A DNA stretch of 62,114 nucleotides, filler included, from Rhabdomonas costata (taxonomy: Eukaryota): the NCBI GenBank assembly GCA_019059605.1. It is 28 parts of 28 records of this genome, joined end to end, with 100 filler letters (N's around TTAATTAATTAA, not from the genome) between each part and the next. Parts side by side here need not be neighbours in the genome. Positions count along the whole stretch, not along the records: positions 51,115 to 53,235 come from JAHMHO010005479.1; 27 more parts are not named here. The stretch is one strand, 5' to 3'. The notes beneath the pieces were generated by a model. It did not search any database. It saw only the letters and a list, made by a program, of their open reading frames with translations, and was not told the origin of the DNA. Shown one piece after another: positions 1 to 62,114 of the stretch. Positions within the stretch are counted from its first letter, which is position 1. Each line of letters starts with the position of its first letter. The position numbers were made by a program, and so were the translations under genes.

Positions 1-439
1 TCGGCCCATCTCTGTAGTCGAGAGAGGATGACGTTGAACTTCCGTTTTCGCCCTCGCTCACCACCACGGCCGTTGTCGCGCAATATTGCTTTGGCCAAGA
101 GGAACAATTTACCCAGTGTTGTACGCCCGGGTTGCGGGCATCACAGAAAAACCATCTCTCCTTGAGAAATTTGCTTTGGTCACGACACCCTCCCAGCTGC
201 TTCGCGCAGAACGGCACCTACTAACGATCGCGCTCTGGCAAGGTGCACGACACCACCTTAACCCTAAGCCTCCCCCCTACCCGTGCCGCCGCTGTCACCC
301 CCTGCGGCTAGAAAAACGGGCCCTCGAGTCTCCCGGGGAGCACCGCACTTTCCTTTCGGCGGCCACATTTCTCCACAAATCCCGCCTATGGCCCTCCCCA
401 CCTTCGCACCTTCCACCTTCACACTGGCTCTGCCTCCGC

Positions 440-1660
440 GCCTTACCTCCGCTCAGCCCTCATGCACTACTGCAGCGACTGGCAAAGTTCCCTGATCCTC
501 AGGTTGCATGAGTTTGTTACCCTATTGCTTGGATCAATCATCTTCTGCTCCTGCTGTGGTCACCCATCTGCAGTGCTTTCCTGAGCAAGACCTCCAGTCC
601 ACTCTAGATTGCAACCTGGGAACCTGTCTGCCGGATGCCGCGTGGAAGCAGTGCTGTCTTCCCATTCGTCTCGGAGGGTTCGGCATTCAAAGCCCTTCGA
701 CCCACAGTGCCGCCTACTTCTCTTCGGCTTTGGCCGACGGGAGCGTTCTCCACGGAAAGTGAATCCTCTCCTCCAACAGCAAACCTATGGTCCTGTGCCC
801 GCATCCTCTGCGACCAGTTAGAGTCTCCGGAGCTAGTGCAATGGCTTGCACAGGGCACCCTCCCTCAGCCGAGTCAGATCGTTAAGGATCAGCTGTTGCA
901 CTACTGGGACAAAGTGTTCCTTCTGAAGGAACTTCTCGCAGATGCCCCTCTCCGGGACAAGGTGAGACTTCTGAGCTTGGGCAACCGTCATGCAGGTGCA
1001 CGGCTGGGTGTGGCTCCAAAAACACCATTCTCGGGTTCCGTTTTGACAAAGGGGAGTACTTGCTGCTAACTCACTTTCATCTGGGACTTCCACTTCTCCG
1101 GTACTCCCTGTGAACTTTGCGGTCAGCCCCTGGACGTGTTTGGGGATCATCTAGTCGCGTGCCCAAAGGCGGTGACGCGGAAGCGACACAACAGCTTTTG
1201 CGCAGCTGTCGCGGAGATTGTGGATAATGTCACCCTCCTCGTGGACACAGATGTCCAGGTTCAGGGTCGGAACGGCCTGCGGACCTCCTGCTGTCACATT
1301 CGACTCGCGGGCGAGATACCGCTGTTGATCCAACCAACATACACAGCCTGAATCCTTCACACCAGTGGGATACACGCCACCCAACCGTTGATAAAGCAGA
1401 AGCGGCGAAGGACAACAGTCAGATGGTCCATGCGCCCAGGCAGGGCTCGAGTTTGTTCCCGTGGCTGCAGACACTTTCGGAGCGTACGGCCAAGGGGCGA
1501 GCGGTGTCTGGCTCAGCTCTTCTCACGGTACGCGAAGCGCTTCGTGATAGCAATAGCGACACGAGGTCTCCAGGTCAACCCCAACAACAATGCTGGAAGA
1601 GAGTCGCAGTCGTGCTCCGCAAAGCGGTGGCTCGGCAGCTAGGGGCAGCTTATTCACAGG
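440..1660 (+). mobile_element. Degenerate CRE/SLACS-clade non-LTR retrotransposon, 3' part (post-RT region, CCHC finger, restriction-like endonuclease)
   Basis: Motifs in order across frameshifts: LQRLAKFPDPQVA, LPIRLGGFGI, RLLSLGNRHAGARLGVAP, CELCGQPLDVFGDHLVAC..RKRHN (CCHC + RHN), RPADLLL..DTAVD (REL), VPVAADTFGAYG, WKRVAVVLRKAVARQL. Multiple stops and frameshifts. Confidence 0.85.
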
Positions 1661-2126
1661 CCTGTTCGCTTGTTTGCTTGCTTATTTGTTCCACGTGTTC
1701 GCATCTTCGAGTTCCACCGCGGTCCCTTCCCTTTCCACCCGCGTATTCTTTGTTTCTCGTGAGTCCGCTATTAGCGAGCGGAATTAGAGACCGACTTGGC
1801 GGATTCCCGCCTTTTCCCTTTCCGGTCTTTGGTAATGACCAAGCTTGCAGTGATTAAGGACCGGGGGTGCGACGACCCATTGCGAGCTTTCAAAAGAAAG
1901 AACAAGCCCCCACAAAAAAGTTGCCACCTAATCCCGCTGAAACACCGCTGAGCTCCATTTCGCGAGTAAGCTCATCAAAAGACACTTTTTCCCTTTCTGT
2001 TTTTTTTTGCCCCAGCGTTTACACTTGTTGCCGCTTGCACTCCTTTATGTGGATCACAAAGTGGTTGCAGGGCTCCTCTGGCGAAGCCCTAACCATAAGC
2101 CCATTGTATGCAGAAACCCCCACACA

Positions 2127-2226
2127 NNNNNNNNNNNNNNNNNNNNNNNNNNNNNNNNNNNNNNNNNNNNTTAATTAATTAANNNNNNNNNNNNNNNNNN
2201 NNNNNNNNNNNNNNNNNNNNNNNNNN
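2127..2226. other. Artificial contig spacer (N44-TTAATTAATTAA-N44), first of 27. The others start at 4351, 6574, 8798, 11021, 13246, 15469, 17692, 19914, 22136, 24360, 26581, 28803, 31023, 33244, 35465, 37687, 39911, 42132, 44353, 46574, 48794, 51015, 53236, 55457, 57677 and 59894
   Basis: Identical 100-bp block every ~2.22 kb. TTAATTAATTAA gives stops in all six frames, and sequence content changes abruptly at each spacer. Confidence 0.98.
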
Positions 2227-2707
2227 GTTGTGGGGGTTTTGAATTCTGAGCCCTCCTCTTGTGCGCTTAATGGTTGCGCTGCGCTTCGACTCATGGCGCA
2301 TATCAGATGGCTCTTTGAACTCCTTGAAGAGGGGGAAGTTACCTGTGAATACCGCTCCCACCGAAAGAGGTGGCCCCTTTGATGAATTTGCATTGAGGTT
2401 TTGAGGCTGGCACCTCAAAACACAGCTAGGACTAGTCAGCGGATCATCGAGGTTTTAAGAAAGACGACTGGTACGGCGTTATTTTGGGTGTAACTGAGGC
2501 GAGACAATTCTTAACGGGTGAATCGGTATCTGCCTCTCCTTTTGCAGTCATTGCTTTTTCTTCTGTGAATTTCTGCGTGTTCTTCGTACATTCTGTCAAT
2601 TTCTTGGCCGGAAGGCACAGCAGCCACAGACTTCTCCTCGAGACCAGACTTCTCCGCGAGACTGGTGTGCTTTGGGGTGTACCACTTTTTTTTGCTTGCC
2701 GCACGGA

Positions 2708-4066
2708 ATGGCCACCTCAAGAACCGCGACAGAGGGCGCTGCAGTGGCGGCGGCGGCCCCTGCCCCTGCCGAGGACATCGCGCGGAAGTACAAGCACCTG
2801 GAGGCTAACAAGAGGGACTGGGCCGCGGAGACAGAGAAGGTCTTTGCACCACACGCGCGCACGCACGCACACACACACACAGCAGCTGCTGCTGCTGCGC
2901 GTCAGTCCAGAGTGGTCAACAGCCCATCAGGCAACAGCCCGCGCGCTATGGGCCCAACACACACACACACACCTCGGTGGCTCGGAATTGGAGCACTTCG
3001 GTTGTCCATAACCATGTGCTCCATACGTGCTGGTGGACTTGTGCACAGGAGCATAGCAGAAGCAACTTTTTCAGAGAGTGCATTGCATTGCATTGCATTG
3101 CAGAGCTTGCCCAGTGTTTGTCTGCTTATGGGTAATTATTAAGACAATGCGGTGGGTTGGCCAGGCTCCAGATCAGAGGTATTCAGAGGTATTCTTGTTT
3201 TCTTAAATCGTCATTGTAGATCTTGCGGTGATTTGGTGTGTGTTAAGGTTCAGAGCTTATACGCGTGGGGTTCCCGGGTATCCCTTCCATGCGTCCAGTG
3301 GGAGTGGGAGGACCATCCGAGGATATCTTTCGACTCTGTGCAATCTCTATGCCACTGCCTTAGGAGCTGAGACGGCAGAAGCAGGAGCTGCAGCAGCTGC
3401 GAAAGGACAACGAGCAGCTCAAGCAGCAGGTCATGCTGGCCCAGACCGCCAGCTTTGGCATCGCCCGCACCGCTCCAGGTGCGGCGTGCGGTCTTGCTCA
3501 GGCCTTGCGAATAATGCGAACGGCCGGCCCCTTGTAATGGTTGAGGGCTGGAGGAGATCCAGGCCCTGGTGGGCTTGTTGATGCAAAGATGTGACCTGTG
3601 GTGCTAGTTTGTTGCTGTTAATGTCAACCTCTGCGCCAAATCCAAATCCGTGTCTTTTCCCCTCCTTTCCCTTGCCCCTTTTGTAGATATTGCGCTGAGC
3701 TCTTTCTGCTCCCGATTGCTTCTCACTTTGGATGCATTCTGCTTTACTTTGCTTCCCACGTCACTCGCTTGCCAAAAACAGATGCTGTGGGTATGAGCGC
3801 TTTTTTTTTCAATTACTATTTTTTAATTGGATGCCATCTACTTTCGTCATTCTGCAAACATCTCTTCCTTCCGCGATAAGGCTTCCTCTCACTCTCACTC
3901 TCTTTCCCTGTTTTCCTTCTCTGGTCCCCCTGTCTTTACTCGCCGGGTCGGGGGGGGGCTGCCAGATGGGTCCACGATCCACCCCAGTTCAGGGTCGACA
4001 CGGCGGCTGCAGAAGGTGAAGGAGATGGACCAACGCAAGGAAACCTTCGACAACCTCAGCTCTATG
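2708..4066 (+). CDS. 5' exons (2708-2839, 3364-3478, 3993-4066) of a coiled-coil protein resembling outer dynein arm docking complex subunit ODA1/CCDC114
   Basis: GT-AG introns join in phase to give MATSRT...DIARKYKHLEANKRDWAAETEK/ELRRQKQELQQLRKDNEQLKQQV.../GSTRRLQKVKEMDQRKETFDNLSSM. This resembles the ODA-DC2 N-terminus as I recall it. Confidence 0.55.
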
Positions 4067-4543
4067 GTCGTCAGAGCTGTGAAAACTTATCTTTTCTGTG
4101 GTCACCGAACCAGTGATGTCAACATGGGGCGTGATGTAGACAGGTTTTAAACCCAGAATTTGTTTCATGTTGGGTCCACCAGCGTTGGACGACAACATCG
4201 TGCCAATGCGGTTTTCTGGGTGCTGCTCTTCCCTCAATGTGCCGAAGCAGCTGTTCTCGGGACCAACAAGAAGCGTGTGAAACCCAAGACCCAAGCAGGA
4301 CCCGCCCTCCCATTCCCCGTCTTTTGATGCACGCGCAGGCGCTGCAACTCNNNNNNNNNNNNNNNNNNNNNNNNNNNNNNNNNNNNNNNNNNNNTTAATT
4401 AATTAANNNNNNNNNNNNNNNNNNNNNNNNNNNNNNNNNNNNNNNNNNNNGGTTTTGTTATCATGGAGGGCACGAGAAGGAGTTGTCCTTCGCCCGTATG
4501 AGCAGTGCCCTTTAACTGTTTTTGGAGGGGGCTGGCGAAATAG

Positions 4544-5604
4544 GGATCATTATTACGGAGCTTTACTTGCTTCGCCCGCTGTTCCCCGGAGCCTCGGAGT
4601 CCGATCAGATCTTTAAGATCTGCTCCGTCCTGGGCACCCCCACCCCGCAGACCTGGCACGACGCGGCCAAGCTGGCCGCCACAATGAATTTCAAGTTTCC
4701 CCAGGTTCCTTACCAACTCGCAGAAAAAAACCCACACGCACGAATCCATTTAGCCAATTATGGCATGAAGATATGGTGTCAAAGCCCATGCTGCCGAACA
4801 ACTTCGAACCACAGGCAGACGCAACCTCAACGGGTTGTGCAATCCTACCTGAAGAAGTTGACATCTATTTCTAATGATTCGGGTTCTCATAGCGAATGAA
4901 AAAAGGATGAGTGAAACGAACCTGGCACCTGGCAAAGATTTGCAATTTGCATTGTACTCTGTAGAAACCGGCCAGTCCCGTTCCACCTAAGTTGGCCAAA
5001 ATCTGTGTGTGCACAAATATTGTTGCAGGCATCGCAGGTGACATTTTCTGGGTGGTGTTTTTGTTTTATACTTTTCTTGCCGAAGGGAACAGATGTGCTT
5101 TTTTGCGCCCTTTGGCTCCCGCAAAACCGATGGTGAGAAAATACCCCAGGTAACTGGAATGACAAACCCCTTTGTTGGACTCCCTGAATTTTTGTGTCTT
5201 CATCTGTGCCGTTGGTACCAAGTGGACGTGTGGATTAGAAGGAGAGAGTCTGAGCAAGTTTTTTCATGCCGACGGTGAAACGAATTTTAGGGCGAAGGAA
5301 TGGACGATGGGACTCTCCGGCCGCTGACTCGCTCTCTCTCTCTTCAATTGCCCCCGACAGTTCGTGCCGACGCCGCTGTCGTCGCTGGTGCCCCAGGCCT
5401 GTCCCGAGGCCCTGCAACTGATCGGGGACCTCTTGAGGTACGAGCCCTCCAAGCGCCCCCGGGCGGAGGACGCGCTGCAGTACCCGTTTCTGCAGATCTC
5501 AGGGGCGGCGCTACCCGCGGCGGTGCTGCTGGCCTCGGCCTCGGAGCAGCCCCCCTCCGCCACTCAGTCCCCCCTCCTCGAGCCCACGATGCCCTCCAGC
5601 CGGG
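4544..5604 (+). CDS. MAK/ICK-family CMGC Ser/Thr kinase, C-lobe exons (4544-4704, 5361-~5604)
   Basis: GIIITELYLLRPLFPGASESDQIFKICSVLGTP..MNFKFPQ/FVPTPLSSLVPQACPEALQLIGDLLRYEPSKRPRAEDALQYPF, joined by an in-phase GT-AG intron. Confidence 0.9.
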
Positions 5605-6910
5605 GTCCCCTCTCCCTCACTTTCTCGCTCTCTGCTATCACCTTGGCCTTGATTGTGATGTGTTTGTTGGGAGGGTGAACTTCCTTTCCGCCCAACAATC
5701 GTTTCGTCTCTGCTAATACCCAAACCCGCGGTACCCTATCATATGGCTCTCTTGTCATATGGAAAGCTGCTCTCTCTGCGCCTCTTCTCTCTCACCCTCT
5801 CTCGCCATTTCCTGGTACTTTTGACTACTTTTGACGAGTGTTTCTAACCGTTGCCCCAATTGTGAAAATGGCAATGACAATGATGAGCGGAGTATTCCCT
5901 CATTCCCAATGCAAACCCGACTCCAATCCTGGCCCCCTCTGGAACGATCTGGCTGCCAAGCCACCCTATGAACGGTGGAGATGGTCCTGTGTTTGGGGGT
6001 TGGGGTGCGCGGCCATGGAAGCAGCCACATACGTCCAGCAGGTCGTTGATCAAGTATAGCAGCGCACTCCCACTGCAGCTGATGCTGCGGGTACACTCGC
6101 GCTGCTTGGGGTCCAGCGTGGTGGTCTCCAGAAGGATCTGCCAAGGAAAAAATCACATAGCCAACTGCAAGCACTGGAGTGACCGAAATTGCAAAATTGC
6201 ACACACGTAAGTCTTGCAAATCGCCGATTTCACATCGGCAGAAGCACTGAGAACCTAATCTGGTCTCGCCATCCAAAAATGCATGGTGCTATGTTGGAAA
6301 TAATCGCGAGAGAAATCCACACAAAAAAGTATACCTTTCGAGCTCGTGGTGACCTGGGAGCACGGAGGCGGGGGGGGGGTTAAGTCCCCCTACCTCGCCT
6401 GCCAGACAGAACCTGACTACTTGTTTAACTACAGGAACAGTCGTCCAACCTCTCCCCCGACTCATCACGCAAACCTATACAACAATAAGCCAAAAGATAA
6501 ACCATTCCGACATACCTCCGCCATCCCAATGCACGCCGTAAGCGGCGTCCGCATCTCGTGGCTCACAACACAANNNNNNNNNNNNNNNNNNNNNNNNNNN
6601 NNNNNNNNNNNNNNNNNTTAATTAATTAANNNNNNNNNNNNNNNNNNNNNNNNNNNNNNNNNNNNNNNNNNNNGTGGTGGGGTTCCACGAATTATTATCA
6701 GAAGGATGAAAGAGCGAATCACGATTTGAATGTGTATGAGCCAACCACCCGAAATTCCTCTCCCTCGCCCATAACGAGCACAATATCACAGCCGTCGCAT
6801 CAGAACTAAAGGCTTTTTAGTGGCCATCGTTGCCGCATGGCGTCCGCGCCCGGGCTGTCCGCGAAGGACGCCCCAACAATGTAAACGGCGAGTCTGCCCT
6901 CGCATCTCTC

Positions 6911-8518
6911 TCAGCTGGTGCCGTTCGGCGGGGCTGCTGCAGCTGTGGTGGGCGGAGTGGTGGACTTGGGTACCGCCGCGAAGGGGGCGTGGGTCTCCAG
7001 CACCGCCCGAAACTCCGGCAGCACCTCCAGCAGCCGCGTCCTAGAAAACGGGCGGCGGATGTTCCCACGGCATCTGCCGGTTGTGATCGACCATAAACTG
7101 GAATCACTTCTCTTTTTTTCTTGGCTTGGAGGTTGCGATCCCGCCAGAGCTCGATTCTTAATGAAAACAGCGGGACAGGATGCCTGTTCGGCTCGTTGAG
7201 GATACGGGTAAGCAATACTCCCTCTCTTTCTCTCACTGCCTCAACTGTGGCACCCTTCCCGCCCTCTCTTCTTGGGTCAATTACCTTGCATGCAAGGCAA
7301 TCTTCCAAGACTTTTGCCCCCTGTGGCCTTTGCTTTCCCAACGCAGAGTCAATCTGTATGCCACCCAGAGCCACCCAGGCTGGTGTTCATCTTAGACGTG
7401 AATGTGCTTGTGCCGGGTCAGTTGAAACTCTATTTGACAGTGCACACGAGGGCATATGCAAACCCCAATGTCTGCGCGATCTCCGTAGCAGACATTAGCG
7501 GGGAGTAGTCGTGGAGCTGCAGCCGGCACCGAACGGGGCCATAGCGACCTGAGAGAAGGTGTTTCCAAGTGCAGTAACGTGTTTGTTTAGCATGTGCACG
7601 GAATTCGTCTTTTCCGTACGAAACCGGTATAGATGCGGTCATGGCCTGACATGAAGCGACCAGGAGAGAGAGAGAGAGATCTGTCATCCTTTACCTCACA
7701 CTCGGCACCTCACCCATTGGCCCATTGGCTGTGGAAGAGTGAGTGATACCTTTCAATCAACTGCAATACTAGCATTTTCCGATTGCCATGGCCATGGCCA
7801 TGGCCATGTTTGAACATGCAAGATCACGCATGCTACAGTCTCGCCCTTGATAGACGGCTTGGCTCGCATTTGTAAGAAACCCCTCAAGTAGTCAAGGAAT
7901 AGCAGGGGAATACACCTCCGCTCATCTCTGTGCAGAAGATGCTGGAGAGCTGCACCAAGGGCTGCTCCAAGGGAAACTTGCACACCGTATCAGACAGCGT
8001 CACTGCCACCCCCACAAACAAGCAACCCCGACCGAATAACCCGCTGAAAGCCCAACCACAAAAGCCATATGCGAGCAACAAAACACTCGCCCAAACGTAC
8101 ACCTACTCACCTGGCAGCTCACAGTGGTTTTCTTTCCACGAGAAGAAGACAAGGACTTCTACAGCATCGCCAAAACGAGAACAGACTCTTTCTCAGAGGC
8201 CTTGGACCCCCACCATCACTGAGGGCGTTCATCAGAGAATTCTGATGATGCACACGTCTTGTCCTTCTTCTTCCTCATTCTCTAGTTTTCCTCATCCATG
8301 CAAACTTTCCCCTGCTTAGATGAATTGGATGAAATGTGCGCACACACACACACACACAGGCTCTCACTCTCTCTCAATCTCAAATGCAAAGACACGCAGA
8401 CCATGCATCAAGAAAGACACGTTGGTTGTGAACAGAAAGCTGACGGAGTTGTACAGCGTGGCGTCGTACTCCAGAGAGCTGCGGGCGGAAGATGGCAACA
8501 AGAAATGTGGCCGATCCA
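6911..8518 (-). CDS. 3' exons (~8518-8421, 7976-7916, 7548-7464, 7040-6911) of a BRE/BRCC45 (BABAM2)-like protein
   Basis: Phase-consistent GT-AG splicing gives SLEYDATLYNSVSFLF../FPLEQPLVQLSSIF../..HDYSPLMSATEIAQTLGTRLLEVLPEFRAV..*. This parallels the BRE C-terminus (EYDA..FPRDQP.L..QSVY..YSPRW...EMA..FVPQF). One small exon may be missing. Confidence 0.6.
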
Positions 8519-9299
8519 CTTAGGTAGTGCCCTGGACTGCAGCAAACCTTGTGAGGAGTGGCGCTAACTTTGGAAAGACTTTCAAGCGCACAGGGATAAG
8601 AAACAGGGGAGTACACGTTAAACGCCAGAAATTTGGTAAACCAAAAAATTCACTAAGAGGGAACATTGGAAAAAGGAAGAAGAATGAGAAAAGAGAAAAA
8701 GAAAAGCAAAAAAAAAAAAAGAAAAAGGTGTTGGGGTAAGGTTTCGGCCGTAAGTGACCCTGACCCAAGTGTCAAAGCTAGGTGCAAAAAAAAACCCNNN
8801 NNNNNNNNNNNNNNNNNNNNNNNNNNNNNNNNNNNNNNNNNTTAATTAATTAANNNNNNNNNNNNNNNNNNNNNNNNNNNNNNNNNNNNNNNNNNNNGGG
8901 TGTTGGTACTAGAATAAGATGTCCAATTACATTTTTAAAGCCACAATTCTTGTTGTTGAAGCTATCTCTTCACAATGAACTAAAATGTAAATAAAAGCTT
9001 CCTAAAGAAAGTGTAGTAGAAAATGTAATTGGACATCTTATTCTAGTACCTGCGCATGCACACCATTACCAGTATGTGAGGAGCCACATTGTGGTGCAAG
9101 ATGACATACAGCTCCTTTTTTTAACGTCCTGTATGATTCATCTGAATCCGTAGGTATTCACCGTGTACTTCAAGTCAGAGCAGCACAGACAGTTGGTGCT
9201 GCACCAAATTCTTCGTCGAAATTGTAGGCAATTATGAAAACTTCTGTGCAAGGAATCATGGCGATCACATAATGTACTTGAAAAAACAATGGAGAGTAA

Positions 9300-10300
9300 T
9301 TCATTGTTAGTAGTCATACTCTTCAAGTCAGCAGGTAAATGATTTGGTTAGTTGAAGTAAGCGCAAACCATGTGGTAACGTATCTCAATTAGGTGATCCA
9401 GTCCATTGAGGAAGTCGACGCTATATAAGAAGAGCTAGTGAACACCACAATTTAGTTATAATTGCTTTCAGCATGCTGATTGTCTTAGACCAGCATACAA
9501 TGCACATTTGAGTTCATGAATATACACAAAAGATGTTAAAAACAGAGTTCAGGAAGATCATTAAATTCACGTATGTAGCTCATGTGTCGTAATGTTGTAA
9601 ACACTGGCTTCAGTGTTGGTGACACGTCTGCATATTGTTTTGTGCTCTAAGCGTGTAGCAGCCTTTTTGATTTAAGTAATTCCAGAGCAGCGCGATAACG
9701 GAACGTGTAATCCAAATTTCACAAGTACCCAAAGAAGCCTATATCTCTAATGATTTTGGTTCGACTGGAAGGCGCTGAAGCGTCGCATTTGCTGGACTCT
9801 GGATATTTAGGCTCTTTCATCAATGCTGACGATGTTTAGAAGGCAGGATACATTTAATGCTCTTTTACTGTCGATTCATGTTGTACAAATTTAAATGCTA
9901 TAAAAGTTACGAGGTTTGTTTGCTAACTTATATTCTTGTGTGTAATTGACGCCCACGATTTTATTGTTTTCGGCAATCATTTACTTCATCAATTTATCAA
10001 ATTGCTAACGCGTTTTAGTGGACAGTAAAGATCATGACGTGTAAAAAAACGTACTTGCCTTTCTTTTGCAGCAAACGTTGAAGATTAATATTTGACATCC
10101 AACCATCACTTTATACTTTTAATATTCAAAACCATCACCTTAATTCCATTGAGTCAACTCACATTATTGCCGCTTTGTGATCTTTTGTTGGTACAAATTG
10201 TACACAATTGTATTTGAAACGTTTCCTGTGCAACTGAGAATGTTTCAATGCAAAGTTGGAAATCTTTTGCAGTGATTAGTAGGGTTGATCTGCAACACCG
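9300..10300 (-). mobile_element. Possible highly eroded hAT-type DNA transposase in an AT-rich contig
   Basis: Fragments in hAT-like order across frames: ITAKDFQ, SDGWMS, ENNKIVGV, LDYTFRYRAALE. Many stops and no long ORF. Confidence 0.3.
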
Positions 10301-11265
10301 ATGCACAAACTTGAAGCTTTGCAAGTGTAAATGTTGTTTGGGTACATTCCGGTTATCTGCCACAAGTTTTCCTGTAACCTGCCAAACAAAGCTACCATGC
10401 CTGTTAGACTCGCATTTATTCCAAAAGTGACAATTTCTACACAAACGTTTACGCCCCACAACGGCATTACACCAATGGATAGGACGTGCCATTTGAGCAC
10501 AGAATGTGACTAATAGGTTATGCTCAAGTTGACTACCTACTGGTTTGCAAGGAGCGCACATACAGAGCCGAGGTATGGATGAGGATATTAAACTTCCTAC
10601 AAATCACATGGATGACGTAAGACTTGGAGGCGACGTTGATATACATCTGGCATAGTAAATACACTTTCATCGAGTTGTCTGGAGACGAGCTGCCGATGAA
10701 AATTAATCCGGATGTGAAGTGGCACGCTCGAATCCTGCATGTAGTACCTGAAGTCTCTACCAAAAACATACAATTGGTGGAGAAGAAACATTAGTGGCGA
10801 TCAAAAAATACGCTCACAAAGTAAATGAACGTGCCAGCCTACCACAACTTTCTGTGTAATCAACCGAAAAACTGAAAACTGTTTTCTAAACTCCGTTACA
10901 TCACAGGAATACCAACTGACTCTGAAGGCCGATCTTGTTAAGAACAAGACGACTAGTCATGCCAAAATCATCTCTTACCTATTCATCAGCATTTGTACAC
11001 TGCCCAGAAAATTGTGTCTCNNNNNNNNNNNNNNNNNNNNNNNNNNNNNNNNNNNNNNNNNNNNTTAATTAATTAANNNNNNNNNNNNNNNNNNNNNNNN
11101 NNNNNNNNNNNNNNNNNNNNGGTTGTTGGGATATGTGCTCCCGGCAGGTACCTCCACGGCGCACGGTGCCGTGGGATGCAGGCTCACCGCCACAGCAGTG
11201 TGTGTGTTTGGTGAAGGCAGGTCCTACAGGAACACAAAGGCAATGCAAGCACATGGCACACGTAC

Positions 11266-12801
11266 AGTGGGGGGTGCCACAAAAAGTTTGGGCTTCGTCC
11301 CGCATCGTGGCCAGCCCGAAGTCCGTGATGACCAGGTGACCCTGGACCACCCACCCAATGCACCAATGGATGCGCGTCATGCGGATGCTTTTCTGTTTTC
11401 GACGTTTTTCACTGCGAAATCAGAATGCATTTCAGATGCACCCCTCTGCCGCTTGGCAGAAATGTGGTGAAGCCAGACCATTTTGCCTTTTTTATTTGCG
11501 CAAGAAGGAAAATAGGAATTCCAAAGACCTCTTTCTTTCCCCTCGTCCCAAATCATTCTATCCTATCCCTTAACCACCCTGAAGCACCCTGAAGCAAACA
11601 TCTCGCTTTTTTTTCCACTTCAGAGAGCACAATTCCCAAAAAGAGCATCTGCACGGACAGAAATACACACACACACACACACACACAGCACACAAGCATG
11701 AACACACGCAGACGACCTCCCTGTCCAAGATGATGTTCCCAGGCTTAAGGTCACGGTAGATGATGTTCTTGCCGTGAATGTACTGCAGCGCTAGGCACAG
11801 CTCCGCGGCGTAGAACACAGCGCGGGGCTCCGCGAACCGCCCACACTCGTTGAGGTGAAACGTCAGCGCGCCCCCACAGTGGAAGTCCTCAATGAGGTAC
11901 AACTTCTGGTCCGTTTGGAAGGCCGCGTGCAGCCGCACCATGAAGGGGTGGTTGAGCTGTGGCGCACGGCATAGAAGCGTTAGACTTCCAAATCGTAAAA
12001 AGGTTTTGCAATTGACAGTTCAAAGTGAAACCATCCTCCGGCTTCGAGTGTACTGATACGCTAAAGAAAGAGCACCCTTGAGCCTTTTGGATTAGCTGAT
12101 TGCAATATGCAGCTTCTTGGAAGGAAATGTGCTCCAAGCAAGTGAACACCGCGAATATCAGAGAAAGGGGACTCATCATGAACCCAGTAAATAGCATAAT
12201 CGTTGCTGGCCCGCCGGCGTGCAGGTGGGCAGATGGTGCGCAATTCTACAGTTTTTGTAACAAAGCAAGCCCGAAAGCCCAGTGCAGAAAGCCCACTTCG
12301 GGGCCAGCACGCTTAGGTGTCCTTATCTATCAGAGAGGTCCGTCCGTTCATCCGACTCTCCTTGGGCGCTTCTAAAGGTGGCGGCTTTAATTCAAATGAC
12401 GGGTTCTTTCAGCCGACTCGGGCTGAGGTTCAGGTAGAAACAACGTGACGGCTTGGGCAGAGGAACGGGTCTGCGAGTGCAAAAAAAAAGCCACCACTTT
12501 CACGACGGTACTGATTTCTTTGGGCAGACGAGAATGGTTCCGGTGCGGGTGTGATCCCGGCGAAGGCAGGTGAGGTAGGGACATATGGAGAGAAGGAGAA
12601 AGGTTGGGGCGGAGGGCGTACGCTTCGGAGGATCTCGCTCTCAGCCAGCACGGCACCGACCATGTGCTGGCTGAGCACGTGCTCCTTGAACATCACCTTC
12701 ATCGCAAAGACCTCGCCGGTCTGCTTGTGCCGCACCTTCAGCACCTTCCCACAACTGCCTCGGCCCACAATCGCCAGCTTCAAGTAGTCCTCCTTCCGGT
12801 T
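11266..12801 (-). CDS. AGC-family (RAC/S6K-like) Ser/Thr kinase, exons 12801-12622, 11956-11717, 11341-11266
   Basis: VGRGSCGKV..FAMKVM, HPFMVRLHAAFQT..YRDLKPGNIILD, GHLVITDFGLA..TFCGTP. GT-AG introns are in phase. Confidence 0.93.
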
Positions 12802-13803
12802 CTGTGGGAAATACAAGAAGATCGAAACTCATGCGTCTCTTTCCCTTTTTATTTCGTGCAACCGAGCAACAAACCCGGCTGCACCGTCAGTTTTCCTTGC
12901 GCCATTGGGACTTTCATTTCCACTACATTCTCGGGTGCGCGCCTCTGTCGCACGAAGATGACTGCCGCCAACCACAAGAACAGCATTCTCGTCATCTGAA
13001 CGGATGGTGGGAGCTTAACGACCACCTCGGCTCAGGGCTTCTCTGCTTCTCTGTGCGTCTTTGTTCTGTTCTCGGAGATTGCGCGTGATGTATGTGTGCC
13101 TCTCGGTCCCAGCAAGCCGTGGCCCCACTACAACTGCTTCTGAGGCACGCTCACGCATTGACTCAATGCGTGAATCCAGAATGAAAGTGGAAGCGAGGTT
13201 GCCATCCTGTCATTGCACAGCCCAAAACCCCCTCCTGGAACCAATNNNNNNNNNNNNNNNNNNNNNNNNNNNNNNNNNNNNNNNNNNNNTTAATTAATTA
13301 ANNNNNNNNNNNNNNNNNNNNNNNNNNNNNNNNNNNNNNNNNNNNGGGGTGTTGGTATAGAGTTCAGCCTTGCCAATAATTGGCATTATTTTTCTTGCCA
13401 CGATAGTTCTTAGACCCCAGGTAATAAATAAATAAATTTATTTAAAAAAAATATAAATAAATGGCCCCCCGTTTATCCACGGCGATCGCCCGTTATTGAG
13501 AGCGATAAGACCAGGGGCTCGCAGGCTTGTGTCAGCTGGTGACCTTCCCAATGAGGACTGCTTCCTTTGGGGGATATTTTTCTGCGCGTGGGTTTTTAGT
13601 ACTAACCTTCCTTCAATGTTCTATTTGGATTCATTAACAGCGACTGGGGATGGGCGCTGGCTTGTTAACCTCAGTTCATCCTAAACTGTCGGCGTGCTTC
13701 CTGGTGTGCGGGTGTGCGTCACATGCCGACCTACGTTGATTCATAATCACCAGCGTGGTTTGGACTCAAGACTAGTCAGTGGAGGATTGGTGGGTACTTG
13801 CAG

Positions 13804-15306
13804 GCTCCGGGGCTTCCATGGGAAACCTCTGCCCCGCGGGGACGTACAACGCGATGTACGGGATCTGGAACGTCACCTCCTGCCAGCTCTGCGATGGGGG
13901 AAAGTACTGCCCCATCGACGGGATGAATGCCTCGACCAACTCCTGCTACGCTGGTGTGCCACCAACGTGCAATTCCGTTGGCCCCTTGGGTTCAATGTTC
14001 TCTCCCGGCTGCACTGAAGTTTGGGGTCCTTGCTAATGAAAAAACACCGTCCCCGTTTGCATGCGTGCAAAGCGCAACGCAGGGGGGATTGTATCCAGTG
14101 TCAACGGTCAACCGAGTTGTGTTTTGAAGAGACGTGCTTTGTATTGGAAAGGAAGGCACGCGACCATTCCGTGGGACCAGGCCGCGTTTTGAAAAAGTGA
14201 AGCCCGGATTAGATGGAAATTCAAGGTGGATTTCTCGGTATCCCAAAATACCTATCTCCTTGTCGGCTCCTATGCATCCCTGAAAGCACGCGCGCATGCC
14301 TTGTTCGCAGGGTACTACTGCACCCAGGGCGCGGTCAGCCCCTATGGTAGGCTCGGGGTGATGGGTGGGGACGCTGGGCCGTGCTGGGTGGGCTCGTACT
14401 GCCCCAATGCCACGGTGGTCCCCTTTGCCTGCCCCGCAGGCTCCTTCAACCCCTCCACGCTCAGCGTCTCCAGCTCTGCCTGCCTGCTGTGCATCCCAGG
14501 TGTTTTCAAAGGGCAGAGAGTGATGGTGAGGTGGTGGAGAGCGGGGAAACAAAGGTGTGGGTTTGTGGAGCCATTATGGGCATTTCTGCGGTATCGGAAA
14601 GATGAAGCAGCCACTTAGCGATAAAGGAGGAGGGTTCGTTTTCATCCGACGCAGAAGGTGTTTTCCCACATCATGTTCAAAAACGTGACTGAGAAGCGCA
14701 CTCGGAAACTTTTCCAAGTTGAAGTGTTGGTGGTACACTTGAGCGGCACCGAGTCCTTTTTGTGCCATGTCCAGTCCTTTATCTTCGGGGTCCTCTTGGG
14801 TCCGGTCCGTTGGTGGATGGAGAGACGTTTAACCGTATACGCTGTTATACTACTTTTAATGGACTGCGCGACGCTTGTAGGGAAGTACTGCCCGACGGAG
14901 CGCACTGGAACGCCCTCTTCCTTACTGCCCAATTGCGATCCAGGATGGTACTGTCCTCCTCCAGGTGCAGCCCACGCTTACCTCTCTGTTGCCCCCTCTT
15001 CGCCCCACCAGACCCGCAAACCTCTTCTTTCAACTCCACCAGCAATCTCCTCATCTCTTGTCAGACTCCTGTTCGCATGCACACCGAGCCTAATTTGTTC
15101 TTCCCTTCGTTGCAAGAGCAATGCTATCATGGGTGTAGATCACATCACGTATGGTCTTTGCTTTAGTCTAGGGTCCTCTTTGGCTTCTCGCACCTGCTCT
15201 GCCCATCCCACCCTCTCAGGGGGTGCGGTGCAAAGCAAGCCCTACCAATGTCCCGCAGGACAATACTGCCCTGCCGGGTCCGCTGCAGGCATCCTCTGCA
15301 ACGCAG
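13804..15306 (+). CDS. Cys-rich repeat (GCC2/GCC3, ephrin-receptor-like) surface protein, exons 13804-13953, 14311-14499, 14881-14964, 15220-15306
   Basis: Repeated CPAGTYN/CPAGSFN/GxYCP motifs. All four exons are symmetric phase-1 with GT-AG boundaries. Confidence 0.85.
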
Positions 15307-16759
15307 GTACGAACAAAAACGGCAATGCCCTTTGCGCTTTGACGCCACTTCTTTACAGATACATATGCCCATATGTTTGTGGTTGGGGCTTGTGCTGGAT
15401 GCCTTGCCTCCTGGCAAGAGGCTGTGCGCATGTGTCTTTTCATGAAAGCCTTTCGGAAACCCCAACACNNNNNNNNNNNNNNNNNNNNNNNNNNNNNNNN
15501 NNNNNNNNNNNNTTAATTAATTAANNNNNNNNNNNNNNNNNNNNNNNNNNNNNNNNNNNNNNNNNNNNGGTGGGGGAAGATGATACTTATCTGGAACCTG
15601 AAACCAACCAACGCAAAGCTTCACAATAGTCTGCACCATTAGTTCTGGGCAAAGATCCATCAGAGAGTGGTATGCTCCCTCTCTTTAGCAATGGGTCTGA
15701 ATATGTAATTGTGATGGTTTGGGCTTCACAACAGGATTCACTGTGTACTGACATGGATGACTTCGAGGGTACTGAATATGGAACTGTGGAATAAATGGCT
15801 GGTGATGTGTCTTTCACCATGGTCCATCCGTCTGGTCTGCATCCATTCATTTCTACCACTTCCACAACCACAACGTACCTCTGCATGGTTAGCAAAAACT
15901 ACAAACACTACAGTTTTAGTCTTCGCATTATTTTTCTGGACCGCTCCAGCATATGTGGATGTGTATGATCTGTTGCCAGTGGAAACTTATTTAACTGCGG
16001 TTGTCTGGCTTGGTTTAGGCTTCTGAAACTTGGACGCCGGTATAGAACTGGTACCTGCCCACGTATGCTCGTAGACTGCTCCATGGACCTCGCTACACTT
16101 CTTCTTGGTTTCTGTAACCGAATGTTGTACCGAAGCTGGTCTCAACTTTGGAACTGTCCCTGGATCCTCCTTGAGAACTGCACTCTTTGTTAAAGACAAG
16201 GGCGTCGCTATGGCCACCACTGTCATCGTGTTATCGCCACTGCTGTGCATTACATCCTCTGGTAGATTCCAGCAACCGTTACATACACATCTTTGGCTGT
16301 GGCAAAATCGATCCCAACGAATCTGCAACTGGTTGCTGTGGAGGGGGCTTCGGGGCTCAAGGGACGTACTTCACCCACTGCCTCGTCTCTTGAAGCTGGG
16401 GCAACCAGTCTATGGAAAGATTGTACCGTTCTAAAATTGTAAAATTGTATTGTACCGTTCTAAAATAAGAAACGATCCATGTATCTTCTCAACCACCTCC
16501 ATCACATACGTCATCACGGAATGGCCCCAACACTGGTGGAATTGTAGGCATGATCGGTAACTGTTGAATTTCCTGGGCAACCGTCCTCCACTCATTCACT
16601 GTTGCGTCCAATTGCCCATATCAACTCCTCCATGCTCCACTATACCCACTAGATTTGAGTCTTTTGCCTTCTCTTCCTTTAATGGTACTGATATGAAATT
16701 TACCGCACTGCCTCAATCAATTTAGCGGTTCTTTCCATCCCGGAACATCTGAGATCCGA

Positions 16760-17691
16760 TCACTTCTTTGTGACACGGTCCCGCGCCATCTTCACAATGT
16801 CGTAGAATACCTGCGGCTTCTTCATTTTGTGTGCGTACATTTCCAGACGAATCTCTTCAAGAGTAGCCGCGATGCGGAAAAGTTTATCCTCGGAGTGATG
16901 TGCCCCAGAGAGCTGCAAGCCGATTGGGATGTTGGAGCTGTCTGCCGTATCCACGGGAACGGTGATGGAGGGAAAGCCAACAAAGTTCGCCAAAAAGGCA
17001 TAGCGCATGATCAACGTCGTCTTGGAAAGATCGCTCCCACCGAATTCCACGGCATCCTCTGGAATAGGAGGTGGGCGGCACGCAGTGGTGGGAGTTACAA
17101 AGGCATCAAGGTTGTATGCCTTGATCAACTTGTTCCACAGCCGGATGGCATACGTGCGCACCTTCTGAGCCAGAACATAGTCCCTGCCAGAGAGCATCCG
17201 GCCCATCCCGAGTCCGATGAGCGTCTCAGGGTTGAACTCTCGGATCGCTCCGGTGCCATTGAGGAAAAACGTCTCCATTGATGAGCTCATCTCCGTGATA
17301 ATGGTAATGACGTGCGCGATCTGCACCACACGCAGAAATGGCAGGGTAGGAATAGTCACGATCGTCACTCCACGCATCAGCAGGTCGGTCAGTGCCTGCT
17401 GGCAAGCCTCCACAATGTCTGGGTTGGCGTCGTTGAACCATGGGTAATACACCCCCAGGCGGATCCCCACCAATGACTTGGTGGAGGTGATGCCTGCAAA
17501 ATGAACTGGAGGCAGCCCCTCTGTGGCGCTATCGTGGCTGTCAGGTCCCGCGATGATGGAGTACGCCAGCGCGGCGTCGTACACGGACCGTGTCATCGGC
17601 CCGATATGCCCCAGGGTCCAGTCCAGGGGGTAGGACCCATGGTTGGAAATGCGGCCGTAGGTAGCCTTGACACCCACCAACCCGTGGAAGG
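16760..17691 (-). CDS. Amidase-signature family protein (FAAH-like), C-terminal ~310 aa, intronless, 5'-truncated by the contig end
   Basis: GLVGVKATYGRIS, GHIGPMTRSV.DAAL, DAFVTPTT, YAFLANFVGFPSITVPV, PIGLQL, EDKLFRIA in one uninterrupted ORF. Confidence 0.9.
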
Positions 17692-17826
17692 NNNNNNNNN
17701 NNNNNNNNNNNNNNNNNNNNNNNNNNNNNNNNNNNTTAATTAATTAANNNNNNNNNNNNNNNNNNNNNNNNNNNNNNNNNNNNNNNNNNNNTGTTGGGTG
17801 TGTTGGTTGTGTGTGTCGCGGCACAG

Positions 17827-19867
17827 CTGTCCCTTTTTGCGGAATCGTTCAACGAGATGCTTTCCCACAAGTTCGCGTTGAGGATCCTGGAGACGCTGCG
17901 CAAGAAGAAGGAGGACCATGACAGAATTGTGTGTGCCGCTGCGTTCGCCCTACCCTGCTGCGCACGCATCCAATTTTGCGTTCCTGTCGCCGAGTCTTAT
18001 TTCTTTTTCTGCCCTTGTGTGCGGTTGTATTCTTCGCCATCTCTAGTTTTTGGTATGTGATGCAATCTCGGTTCTCCTTCTGCTTGGCGCATACTTGTGC
18101 GGGTATGTACGCGTGAGCAAGGATCGTGCTCTTGTGTTAAGCGAACGTACGTCGCCTTTTCGCAGACGGCGGATCAGAAACGCAAGCGCGACGCTGATCT
18201 GGCTGAGCGCACGGCGAAGCTTGCGGCAGAGAAAGAGGAGCGCGAGACGAAGCGCCGGAAGTTGGAGGAGGAGAAGAAGGAGGAGACGGTGCCACACCTT
18301 CCCACCTTTTCCCATAAACATTGAGAAAGTGGGGGACAGTTACCCAGGGAAATTTTTACAAGAAGAAAGGATTGAGCCAAAATACAGATATCGAGAGGGA
18401 TCTACTGCTGCCGCGTATGTTCTCTAATACCGTGAAATCCTGTGAAGAAAGAGTGTCCCTTTTCCTTGTGAATGTGAAATGTGAGGTGAGATCATGGAGG
18501 AAGAAAGAGATGAACTAGCGGCAAAGCACTGGAAACGGTAGAGGTGAGTTCCTCAATATGGCTTGGTTTATCTGGAATGTCTGTTGGCTCTGTGGTCATT
18601 TATCGAAGCGATTCTCTCGATTCAGACATAAGTGTTCCTAAGTCAAAAAAAATCCCTGTTTGTGTGCCTTTTCGATGGTGACGCGGCTTCAGGAGCGCCG
18701 GAAGAAGCTGGAGGAGGAGGAGAAGTACCTCACTGAGGAGCAGGTCAAGGAGCGTCGTGCCAAGGAGGCCGAGGAGAAGAAGCGGAAGGAGGACGAGGAG
18801 CGCGCCAAGCGCGAAGCTGAGGCCAAGGCCGCGAAGGAGGTGTGTGCTCGTGTGGGTGGTGTGCCCTCCGCTCTCCGTCCGTCACTGAGGAGAGGCGTAA
18901 AAGTTTTCGCAGCGCCAAACGTTTTTGGACTTTGGTGGACGAGTGGGATTGCCATTGTTTTGACGGACGAGTGGGACAAGTTTCTTCATAGGTGAAGGAG
19001 AGTACAGAGAGAGGGAAGAAAAGAAAGAAAGAAGTGAAACATTCCTTTCTTTTATGTATTTGTGGTAGGCCGAGGAGAAGCGCAAGAAGGCTGCGGAGGA
19101 GGAGCGGGAGCGCAAAGAGGCCGAGGAGAAGGCCAAGCCCACCCGCACCGTAGTGGAGAGCACCACCACCGTGGATGAGGCCGTGCTGGAGCCCTTCCTG
19201 TACTTCGACCGCCCCCTGGCCACGGGCCAGCAGAGTGGGCAGCTGCGGCGCGAGAAGCTCGAGGAGATCCTGCACGGCCTGGGTGCGCCCCCCCCCTCCA
19301 AGCACCACCCACACATCCATACGCGCTGTGCATAGTGGCACGATACCCACGCGATGGGTGAATCAAGAATTCCCCTGAGGCGAGGAACCGCGGGAAACCG
19401 CGCAACATGCTCGTCTTCGCAGCGGTATCACGCTGGCGAGTCGAAGACCCGTCCCCGCCGAGCGAGCACACGGGATATTCGGGGTGTTGGGGAGAGAGTG
19501 AGGTGAGAGGTTTTTGGGAATTTGGAGTGCCGTGGGGAGTGCTACCACCGATTTACTTCTTCACAGTAGAAAGCCGTGAGATCACCTGGAACTGGTGCGT
19601 TTACGCACACACAAACGATAAGCTCTGGGGGCCTCTTCCAAACAAGGAAGGAAGGCCCACACACATACATAAACCATGTCAAGTGCAGAGTTTTTGTGTT
19701 ATTCTGTTGTACATTATTTGTATTCGTGTGTTTGTGTAGATTTCAGTAATGTGCTTGAATGATGTCAACCACCGTACACAGGGGACCTTAATCAGCGCGA
19801 AGTTAACGACCTTCTCGTGGCTGCGGGGATGCCGCGGGAGAGGCCGCAGAGCGTGCTGTTCTACAAG
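17827..19867 (+). CDS. CCAR1/DBC1-family protein, C-terminal exons (17827-17928, 18166-18288, 18693-18839, 19069-19282, 19782-19867)
   Basis: LSLFAESFNEML..FALRI, then an E/K/R-rich linker, then VDEAVLEPFLYFDR..GQLRREKLEEILHGLG (EF-hand-like) and ..LFYK. All GT-AG junctions are in phase. Confidence 0.8.
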
Positions 19868-20677
19868 GTTTGGAGCAGGCCGATGTCGCTCCTACCGCTG
19901 CCTCCCCCACAACNNNNNNNNNNNNNNNNNNNNNNNNNNNNNNNNNNNNNNNNNNNNTTAATTAATTAANNNNNNNNNNNNNNNNNNNNNNNNNNNNNNN
20001 NNNNNNNNNNNNNTGTTTTTGGGGCCAGGTTTTCAATGAATTTTAATGCTTTTTAATGGGGTAAATGCGACTTGAGCGATAAATGTAGTTGGCTATGTAA
20101 AACTGTGTTCCCGTGCCCCAATATGAGGGATTGATAGTGATATTGAGAGTGATGTTCTCAAGAGATATTCGCAACCGAAAAAGTGCACTCTGAATCAGGC
20201 AATTTGGATTTATAAAGCTAAAAAGGGTAGTGAAAAAACTGGTTTTGATCCGGAGGTGTTTTTGCCTCTTTTCGGCCTGTTCTTTGTGTGCCTACCCCTA
20301 TGTGCTACTTTGAGATGACGCGGGCCATATGTGGTAGACGTATAAAACTGAAGCCCGTTATTTTTGAGTGCGCACAACACCCCTCAAGGCCCCGGCTGTC
20401 ATTGGGCATGCGTTGGATATGCGAATTTCTACGGAGTTGAAGAACGAAACACTTGTTTACGAGTTAGAACGAGATTTTTTTTTATTGCAAAATCTATGCA
20501 AAATACGAATTGCTCACTGCCACCGGAAGCCACCGCGCCATGGGCGGAACCCGTGCAACGGGAGACTCGAGGAGGTCGGATCTGCCGCCAAAATCAGCTC
20601 CACTGATGAGAGAGTGTGGAGGCCTTCTCGTTGGAGTTGCTCCTCTTTGCATGTGTTCTCTTATGTTTGTGGTGCAG

Positions 20678-21774
20678 TGCAGCGTGCGGTTCGCGCTGTG
20701 CCCGGGGACGGAGGAGTACTGCGTGGTGGACATGAGCACCCGCTTCTCTCGCTCCTCTGCTCTGGCCTCGAAGGCTACCGGTGCGGCAACCTGCCATAAA
20801 GCGCGCACGTGTTTGCGCGTGACTCTCCACGAATGCAAGTTCGTGCTGAGGGCTAAGACACTCAAGCACGCATGGCCATGGGAACAGCAATCTGACCGTT
20901 GAACGTGAATGTACTGCAAAAGCAAAATCATATTCAACAGCAGGGCTTTCCCAACCGGAGGGCTGTGGAGGTCGGAGAAGTCGTGAGCTTTCCTCAAAAG
21001 GGTGCCCAGTATCCTTCTTTGTGGCCCCTGCACCAAAGGGGAAATACCTCAGACCAAAATAGGATCTCTGCGGAAGTTTGACGAGGGAACGCTGCAATAT
21101 GGCTCAGCGCCGTTTTTATTAGGAACATTTTTTTTGCCTTTCGGTGGGACATTTTTTTTTGCTTTAGCTGTATAAGCGTTTTCTGTTAAACGTTGAACCG
21201 CGTTCAGTGTTTTGGGTATTTGCAGATAGATTGGACAGCATTATTTTAGGGGCGGTGGCCGTCCCCCCCCCCCCCCGCGGCAGGCCGCGGAACCAACGAC
21301 TAAACGATTAGCACCGTTGAACAGATTTGTTTTCTTGTTTTTGGGAAGCTGTTTTTCGATCACTGGGGCGTGGTGTATGTGAACTGCGCCACGTTTCGGT
21401 GAAGTTATGATTTTGTCGAAAGGGATTGGATATACTATGCCGGTGCCTCCAAAACGATAGTGTAAACTTTGCTGGTGTTGACGTTTATCGCCCCCCCAAA
21501 TAAAAATGCTATAGCCCCGTCCATGACGAATCATTATGATGATGTCTCGCGGATATTGAGTAAAGTTGCTGCTGTTTGTGAACGCCACTGTTAACTGTAA
21601 ACACCACCTAGACACCCTTTGCCCAAATCCCGACAAGTCCACACTGCTTGTAATGGTTTCGCTTTCTCTCCACTCGGCTTTTGGTCATAATGCACAGGCT
21701 ACCCCTTGGCCTACGTCGCCACGAAGTTGGACCTTAACAAGAGCCTTACCGAGCTGATCAACGCAATGACCAAG
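20678..21774 (+). CDS. Carbamoyl-phosphate synthetase large chain/CAD-like, two exons (20678-20780, 21698-21774), with a divergent active site
   Basis: CSVRFALCPGTEEYCVVDMSTRFSRSSALASKAT/GYPLAYVATKLDLNKSLTELINAMTK. SRSSALASKATGYPLA is diagnostic of the first ATP-grasp domain of CPS. Confidence 0.88.
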
Positions 21775-22359
21775 GTGCGCTCTCCAGACTGAAGCGGCAT
21801 GAAGCTTGGGCTCAGCACGCAGGCCGGGTCCAAAAAGTGTCCATGCCACCAGGGCCCCCCTGGGAATGGGGCAAAGTCGAAGAGGGCTCGACGTCGAAAG
21901 TAGACCCTTGACGATGCCATAGCTGTTCGTAGAGATGCAGCCAGAGGCTGGGAAGCTGCCCGGAACCTCAACCCAGGAGCAATAGCAATTTTATCCTACC
22001 TAGTCCTGGCGCCAACCGGACTTCAGCTCATGTACCGTTACCCATGGCAAATCCTCAGGCCTGGCTCCAGTTCCAGGGGGTCCAGTCCAACCCACCCCCT
22101 CAGACGTGTCAATACATCGACCGCTACCACCAACCNNNNNNNNNNNNNNNNNNNNNNNNNNNNNNNNNNNNNNNNNNNNTTAATTAATTAANNNNNNNNN
22201 NNNNNNNNNNNNNNNNNNNNNNNNNNNNNNNNNNNGTGTGGGGTGGTGTCGGTCAACACCGACCCCACCACAACAAGCAACTGTACCCGGACTAAATTTG
22301 CAACAGGAATTATTTTGAATGTTTTGATCCAAGGGAAGTCAAACATATACCTCTTTCTT

Positions 22360-23010
22360 CGAGCAAATGTGTGTGCCGAAGACCACTTGGACCGGGGGCA
22401 GAGAGTGGTTTGAAACTGCGCAGCTCCCGCAGGACATGTTTGGGTGTCAGACCCCGATCTTCGAACGGTGCGCTCTTGGCTGAGCTGGCGTCAAGAGGGT
22501 GCCCCAGGGGGTGAAGAGCTCGTAGTCGTGCGAGCGTGTCGTCGTCCACTGGCGCAAGCTTGGAGGCCCCATTAAGAAGAGAAAGCCCTTTTGAGTGAGC
22601 GCCCTCGGCGACCGCAGCCGTTACCTGGCGAACTACGGGGGCCGGGGTCTGGTCTTCTTCCTGCCCCTCCGGTGCGACCACAGGGAACTGGGGACGTTGC
22701 TTTGCCTTTCGCTGTCGGTGAGCGGCTTCGTCCCAAAGAGCCTGAACCTCGCCTGCTTCTCAGGGGCGAAACCGGGGGCCAAGAACCGAGACGAGGCACT
22801 TGTTGGCACCTCCCCGCGGCAGTTGCGCCAGAGGACATTTGGGCGGGGGAACGCCACTCGGGAACGAGTTTCGAGGAACGCGCTTAGGAGGTTTCCGAGA
22901 ACTAGGCTCCAGCGCAGGCGCAGCGATTTGGGCACGTGCAGTAAGGTCACCACCGGTGCGGAAAGGAGATCCTCCAGGGAAGGTAAGCGTGTATCAAACA
23001 AAATGGTTGT
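22360..23010 (-). mobile_element. CRE/SLACS-clade non-LTR retrotransposon fragment (region N-terminal to RT and start of RT)
   Basis: TLLHVPKSLRLRW, then after a frameshift EGAHSKGLSLL..LAPVDDDTLARLRALHP..VLRELRSFKPLSAPGPSGLRHTHL. Truncated. Confidence 0.8.
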
Positions 23011-23200
23011 CATGAATAGTGTTTCCTTTCCACACCACAGTGAAGAGGAGCAAGAAAGAAATTCTTCAGGTGCACAGCCGAATAATATGTAATGTGTTGC
23101 AGTAGGAAAGCTGCCACCAAACAAAAAGTTAAAATGAACAATGTGCTGCAGAAACATCAGTTGACGAATGATAACCACTCTCGGCACAGTTCCCAAAAAG

Positions 23201-23806
23201 TCAACAAAAATATCCCCTAAAGAAAATACCCAGACCTTTTGACGGTGCAGCAGGCAGGCACAGCATCCAGGACAAAGCAGCACCGAAAGCAAGCCCAACC
23301 ACCGAGGCAGCTGCGGGCTGAATCCAGCCTGGAAGGGTCTGAAAGAAACTCCGATGTTCAGTGGAGTTGACAGACGCTGGAACTTCCAGGTGGCTGTCAA
23401 GGACAATAAAAGGCACGTCCGGACTGGGGGCTGAGGAAGAAAGGTTCCGCATTGTTCCAATGAGCACCGCCTCACATGTTTCTGCGAAGGCAACATCCCC
23501 TGCAAATATCTGAACTGCAATCACTGTTACTTCCCCTGTGACGTTGGCCACAGTGATCACCTCAGTCCGGCGAATAGTGATGTGATGAGGCTCGGGGCAG
23601 AGCAAAAGTCCATTCAGCCACTTCAGAAGCTTTGCGTGGTCCAGCTGCTCGTACTGTGAGCTGGTACTTGACAGAACAAGGTCAACTGTTCCGGAGGCAA
23701 CTGGAGGCCATCCTCTGGTGGGCCCGCTGTCCGCCACGCCCTCCGCATTAAGAACCACCAAACTTGAGAAAAGAAGCAAAATGACAAGCATGACTGTGAA
23801 AGACAT
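23201..23806 (-). CDS. Hypothetical membrane protein (signal peptide plus C-terminal hydrophobic helix)
   Basis: 201-aa ORF from ATG with hydrophobic N-terminus MSFTVMLVILLLFSSLVVLNA and a TM-like segment AAASVVGLAFGAALSWMLCL. No family recognised. Confidence 0.4.
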   Translation of the reverse strand: MSFTVMLVILLLFSSLVVLNAEGVADSGPTRGWPPVASGTVDLVLSSTSSQYEQLDHAKLLKWLNGLLLCPEPHHITIRRTEVITVANVTGEVTVIAVQIFAGDVAFAETCEAVLIGTMRNLSSSAPSPDVPFIVLDSHLEVPASVNSTEHRSFFQTLPGWIQPAAASVVGLAFGAALSWMLCLPAAPSKGLGIFFRGYFC

Positions 23807-25139
23807 GCAAGTGTGCGGGGAATCAGAAAAGCACCGAGCAAACTGGGGGACCTGGGGCTTGACTTCGGGTTTTGGTTTTCGAGTGGGGTTAGGGTTCGTG
23901 CTTCAGTTCGGGGGGGAATAAGATTTTGTTGGTTTTCCAGCCAACGATTTTTTTGGGGACGTGGCAGCTACCCCACACCCATTTTATTTTATGCTTTATT
24001 TATTCAATGCTAATCATTTATGCTTGAAATGGTAGAAACGGCTAGCATGAACCCAAGATGTATGGGAGGATGGTGATTGGATGGCATGCGGTCACTTTGG
24101 GGAACTGCCGCTGCGTGACAAACAGAGACTCCGCAGCAAAAACTGACAGGTGCACCAGCTCTTTACCCAAACCACATCAGATCCGATGCAACCTGACTAG
24201 ATCTCTTCCCATCCCATCCCAGTTCCGGATAGCCACATGAAAAGAATATATATGATTCTATGATTCGACCCATAATTTAATACCAAAACATCACATGCTC
24301 TCTATTAAACTTAGGAAGTATGATTTTACCATCCTCATAGCCATTTTCGTCCCCAACAGNNNNNNNNNNNNNNNNNNNNNNNNNNNNNNNNNNNNNNNNN
24401 NNNTTAATTAATTAANNNNNNNNNNNNNNNNNNNNNNNNNNNNNNNNNNNNNNNNNNNNTGCCTGGCGATTTGCTTGAGAGAGGAGGTTCCGCTTAAGGG
24501 AAGTGCTTTGTCGCTTCCAAGCGCTTGGGGTGGAGAAAGACCTCCGAGCGTACTAGCCACTACCTGGTTGCTGTTGACCGCTTTCCCGAGATGCTTTCCG
24601 GTATTGGGGCTTCTCGGTATCTTTTTTCTTGCACTTTTCTCTACCCTGTTTGTTGTTTTCGTTGTACGTTGTGCCAGCGTCGTTCCCGCACACAGCCTGG
24701 CCATGTGAATGCGCTGCGTTTGCCCCGTGGAGCTTTGGTGAAAACACTGCACTGCTGAGTGACAATTGTGCGGATACCAGAGATAAGGATCTCCCCTCGG
24801 CAACACCTGAAGCAGTAGTCCGCCACGACTTTAATTCATGTCGTCACGGCTTTGAAGCCACGTCCTAACCAGTCACCCACCCGTTTGATGTCTTCGGAGG
24901 GTTCCGCTGCTGTGCAGGCATGTAAAGAAACGCCGCGAAAACAAAAACCAAACCGAAACCAAAAGCTTCCCAAGTTGTGCTTGGCCGTCCTCTTTCTTCA
25001 ATGCGGCCTTCCGCACTGTCACTTTTGTGGGAACTTTTGGGAAGGCTTGCTCTGCTGCACAGTCCTCTACTCATACCCCTGCTGCTCTCCGCTGTTCTTA
25101 CATACCAGACGCTGAACCCAGAGCGACAGTGAAACTTAG

Positions 25140-25370
25140 GCTTGAAGATGCACTCCGTCAATGAGATCGCGCAGGCGGCGTACAGCGGTGCCGCGTTCGT
25201 GCCGAGGACCCTCTCCGTGGCCTCGTCCGGGGAGGTCACCCCCCAGCCCCAGGTCAGGCTGCTGCTGTGCCCCAAGCCGCTGCTTCCGGGCCAGCTGCAA
25301 GAGGTGGAGACCTCGCAGTGGCCATCGCGGGAAAACAGCTCTGTGTTCGGTCTTGTTGTGGAGAGCCCAG
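25140..25370 (+). CDS. Isolated exon of unknown protein (weakly LON substrate-binding-domain-like)
   Basis: GC3-rich stretch between TAG| and |GTAT encoding VRLLLCPKPLLPGQLQEV...SVFGLVVESP. Confidence 0.35.
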
Positions 25371-25729
25371 GTATATTGACACGGTGGTGGATACTTTTGT
25401 TTGGGGAATTACGCTTCATGGTGTGGGAGCAGGTTTCGCGGGGGCTGTGCCGTGGTACATTACGTACCCTCCTGCCTATGGGCCCATAGACTGGATGAGG
25501 TTTTTTTACTCAGTAGAGGCTCTTCGGAGGCAGAAACCTCCACTGCGCTTCAGATAGTGGTCATGATATATCTTCTTCTCTCTACTGTTTTTTTTTGGTG
25601 GGGCTGGGGGTGGGGGTAGCCTCACCCTCCTATCCTTCTCCTCCGTGCCTGGCTTTGAAGGCATGCAAGGCGTCGGGGCTCCCTCAGGAATAAAGTTGAT
25701 GCTTAAATCTCACTCGTTAAGGCAGGGTG

Positions 25730-26130
25730 ACCACATCCAAATGACCCCCTGAACCGGACCAGAGCCCGGAGACCTAATATGGACCTCATAACTTGAGCTA
25801 GAGTGGCGGATTGGGGCTCATTATTGATGGGATGGTAGTATTCCTGAGATGAGTTGGTTGGCCGCTTCCTGGCCTCGGAGTCCTTCGCAATGCCGAGTTC
25901 TGGGTCTTTAGGGGTATTTTTGGGCCTTTTCAGTGTATTTTTGACTTGGCCGCATTTCCAAAGCCTGAGGAAGCATTTATTCCTCGTGAGGCTTTCGGTG
26001 GGATCCGCATAGCAAATCTAAGGGTGCCCAGCAGTACTTCATGCTGACACCGAGTGGGTCAGAATGCTCCGTTTTACAGCAGCCGAAGATGTGCATTTAC
26101 AGGGGCATTTTTGGGCACATTTTCGGGCTT
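25730..26130 (+). repeat. Dispersed non-coding repeat family, copy 1
   Basis: Shares collinear blocks (CCGGAGACCTAA, GAGCTAGAGTG, GGGATGGTAGTA.TCCTGA.ATGAGTTGGTTGGC, GGCCTCGGA.TCC, CTTCATGCTG) with 47920-48350 on another contig. Confidence 0.8.
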
Positions 26131-27974
26131 TTTTCGTTGCCTCTTTAATTCGGACAGGAGACAGTGGCGATGGTGATGGAGTTTTCGAGCTAATCCAGCT
26201 CCGGGAGATGGTGAAGCATCCGGGGACGTAAGCTTGGCAAAGGCACAGCCTCAGTGAAGGAATGCTGCTTTGAAAATAAGAAAACCCAACAAAGTCCTGA
26301 AGGAAAGACAGAGACAGAACAAAAGACCATGAGCAAACGCCCACACAATTGTCTCAGCATAATTTCACGAAAAGCGTGTTTTGGAATGAGATTTCGAATG
26401 GTTTCGGATCCTGCATCTCTTCGTCGATAGGTTCGTTTGCACCTTGCGCCAAAGCAATAAGCGGAAAATTACCGAGCTTCCTATGGGCTCAACTACACTG
26501 GTTGTCCTGTGTTGCCTCCCTTGCCGTTTCCTTCCGCAGGCCCCTCAACGGGCACCCCACCCCCCAAACACACCCACCACNNNNNNNNNNNNNNNNNNNN
26601 NNNNNNNNNNNNNNNNNNNNNNNNTTAATTAATTAANNNNNNNNNNNNNNNNNNNNNNNNNNNNNNNNNNNNNNNNNNNNCACCTGCACTTCCGTAATAT
26701 AAGAAAAAGGGCAACCTCTTGGATCCTTGCGCTCACTCCTTTTTCATCGGTTGGGTTTTCCTTCCTCGCTTTTCTTCTGCTTGCTTAAACCTCTTACTTG
26801 TCGGCGGCCTTGTTCTTGATAGGCTTCTTCGTCTCGCTGGCCTGCCGTTGTTCTCCTTCGTCGATATTCTTAGAATCCTGCTGAAAACAAACTCAGACAA
26901 AACTCTCCTCTCCAACCTCGCTCCATGCAATCCACTGTCCTACACTCACGTTTTGATTTCATCCGCTGTCTTCTATTGGTCTCACCCGCTCTGGAATACA
27001 CGCCTTCCATCGCTGCACTCGTCCTCGCTTGCATCCTTCGTTTCACTTTCTCATCATATTGCCTCTCTTCTTCTCTTCTGGATTGCTCCATACTTCTCTA
27101 GCCACACCTACATGACTTCTCTCTTGTCACACCTACGTGATCTGGGCCGTGACACCATCACCTGCTCTGGAGGAAGAGAACCAACGGTTCTCTGACGACC
27201 AATCTCTCCTCACGGCCTCACTCTTGTGCTTCCCTGCCTGGTCTCCGCGCTTATCTCCGTTAAAGCAACAGTGACTCCTGTCTTGGGTTTCTTCCACCAC
27301 ACAATGCGCACTTCCCTCTTTTTGCTCTTCATCTTCCGTCATAAACCTCAGTATTCTCGGTCCCTCCAACAACGGTCAATACTCTGCCTCGTCCAACGCA
27401 AACATCGCATAGAACATGACCTTCACAGCGCTACAGTAGTCCCACTTCTGGTCCAACTTTTTGCGCAATCCGGGTCCTGAGTTCTCAATCACTTTCTTTA
27501 CGCCTTCTCCACAGTGGTCCAACCACATCTTCGAACTCCGCTCTCTGACATGAAACTGCTTGATACTTGATTGCCTCTTGCAAAGCGACGCCACTCTGCT
27601 CGACAACCACACAATCAAAGCTTGAGTAGTTAGTCAGCACACACTTGATCAGCACTCACATACTGACACAAGCCCTACGACACCACGCCCTCGCCTCCCC
27701 ACGTCCACAATACCCAAACCGCCACCGCATAAAGCCTCCTCTGAGATGACCTCATCTGGGTATCTGCTTCGCCAGCAACTTTTTAAAAAGAAACAACAAG
27801 AAATGACTCTCCAGCTCACTTTCAAGAAAGAAAGGGTATCAACTGCACCGCCACTACCTCGCTGGCTCAACTCTGAAGATCCTTCTGCTGCATAGTCGCA
27901 CTCTAAGGCTTTGTAACTTCTCAATCCAAACTTCTCCGAGCCCCATTTACATCTTCTTTACACTACCCCCTCAA

Positions 27975-28420
27975 CTTCTTTACCGACTACGTACGAAAGC
28001 AATGTCGGCCGCCTTGGCGGGGGTCTCAACTCCGCATTTTCTGAGAAATAAAGCTTACGTCCTCTCAACCACCTCCGCACTATAATTTCCTCCAACAGAG
28101 TAAACCAAGGTGCGTCCGTCCAGTTTGCGTAACTGGCAACACTCGCGCTTTTATCTCTGCAAATATTCATCAGCACCAATGGGATTAAACTCCACGGAGG
28201 ATTTGCGTACAAGCAAACCTCTGGACTCTACTCATACGCGAATGTGTTACAGCCTAGCGCTGCCTCATCCCCCTCCTCTGCCGTAAAATACCTCGGCAAC
28301 TCGTTATGCCTCTTGGACGCAAACAAATCCATGCACGGTGTTACCCACAGCCTGTGGCATGCCTCTCTAAAAACAAGAGGGTCTAATTTCACCTCTTCTT
28401 CCGGACTGAACACCGGCTTA
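27975..28420 (-). mobile_element. Degenerate DNA N6-adenine methyltransferase (Dam-like) domain of the kind carried by DIRS-type retroelements
   Basis: KLDPLVFREAC..MDLFASKRHNELPRYFT..AALGCNTFAYE*..LYANPPWSLIPLVL..NWTDAPWF. An in-frame TAG at 28228-28230 replaces the usual Trp. Confidence 0.75.
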
Positions 28421-29259
28421 GAGTGCTCTCCCGGAAGCCTTCTTAGCATCACCTCTCCATATCGTCATCTCCAACACCATCTGACTGCATTGCACCTAAC
28501 CTGGGACCTTCTGGACTTCCACGGACCGTCAAATCTTCCTGAGATGCTCTGGCCCGCTTCAACTACTCTTCATACCCTTCTTTGCCATCGCTACGCCCGT
28601 AGTTCTCTCAACACTTCTCGCAACCTTCGAAGCTCCTCCACCTCTTCTCCAACACTATCGGTCAAAATCTCGCGGCGCAGGCGACTCTGAAACGGCTCCT
28701 GCCCGTCTCCTGATCTTTGTCTTTGCCTTCTCTCTCCTCGGTCTGAGACGAGCTTTCCAAAGCTCCACCTTTTACCTCACAGCCACTTTCCCCAACCACC
28801 ACNNNNNNNNNNNNNNNNNNNNNNNNNNNNNNNNNNNNNNNNNNNNTTAATTAATTAANNNNNNNNNNNNNNNNNNNNNNNNNNNNNNNNNNNNNNNNNN
28901 NNCCCCCCCCCCACACACACACACATACAATACAAGAGGCCCCCAACGTAACTGCTGAAAATCAAAATCAAAAAGTCGATCTTTCAAGACAAAAAATGTC
29001 ACGCTTCAAAGGTGGAGGCGAATGCGTCCTTTCAAAGGCGGCAGCGGATCCTGCGGTCTGTTCCAGCTTCTGCTTTTGCTCCTTTGCCCAACGGGGATTG
29101 GCTTTCCTGACCTCCCAAAGGGCAGCGTGTCCAAGAAATTTTGGATTCGCAGAAGGTCGCGAAACCACGCCAGGGCTGTGGTACCAATACACGAGGATGA
29201 TATTTCAACAATCGTTCTCCAAACGAAAAAACTGAGGAAAAAGGCAGAGAAGCGCAAGC

Positions 29260-29959
29260 CTGGTTGAGCTTCGAGCTGAATTCCAACCACTGATCCTTCC
29301 TCTGGCGTGGAAGCTTCTTCCACAGCTGACCTGAGTATCACCAGAGAAAAAGGTACTGAAGAAAACAGCAACATGCCCTTCACCTTACTGAGAGCCCATG
29401 GATGCAACAAGAGATGGAAAATCGCCACGCCCGAAAAAAGGATGGCAACCAAGGTGAACAAACTGCGCAAAGTACATTTCATTGTACCTCCCTCTATTTA
29501 TGTCCATGCAGAAAACGGATTTTCTCAAAAAGAAAAAGGTTCGGATATAAAAAAGTTCTGATGTTTCGAAATCTCTGGCCTTCACGGAAAACAGGATAAA
29601 ATCACCAACTCTCCTCCTCTACCCTTTCATCGCTTTTCTAAAAGGATCTGTTGGGGGACTGAAAAGGAAAGGTCGGCAGCGAACAAAATCCCCAATGAAA
29701 AGCACCCGTGAGCCCGCCAGGCCCAATTCTAGAACCTAAAGTATGGACCCAAGTATGGGGAACCTTTAAAACAGGAAACTGCCCTGAGTTGGGTATAGTC
29801 CTGTGCCCTGTCCGGTAATAGTTATACCCTAGGCAGCATACGGCATGGTGAGACAGGAGGGAGTCAACCAATCAAAAACTTTCGGTCCTCTGAGCTGGAG
29901 AGCTTCTGGATCTCAGGGTTCTTACGGGCCTCCTTTGCGAAGGCGTTGTAGGCTGTGAT
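29260..29959 (-). CDS. HMG-box protein, exons 29959-29869 and 29330-29260
   Basis: A GT-AG splice gives ITAYNAFAKEARKNPEIQKLSSSEDRKFLI/GQLWKKLPRQRKDQWLEFS, which fits the HMG-box pattern AY..F...R....IG..WK.L....K..W. Confidence 0.75.
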
Positions 29960-32900
29960 CTGCGACGATGGCCAAGACGAAACCAGAAACGGAATCACAG
30001 GTTTTGTAATGGCCGAAAAAACAAAGGGGCGCGTCGACGTGGGCAGCGAAGGTGCGAAACGGCGAACGATCAAATGGCTGCATTTCCAACCCAGGAAGTC
30101 AAGGACGTCATTACTAGTTCACGTTTGGTTCCCGTTCCACCAACGTCGTCCCACAACCCTTTTCGTCAAACCCATACGAACCCCACCTTATATGCAACCC
30201 TGGAACCAAGGCCGTACAGCAGGCACAAGAGTTAAGGTCAGAGTTTAAGCTCTAGGATCAGGAACAGGGTGATCAGGGTCTTCCATTTTGAGCACTCGAA
30301 TTCATTACAACACTGATGCAGCAGTATTTTCCGCGGGTCATGCATACCTTTCCGCCTGCGTGCAGGGGAGGGGGAGGGTGCTACGCCGCTTAAAGGCAGT
30401 AAAAGGAAGAGAAAGGGCCAATCCGGTTCTCGTTACCGCACGGATGCACAATGGAACAAAATGGACCTTTCACTTGCAAAGAACAACAAAAAGAAACACA
30501 GAATGGGAATTCTTGGGGTAACAACCCTCATGACAGGTTTCGGAGCAGCCTGAGCGGAAGCGGTCGGAGCTCCGAGGGCCACAGGGGGATTTGGCAACTG
30601 AGCTGGCCCTCGACATCGACCGCGTTTTGGTGTCGCCATCCCGCTCTTGAGAGGAGTGAAAACCGTCAGATACCTCCGGCATGCATCAGAATATAAGAGA
30701 GAAAGGGATTAGTTTTCGCAACTTGTTAACTGTTAACGGAAATCACTGATTTGACGAGGTCTCAGGAGTCGTCCCAGTGGCTTTACAGCGAAAACGAATC
30801 ATCCAAAAAAAAACATTCATCGCGGACCATAGACAACAGATGAGTTGTCGATTCCGGGAAAACCAACGAAGCTACAACTGTGCTTAGTGTACATTACATG
30901 CAAAACTTAAGGGTCAAATCCCGACCCAATAAACAGTTAACAATGACTCTGGTAGACGCGTCAGACGGAATCTCCGCCATCGGTGGACGAAGCGGAGTCT
31001 CAACCCTCGGAGCCACAACAACNNNNNNNNNNNNNNNNNNNNNNNNNNNNNNNNNNNNNNNNNNNNTTAATTAATTAANNNNNNNNNNNNNNNNNNNNNN
31101 NNNNNNNNNNNNNNNNNNNNNNTGTTCTGCTTTTTCTTGAGTGGTGTGAAAACCGCCTAAGAAATGGAAACCTGTCTCTCAATTCTTCTACTCGAGAAAC
31201 ACGCACATATAAATACACGAGGCTCTTCGTCTTGTGAGGTGGTATGGAAAACGGGGAACAGCAAAGCGCCACCTCTGCAGGGGCGACATTGGATGGGTCC
31301 ACGGGCCCTGTCGAGGTCTCTGTGGAACCCACTGAAGGGGAGCCAGCGTCACGGCGGTCAAGCACGGCTCCGAAAATCTGAACCGAAAAGCATTTTGGTG
31401 TGCGATGGAAGTTTGGTGTCAATTCTGGGAAAGGTAAGAAAGGCAAGACCGCTGCTTTCAGAAGGAAGTGGAAACGGGGATGCAATTGTGGGTCGCCCAC
31501 AGCCTTTCCATTTCCAACATAATGTGTTCCGCTAATCCGGCAGAAAAGCACAGCAAACCAGCCATTGCGTTCTTGCACGATAAAAACAGGAAAAGCAAAC
31601 CTCCACCTTACAAGGGCCCACCACCTCTCGCGCCATCTCCAAAGTGACAAATGAAGTCTCCCTTAATTACTCGTAAAACTTTTAACGGCAACCTTCCCCC
31701 CGTCCCCCGCCCCCAAAAAATAAAGTAGACTAGGAAGACTCGAAAGCAAGAAATTATTACTTGTTTGATCAACATGTTAGTGAAGATGATGCTGGCATGA
31801 TGGGGAGTCCGTGTTCAAACGGTTTCACACAGCACATTCCTCTGAGTTCTGAGGTACAGCTATTCTTGATTAGCCAACAAATCCAGAGCACCGAGATGCA
31901 CTCGCCAACGATCGTTCACAATGTACCAGTACAAGAACATCGGGGAGGAAGGGGAAGTGAGAGTTTTCGCACCTCCCCTGATGGCGGCCGCAGCGACAGC
32001 GGCTCCTCCGAGGTCGAACCGCACCCCGCAGCGCAGATCAAGGACAGCGTGGAGGCGGTGGGGCAGCAACCCACCACCAAAGGACCCACTCCCAGCAGTA
32101 CACTCAGCCACGGCTGGTTTCCCACACGCAGCACCGGTCGGAAGTCCTGTGGGAACGGGCAGACCCATGGCTGTTTTCCCCATCGCTCAAAACTCTCGCC
32201 CGCAAGTGCACACACTCTTTTCCTTGACCTGTTTCAGTTTTGCTTCAAACTCTTAGCTATTTTTTCCGCACCACAAAACTCTCGCATGTACGCACATACT
32301 CTCTCCTTACCCTGAATCAGTTTTACTGAACAGATTAAACGGAACCGCAGATCAAACACCCTATCGGACTGGGATGCCGTTTTATCGCAGAGGGTCATGA
32401 ACTGAGGAGACGTCATCTTTGGATGTGAGCGGAGCGCGAACCCCCCCCCCCCCATTCAACTTGAGCAGCGGTTAGGTTACAATGACAAGTTTCCCAAGTT
32501 TCCATTATTTCGCTTTGAATTCTGGCGGTGTGCTTATAGTCCGTTTTGGGCCCAGAAGGTTCTTGTTGTTGTGACTAGCAGACTGCAACGCGCAAACTAT
32601 GTTCTCAAATGAGAACCGGCCGGCAAATCTCCGAGTACACTTGGATTTTGGTGTCCACATGTGTCCACGACATAAGAGATCTTGTGTGTTCGCTAGCGGA
32701 AGGGCATGTCTCGAAATGACATGATTCCACTTCGCTCCAAACCACAAATGCCAGACAACAGCACTGGCACAAAACTGGGGGAAATTGGGAGGAAAATTAC
32801 CGACCGTTAGCAACAGCAACATCCCGCAATGTTCGACTGTCCAACAGAAGAATGAGCAGAAAAGTTAAGCTCTGTGAAGGGGCAAATCTCTTTTTCTTTC

Positions 32901-34299
32901 AGAGACACCCCCGCTGGTCTCTCCTCGCATGAAGCACGCAGGACACATACAGTGATGCTGAACGCGATGACAGTGTTGGGGTAGCAGCAGTTTCCACCCG
33001 CCCACACGTGGGAGGCCGTGATGCACAGGCACCGCACCGTCTCCTCGACCCTCCCCAGCGCGGCAAAGGTCTGCACAAATACCCAACTCGCACACAAACA
33101 CAAGGTCTTCAAGGTCTGGAAAATCCCTGAAGTAAGTAATTCATATTCGTCTGTCCAAATCATGCGGATCATCACCGTAGGTTGTGGGGACTGCTTCCCT
33201 CCGCCCTGTCGCAGAAACTCAAAAATAAAGCTGTTCCACCACANNNNNNNNNNNNNNNNNNNNNNNNNNNNNNNNNNNNNNNNNNNNTTAATTAATTAAN
33301 NNNNNNNNNNNNNNNNNNNNNNNNNNNNNNNNNNNNNNNNNNNGTGTTTGTGGATCGCTGTGTGTCGCTGTCAATACAAACTTGCTGTAACGTGCTATTC
33401 TTTCAGCAGGTTATGGCAGTAATTCGCCGATGACAGACACCACGACCGACGTACAATGCGCAGTCGTGGAATCAAACCTGAAAGCCATCCGTATCCACAT
33501 TCATTGCACGGTCATTAGAGCCTTGCTGCTCAGGGTCCCATCTGCGGCAACCAGAGCAAGGTGCTAAGGTGTGTTCCAGCGACTCGAGAGCTCATCAAAC
33601 GCCGGGTGATCCCACGTGGCAAAACTATGGGCATGCTGAGTGACTGGCGTGGTACCGTGGCCACCATGAAGAAGAAGAGGATTCTGCGGCTGAAAATGAA
33701 GCACTAGGTCCCACTCGAGCCTGCTGATCCGCCGCAGCCGCATGGGCGGTAATGATGAGCACCACGCGCGCCTTCTTGGGTGATGAGCCCCCGACCGCAC
33801 GCGCTTGCGGCGGCTCTGCTGTGCCGCTACAGGTGGCTTGTACAAGGGGCCGTGTCCTCACGTCATCTGAGGAGGAGTCTTTGACGCGATGTTTCTGCAA
33901 CCGTACCAAGTAGCGGATCTTGGCCTTTCATGCTCTGATGAATGGATCCCAACATCTGGCCGGATGCTCACTTACAAACTGGTGCAGTTCTTTGGGATGA
34001 CACAGGATGAAGTGTAGGTACTATCAATTACCTTGTGCTGCATTCAGGACAAAAGCTCCTCTTTAGCAGCAACTTTATCCACTATACGCTTGGTGATGGC
34101 GCTGATACTGTAGCAGATATCGGCATTATTGCATGTATATAGCTGCTTGTGGTCCCCTCACACAGCAGAACAACAGGAGGCCTTGGCATCCATTTTGTCA
34201 AGTGGCACCGCCTGGATGAACGTATGGGCATTCACACAACAACCATGGAAATCGCCGCAGCGCGCTTCGTGGCCAGGAGCTGATGCGATGGCACGCAGA

Positions 34300-34738
34300 C
34301 GTGTCCTTATGGAGAAGTAGTCATAGAATACTATGCAACAGCGCAAACATCAGCGACCGTCAGGTCACAAAAAGATGACCAGTGACAACGAAGAGGTGGC
34401 GGGGACGATAGGAATAGTACTTCTGGTTCTAGGCATTGAGCCGATCACGCCGTATAATAACGGCAGCAAGGCATTTACAGAGAATGAGATGAAACAATCA
34501 AATGGATGATGATCGTCACCTCCACTTCTCCAATGCATGTGGCAAGCATTTTTCAAATGGCATATCTCTTGAGACAGCCGCTAAGAAAGAAAAAAAGCTG
34601 GTTCGATTTTCTTAGAATCATGAAGAATTTATTACTCCAGGAGTTTTGGACCCATAAATCGTTACAATCATTGAAGTTTAGTGATACGTCATCAGCTTCC
34701 ACATTTATACAACCCTGATTGAAGGATTCTAAACACAT
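34300..34738 (-). pseudogene. Possible eroded ABC ATP-binding (Uup-like) gene downstream of der
   Basis: An ATG lies just after der, followed by a Walker-A-like relic WVQNSWSNK and a Walker-B-like relic LEPEVLFL. Very degraded. Confidence 0.25.
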
Positions 34739-34829
34739 TTAAAGCGGAATTATTGCGTCACTGATACACCACTAGCTGTGCGTATAACAAATTGTTTTAT
34801 AGGTGGTGTCTATTTAGCGGAATATGGAT

Positions 34830-35464
34830 TGTGAGTCGCCTTGTACACAAACTCAACACCGCAAACAGCTATACCAAATTTTCACAAAAACTGTTGCTCA
34901 GATACTTCCTATATTTTTCGCTGAGCTCCATAAAGACCCTAATTCATATAGGTAGTGGCGAGTTTTTTTTACGGAATGTACTAATAGTGTATTTAATTTT
35001 CAGGTTGATTTAAAGAACTCAGAATATCTGTGCACCGTGTCACAGTTAACTATCATGCGACCACGTACACTACTACTCAGTTCAGGTAAAAAATAGTATC
35101 CATCGTGACCATCATAGTCTCGTAGAAATACCGCTTTATCTCCTCTAAAAAGGTTTTATCCAGTAGATCTATCTTATTTACAGCAACTACCATAGGCTTC
35201 TTTAGCATCTCTATGATTACTAGAATCCTCAGATCATGTCTCTCAACTGGAGCAGTAGCATCCAACATAAAAATTATGACGTCAGAAAAACTATCCGCTG
35301 CCAAAGAAGAACATAAAAACATCTGATCTACATCCCATCAATATATGCTTCTTCTACGTAGATCAGCAGTGTCGACGATGAAGAATAGTTTCTGCCTTCG
35401 CTTCAGAAACACCTGGACTGCATTCCTGATTGCTACGGCAATAGTACTAATCTATAGACTCTTG
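34830..35464 (-). pseudogene. der: Bacterial ribosome-biogenesis GTPase Der/EngA pseudogene (GD2 and KH-like domain)
   Basis: ISTIAVAIRNAV (for VSDIAGTTRD), IVDTADLRRRS (DTAG), stop, DVIIFMLDATAPVERHDLRI..KPMVVAVNKIDL, then out of frame LKIKYT..LSEKYRKYLSNSF. No introns and AT-richer than host genes. Confidence 0.8.
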
Positions 35465-35652
35465 NNNNNNNNNNNNNNNNNNNNNNNNNNNNNNNNNNNN
35501 NNNNNNNNTTAATTAATTAANNNNNNNNNNNNNNNNNNNNNNNNNNNNNNNNNNNNNNNNNNNNGGTTTTTGGTGTTCTTGTTTGATACGACAATGAAGC
35601 GAGAGGTTGTGATCGAGTGTTATGGGTGGTAATGCAATAGAATGGAATGGGT

Positions 35653-35700
35653 ATGGATATGGATATGGATATGGATATGGATATGGATATGGATATGGAT
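35653..35700 (+). repeat. Hexamer microsatellite (ATGGAT)8
   Basis: Read directly. It produces the spurious WI/MD/IS/IH repeats in the ORF track. Confidence 0.95.
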
Positions 35701-35741
35701 GAGTTTTGTGATAATTGGTGGGACGATGGACACGGCCACAG

Positions 35742-36314
35742 GGGTGGAGGAGTCTGCAGCGGAGCAGCGCACGGCAACTCTGGTGCAGGGTACTGGGGTG
35801 CTGCCGCTACGCTCCTTGGGGAACGCTGCGATGGCGTTCTTCTTCACTTTGGACGAGGAGGCACGCGCCCCCCCTCTCCCCTACTTTTCTGCAGACAGAC
35901 CAGAGGACCCACTCACCTTACGTTCACCACAACCACTTTCAGGGTTGCTGCGAGAAGGCAGTTGCCAAAAGAAAAATTACGACAAGCACAACGTCAACAG
36001 GTTCAGACAACGTGTGAGACAGATACAGAATGTGCTCGGTTTCTGTTATGTTGGCAACCGTACAAAAGGATCAAAAATCACCAGGGGAAACGGCTCACTG
36101 TATTCACCGCACATATTTCGCGGGAAGCGTGCTCGTTCTCTTCGCATATATTGCACACTGACTTATTCAGGCACAGTGTCCCACCCCCCTCCTTTTTTTT
36201 CGCGCCAGGGCCAGGAGGACATCGTTGTGGTCTCGCGGAACAGCACCGGGGGAGCCACTCTGCACGCGTTCATAAACAACTTCTACAACGACGCCTTCTT
36301 CTTCAAGAGCCTTG
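35742..36314 (+). CDS. ITFG1/TIP (FG-GAP repeat) family protein, exons ~35742-35860 and 36209-36314
   Basis: AAMAFFFTLDEE/GQEDIVVVS..HAFINNFYNDAFFFKSL matches AFFD.DEDG..DI.V..NNF..DAFF.K. The join needs a GC-AG intron at 35861-36208. Confidence 0.8.
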
Positions 36315-37809
36315 GTCTCCTCCCCCCCCCCCCCTCTTCCTGCCTCTCCCTTTCATCGGTTCCTTTCCTGTCCCCTCTTCTTGCGCACTTGAACACTGAC
36401 ACACCTTCCCAACACTTCGTTCCCTTCCTTGCCCGTCTGAACGCTGGACAATGAACCGGAGACTCTGCCGCATCCCGGAGAATGGTCGCGGATATCGCCC
36501 TCTAAAAACCATTGGAAAATTCTCTGCTCGAATCTCGGGATCGCCGGAAAGCCGGAAAACATGCAAAAGGCCAAGGCACCAGAAAAGCGAGTGCTTACAC
36601 CAAAAAACTATTCTTTTCTCAAATGAAATGCAATCATGCAAAAAAGCCGTAAACAAAGGGGATGCATCAACTGTGGAGTTATTGGAAATTTTCCGGAGAG
36701 ATGGAGGGGCGGAATGAGCTACTGCGCACACAACCTGCAAGGCAGACAATGGTGCCGAATCAGCCACTGGAGTGGAGTGTTCCCCGGGTTCGCACCACGG
36801 CTCAGCCCGCCGCATCCTCACGCGCGGCGGGGAGTCCGCAGAGTCAAACTCCTCTACAGGAAGTGCATCCAGATAAAGCCAGACCCGTCTGGACGAGGAT
36901 GCTACCCAGTACCATTCAAGCACACACACACAAACGCACACACACACACACACACACGGGCAGGAACAAAACACCAGAAGGGGAGCAACAAACGAGTTTT
37001 GGGTGTAACAACGACACTATCGGCGAGTGTGTGCTAGAACCTCACCCTGGATAGGGAGGAAAGTGGGGGAACGACTGCGTCTGCATACCAAAAGCTGCTC
37101 CATTCGTGGAGGACACCCCGCAGTCGTAGGGGCGGCTCCGCCTCTGCAAATGAGGGCGATGATTGAACAAACAAGAAACCAAACGTACCTACGCAACCAC
37201 ACGACTTGGCAGCGAGCGCAGGAAAATCGCAGCAGCAGCAGGGTGGTAAACCTTACAGACGAAAAAGGATCCCGCTGCTCAAGCTGACAGTCCAATGTCA
37301 AGTCTAAAAGGATGCTGACTAAAAGATTTACAACACCCGCCACAGGACAAACATGTAAAATCAATATGTGTTTGCAAGTTCTCATCACCCCAGACGTAGC
37401 AAAAAGGCATTTCTTTTTACAAGAAACATCCCCCAGCAAAGTGAAGCGCTTCCTCTTGAAGCACACCTCTAAAACGCTTCTAAGATGGCTGGAAAAATAT
37501 TTCAGAGTAATGCAACAAGGCTGTTGCCCGGGTTCAATCACAGTAAACTTCAACGCAAGGCAGGCTACACAACCTCAGTAACCAAAGAGTACACTCGGAA
37601 AACCACAGAACCGCAACGAGGCGTTCAATCCTGCCTGAGGAGCAGCACGCACCCTGTCCCTGTCTGCCGGAGGTCCTGACCCGGCANNNNNNNNNNNNNN
37701 NNNNNNNNNNNNNNNNNNNNNNNNNNNNNNTTAATTAATTAANNNNNNNNNNNNNNNNNNNNNNNNNNNNNNNNNNNNNNNNNNNNGTTGGTTGGGGTAA
37801 GCATGCACC

Positions 37810-38283
37810 CTCGTTTCGTTACGGGACCCCTTAGCGCTGCGCCCGGCGCGCAGCGCCCTTACTTGTTCTATAGTACCAAAACGTGATTTTTGGCGCTTTT
37901 TGAGAAAAAAAATTCGTCAATGTCCGCGGGCCCAAAAATCGAAAATTTTCATGAGGGGGGTATTAGGTTAGGGGTATTAGGTTCGAAAAATTAAAATCGT
38001 CGAATTTTTGCCCCGGAATTTTTCCATCGGATAGCCCACCCCCACAAACCTGGGGCTTGAAGGCCCTACGGAGGCTTGAAACGCCGACTACTTCGCGCAA
38101 AAAAAAAAGCGCAAAAAAAGTCTACACACACACGGACATTTTCCCGTTATCTTCGTATCTAAACCCTACACTACACTACGTTTCGTTACGGGAACACAGA
38201 CACACACACGGACATTTTCCCGTTTTTCTCGTATCTAAACCCTACACTACACTACGTTTCGTTACGGGAACAGGGGTATAAAA
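37810..38283. mobile_element. Putative HINE/DINE-1-like (Helentron-associated) non-autonomous element pieces
   Basis: CGTTTCGTTACGGGA occurs three times. A GC hairpin GCGCTGCGC-CCGGC-GCGCAGCGC is followed by CTTGTT. A tandem ~76-bp unit starts CACACACGGACA, and the block ends GGGGTATAA. Confidence 0.4.
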
Positions 38284-38349
38284 TACTGAAAAATGACGGC
38301 ATCCGAAGTGAGTCAGTGTTGGTGTACATATGTGTTCGTGTGTCTGTGC

Positions 38350-39794
38350 CTAGGCTCTCCGCCAGTAGCCAGGTCAGGAGGGACTCCCGCACGGGAAGCA
38401 CCGCGGAGCGACCCGGCTTGCGATCTGCCAGCAAGTCAATCACTCGCCCCAGCGTGGTCAGGGAGAGGTTGATCTTCTTGGCCTCCTCCAAGTGGCACCC
38501 CGTGACCCCTAAATTGGGGTTCACACTTCGGGAAGTTCTTGAAATAATGCCGTTTCTATCAATTCGGATCCGAAGGCGGCATAGGCTACCAGTTTCAATG
38601 CTGGTAAGCTCAGACTACCAGTTTCAATGCTGGTAAGCTCTGAGGAAGAGAGGGAGGGAGGGAGGTGGGGAGAGGAGGAAGAGGGATCAGACAAAAACCA
38701 CAGCTGCCGAGAGCAACATGCAAAAACCAGCATGGAAAACGCACGATTACGGTAGCAGACGAAGAGAGCTGAAGCATGAAAGCAGCCAGCGCATAGACTC
38801 AGGTATGACAGAGATGCCAAGAAGAGTCAAGAAGAGTCAAGAAGAGTCAGCAAAATGCTTACAAGAAAACTCCGGAAAGTGCGTCGGTGTCTGCGCAAAG
38901 TCTGAATACACAAACAAACCCATAGAATTGGGGAGGCCCATGCCGCGAGCTCCACTTGGATAGCAGCACAAAAGGCCGGCAACCCTCCACTGAGGAAACG
39001 GGAAGGGACTTCAACCTGAGACTTTGATCCTTTCCGAGCCTGCCAGGTCCACCAGGTTGATGCAGCTTGTCTTGCACCTACACACATTCAGCAATTCTAT
39101 CACCCATATCCAAATCCATTGGGCGCGTACACACCTCACCTTCGGCCCAGGAACTTTGCAGAGAAGACTGATGATGGTAAGGCTGAAAGCGGTGAAGAAA
39201 AAACAAGCTGTGGGGGAGGTAGAGACCGGGTCTGCAGCATCTCAGAGGGCTCTGCGGCTGCTGCCTCCCCTTCCGGGGCCTCCAGGCAAGCGCCGGTTGA
39301 AGTGGTGTCGGGGCCTGACGACGTGGCGGAGCGCAGCTCGGTCTGAGCGAAGCGGAGCGTGAAGATGGCGTGACTGCGGCTGCTGTGGTCGTTGACCCGA
39401 GTGCACGCCGTGGCGCGCAGTCCGGACCCGCGCCGCACCAGCTCCAGGACCTCCGCGGCGGCACCGACGCGGTGGACGGAGAGGTTCTCCACGTACGGCC
39501 TGCAGAATGACAGAGCGGGATTGCCCAATGGGGAAGAGAGGGAAAAAACATGCAAAAAGATGCATGCACAAAACACAAAAGGTTGACGCCAGGCAAACAC
39601 ATGTGCAGAGACAGAGAGATCATCCTCGTGATGCTGGAAGCCGAGCAGTGCTTTGCCGACAATGCGGAGAACCGAGAGGGGGGGTAGGAGTCATGCCCTG
39701 TAACGGGGTGTTGCCTCACCGTCAGGTCCGTGGCGGATGGATCGAGTAAGTCATTCACCCTCTCCATGTAGATCTCCATGTAGCTGGCCTCGAC
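38350..39794 (-). CDS. Kinesin motor domain (kinesin-3-like), exons 39794-39697, 39499-39140, 39077-39016, 38508-38350
   Basis: VEASYMEIYMERVNDLL, VRQHPVTG/PYVENLS, NDHSSRSHAIFTL, INLVDLAGSER, EAKKINLSLTTLGRVI, PVRESLLTWLLAESLG. Confidence 0.93.
38586..38640 (+). repeat. Tandem duplication of a ~29-bp unit (CTACCAGTTTCAATGCTGGTAAGCTC) in a kinesin intron
   Basis: Two adjacent copies read directly. Confidence 0.85.
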
Positions 39795-41293
39795 CTGTAA
39801 ATTTTGTTTCAAAAATCCTGGAACAACGAGCGTCGGTTCAGTCACCTAGGAGGTCGAATGCGGTAAACCTGGACCCTTCGCTTGCCGCTACGTTGAGCTC
39901 AAGTAGGCGGNNNNNNNNNNNNNNNNNNNNNNNNNNNNNNNNNNNNNNNNNNNNTTAATTAATTAANNNNNNNNNNNNNNNNNNNNNNNNNNNNNNNNNN
40001 NNNNNNNNNNGGCAACCTCACGGTGTTTTTCAGCGACTACGGCGCGGCCGTCACCTCTGCGCTGTTCTCTATTGTATGCCTGCGCGATTCCGCTTTCCCT
40101 CCTCTCCCACCCACACGTCCACATTGTCTTCCGTTCATCCACCTCCCTCACCCACCCTCAGGCCTTTTCTGCTTTGCTGTCGTGGGGCGAGCCGTGCATT
40201 TAATTGTGTTTGAATGTTTGAGTTTGGTATATGTTTTTGGATGTTTTTGTCCCATGTTCGGCCTGGCTGATCTTATTGGTGTCCAACTCAGAGCTGTCTG
40301 GCTTTCATCGCATCGGCAAGCAGTCTTTTTCTAGCATTTTATATTGGTGAAAAATACACCTTATTTAACCGTGAGGGGGAGGGGGAATCGGAAAAATTGT
40401 TCTTTGGCTCGGGGAGGGTGAATGTTTTCATCTCAATTTTTGTCTTGTTGTTTGCTGGGGAATTTTGGTCAAGTGGAGAGTTTATTTATTGAGTGTATAA
40501 ACATGGGGAAAACGTCTGCCACTGAAAACCGGAAGGTTTTCAACAAAGCCCAAAATCACCCCCTCCATCCCCTCTCTGTCTCTCAGCCTTCAAGGTGGCG
40601 CATTGAAAACACGGCGTAATTTTTCCGGTCTTACTGGATCCCTTATGCCGCATCTGCCACAGGGACGCATATTTGTGTGCATGTGCGGATATGGGGATAT
40701 CATCCATAGGTATCATCCATGAGTGGGTGAAAGCAGTTTCCTCCAGAAAATACTTGTTGTTTTCTCCCCTGAAGCACAGAAAAAGTGTTCCTTTGAAACC
40801 GAAGAGAAGGTGACAGAAACGGTGCGGGACGTGAGAGGGAAGGAAAGCGACAAAGCAGTGGGACGGCGTGAGCAGCAGCGTCATGCCAGGACAGAGATAG
40901 CGCATGGGCATAAGTCAGTGTTGAAAGAAAGGAACAGGGAGTCTGTGGTACCAGTGCACGGAGAGAGCACGTGGGCTCGGGAGGACGTGGAAGGGTTTGC
41001 GTAGGTCTTCCGCTGACTGGGTTCCCGCAGCTCGGCGCCGGCTGAGTCGGTCAGGATTTGGGAGGCACCACCCGAGGGTTGACCATTGATCCCGGACCAA
41101 GGTGGGGTCCGGCACCAAACAAAAAGGGGAAAGAATGCTGGAGAAAAGGATGAAGACATCAATATTCCATTTTGTGCTATTGACTTTCAATTCGTCGAGG
41201 TGGACGGAACGCGTGGTGTCGTGCTCTGAGTGGTGTTGTAGCGCTCGCTTCAGTCGTTGAAAATGAATCTTAAGCCGTCTGGCGTTTCCTCAG

Positions 41294-41648
41294 GTGGATC
41301 CCTCGGCTGCGGCCAATGTGAGCATCGTGCTACCCTCCAACGTGACGTTTTCGACGGGCGTGTTGGTTGTGAAGCTGATGGATACCAACGGCACTCAGGT
41401 CCGTTCCAGGGTGGGACCGGGCATGATTCCAGTGAAAGGCGTGCAGTTTAGTATTGGGTGCTCTCTTGCGGAATCGGGAAAATGATCGCTAGTCGGATTT
41501 CCACGATTCCCATGGGCTCATTAATGTCCTTGGGGTACGCACACTCAGGTCAACACCGCGGCCACGCTGTTTGTGTGCGACCTTGGGGTGACGCACACCC
41601 TTGCCGTATACGTCGTCGGCGCAGCGGAGACGGCTGTGGATATCAAAG
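41294..41648 (+). CDS. Exons of an unknown, probably extracellular beta-rich protein (41294-41398, 41549-41648)
   Basis: AG/GT-bounded in-phase exons VDPSAAANVSIVLPSNVTFSTGVLVVKLMDTNGTQ/VNTAATLFVCDLGV.. with several N-x-S/T sites. Confidence 0.4.
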
Positions 41649-44600
41649 GTACTGGGCACTGCCCTCTCCGGGGCCTTGTAGTTTGCATAAACGTATCCGT
41701 GGGCGTGGGGACGTGTGTGTGGCTTCTCTCGCGGAGTCGCGGCCTTTATCAGTATGGTGGTTTCGGGTGGGGTTGAAGACGAGGTTGCATGGTAAAGGAA
41801 GTTTTTGATGTGACGATTGAAAGTTTTTATTTCGCTGTATGGATGTAACTCTAAAATTCTTCAGTTCTTTCTGTTTTGCCTCACCCATCTCTATCTTCTG
41901 TCTCTTCTTTTCCTTGTATCTTTCTCATGTTGAGGCGTGCTCCTTCTCACGCTTTCTCTTTTTCTGGGTACTTGAGCCAGACGTACCTAGATTATTGGTG
42001 TCGCGAGGCATTCGCATGGCTTTGGCGATTTGGACCTTTCAGACGTGGGTGGGTCGGAGCAGAAAAGGAGGACAGGAACTTCCTGATGAGAAAGGGCGAT
42101 TCGTGTTTGATTGGTTTTAGAGACAGTGCATNNNNNNNNNNNNNNNNNNNNNNNNNNNNNNNNNNNNNNNNNNNNTTAATTAATTAANNNNNNNNNNNNN
42201 NNNNNNNNNNNNNNNNNNNNNNNNNNNNNNNGGTTTTTGGGCCAAGAATAACAACTTAGAATCCAATCATACGTGCCCTGCCCCCTCCCTCATGGTGCCA
42301 CGCGCTCGTATGATTGGATTCTAAGTTGTTATTCTTGGCCCGAAGTATACGCCTAGCTGGCCTGTGTACTACAAAAGTGCATATGCCTGTGGTTTTTCCT
42401 TCCGTTCCTTCTGTCGGTTGGGTGGGCATGCTGAGCTTTCGAATGACGCGGTTTGTGCAGCCCCCGCCGCGGATGTGGGAGTTCTTGGAGCTGCACTTCC
42501 CTGTCCGCCCCGGCAGCGATGGCGGCTTACCTGTGTTTAAGCTAACGGTGGAGGTCTCCTACTCCGCCTCCGAGCATACAGTTGAAGGAGGTCCCTTGCC
42601 TTTCCGTTTTTATGAAGCCTTTTTTGGGTATGAGGGGTTTTCTTTGACAAGGATTTGCGCCTTCTGCGCCTTGTCCCCTTTTTCTGTGGTGGTTGCTCTT
42701 TCATCTCACCCGAAACAAAAAGCAAAGGGAACGTCTTCAGAAAGAAACAAAACCTGCACATGACATTGTAGCAAAGCGTCACGTGCGGCCGGTTTCTGTC
42801 CCCGGTCCACACACAAGAATGTACAAGACACATATATAAGACACCCCTTCCCCGCCCAACCGACTTACCTCTTCAAGGAGACTAGGTGTGCCAGTATTTC
42901 GTCACTATACTAGCAATAGATCTTCCTCGCGGCCGCAACGCACCTGGGCTGAGCTGACGCCGATTTCGGTGAATGTCCCTGAGTCTATTTCAGGTCTATA
43001 GTATGCTTTGCAGTCGTCGATAACTGTGTTCAACACTGTATTCACAATTCCAGACGTGGCAGACTTCCAATTTTTTCACTCCCATTCATGAATGCAAGGT
43101 TTACACTTCAGCATTGAGGAGCATAGGCTCGCGTGTGCTTTCTTCCGCGCACTTCCTCCAACGCATGTGCAGGTTTATTTGTGTTTGCGCACCAAGGATC
43201 TTGTGCTGGTTTTTGCACCCTTCTGCGACCTCTTTTGTAATTTGTTTGCAGGGGGCCAGCCAGTGGTTTGGAAGTGGAGCTCCGCTGCAGAGATGGGTTC
43301 CCTGGCCGCCGCAATGTCGGTACAGCCCACCAACGGCAACGCCGCGGCGACCTCCTCCAGCTTTGAGATTCTGGTGAGTGTGTGTCTCTGCCCCATTCCG
43401 CTCTTTTCGTGATCATTCTCACCCATTCTCATCCAATGGGTATGCTGAGTTAGCTGCCTCTCCACCTGTGGTGCAGTCCCCGCACACATACACATGCCTA
43501 GACTTCCTGCCCACATCCGCATTTGCTTTCTTTGGTGTTCGCGTGTCCCGAAGTTGGATGCAACCGCTTTCCCAGTTGGAAGAAGCAGCAGTGAAACGGA
43601 GTGGTGTATAGCTGCAGCGTGTGGTAAATGGTCCTCAGTAGTCCACACAGAAGGTTGGTACAGGGTTTTTTTTTGGAGGTGGGGGGAGGGCAATGCTCCA
43701 TCCTGTGGATTCAGGCAGACAGTTCGCATGGGTCAGCGGGTGGTGGTGACTTCCCGAGAGTCGAATAGAAGTTTTTGGAGGACGTAAGAGGGTGAAAGTT
43801 GGTCACGGGATAGAAGCAGATGAGTTCGGGACGTGCTGCGCCGCGGCGCGCATCGAAGAAAGGATTGGTGCTCGGTAGAATTTTATATGCATTGCGGGTG
43901 CATCCTGGAGGGATGAGCTTCGCGTTTTTGCCTTGTTTTCAACGACAAAGACCCTCCCTTCAAATTGTTCGATTGCTGGGGAGAAGCGGCCACAAATTGT
44001 CCGCAATTCTTTTCACAGAAATTAATCCATTGTCCGTCCCACCGACAAAAATAACAGCTCTCCACGGTGGCGTGGATGAGAAGGTTTCAGAAACTGTGGA
44101 TGTATCCTTGACCCTTGAGAACATGTGATACTTGGTGGCGCCCGCTTCACCACTGGCTTTGCAGTGGTGGCATACATAATTCCCTTCCCTTGTTTCCTTG
44201 CCCCTTCTGCCGCCTTCTTGCTTTTAGGGCGCAGCTTCTACAGTGGTGTTCCTTGGGATCCACTACGGGTGTGGAGCGGCTGGATCATCTCGGTGCTCCA
44301 TCTCAGCTTCAACCCTTCGCATCGAACTGCTTTCTGCCTCCCCCCCACCACANNNNNNNNNNNNNNNNNNNNNNNNNNNNNNNNNNNNNNNNNNNNTTAA
44401 TTAATTAANNNNNNNNNNNNNNNNNNNNNNNNNNNNNNNNNNNNNNNNNNNNGGGGGGTTGTATATACACTGCACCTGCGATACAGATAACGGGAGACCG
44501 CCAGAATCGGACGATAGCGGCGCCTTACGGGCGAAAGGAGGGGCAGTGAACAAGGAAAGGAGGAGGGAGTTGATTTCACCAACGAGAAGGAAATTTGCTC

Positions 44601-44728
44601 GGAGGGCCAAAGCAAGACCAGAAATAGGAAAGGTCGGCGGCCGTTGCCATGGTCGCGAGCTTGCAAGGTGTTGAACCAGTGCTTCGTCCTCCCTTTGCCA
44701 CATCTCGACCTGTACCTGTTACTCTTGC

Positions 44729-46071
44729 TTAGCGCTTGAGATGACACACGAACTGAAGCCCCAGCATGATCATTATGCGGAACAAGACAAGGATCCCCAG
44801 GACAACTCCAAAGCCGAGCCACTGCATCTCCTGCGTGAGCGAGAAGTAGCCACTGACGTAGGCCCAAACGGTTTTCTGCACTTGCTGGCCCGTCGTTCCG
44901 TCCAACACCTGCATTAAAACAAAAAAATACGGAAACGGCGTTTTCTAAGAAGCACTTCAGCCAATGTTGTTGAGAACAACCAAGCCAGTCATTGCTCCTT
45001 CCAACCTAACACACACGATACAAAGAAACTGCCCTAAACACGTTTCGGAACAAAGTGCATAAATATTTATAATCCACCGATTTTTCAAGCAGCACATCAG
45101 ACATCCCTGCCATAGCCGAACTATTGCCGGAAAAACGAAGGAAGGAAAAAGAAAGAAAAACGGGAAAGGAAGAAAGGAGAACAAGAACAGCATATAGATA
45201 CGGTAATTGTGGGACAGTCGGAGCCCTCGCAGTAGAACTGAGCAGTGATCAGGCTCGAGAAGGACCAGAAAGTCGGAGAAGTCGCAAAGACCCATCTGAA
45301 ACCCAGAGATGGGCAGCCAGATGGCAGTGCAGGTGGTAGCCGTAAGTGCATGACCCAGTGCCACAGTGCCAAGGCATGCCCAGGCATGCAACTGCTCCGT
45401 TCCTCCCACACTCCATCCCCTCAGATCAAGATGCCGATGTGAAGGCACAAATCTCTTCTCCATATGAAAGCTTCTTCCATATCTAGAATCTCTCATCCCG
45501 CGAGATAACTCGCACACAAACCCCACCCAGACAAGGCACGTGTCGCAATTCCACTTGTAAATCAAGACTTGTGGAGAGCAGAAGGACAGGACAAACCTTT
45601 TGCACCACGCAAGGAGAAATCGGGAGCTTGGCAAGACGGACGTCAAATGTTGATAATTATGCAAAGAAAACACACACGGCGCTTGTGCCAGAGTGGCGAA
45701 AAGCGGTGCATTCCGCACCAGAAGGTATACGATGATTTTCGACGGCATCTTTTCTTTTTGACAGATTTCTTGCCACTCACCACGGGAAACCCAAACAACA
45801 GCGAGCAAACAGGAGTGAACAACTGGAAAAAAAAAAGGGCGGGGGGGCGCATTTATGCAGGCCTGCAGATCACAGAGGCCGTGCTGATGGGCACCAGCAG
45901 CCCCGCAAAGACGTTCCAGAGCAGCCTGGCAGCGTTGTTAAATACCTGCGCGGCCTCCGTGGTGGAGCACAGCACCACCGTCATGGTGGTGTAGGAGTTG
46001 TACAGGAGCGTCTGGAGCACGAGCAGCACGTACCAGAAGAAGATCGACCCGAAGTCCTTCCTCAGGCCCAC
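44729..46071 (-). CDS. PDR/ABCG-type ABC transporter, last three exons (46071-45863, 45295-45202, 44908-44729)
   Basis: LLWNVFAGLLVP, R/WVFATSPTFWSFSSLITAQF, and terminal LFRIMIMLGLQFVCHLKR*, typical of PDR C-termini. The first intron is GC-AG. Confidence 0.85.
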
Positions 46072-47919
46072 CTGAAAAATGAACCACTCGAGAAGTCATA
46101 AGCCACATCGCGATAGAGTACTCCCTGAAGGTAAGAAACCAATTCATATAAAGAAAGGGCTCAACCTTTTCCAAACTTCAAGGCCATGCCCGCATAAACG
46201 GGGTGTCAACCCACAAACACACAAGGACACCTAGGGCAGACAATGGCGCAAAGTAGTTGCTAACCGCAAGCCTAAAGGTTCGGAGCAGGCGGCGTCCAAG
46301 TTGACCCAAGCAGACCCAAGCTGAAGGCAGCCCGCCCTAGCCACTGCTTTGCAGCACGCATCAGCGCTGTAACCTTGGCAGCCGTGATCGCAGTGGTCGA
46401 CCCAGATACTCAGCAGTCCAGCAGTCAAACGCAAAGAAAAAGCAAGCGAGCAATTCCACTCTTCCGTCAGGGAAAAATATCAGGGGAATAAAAGCTGCAG
46501 GTGGTTGAGGGCGCTTTCTCGGGAAACAAGTGTCGAAAGAATAAGAGCAGAGCAAAGAGCATACCACAAAACANNNNNNNNNNNNNNNNNNNNNNNNNNN
46601 NNNNNNNNNNNNNNNNNTTAATTAATTAANNNNNNNNNNNNNNNNNNNNNNNNNNNNNNNNNNNNNNNNNNNNTGTGGTGTTTTTTTTCTAGTTTCCCTC
46701 AATGATCATTTGACCCCCACGCATTCTCCAACGAACGCTATTCCTTCGTTGCCAGTGTAAGTTATTGCATTGCCTGTGGGCCGGACCATGAACAACCTGT
46801 GCGCTGCTGCCGTGACCAAGGCATAGTCCTCCCCCCGAAATTGTTTTTTGCACCATGTACTTCCCTTGCTGGCTTGTGAGATTTCCAGTAGGCCCCCATA
46901 GAGATTAAAATTGGACTAAAACGACCAGCCAAATTTAGGTATAAAATAACCCAACATAAGACAACAAAATACGCAAAAAAAAAAAAGGATAGGGAAAATT
47001 TGCTCATATAAAAACATTTTGGTCTTTAATCTTTCGTGTATTCCCCGAAAGTCATTGTTGAGGTTGAGATAGGGCTACGGTATGTGAGCAGTTCTTGTCC
47101 CAACATTTACCCACGAGGGGAAAGGGGGACAAGATGCAGAATGATTTGCCTTTGTTAGGATCCTTTTTATTTTGAGTTTTGTCACACTTCAAAGAGCTGC
47201 TTGCTGAGAGAAGGGGAGCAGCGCACAAACGAGAGAAAAGGAAAGTGACACACAAGCAAAACAAACAGAACAAGCAGAACAAACACAGACACAACCCATT
47301 TCTTCTGAGTTGAATACCATAAAATCGAGAAAAAACATCGAGAAGGAGCCACAAGCGCTCAGGTTAAAAAGCTGGACAACATGTGGGCGCTCAGAAACAG
47401 CGTGCCACTCACACAGGGTACGAACCTGCGGTAAGCCCCGTTGGCAGCGACAAGCTCATAAGAAAGGAGTGGGAAAAGACGTTGTACAACTCTGGATGCA
47501 GGAGAGGCACTGGTAACCACAGCGGTAGGCATTTTTATTGCACAGAAGACACTCGGTGGCGGTGATGGACACCACAGTAGAAAGCAAGCCCCCTGAAAAA
47601 TACATCAACAAGGTTGACACGCGTCACTGAACAACGCTTACGCAACGACAGGCCTCAGGCGCAGAAAATCCCCAATGACGCAGCCAGCCTCTATGACTGC
47701 TTATTCGATGGAAGGTATGAACTGTTCAAGACAACTTCATTGTTGCTGGCATGTGCAGGCTTGTTGCTACAGTTACAGTTCTTTTGTTTTGGGGGTTCTA
47801 CCTTGTGGGCCTATCTAGCTTCTTCAGCCGGCCTCCGGAACCTCAGTATTCGACGAGGGGGCCTCATCAGAAATGGAGGGTAGGTCCCTTATTTCGGCCC
47901 AAAACCTCACCTTGTTCCT

Positions 47920-48350
47920 TGGACGACATCCGCCATGGTCACTCCCGGACCGGACCGGACCGGACCGGAGACCTAACATTGACCTCAGAACTCAGATCGA
48001 GCTAGAGTGACGGGTTGGGACTCATATTTGGCGGGATGGTAGTACTCCTGACATGAGTTGGTTGGCTGCTTTCCGGCCTCGGACTCCAACGCCGAAATAT
48101 ACCCCGACAAGGTCCCATTTTGGCCCTTTTAAGGGCATTTTCGACTTGAAAATTCTCGAGGACCTGGTGCAGTTTTCGAACCACTGCAGGCCTGCATACT
48201 GAGCCTTAGCTTTCGGCTGGACCTGCGTAGAATACTTGAGGGCAGAGCTTCATGCTGGCACAGCAGTGGGGCGGAATACTTGGGTTTCCAGCCGCCCTTG
48301 AGGCCATTTAAGGGCTTTTTGGGGGTGGTTGGGCCCCTTTTTGCCTTTAC
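47920..48350 (+). repeat. Dispersed non-coding repeat family, copy 2 (includes a CCGGA tandem)
   Basis: Collinear similarity to 25730-26130. Confidence 0.8.
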
Positions 48351-49076
48351 ACAGGCTTGGAAGGACTTTTTTCGCGCTTGCCTTACCTTGAACTTGGGTT
48401 CTGATAAGAGAAAGCACTGTAGGCTGGCATACCGTCCACCTGCCCGCTGGTGTGTCAGCACTGATTTTTACTGATGATATCAAAAGACCCCAGGCCTGCT
48501 TCGGCTTAGCCCTCTGATGATATCCCTTTTCTTCTTGCTGTCTCGCCTGCGCGCGCGTTTGAGTGGAAACTCGGGTAACCACCTGACAACATTCGGACGC
48601 GTCCATTTTGAGCCCCTTTGAGGCCTATTTCCATTTCGTCCCATTTCCCCAGGGGCATGGTTGAAAATTCAACTTTTTTTCAAAGACCTCATGCCAAGCC
48701 TTTTGGACGCATCCATACGGAAAACCCAAACAACATTTCACCTGATACTGATATAATTCCTGCTGACGCCCGAACGCATCTCCGAGCACGCTTNNNNNNN
48801 NNNNNNNNNNNNNNNNNNNNNNNNNNNNNNNNNNNNNTTAATTAATTAANNNNNNNNNNNNNNNNNNNNNNNNNNNNNNNNNNNNNNNNNNNNGGTGTGT
48901 GGGGTGCCCTGGCATAGTTTATCTCTCTCCTTTCCCCCCAATCTGACCAGCAATTAGGTGTGGTACAGTGATTTGTTCCACATGCTTAGCATTAGCGCAT
49001 ACACGCACCCAACACCGCGCACTGGGGAGCAAGAAGGAGCTTTGGAGGACCGTCACAGGAGGGTGAGGGGGCATAC

Positions 49077-50845
49077 AGCAAGAGGTATTTCAGGGAGGTG
49101 TAGTGGTCTTCTGCCAGCACAAAAATCTCTGCGGCGTACTTGCAGAACACTCCGAAGTCCTGGTCCAGGGGCACCCCCTGGGCCCGCATGTTCTTGTCCG
49201 CGGTGGTGATCATGGGGATGTACTGCGTACGGGGACGAGGTAACGCATCCAAAAAGTTGCCCCCTGCATTACAATTCACATTTACAATTGCAGTGTGGAA
49301 AGAATGCTCGGAACTCCCACACTGCCTCATTTGGGGTGGTGCTACCAAGAAATACTAAGAAACTCCATTTTATCCGGACGTGCTATCATTCCGTTAAACT
49401 CGACCAACAACCAAATGATGATGACGCACACCACGGAAGAAAGAAGTATAATTCGTAAAAAGCAATGCCCTGTCTGCGAAGCAGTTCGACAGATTGATGG
49501 GAGCACTTGAACATTGAACAACACTAAACTTAAAATGACCCGAAAAGTGGGAGAAACACTAGTTGACTCCATGGAGACCCTGACCACCTGGGCTCCCCAC
49601 CCTCGACAAGCATGGGAAGCCTTGAGGGAGTACTCTGTCGCTCTCTCTTGTCACGTAGACTTGCCACTCGTCACCTTACACAAAAACACCAAATATGGTT
49701 CACCCTGAGTCGAACGAAGCCCAAGGACAAGCACTTGGCAAGCTTGAACTATTGGCACAGAAGGGAAGCGTTGTGGACCGGCTGAGCTGGCGGGCCGCGA
49801 GTGCGGAGGTCCGACAAACCTTTCTATAGTGCTTCCGGGCGGAATGTGGTTGGTTCACCATGGAGTTTACCAACTCAATCACCACAGACAGGGAAACCGC
49901 CTCACACGACGAGTGCACAAGCAGCGCCTCACAGAGCAGCTTGTCCCTGAGAGGAGCGGGCGCCATTCTAATCATCACTCGCACTCAAAAGGACAGGCAA
50001 CATGTTCCCCTCTTACGCAGCTGATACGATGACACTTGGCTGCCCTGTGCTATCAGGTCCCTTGCATCCCTTCCCTTCACCAAACAGTTGTTCCATGGGG
50101 TCTCAGCAATTGCACTTGCAAGCAAGCATTACAGCATGGCCTTTCGTTGCGATGTACTTTGATACATTCGACACGATTGCTCGCTCAACGTCAAATTCAA
50201 ATGTAAGTCAATGTCCCACGAGTGTTTGAGGCAAGCCTAACCGAATTGCGCAGAGGGCACAACACCAACGCACGTGCTGACGAGTCGCGTGAACACCTAC
50301 CGCATGCGGAACGTCCACCTCACGCGAGAACGAATCATAAAGGTCAAACCCTAATTAAAAAGTGGTGCAACATCACGCCTGGGATACAAAGCAGAAACTA
50401 CACCACTGCATGAGATCATCAGGCATGATATACGGCCAGGTGATCGATGCATCAAGGCTCTGTGATTGACCCTGCGGCAGTTCTATCTCCCAGTACACTT
50501 GCTGGATCTTGTTGAATCGTCCAAAATTGTCTAAGGCCACTCAATTGGCTCCATAGAGAAAGAGAGAGAGAGAGCGGGTTCATCTGTGCAAGTGCAAAGC
50601 GGCACGTCGGTTTTGAAGACACGCTCAGAGAAAAAACCATACGACTGCTCGAGCAGTTTCTGGCACTTCGGGGGCTGCTCGCCGACCTTTTGCATGGCTT
50701 GCCCCAGCCCGCTCAGTGCGACGACGGTGGTGGGGTGGTGCCGCCCGCAGGCTACGGAGAAACACTCCACGGCCTTCTGGAAGAACCCGATGGCGTCTGC
50801 ATGTCGGCCGCAGGCGGCCAGCTTGCGACCCATCGCGGAGTGAAT
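49077..50845 (-). CDS. TPR (kinesin-light-chain/TPR_12-like) protein, exons 50845-50606 and 49222-~49077
   Basis: GRHADAIGFFQKAVECFSVACGRHHPTTVVALSGLGQA fits the G..HP.T...L..LG TPR pattern. A phase-0 GT-AG join leads to YIPMITTADK... Confidence 0.65.
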
Positions 50846-51114
50846 CTGCAAAGACACAAACAAACTAATGGTGCACAATTGCTCCCGATCACCTCCCCTT
50901 TCCCCTGCATCGGGGGCAACCTCGGTCAACCTCGACAGGCGAAGCCCTAGAATAACCACCCATTCCATTGGGGCTGACAGGGGAGTCCCACACAAAACCA
51001 AACACACCCACCACNNNNNNNNNNNNNNNNNNNNNNNNNNNNNNNNNNNNNNNNNNNNTTAATTAATTAANNNNNNNNNNNNNNNNNNNNNNNNNNNNNN
51101 NNNNNNNNNNNNNN

Positions 51115-51492
51115 GGTGTGTGTACCTCATATATCTTGTTTAAAATCGTGCGTATCACTTCTAGGAAAGAAGCAGAGGTCCAAATACTTCCCAGGATTGC
51201 AAGATTCATTAAGCCAGATTTAGGTAGCCGGGCAATTTCTCGTATATGCAACGCTAGGTCGCAGGTGACATTATTGGGCATGCTTTCTATGAGCCATTTG
51301 ACTAGAGCATGGCCTACATAGGACACCGATCGATACTGTAATGAACAGGAAAAATAGTAGAAATGGAAAGATGGCAAACAGCGACATGAAAGCCATGTAT
51401 CCAGCATGCTCTACGCCATTGACCCTTATGGTCACTTCAGCTGCCCTACAGAATAACCACAGGATGTTTCCGAGGGCAGAGAAAGGATACAT
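51115..51492 (-). pseudogene. YihY/virulence factor BrkB family membrane protein, Rickettsiaceae-like, frameshifted
   Basis: NGVEHAGYMAFMSLFAIFPFLLF continues in another frame as ..ESMP..IREIARLPKSGLMNLAILGSIWTSASFLEVIRTILNKIY. Confidence 0.8.
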
Positions 51493-51589
51493 GGAAGTCG
51501 CACAAGCACCATACCCGGTTCCAGTCTAGTCTTGGTGGAAAATACTTCAATGCAAAACTTGGTCTAATTTATGTGAATCTCTGCAATTG

Positions 51590-51855
51590 TATGACATTTT
51601 GGTTCTGCAGCGGCGTACGGTATATACAAGCCTGGGTGGCTGCTAGAGAGTTAACAGCGGCTTTTCAATGGCAGTTGTGGATTTGCGCCCTCTTGGTCTT
51701 CCTTCGTAGCGTTTTCTTGAGGAATTTGTACTATCACATGACCTTTTGGTCCTGTTAGATGAGCGGCGATGTGGAAACCAAAATGGCTGCTAAAGAGTTA
51801 ACAGCTGGCTTTCGGGGTTATGGATTCGCGCCCTCCTGGTCTTCCTTCGTGGTAT
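51590..51855 (+). repeat. Diverged tandem duplication (~147-bp period) between the yihY and mipZ relics
   Basis: ATGAC.TTTTGGT.CTG, TGGCTGCTA.AGAGTTAACAGC and GCGCCCTC.TGGTCTTCCTTCGT each occur twice, ~145 bp apart. Confidence 0.8.
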
Positions 51856-51867
51856 TCTATTACGTCC

Positions 51868-52687
51868 CTATGTGTCTGCTGGAGGTGTCCTTTTGCCCAA
51901 CTTATCTATCTGCAGAAATTGGAAGAAACTCCTAAGTTCCTGTCTGGCAACTATGTGGGACATGGTCACACCCTGCTGAGCATGATGTAAGTCGACAAGG
52001 GTCATTCCACGCAGGAATAGCTCTCTAAAGATCACCCTTTCACTAAATCCTGGCGCGACTCTGCATCTTACCCTGCGCGCTACCTCCTCTATGGTATTTG
52101 CCACTGCTCTCTTATTTTTTGCATCTATATTGCTCAGTCTGTTCCTTATGAGCACCCAGTCTATATTCCCTTGCTCTCTTTGGGCCTTTATCAGCTTTTG
52201 TTTCCACACTATCTCGCTGTATAGCGACAAGTTTGTCACCTGCATAGAGTCTGAATCAACTTTGGCTATAAGGTCCACGTCCAGAAAGCTGTCATTTATT
52301 GGGGTGATAATGGTATCAGCATGCGAGTGTGCTGAGGTCACCAAATCAGAAAAGCTACCAGGTGTATCCACCACAACTACATCTACCTGCTATTTTGCTT
52401 CATTTATCATACCCTCGAGCACCGCAACCTCCTCGGATGCTGGGATTGCAGAGTATTATTGCGTAGTGTGGAGGTATTTTAAGTTTGATCTCTCCATTAC
52501 GGTCGTTATATGTCTGCCTGTTCTGCATATACACAGACAGAGAATTCTGATGTTTATCGGCATCGACACTTGCCACAGATAAACCAAGGTCAAGTAGTCC
52601 AGCCACCAGGTGCATAGCGCATGTAGTCTTACCGGACCCACCTTTCACATTTCCTACTACGAATACGTGAGGTTTATTGCCTGACAT
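51868..52687 (-). pseudogene. mipZ: MipZ/ParA-family ATPase, Rickettsiaceae-like, with a frameshift and a premature stop
   Basis: GNVKGGSGKTT (deviant Walker A), VDTPGS, AHSHADTIITPINDSFLDVD, DWVLIRNRLS, GFSERVIFRELF, HIVARQELR. Frameshift near 52450 and an in-frame TAG near 52391. Confidence 0.9.
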
Positions 52688-52754
52688 TGTTCCCTAACAG
52701 CCTTGCTCTTGTTCGACAGCGGATCCCTCTTCCATCAGTTCCTGCGCTTTGGAG

Positions 52755-53200
52755 TTAGCTCTCATACGCCTTACGTACGAAGGAGTCAAGTAATGCAACC
52801 CCATAGCCGGTCGCTCCTTTTGGACAGTGATCTTTTGTTTCTTCCGAGAAAGCAACTCCGGCGATGTCCAGGTGTGCCCACTTAGCACCTTCTTTTACGA
52901 AGCTTTTTAAGAATTGTGCAGCTGTGCAGCTTCCTGCTTCTCCTGCCCTCGAGAAATGTTGGCCTGAGTTCATCATCACCAGATAATGCTCGTCCCCAGT
53001 TTCCCCAGTTTCATTGCCTGCCTCAATAAGCGTGTTGGCCAGCGCATCGTCGTCGCAAAAAAGGCCGGCGTAAGTAGAACCAAGCGCAACTTTTATCGCA
53101 CCAGTGAGTGTTGCCAAATCTATTATGACCTTTGGGTTGAATTTTCCTGTCCATACCACCGCAGGTCCGCAAGTACCAGATGACCCACTGCGTCCGTATT
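52755..53200 (-). pseudogene. pepA: Leucyl aminopeptidase (M17) C-terminus with substitutions and deletions
   Basis: NTDAVGHLVLAD (for NTDAEGRL), frameshift, IIDLATLTGAI.VALG, GSCTAAQFL, WAHLDIAG, KGATGYGVALL. The conserved LWRxPL and IADxxN segments are deleted. Confidence 0.88.
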
Positions 53201-53678
53201 GCGGACCTGCGGTGGTATGGACAGGAAAACACCACNNNNNNNNNNNNNNNNNNNNNNNNNNNNNNNNNNNNNNNNNNNNTTAATTAATTAANNNNNNNNN
53301 NNNNNNNNNNNNNNNNNNNNNNNNNNNNNNNNNNNCGTTTGAGGTTTTTTCTTTGGAAAGATTGCTGACATGGAAATGGTTGGACTGCCAGTGGCGTCAA
53401 GTTTCGGAAAAACGGGTAACCACACGGGAAGGGCGCTTGGATGTGAAAAAATCGCTTTTTTTTTTTTGCTGTGCAAGTGTGGCTGCCTTTGCACCACGGT
53501 TTGTTTCAAATGCTTTTCTCCAGTATGGTTTTAGGGATCGCGATTGTTGCCTTCAACCTCCCTCGTTTTGAAATTTGCATACAGAGAGTGCGTTTTTTCG
53601 GCTGTGAACGTCGCGAGTGTTTTTGACAAAGGCATGCTGCAGGAAAAATGCGCGCCTTTTTCCTTTTTCTCGATGCAG

Positions 53679-54657
53679 ATTTGGGGATGTTCTTCTGGAG
53701 TTTGGCTCGAGAGGGGACTGGATGTTCTTCATCCTTTCCGGAGCCGTGGACATCTTGGGACGTGACGAGAACGGCAAGGTTATCAGCGTCGCCGAGGAAG
53801 GTGGGCACTGCCTCGCCAAACAATCCCTTCTTTTCCTGAAGCACTTGCCCGAACGAGAGAGTCAATGAGGGGGAGGGGGCAGCGAGATCTGACCCGATGA
53901 AATGGAACGGAATGCCTCACCATGACTCTTGATGGATTGCAAGCCTTCACAAACCAAGGGGCCTGTGACTGTGGAAAGAAAAGATAGCAAACTGCAGCGG
54001 TAAACTTCGGAGTGAGGGTTCGCCACATCCTATTTTGGAAAAGAGATGCTAAGCGGTTTGCTTCACCCCTCGCCCTGCGAATTCATTGTCCTGGTTACAC
54101 TTTTCCTCCCTCTCCCTCTCCCTCTCCCTCTCCCTCCCCTTCCCGCACCTGTACCCGTTTTTTCCCTCATTCTTGTCCACTCAGTTGAACAAACTTCTGT
54201 TGCTGTTAGTTTTTACTAAGCGCTTTAGCCTTTTTACCTACAAATATTGCTCTCCGCGCTGCTCTCCGGGCCATACTCAGCGTAATGGCAGCTTTCGAAA
54301 GCTGCCATGGTGTTCAAGTGAAAGTTAGGTGTGCTGGCGCACGGGCTTTGTCCCGACGGCTTGAACTATGGTGCTGGTTCGGGGCTGTGCAAGGTGGGCC
54401 TGACAGAGTAACTTGAGGGGTCCCTCTAAATAGGAACGTTCTCAGCAGGGAGCTGGTTAGCCGTGTTTTTTTTTACGCCGGAACGGTTTGCAACAACAGG
54501 GCCCGGGGGTGTGATTGGGGAGCTGGAAATGCTCACCAAGCAGTCCTGTGTGGCCGACGTAGTGGCCAAGGAGAAGGTTGTGGCGCTGAAGCTGCGCCGC
54601 TCGGACTTTCTGCGGGTGATGAAGGACAGCGAGGAGGCCGTGCGGGGACAGATCCGG
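53679..54657 (+). CDS. Cyclic-nucleotide-binding-fold protein, PKA regulatory subunit-like, exons 53679-53800 and 54500-~54657
   Basis: GDVLLEFGSRGDWMFFILSGAVDILGRD..E/GPGGVIGELEMLTKQSCVADVVAKEKVVALKLRRSDF, joined by an in-phase GT-AG intron. Confidence 0.85.
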
Positions 54658-55908
54658 GGCTCTCCCCACACTTACGCCCGCCCTGGAGCCCTGAGGAGGC
54701 CCGTCCCTGCGGCGATAAAGCCCTTCTTGACGATGTGAGGGGGGAGCGGAGAGAAGGATGGGTGCCGCCTTCCTCCCAGGCAACGCCGTGTCTCCTTTGT
54801 TTTTTTTTCATTCGCCACAATAATACGTTGTTGTAGCTCTGTATAGGTGTGTGTTTGTGTGTGTATGTGTGAGTGCGTGCGCGCGCCCGGGGCCGTCGGA
54901 CTTACCTCAAACCCCCGCTGCCCATTCTGAGTGTAACAGTGACTCTTTTGCTGTGTCCCTTGTGGTGTAGTCTCCGAAGTGCTTCCGGTTGACGTCACGC
55001 CAAACCAGAGACAGGGAGTCTTTGGCACAATTGCATTTAGAGGGTCCGTGATGATTCTTTGGATTTTAGTGGTTTAAGGCAGTCGCGGAGCGGCGCTCAG
55101 ATTGAAGTTGTGAGCATGGGCCAGATTATCGAGTGAGAGGGGTGCAGCTTGCACTTCCCCAAAACCTTCGCAACACGAAAAGCACAAAACAACAAAGAAT
55201 CATCACTGACTCCAGATTCCCTTTTCGCCACAATTGCATGTAGACAACGGTATCTATATCTTACCCCATCGGCTGTGCAGAAGAAAGTGTCACACCGAAT
55301 CATGAATTTCGTCGCCGTTCTAGAAATCTGAGGTGAGGAGCACAGGCGTTTTTGATTTGATCGCTGGGCTCGCGTGCAGAGGAATGCACTCAATTGGAAA
55401 GGGGATTTCCCTCGCGAATTTCCTCGAGAAACGCAGTGTGCTGTTGCCAACCCACANNNNNNNNNNNNNNNNNNNNNNNNNNNNNNNNNNNNNNNNNNNN
55501 TTAATTAATTAANNNNNNNNNNNNNNNNNNNNNNNNNNNNNNNNNNNNNNNNNNNNCCCCCCTTCTCAAACAAAACCCCGCACCAAAAGGGAAAACTGGA
55601 AATAATCTTGCGCAAAGAAAAGGTTGCACTCGTAAAGTGGCAAACATCGATTCATCTTGTTACTTTGAGCTGTTGGCTGTTGGCCGTTGACTGCTCTTGG
55701 GGGGTTTTCCCTTTTTTTTTTTAGTACTTGACGCATTGTCCCCCCCTCTTTTTTTTAACCTTAGAGAGCTAGCCCAAGTCTTCATACTTCATATCTTGAC
55801 AGAATTGTGTCGATATGCTTCTGGTTGAAGGTCTCGTTGAAGTACGGGTAAGTTCTCTGTGCATCAAAAGCCGATGTGTGAGAAGCTGAACCTAATGACT
55901 TTTCACAG

Positions 55909-57352
55909 GTCACGGAGAAGTACTTCGACAAGATCGCGCAGTCCTGTGGGTTTAACGTGGATCTCAAGGTGGACTGGATTGACAGCGTGGCAAAGCTCAA
56001 GGAGGCCGCTGTGCAACCCGACCTGGTGGTGCTTCAGCTGGGCACTGCGCACATCCTGGAGCGTGTGTTGGATGTCACCCACACCCCGGCCAAGCGCCGC
56101 GAAGGCGTGCTGCTCACGCGCTCTCACTCCGTCTGTGAACTGGGTGGCCTCTATTGCAGGGAATTGGCCAACAACACCTGCAAGACTTTTGTAAACTGGC
56201 GCATCCCTCGCCGTTGTAGATGAGCTCAGACGCACACTGCTGTTGCAATATCATGCATAGATATGTGCCCTCTTGTGACCTGTAAGCGGAAACCTAGCTG
56301 TGGTATTTGTGTTCGGGTTCCTCCACAGTCCATTTGAACGATCGGGACGATCGTGCTCCTTTCCGCCTGCGTGCACTTTCTACTGTCAAAAAGGTTGTGA
56401 GGCCTCCAAGCAGTGGATTTCCCATTATGTCCAGCAGGCTGCGAGCCTTACAACCCCTAAGACGCTGCTGCTGATTCAGGGCGTTGCCTCCCCCTTCACC
56501 TCTCCGGACGGTATGTGTGTGTTTGTGTGTGTGCGTGAATGTGCATTCTTCCATTTTCAGTTCTTTCAGTTCGGTCACCTTCTTGAAAAATCTGTGATTT
56601 GCCAGATTGTATGTGAGTAAACCATCTTTGTCGGTCTTCAGCAGGGGCCCAGTAGCGTAAGTGTTTCCCTGCTCTCCTTTCTCACCACTTTCCTGCCCGA
56701 GGCTTTCAGTGGGCCTTGATTGTCCATACGGATTCTGGCAGGTATTTCTTTGTCCTCCACCCCCTTTCCCTCACGCACTGACACCAGTATGGCGCGAAGC
56801 ACGCAAGACATTCCAAATGTTGTACTGTGGTACTGGATGCAATGTCGCTTCTTTATAATAGTTGTGCACGGAAAGAGAGAAACTTCAAGAAAAGAACGTC
56901 ATTGCTTGCGACGTGGGGTAGATTTTTAAGGGCTCCAAATTGAATTGAAAACCCCTGATCTTTCCCCTCTGCACCTGACACAAGCTCCCCCATTGGCAAG
57001 CGATTAGAACTGCAACGTGCAGTTTCCAGAATGTCTCAGCAGCAATGTTTGGAACGAACAAGGAAATATTTTGCAGCAAAAGCAGAACAGTGAGAAAAAA
57101 TGGTACGTGCAGTTTAGGATACTCTGTGAAGAGAAGCACACACTCCGCGCTTGCGCTGGCCTTCCCACACCTTTCTTGACTCTTTGCATTGCAGGGGCGC
57201 GGTCCTTTATGGCGAAGGACGACCCCTGCCGGCTCGTGGAGGAGCTCAACGACCACCTCCGCAATGAGGTCCGAGGGCTGCCCAACGCCGGGTTCGTCGA
57301 CGAGGAGAACATCTTCGCCGCGCACGGCAAGAACATGCTCGTGGACGACGTG
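55909..57352 (+). CDS. Intron-containing gene resembling the N-terminal domain of FkbH-like (HAD-IIIC) proteins
   Basis: QPDLVVLQL; LLLIQGVASPFTSPD/GARS..RLVEELNDHLRNEVRGLPNAGFVDEENIFAAHGKNMLVDD. The GT-AG intron 56511-57194 is in phase. Confidence 0.45.
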
Positions 57353-60300
57353 GTGTGTAAGGGAGCACACCCCACGTCGGCAGCTTCACCGTTGCTGTGC
57401 GGGATTGTGTTGTTTGCTTCGGGCGCGCGGTATTTATCTTGCCATCACAGGAGGTGGCCAAACGATGGCAGGGGATGTGGTAAAAAGGTTCGAGGTTCTT
57501 TGTACAGCTGTCGATCCACGTGAGACGAAAGAGCAACCACCACTGAAAAACCCACGTGCCGCCTTTTTTTCAAAGGGGGCGGAGGTGTTCCCCCTTTACT
57601 TTGTTTTTGCTGTATTCCGGTAGATGGCGGGCGGGGATGGGGGATAGGGATGGGGCGGATGTTCAGCAAAAACACCNNNNNNNNNNNNNNNNNNNNNNNN
57701 NNNNNNNNNNNNNNNNNNNNTTAATTAATTAANNNNNNNNNNNNNNNNNNNNNNNNNNNNNNNNNNNNNNNNNNNNCTTCTTTCTTTCTTTCTTTTCTTT
57801 CTTTCTTTTGCTATTCTTCAGGTTGGCTGCCACGAAAGCGAATGGGCGGAGGTTCAGCTGAGGTGTCATTGGGATCTTAGAATGTTGCTCCTACTGACCG
57901 GAACACGTCCGCTTATAGCAGCGGTTTTATTTTGGTACTGTACTTTTTGGCTTGTTTTGTTTTCTTTGGCTTTGCCTTTAATTCTCCAATTTTTATCGCT
58001 CAAGAAAAAGGGTCAAACGTCATCCCAAACGCGGAAGCGTTTTAGATTTCTGTCTTCGGGCTTCAATTCAAATGCAACGAAGTGTTGAACCGAAAACTGA
58101 CTTCGGTAGCACCTCTCCCTCCGCCCCTGTAAGTCATGCCCATGCACAGCGGAGTGCTACGTCCCAGCCCGTGTCCCTTTGGCCAACTTTTGCCAGATCA
58201 ATCTTAGCGGAGAGCAGCTGAGGAGACTGTGTGCGGCCGCATTGCTGAAAAGAAACGGCCTTCCTTGTCCAGTGCACAGATCTGTGTGCGGGGGTGCAGC
58301 TTCGGACGCCTGTGCTCAATTACCGAAGTCAGCGTGTGGCAGTGTGCTCGACTCTGTGTTGGATACTGGGGGATTAGTATTTTCAGGGGTTCCCCTTTGA
58401 ATCACTTGGGCTCACTTGGGCTGAATCAGCATTTCAACACGCTTGTGTCCCTGCGTCAGATCTTTTAGTTCTTTGCAGTTTGGTTTCTTTTCTGAAGGGT
58501 AAGCGGGAATATCTCTATCTTCACCAACGATGGAGTTTTTGAAGCACACCGAGACATCGACACTTCGCGTTTCTTTTTCGCCCTTTAATAGCATGAATGC
58601 ATACAAACGCCATTCATTCCGCGCAAGCATTCAGGGAGTCGAAATAAGTATTCTAGTTTCGGGATGTTTCCACTCATCTAGGCGGATTTCCCCCCCCCCA
58701 CCCTCAATCCAGGTTTGAAATCCTCAGTAACATCATGGGTTATTGAACAGGAATTGTTGTGAGATAGGGTTTGACTCCGTCCTCACTCGCACTGGCGTTT
58801 GTAGGGGTACGAAGTACGAAACCGTAGCTGAGAAAGGGTTGCAGGGCCTTTGTATGGTGGTTTTGGTATTTCTGGCAGCATCGTTGTTGCAGATTGTCTA
58901 TAGCTTGAAAAAACTGCCGGCCGGAACCGCAGCTATGTTTTGATTACCTGAAATGTAGTCGTTTATTGCTCGAAAAATTTTCTTGTTGAGAAGGTGTTAC
59001 CTGGTTTTTTGTCACATGGTTCAAAAACGTCAAACGTTTTGCACACGCATACCCCAAAGCACTAGACGGACAAGGGGTGAGTGTAGTTTTTCGAATTACT
59101 CAAAAACACGGTCAGCTGTTTGCCCCCCTCGAGTGTGGCGCCCTGCCTCCACGCGGAGCGTGGGGGACAACGGCCGGTCTCCTCCCGTCTGCCGGCGAAG
59201 AGCACCCGAACCCTGCAGCCCGAACCCCGGTTTCCTTGGCCCGAGCGCTCTTCCTCTCAGCCCGTCGGAAGCAGCTGGGCTCCCTCCCGGAAAGCCCGGA
59301 ACCGGGCGATCCACCCAAAGCACGGCAACGGCCCCAAGGGTGGGGCTCAGCGGGGCCTTGGTAGGGGAATTGCATTGTTTCCGGTTTATCAGAAAATTCT
59401 CCCACCCCCACCCAACCCTACCTTGCGGATCGTTGCCTCTTCCTTCTCTTTCACCGTTACATATCAATGGCAAGGGGACAATTTTTGTGGCACGTGCTTT
59501 TCTGCAGCTCTTTCACTGTGCTTCGGTCTGAGGTCATGATCGCCAGCTTGCGTTGCTAAATGTGCCAGCGAACTTGAACTTAGTGGCCTTAGTTTTTATG
59601 TTCATATCACAGCCGACGGTGCAACGTCGCCGCCTGACCATAACCACGTATGACTTACCCATGGTTTATCACCAAACGCACCGAACCGAGACCAGTGCCA
59701 TATGAAGGATGGTTTGCCAGAAACGAAAATACATTCCTATCCCGGAATCGACCACCCTTATTGTCATTGCATAACGCTTGCTGAGAAGCAGCCGGTGAAC
59801 TTCCAGACACCTCACTGGGCCTCAGGGTCTCCTTCAGGGGCTTCGGGATGTTGAAGTTTTCCACCAAATATCTTGTTGTCTACCCACAACCACNNNNNNN
59901 NNNNNNNNNNNNNNNNNNNNNNNNNNNNNNNNNNNNNTTAATTAATTAANNNNNNNNNNNNNNNNNNNNNNNNNNNNNNNNNNNNNNNNNNNNGTTTTTG
60001 TGTTGCCTGGTGCACTCACTCGCGCAAGGCAAGACAAAAATACAAAGTCTGAATGTTTTTGCCGCGTAATTTTTTGGCAGGGCTTTTTGCGGCTTCTTGG
60101 TTGTGGCCCCAGCCGCTTTTCGGGTTTTTCAGGCCTTTCTGAAGTGTGAATGCACATCAGGCACCTGGCATCTGGCATGGGGCTTTCCAAGCACATGGCT
60201 ATGTTAGTTGTAGCTGCGCCAACAAATGCTTGCCTGGCTTTTAGCTAATGATTGGCTATATCTTGAGTATCTTGAGTTGTCCTTGCCCATATGCGATCCT

Positions 60301-60455
60301 CGCAATACCGAAACGCTTATCAGATAGTTCAGGGGTTTCCGTAGCAGGGTCGAAGTAGGAAGGCTCCTGCACCCATAGGAAAACCAGAGCGTCACTTGGT
60401 CTGCAATGCCAGTCCTCATCGACCTTTGATTTTTGCTCATTGTGCTTTGTGTTCA

Positions 60456-61240
60456 GTCTCGGTCTCTGGGAAGCGCAGAAATGGCGAAGCTCACGGCTGA
60501 GGTCCGCGAGCTGCAGCGCAGGCAGCCCCCTCCCACTGAAGCTGACATCCTGCCCGCGGTTAGCCAGGTCACTACCTCACCGCCACCGCCACCCCGACTA
60601 CTGCCACCAGTACAGACCACCAGGCCGCCAAATAGTTCCTCTGCTTCGTTAGGGTTTCACGGGGTTTTTAGCATCTACTCGAGGCGTATTCTGACAAATC
60701 ATTTGCGTCTCATCCTTGTTCCTCTTGTGCATGTGCGCTCTTCGAATGATGTTGGCGTGTGTGTCTGTGTGAGTCAGCCGAAGAAATCAAAGCCTCCCGC
60801 ACACCACTGCCGAGCAATCATGTGCATGTGCCCACAGGGCGTAATTATGGCAACCGGATTCAGTCATAGCTCACCTTTCATTGAGACCCCGGGGACTTCA
60901 CGTATGGTTGGCCTTTTAAAAAGAATTATGTAAAAATTCCGTAAAAAAAAACGACTTGGCCGTACAAGTAAATAACGGTCAGAAAATTTGTTGAAAAAAG
61001 ATTACTGTGTGGCTCGACGCTACAGCAGCATACGTCGGTATAGCATCGAGTCATCCTTTTACACGCTTGCCATTGCTGTTTTTGCGCCGACGTTGCGGAT
61101 TCGCTGGGGATGCAGGTGTGGCCTGTTACTTGCGTGGGTAAGTGGGTGGGTGGGTAATCCGGGTTTCTTTTGCTGGAAGTCTCTCGAGGTGTTCGAGAGG
61201 CACTGCCGGGGACTGGAGCAGGAGATCGAACTGCTGAAGG
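60456..61240 (+). CDS. Exons of an unknown coiled-coil protein
   Basis: GC3-rich segments EMAKLTAEVRELQRR and SLEVFERHCRGLEQEIELLK, each preceded by an AG acceptor. Confidence 0.35.
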
Positions 61241-61539
61241 CCTCTGCCTCAGTGCCCAAAACCCCCATGAGCCCCAGGCCCAGGCTATCCCATCAGCCCA
61301 CACCACAGACCACAGTTGACACCTCATTTTCGGTGCGCGCCCGCACATCCCTCTCTTTCTTATATATATTGCCCCCTATCCCGGTACAACCTGTCCTAGC
61401 AGTTGCATAATCCTCTCTCGCGTCACCCTTAGTTTTGGCCTTTCGTGTTTGCAAAGGATTGGTTTGAGTTCCACTCGCCACGTGCTCAGGGGGGCACATG
61501 GGCGTGGTTGTGGCGAAGGGCCGAGGCCATTGAGTGTTC

Positions 61540-61573
<34 letters not shown>

Positions 61574-61798
61574 CACCTCTATGGGGCGGTCCAAGAGAGC
61601 CACCATATGATGCTAAAAACTGTGGGGCGTGTGTGAACCTTAGTGTTTGAGCAGCGTCGGGAAGCTTGCGGGCAGAGTTGTGATGTTTTGAAGTGGAGGG
61701 AGGTGCAGAGCATTGTGGCATGGTTCCGCGGACGTATGAGTTTCGACGACTGCTGGGTGAACATCAGGACCGCGTTGAAAGCAGTTTCGGTTCATGTC

Positions 61799-62112
61799 TG
61801 TTACAAATTGGAGTGTGTTGGCAATATCTCTATTCCAACTTCGACCTTCGACCAAGCTGAACAGAATCCAACTTCGGCAAAGAAAGGAAAGAGTGGGGGT
61901 TTCCCGACTTATAGTTGAGCCAGCCTTCGGTGACGTTTTCGACGGCCTTGAGTTCCATCGCTGGAATCCCCGCGAGATGGAGTCCGGTTTCAAATAGGTA
62001 TCTTTCTTTTGTTCATCCACTTGAGTTTCCTTGTCGAAGTTGGATTCTGTTCAGCTTGGTCGAAGGTCGAAGTTGGAATAGAGATATTGCCAACACACTC
62101 CAATTTGTAACA
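61799..62112. repeat. 78-bp perfect inverted repeat (61799-61876 / 62035-62112)
   Basis: TGTTACAAATTGG...CCAACTTCG and its exact reverse complement at the window end. Confidence 0.92.
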
Positions 62113-62114
62113 AA

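What the first reader, a model, noticed from the sequence alone, without database searches (positions are those of the whole stretch)
51115..53200. Rickettsiaceae-like pepA-mipZ-yihY block in which every gene is broken: candidate decaying endosymbiont insertion
Seen: three co-oriented, intronless, tightly spaced bacterial genes, each disrupted. pepA has NTDAEGRL changed to NTDAVGHL, a frameshift and two small deletions, one at a repeated AAACTGGGGA. mipZ has a frameshift and a TAG. yihY has a frameshift. Knowledge: the MipZ and YihY peptides closely resemble Rickettsia orthologues as I recall them, but the DNA looks more GC-rich than typical Rickettsia. Inference: uniform decay including catalytic residues fits neutral erosion of symbiont DNA in the protist nucleus, or an extremely degenerate symbiont. 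Either way it may record an undescribed Rickettsiales lineage.
Basis: partly seen in the sequence, partly recalled or inferred. Interest (0 to 1): 0.8.

Follow-up and report, generated by a model that had tools for sequence, protein, structure and literature searches.

The report
Decayed rickettsial DNA in euglenid assembly
A 2-kb piece of broken bacterial genes comes from an undescribed relative of the tiny-genome Rickettsiaceae that live inside protists, and other broken pieces of the same bacterium, one joined to a host retrotransposon, suggest that symbiont DNA was inserted into the protist's chromosomes and is decaying there.

Summary
The finding is a whole stand-alone 2.1-kb contig (C5479). 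It carries the 3' part of pepA, then mipZ, then the 5' part of yihY, and all three are broken. Trees place it in Rickettsiaceae, as its own deep branch beside three 0.6-Mb genomes (G001, G002, G112). These were the only genomes examined with yihY directly after mipZ.

Four more contigs of the assembly come from the same lineage. One, bamE-tsf, was flagged earlier by this scan without a donor. The others form an mgtE-engA-udg tract. One of its contigs lies in this window (33344-35464) and is joined to a decayed host LINE. The tract exists in copies 91-93% alike that diverge neutrally (13 nonsynonymous, 4 synonymous). No bacterial rpoB, rpoC or rickettsial 16S was found.

Best reading: symbiont DNA inserted in the host nucleus and eroding (about 70%). 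Against it: C5479 itself has no host junction and is single-copy. MipZ keeps 60 of 60 invariant residues. The two pepA catalytic changes sit in an amplification fold-back, and reads were unavailable.

This is a known kind of event (Wolbachia and Volvox insertions). I found no euglenozoan case in five searches.

The parts
52755..53200 (-). 3' part of pepA (M17 leucyl aminopeptidase), cut by the contig end; one frameshift, two internal losses, and E>V and R>H in the NTDAEGRL motif
   Evidence: differs at 6 of 35 invariant columns (2 substitutions, 4 gaps)
53142..53229 (.). Terminal fold-back: 53199-53229 is a perfect 31-nt inverted copy of 53142-53172; amplification artefact (inferred)
   Evidence: 3 of 28 contigs in the window have a terminal inverted repeat of 20 nt or more
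51868..52687 (-). mipZ pseudogene, full span; frameshift at 52435-52456, TAG at 52390-52392; otherwise well preserved
   Evidence: 0 of 60 invariant columns changed
51493..51867 (.). Enlarged mipZ-yihY spacer with two diverged copies of a unit about 147 bp long (70% over 145 columns, cores 82-87%); no convincing match in the loci held
51115..51492 (-). 5' part of yihY (YihY/BrkB membrane protein), frameshift near 51324, cut by the contig end
34816..35451 (-). Second donor contig (G000:C5471): heavily decayed 3' half of engA/der, in-frame TGA; second copy at 93% on C22443
   Evidence: 8 of 18 invariant columns changed
34545..34634 (+). 3' end of udg (uracil-DNA glycosylase), convergent with engA as in G112 and G001; its homology begins at the retrotransposon junction
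33506..34540 (-). Decayed 3' fragment of a host non-LTR retrotransposon (endonuclease-RT-RNase H family) abutting the udg remnant
   Evidence: 73% to a young copy, 110 of 229 differences C:G to A:T
33372..33503 (.). Piece of a second multicopy host repeat, probably an LTR retrotransposon (judged by eye from motifs in L142 and L144, not tested)
   Evidence: 24 matches on 24 other contigs; sequences

Best explanation
C5479 is a piece of the chromosome of an intracellular Rickettsiaceae bacterium. It belongs to an undescribed, relatively GC-rich branch of a small-genome clade. [quoted passage not shown] SHOWN: the donor lineage; the broken genes; five contigs from three distant parts of the donor chromosome; for the engA tract, a junction with a host LINE and neutrally diverging copies. 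INFERRED: that C5479 is nuclear like the engA tract. Also inferred: that DNA from lysed symbionts was captured at chromosome breaks, as with mitochondrial and Wolbachia insertions; that small deletions and C:G>A:T changes then accumulated; and that C5479 entered later than the engA tract, because it is far less eroded. The genes do nothing now. Their value is as a record of a symbiont.
For: Donor: MipZ tree, 11-row clade with G001, G002 and G112 99/84*, within a Rickettsiaceae clade 100/97*; PepA tree 98/97*. yihY follows mipZ in 3 of 30 family loci, 2 of 52 GTDB loci and 0 of 80 metagenome loci, always in these genomes. Same donor elsewhere: G112 is the best hit among 130 scored genomes for the EngA piece and the EF-Ts piece; bamE-tsf occurs in 3 of 20 loci and mgtE-engA-udg in 2 of 12, again only in this clade. 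Nuclear setting: bases 163-1197 of C5471 match a multicopy LINE (13 matches on 12 contigs), and the udg remnant starts where the LINE stops. Both sides have lost GC: the LINE 66.7% to 52.9%, and the donor part 37.6% against 46-47% in the less eroded donor contigs. Two engA copies are 93% alike, share the stop, and differ by 13 nonsynonymous and 4 synonymous codons. engA is an essential GTPase (established knowledge) with 8 of 18 invariant columns changed. No bacterial rpoB or rpoC, gatB, pepA 5' part or rickettsial 16S was found in G000. Control coding stretches in the same assembly are open: amidase 312 aligned residues, young LINE copies 331 and 499 residues.
Against: C5479 matches only itself in G000: no host junction, no second copy. 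MipZ has 0 of 60 invariant columns changed. Its indels read mostly as small losses, which also fits gene decay inside a bacterium. The catalytic changes in pepA lie in a fold-back loop. The library is amplified (19 of 28 contigs have G/T-rich 5' ends against 3.9% background), so one junction could be a chimera. Four other LINE copies run on past the junction, so it is not the element's natural end. The EF-Ts piece is open over 82 codons. EngA and EF-Ts rankings rest on small score gaps. The assembly holds other DNA (a green-algal-like 18S and an actinobacterial-like 16S, identified from recall). Missing core genes could reflect patchy amplification or filtering. Reads could not be examined.
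Confidence: 0.7

Rival explanations
1. Mixed case: the engA tract is an old nuclear insertion, but C5479 (and perhaps bamE-tsf) comes from a symbiont still living in the cell that is losing dispensable genes by small deletions.
For: MipZ is unchanged at 60 of 60 invariant columns. The lesions are mostly small losses. There is no host DNA on C5479 or C29537. The EF-Ts start is open. GC of 46-47% is uniform on these two contigs.
Against: No rpoB, rpoC, gatB, rickettsial 16S or long dnaK match in G000. Both purely donor contigs carry broken genes, and no intact donor gene was seen. Published 0.6-Mb symbionts have very few pseudogenes (10.1101/719211, passage).
Confidence: 0.14
2. C5479 is DNA of an intact bacterium (symbiont or culture contaminant), and its lesions were made during whole-genome amplification or assembly.
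For: Primer-like contig ends and terminal fold-backs. One lesion is in an A run and one is at a short repeat. Single copy, no reads seen.
Against: At least seven lesions in about 1.6 kb of coding DNA, against none in control stretches of 312, 331 and 499 residues. A 147-bp duplication diverged to 70% cannot arise in a tube. Sister contigs exist as copies 7-9% apart.
Confidence: 0.08
3. The insertions are real but lie in another eukaryote (or a large virus) present in the sample, not in the euglenid.
For: A green-algal-like 18S contig and an AT-rich, giant-virus-like polymerase contig (L061) are in the assembly. The LINE's relatives carry no organism names.
Against: The flanking repeats are abundant in G000 (37 matches on 36 contigs, a lower bound), as expected for the main genome. 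Non-LTR retrotransposons mark eukaryotic chromatin rather than a virus or bacterium (established knowledge).
Confidence: 0.08

Closest known systems
[quoted passage not shown]
   Same: Rickettsiaceae gene blocks with donor gene order, truncated, interrupted by host multicopy repeats and a transposon, in strains without a living symbiont.
   Different: There the donor is a hydra-group rickettsia close to living algal symbionts, the quoted murB and ddlB pieces have no frameshift or stop, and the tract was confirmed by PCR. Here the donor is an unsampled small-genome branch, decay is much heavier, there are several tracts, the host is euglenid-like, and nothing is confirmed at the bench.
Nuclear Wolbachia insertions, e.g. 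Glossina morsitans (PMC3998919; abstract only)
   Same: Rickettsiales symbiont DNA in host chromosomes, in several insertions.
   Different: Animal host, about 0.5 Mb per insertion, cytoplasmic donor known and sequenced. Here about 6 kb were found and no donor is known.
0.6-Mb Rickettsiaceae genomes G001 (L003), G002 (L004) and G112; the one named Rickettsiaceae of this size class in the papers read is Ca. Sneabacter namystus, a diplonemid symbiont (10.1101/719211 and PMC9254644; passages)
   Same: Nearest in both trees; share pepA-mipZ-yihY and bamE-tsf (all three) and mgtE-engA-udg (G001 and G112).
   Different: Only 57-64% identical over the main MipZ segment, with a long branch of its own (0.53). 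GC 47% and GC3 0.47 against 34-40% and 0.24-0.35. Their genes are intact. That this clade is Sneabacter's is my inference; no named Sneabacter sequence was retrieved.

Membership tests
Rickettsiaceae (donor) | Proteins branch inside the family | tested here: met
   MipZ within a 34-row clade holding all 5 named Rickettsiaceae rows, 100/97* (long end branch flagged, outgroup not monophyletic)
Rickettsiaceae (donor) | pepA directly upstream of mipZ, as across the family | tested here: met
   30 of 30 family loci; 3 of 52 GTDB loci, which are mostly other Rickettsiales/Alphaproteobacteria
Rickettsiaceae (donor) | 16S rRNA or multi-gene phylogenomic placement | tested here: inconclusive
   No rickettsial 16S found with a strict first look; only single-gene trees were possible
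0.6-Mb clade (G001, G002, G112) | Grouping in trees and clade-restricted gene orders | tested here: met
   99/84* and 100/99*, 98/97*; three adjacencies restricted to these genomes among the loci examined (queries came from these genomes, so divergent neighbours elsewhere could be missed)
Genus Ca. Sneabacter | Sequence identity to a named Sneabacter genome at genus level | not tested
   No named sequence retrieved. The deep branch and different GC suggest a separate genus.
Nuclear insertion of symbiont DNA (nuwt/Volvox type) | Junction with host DNA | tested here: inconclusive
   Present on sister contig C5471, absent on C5479; not confirmed by reads
Nuclear insertion of symbiont DNA (nuwt/Volvox type) | Loss of coding constraint | tested here: met
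   Stops and frameshifts in pepA, mipZ, yihY, bamE and engA; 13:4 nonsynonymous:synonymous between engA copies. MipZ substitutions are not in excess.
Nuclear insertion of symbiont DNA (nuwt/Volvox type) | Read depth like host DNA; nuclear signal by FISH or PCR | not testable with these tools
   No reads available for this window
Nuclear insertion of symbiont DNA (nuwt/Volvox type) | No complete intact donor genome accounting for the pieces | tested here: inconclusive
   rpoB, rpoC, gatB, pepA 5' part and 16S not found, but the assembly is fragmented and may be filtered

The most novel reading that the evidence does not exclude
A lineage of tiny-genome Rickettsiaceae specialised on euglenozoans lived in this euglenid's ancestry for a long time and shed DNA into the nucleus more than once. 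The tracts differ in age: mipZ is almost untouched, while engA is as worn as the 27%-diverged LINE beside it. The host genome would then hold a layered fossil record of an unsampled, unusually GC-rich symbiont genus, where diplonemid hosts were reported to show no such transfer. Gene transfer agents, known from this kind of symbiont, are a possible but untested vehicle.
Probability: 0.35. Interest if true: 0.7.

Novelty: new member of a known kind. Interest (0 to 1): 0.52.

Why it matters
A 2026 preprint found no symbiont sequence integrated in five symbiont-bearing diplonemid genomes (10.64898/2026.01.29.702485; abstract and one results section read). If confirmed, this would be a counter-example within Euglenozoa: symbiont DNA does reach the nucleus, but dies there, so gene-based HGT screens miss it. 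It would extend the 0.6-Mb Rickettsiaceae clade to a euglenid host and to a GC-rich branch with no genome in the collections searched. It also gives primers for finding the living bacterium. It reveals no new mechanism or function.

Tried and rejected
Reads: none were available for this window, so the lesions and the junction are unconfirmed.

Further donor DNA in G000:
- rpoC: 3 weak matches, eukaryote- or virus-type on reading.
- rpoB: 2 matches, host-type exons.
- pepA full length: only C5479.
- gatB: none.
- dnaK: 41 mostly exon-sized matches, none read.
- C29537 has no second copy.
- The longest contigs of G000 were not sampled, so the total amount of donor DNA is unknown.

Other tests:
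- The YihY invariant-column test is uninformative with 3 homologues (20 of 61 against a mean of 16.7).
- The mipZ-yihY spacer has no convincing match among the loci held.
- Rejected: that base 1190 of C5471 is the natural end of the repeat (four copies continue past it).
- Rejected: the window's amidase as donor DNA (27.6% to G112 GatA, intact).
- Rejected: a reassigned stop codon, because there is one TAG in mipZ alongside frameshifts and normal stops.
- Earlier-findings look-ups by sequence, by words and by nearby place returned nothing.

Full report
SETTING. The window is 28 unrelated contigs of about 2.1 kb joined by N spacers. The finding is one whole contig, 51115-53235, which is G000:C5479 and matches only itself in a 97-Mb assembly of 104,289 contigs. 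The DNA was amplified: 19 of 28 contigs begin with at least 8 of 9 G/T and 18 of 28 end with at least 8 of 9 C/A, against 3.9% for random inner positions, and 3 of 28 have terminal fold-backs. The best-scoring 18S (L057) looks euglenid to me from recall. Earlier notes of this scan name Rhabdomonas costata; I did not verify that. A green-algal-like 18S and an actinobacterial-like 16S piece are also present (identified from recall).

OBSERVATION. The minus strand carries the 3' part of pepA, all of mipZ and the 5' part of yihY. Aligned to intact relatives, pepA has a 1-base loss near 53145, a 5-7 residue loss at the repeated AAACTGGGG, a further loss near 52965-52947 that restores the frame, and E>V and R>H in NTDAEGRL. 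mipZ has a frameshift at 52435-52456 and a TAG at 52390-52392. yihY has a frameshift near 51324. The mipZ-yihY spacer is about 375 bp and holds a 147-bp duplication diverged to 70%; relatives have 36-58 bp. Two cautions apply. Bases 53199-53229 are a perfect fold-back of 53142-53172, and the two catalytic changes lie in its loop. Substitution load is also uneven. MipZ differs at 0 of 60 columns invariant in 38 homologues (their own mean 0.45, maximum 2). PepA differs at 6 of 35, four of them gaps (30 homologues, mean 0.33, maximum 4).

DONOR. The C-terminal MipZ piece has 2857 relatives among 2927 candidates. In GTDB genomes two Rickettsiales MAGs stand out (L003 64%, L004 63%, the rest 58% or less; 52 loci). 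Among 130 scored genomes of their family, 122 match. The top three are G001, G002 and G112, all about 0.6 Mb (E 1e-71 to 5e-69, next 6e-64). A 53-row MipZ tree puts the window sequence in an 11-row clade with these three (99/84*). That clade lies inside a 34-row clade holding all five named Rickettsiaceae rows (100/97*). The window's own branch is long (0.53) and flagged, and the outgroup is not monophyletic. A PepA tree (21 of 30 family pieces, those that kept the motif used for trimming) gives 98/97* for the window plus the three. pepA precedes mipZ in 30 of 30 family loci. yihY follows it in only 3 of 30 (the same three genomes), 2 of 52 GTDB loci (G001, G002) and 0 of 80 metagenome loci (flanks are short and the queries came from this clade). 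The donor was GC-richer than these relatives: 46.9% against 35.8% for the block, and GC3 0.47 against 0.24-0.35. The only named Rickettsiaceae of this size class in the papers I read is Ca. Sneabacter namystus, a diplonemid symbiont (10.1101/719211, passages). That the clade is Sneabacter's is my inference.

MORE OF THE SAME DONOR. (a) C29537 (L071, 1082 bp, GC 45.7%), flagged earlier as e1-7218162, has bamE with a TAG followed by tsf. This order occurs in 3 of 20 loci, again G001, G002 and G112, and G112 is the best hit for the EF-Ts piece (small margin). EF-Ts differs at 4 of 13 invariant columns but is open over 82 codons. (b) Window 33344-35464 (C5471) carries a worn engA 3' half and the 3' end of udg, convergent as in G112. 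G112 is the best hit, and mgtE-engA-udg occurs in 2 of 12 loci (G112, G001). EngA differs at 8 of 18 invariant columns (12 homologues, mean 0.42). (c) C22443 repeats 264 bp of engA at 93% and continues through the 5' part of engA. C72839 repeats about 475 bp of C22443 at 91% and holds an mgtE 3' remnant (E 3e-9). The two engA copies share the stop and differ in 13 nonsynonymous and 4 synonymous codons, as expected without selection. In G112 the three tracts lie at about 243, 298 and 567 kb.

HOST JUNCTION. Bases 13-1197 of C5471 give 37 matches on 36 other contigs, a lower bound. Bases 163-1197 are the 3' part of a non-LTR retrotransposon. A young copy has RNase H and zf-RVT matches below Pfam's cut-offs. 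Its 32 relatives are mostly proteins with RT, RNase H and/or endonuclease domains, without organism names. The C5471 copy matches residues 1383-1579 of one of them, with stops. It is 73% identical to a young copy; 110 of 229 differences are C:G to A:T (direction assumed from the GC-rich copy), and GC falls from 66.7% to 52.9%. The udg remnant starts within about ten bases of where the element stops. Four other copies continue past that point, so the junction is a 5' truncation, a later break or a chimera. Against a chimera, both sides are worn: the donor side is 37.6% GC against 46-47% in the less worn donor contigs. A chimera would also not explain an essential GTPase decaying in two diverged copies.

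NO LIVING DONOR SEEN. Bacterial rpoC and rpoB, the pepA 5' part, gatB and rickettsial 16S (strict first look) were not found. dnaK gave 41 mostly exon-sized matches that I could not read. The same searches found the G001 and G002 genes, C5479 and C29537, so they can see such pieces, but a patchy or filtered assembly could hide them. Control coding stretches are unbroken: an amidase over 312 aligned residues and young LINE copies over 331 and 499, though another part of L157 has stops. A paper on the species that earlier notes name has no word beginning 'rickettsi' in its main text (PMC8219788, keyword passages); its supplements were not seen.

HOW IT MOST LIKELY WORKS. DNA from lysed intracellular bacteria was captured at chromosome breaks (inferred, by analogy with mitochondrial and Wolbachia insertions). 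Bacterial promoters do not work there, so the genes lost constraint and collected small deletions, stops, duplications, retroelement neighbours and C:G>A:T changes (shown for the engA tract, inferred for C5479). C5479 is much less worn, which suggests a later entry or a slower region (not separable here). Gene transfer agents are reported from Sneabacter (PMC9254644, passages) and could deliver kilobase pieces; nothing here tests that. I put this reading at 0.70. The rivals are a living degenerate symbiont for C5479 (0.14), amplification damage (0.08) and another eukaryote in the sample (0.08).

COMPARISON AND NOVELTY. It works like the rickettsial tract in the Volvox carteri nucleus (PMC4324946, passages) and like Wolbachia insertions (PMC3998919, abstract). 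Membership in that kind is met for decay, inconclusive for the junction and untestable here for depth and location. Five literature searches (open-access PMC and bioRxiv only) showed no rickettsial insertion in a euglenozoan. One preprint reports none in five diplonemid strains whose symbionts are Holosporales and Chlamydiales (abstract and one section). A review lists Rickettsiales in Petalomonas and Eutreptiella by association only (PMC8061765, passages). A further preprint was read only for its Sneabacter passages (10.1101/2023.02.26.530123). Verdict: a real feature, a new member of a known kind, with a new donor branch and a new host group; interest 0.52.

Noticed in passing
window 33344-35464 (G000:C5471): Second donor contig in the same window: decayed engA and udg joined to a decayed host LINE and a piece of another repeat; the best evidence for nuclear location.
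   Followed up: yes
window 33506-34540 against L138; also L145 against L144 by eye: Old repeat copies show a strong C:G>A:T transversion bias (110 of 229 differences), an unusual neutral mutation spectrum that may be genome-wide in this host.
   Followed up: partly
L138:1070-1174, L140, L160, L161, L162: Young copies of the LINE end next to short WD40-like coding repeats in several contigs (judged by eye), which may be a preferred target or part of the element.
   Followed up: no
L056 = G000:C25815 and L055 = G000:C63185: A green-algal-like 18S contig with a terminal fold-back and an actinobacterial-like 16S piece (both identified from recall): other organisms' DNA is in the assembly.
   Followed up: no
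L061 = G000:C29018: 26.6% GC, intronless RNA polymerase large-subunit piece with a 345-codon open frame, giant-virus-like.
   Followed up: no
window 16760-17680: Intact, intron-free 306-codon amidase-family frame (Pfam E 2e-33); not donor-like; used only as a control.
   Followed up: partly
window 8898-11020: AT-richer contig (38.9% GC) with a terminal inverted repeat; no match to G112 proteins at E 1e-4.
   Followed up: no
window 51591-51861: Two diverged copies of a 147-bp unit in the mipZ-yihY spacer; the differences look mostly like transitions, so the duplication may date from the bacterium rather than the host.
   Followed up: partly
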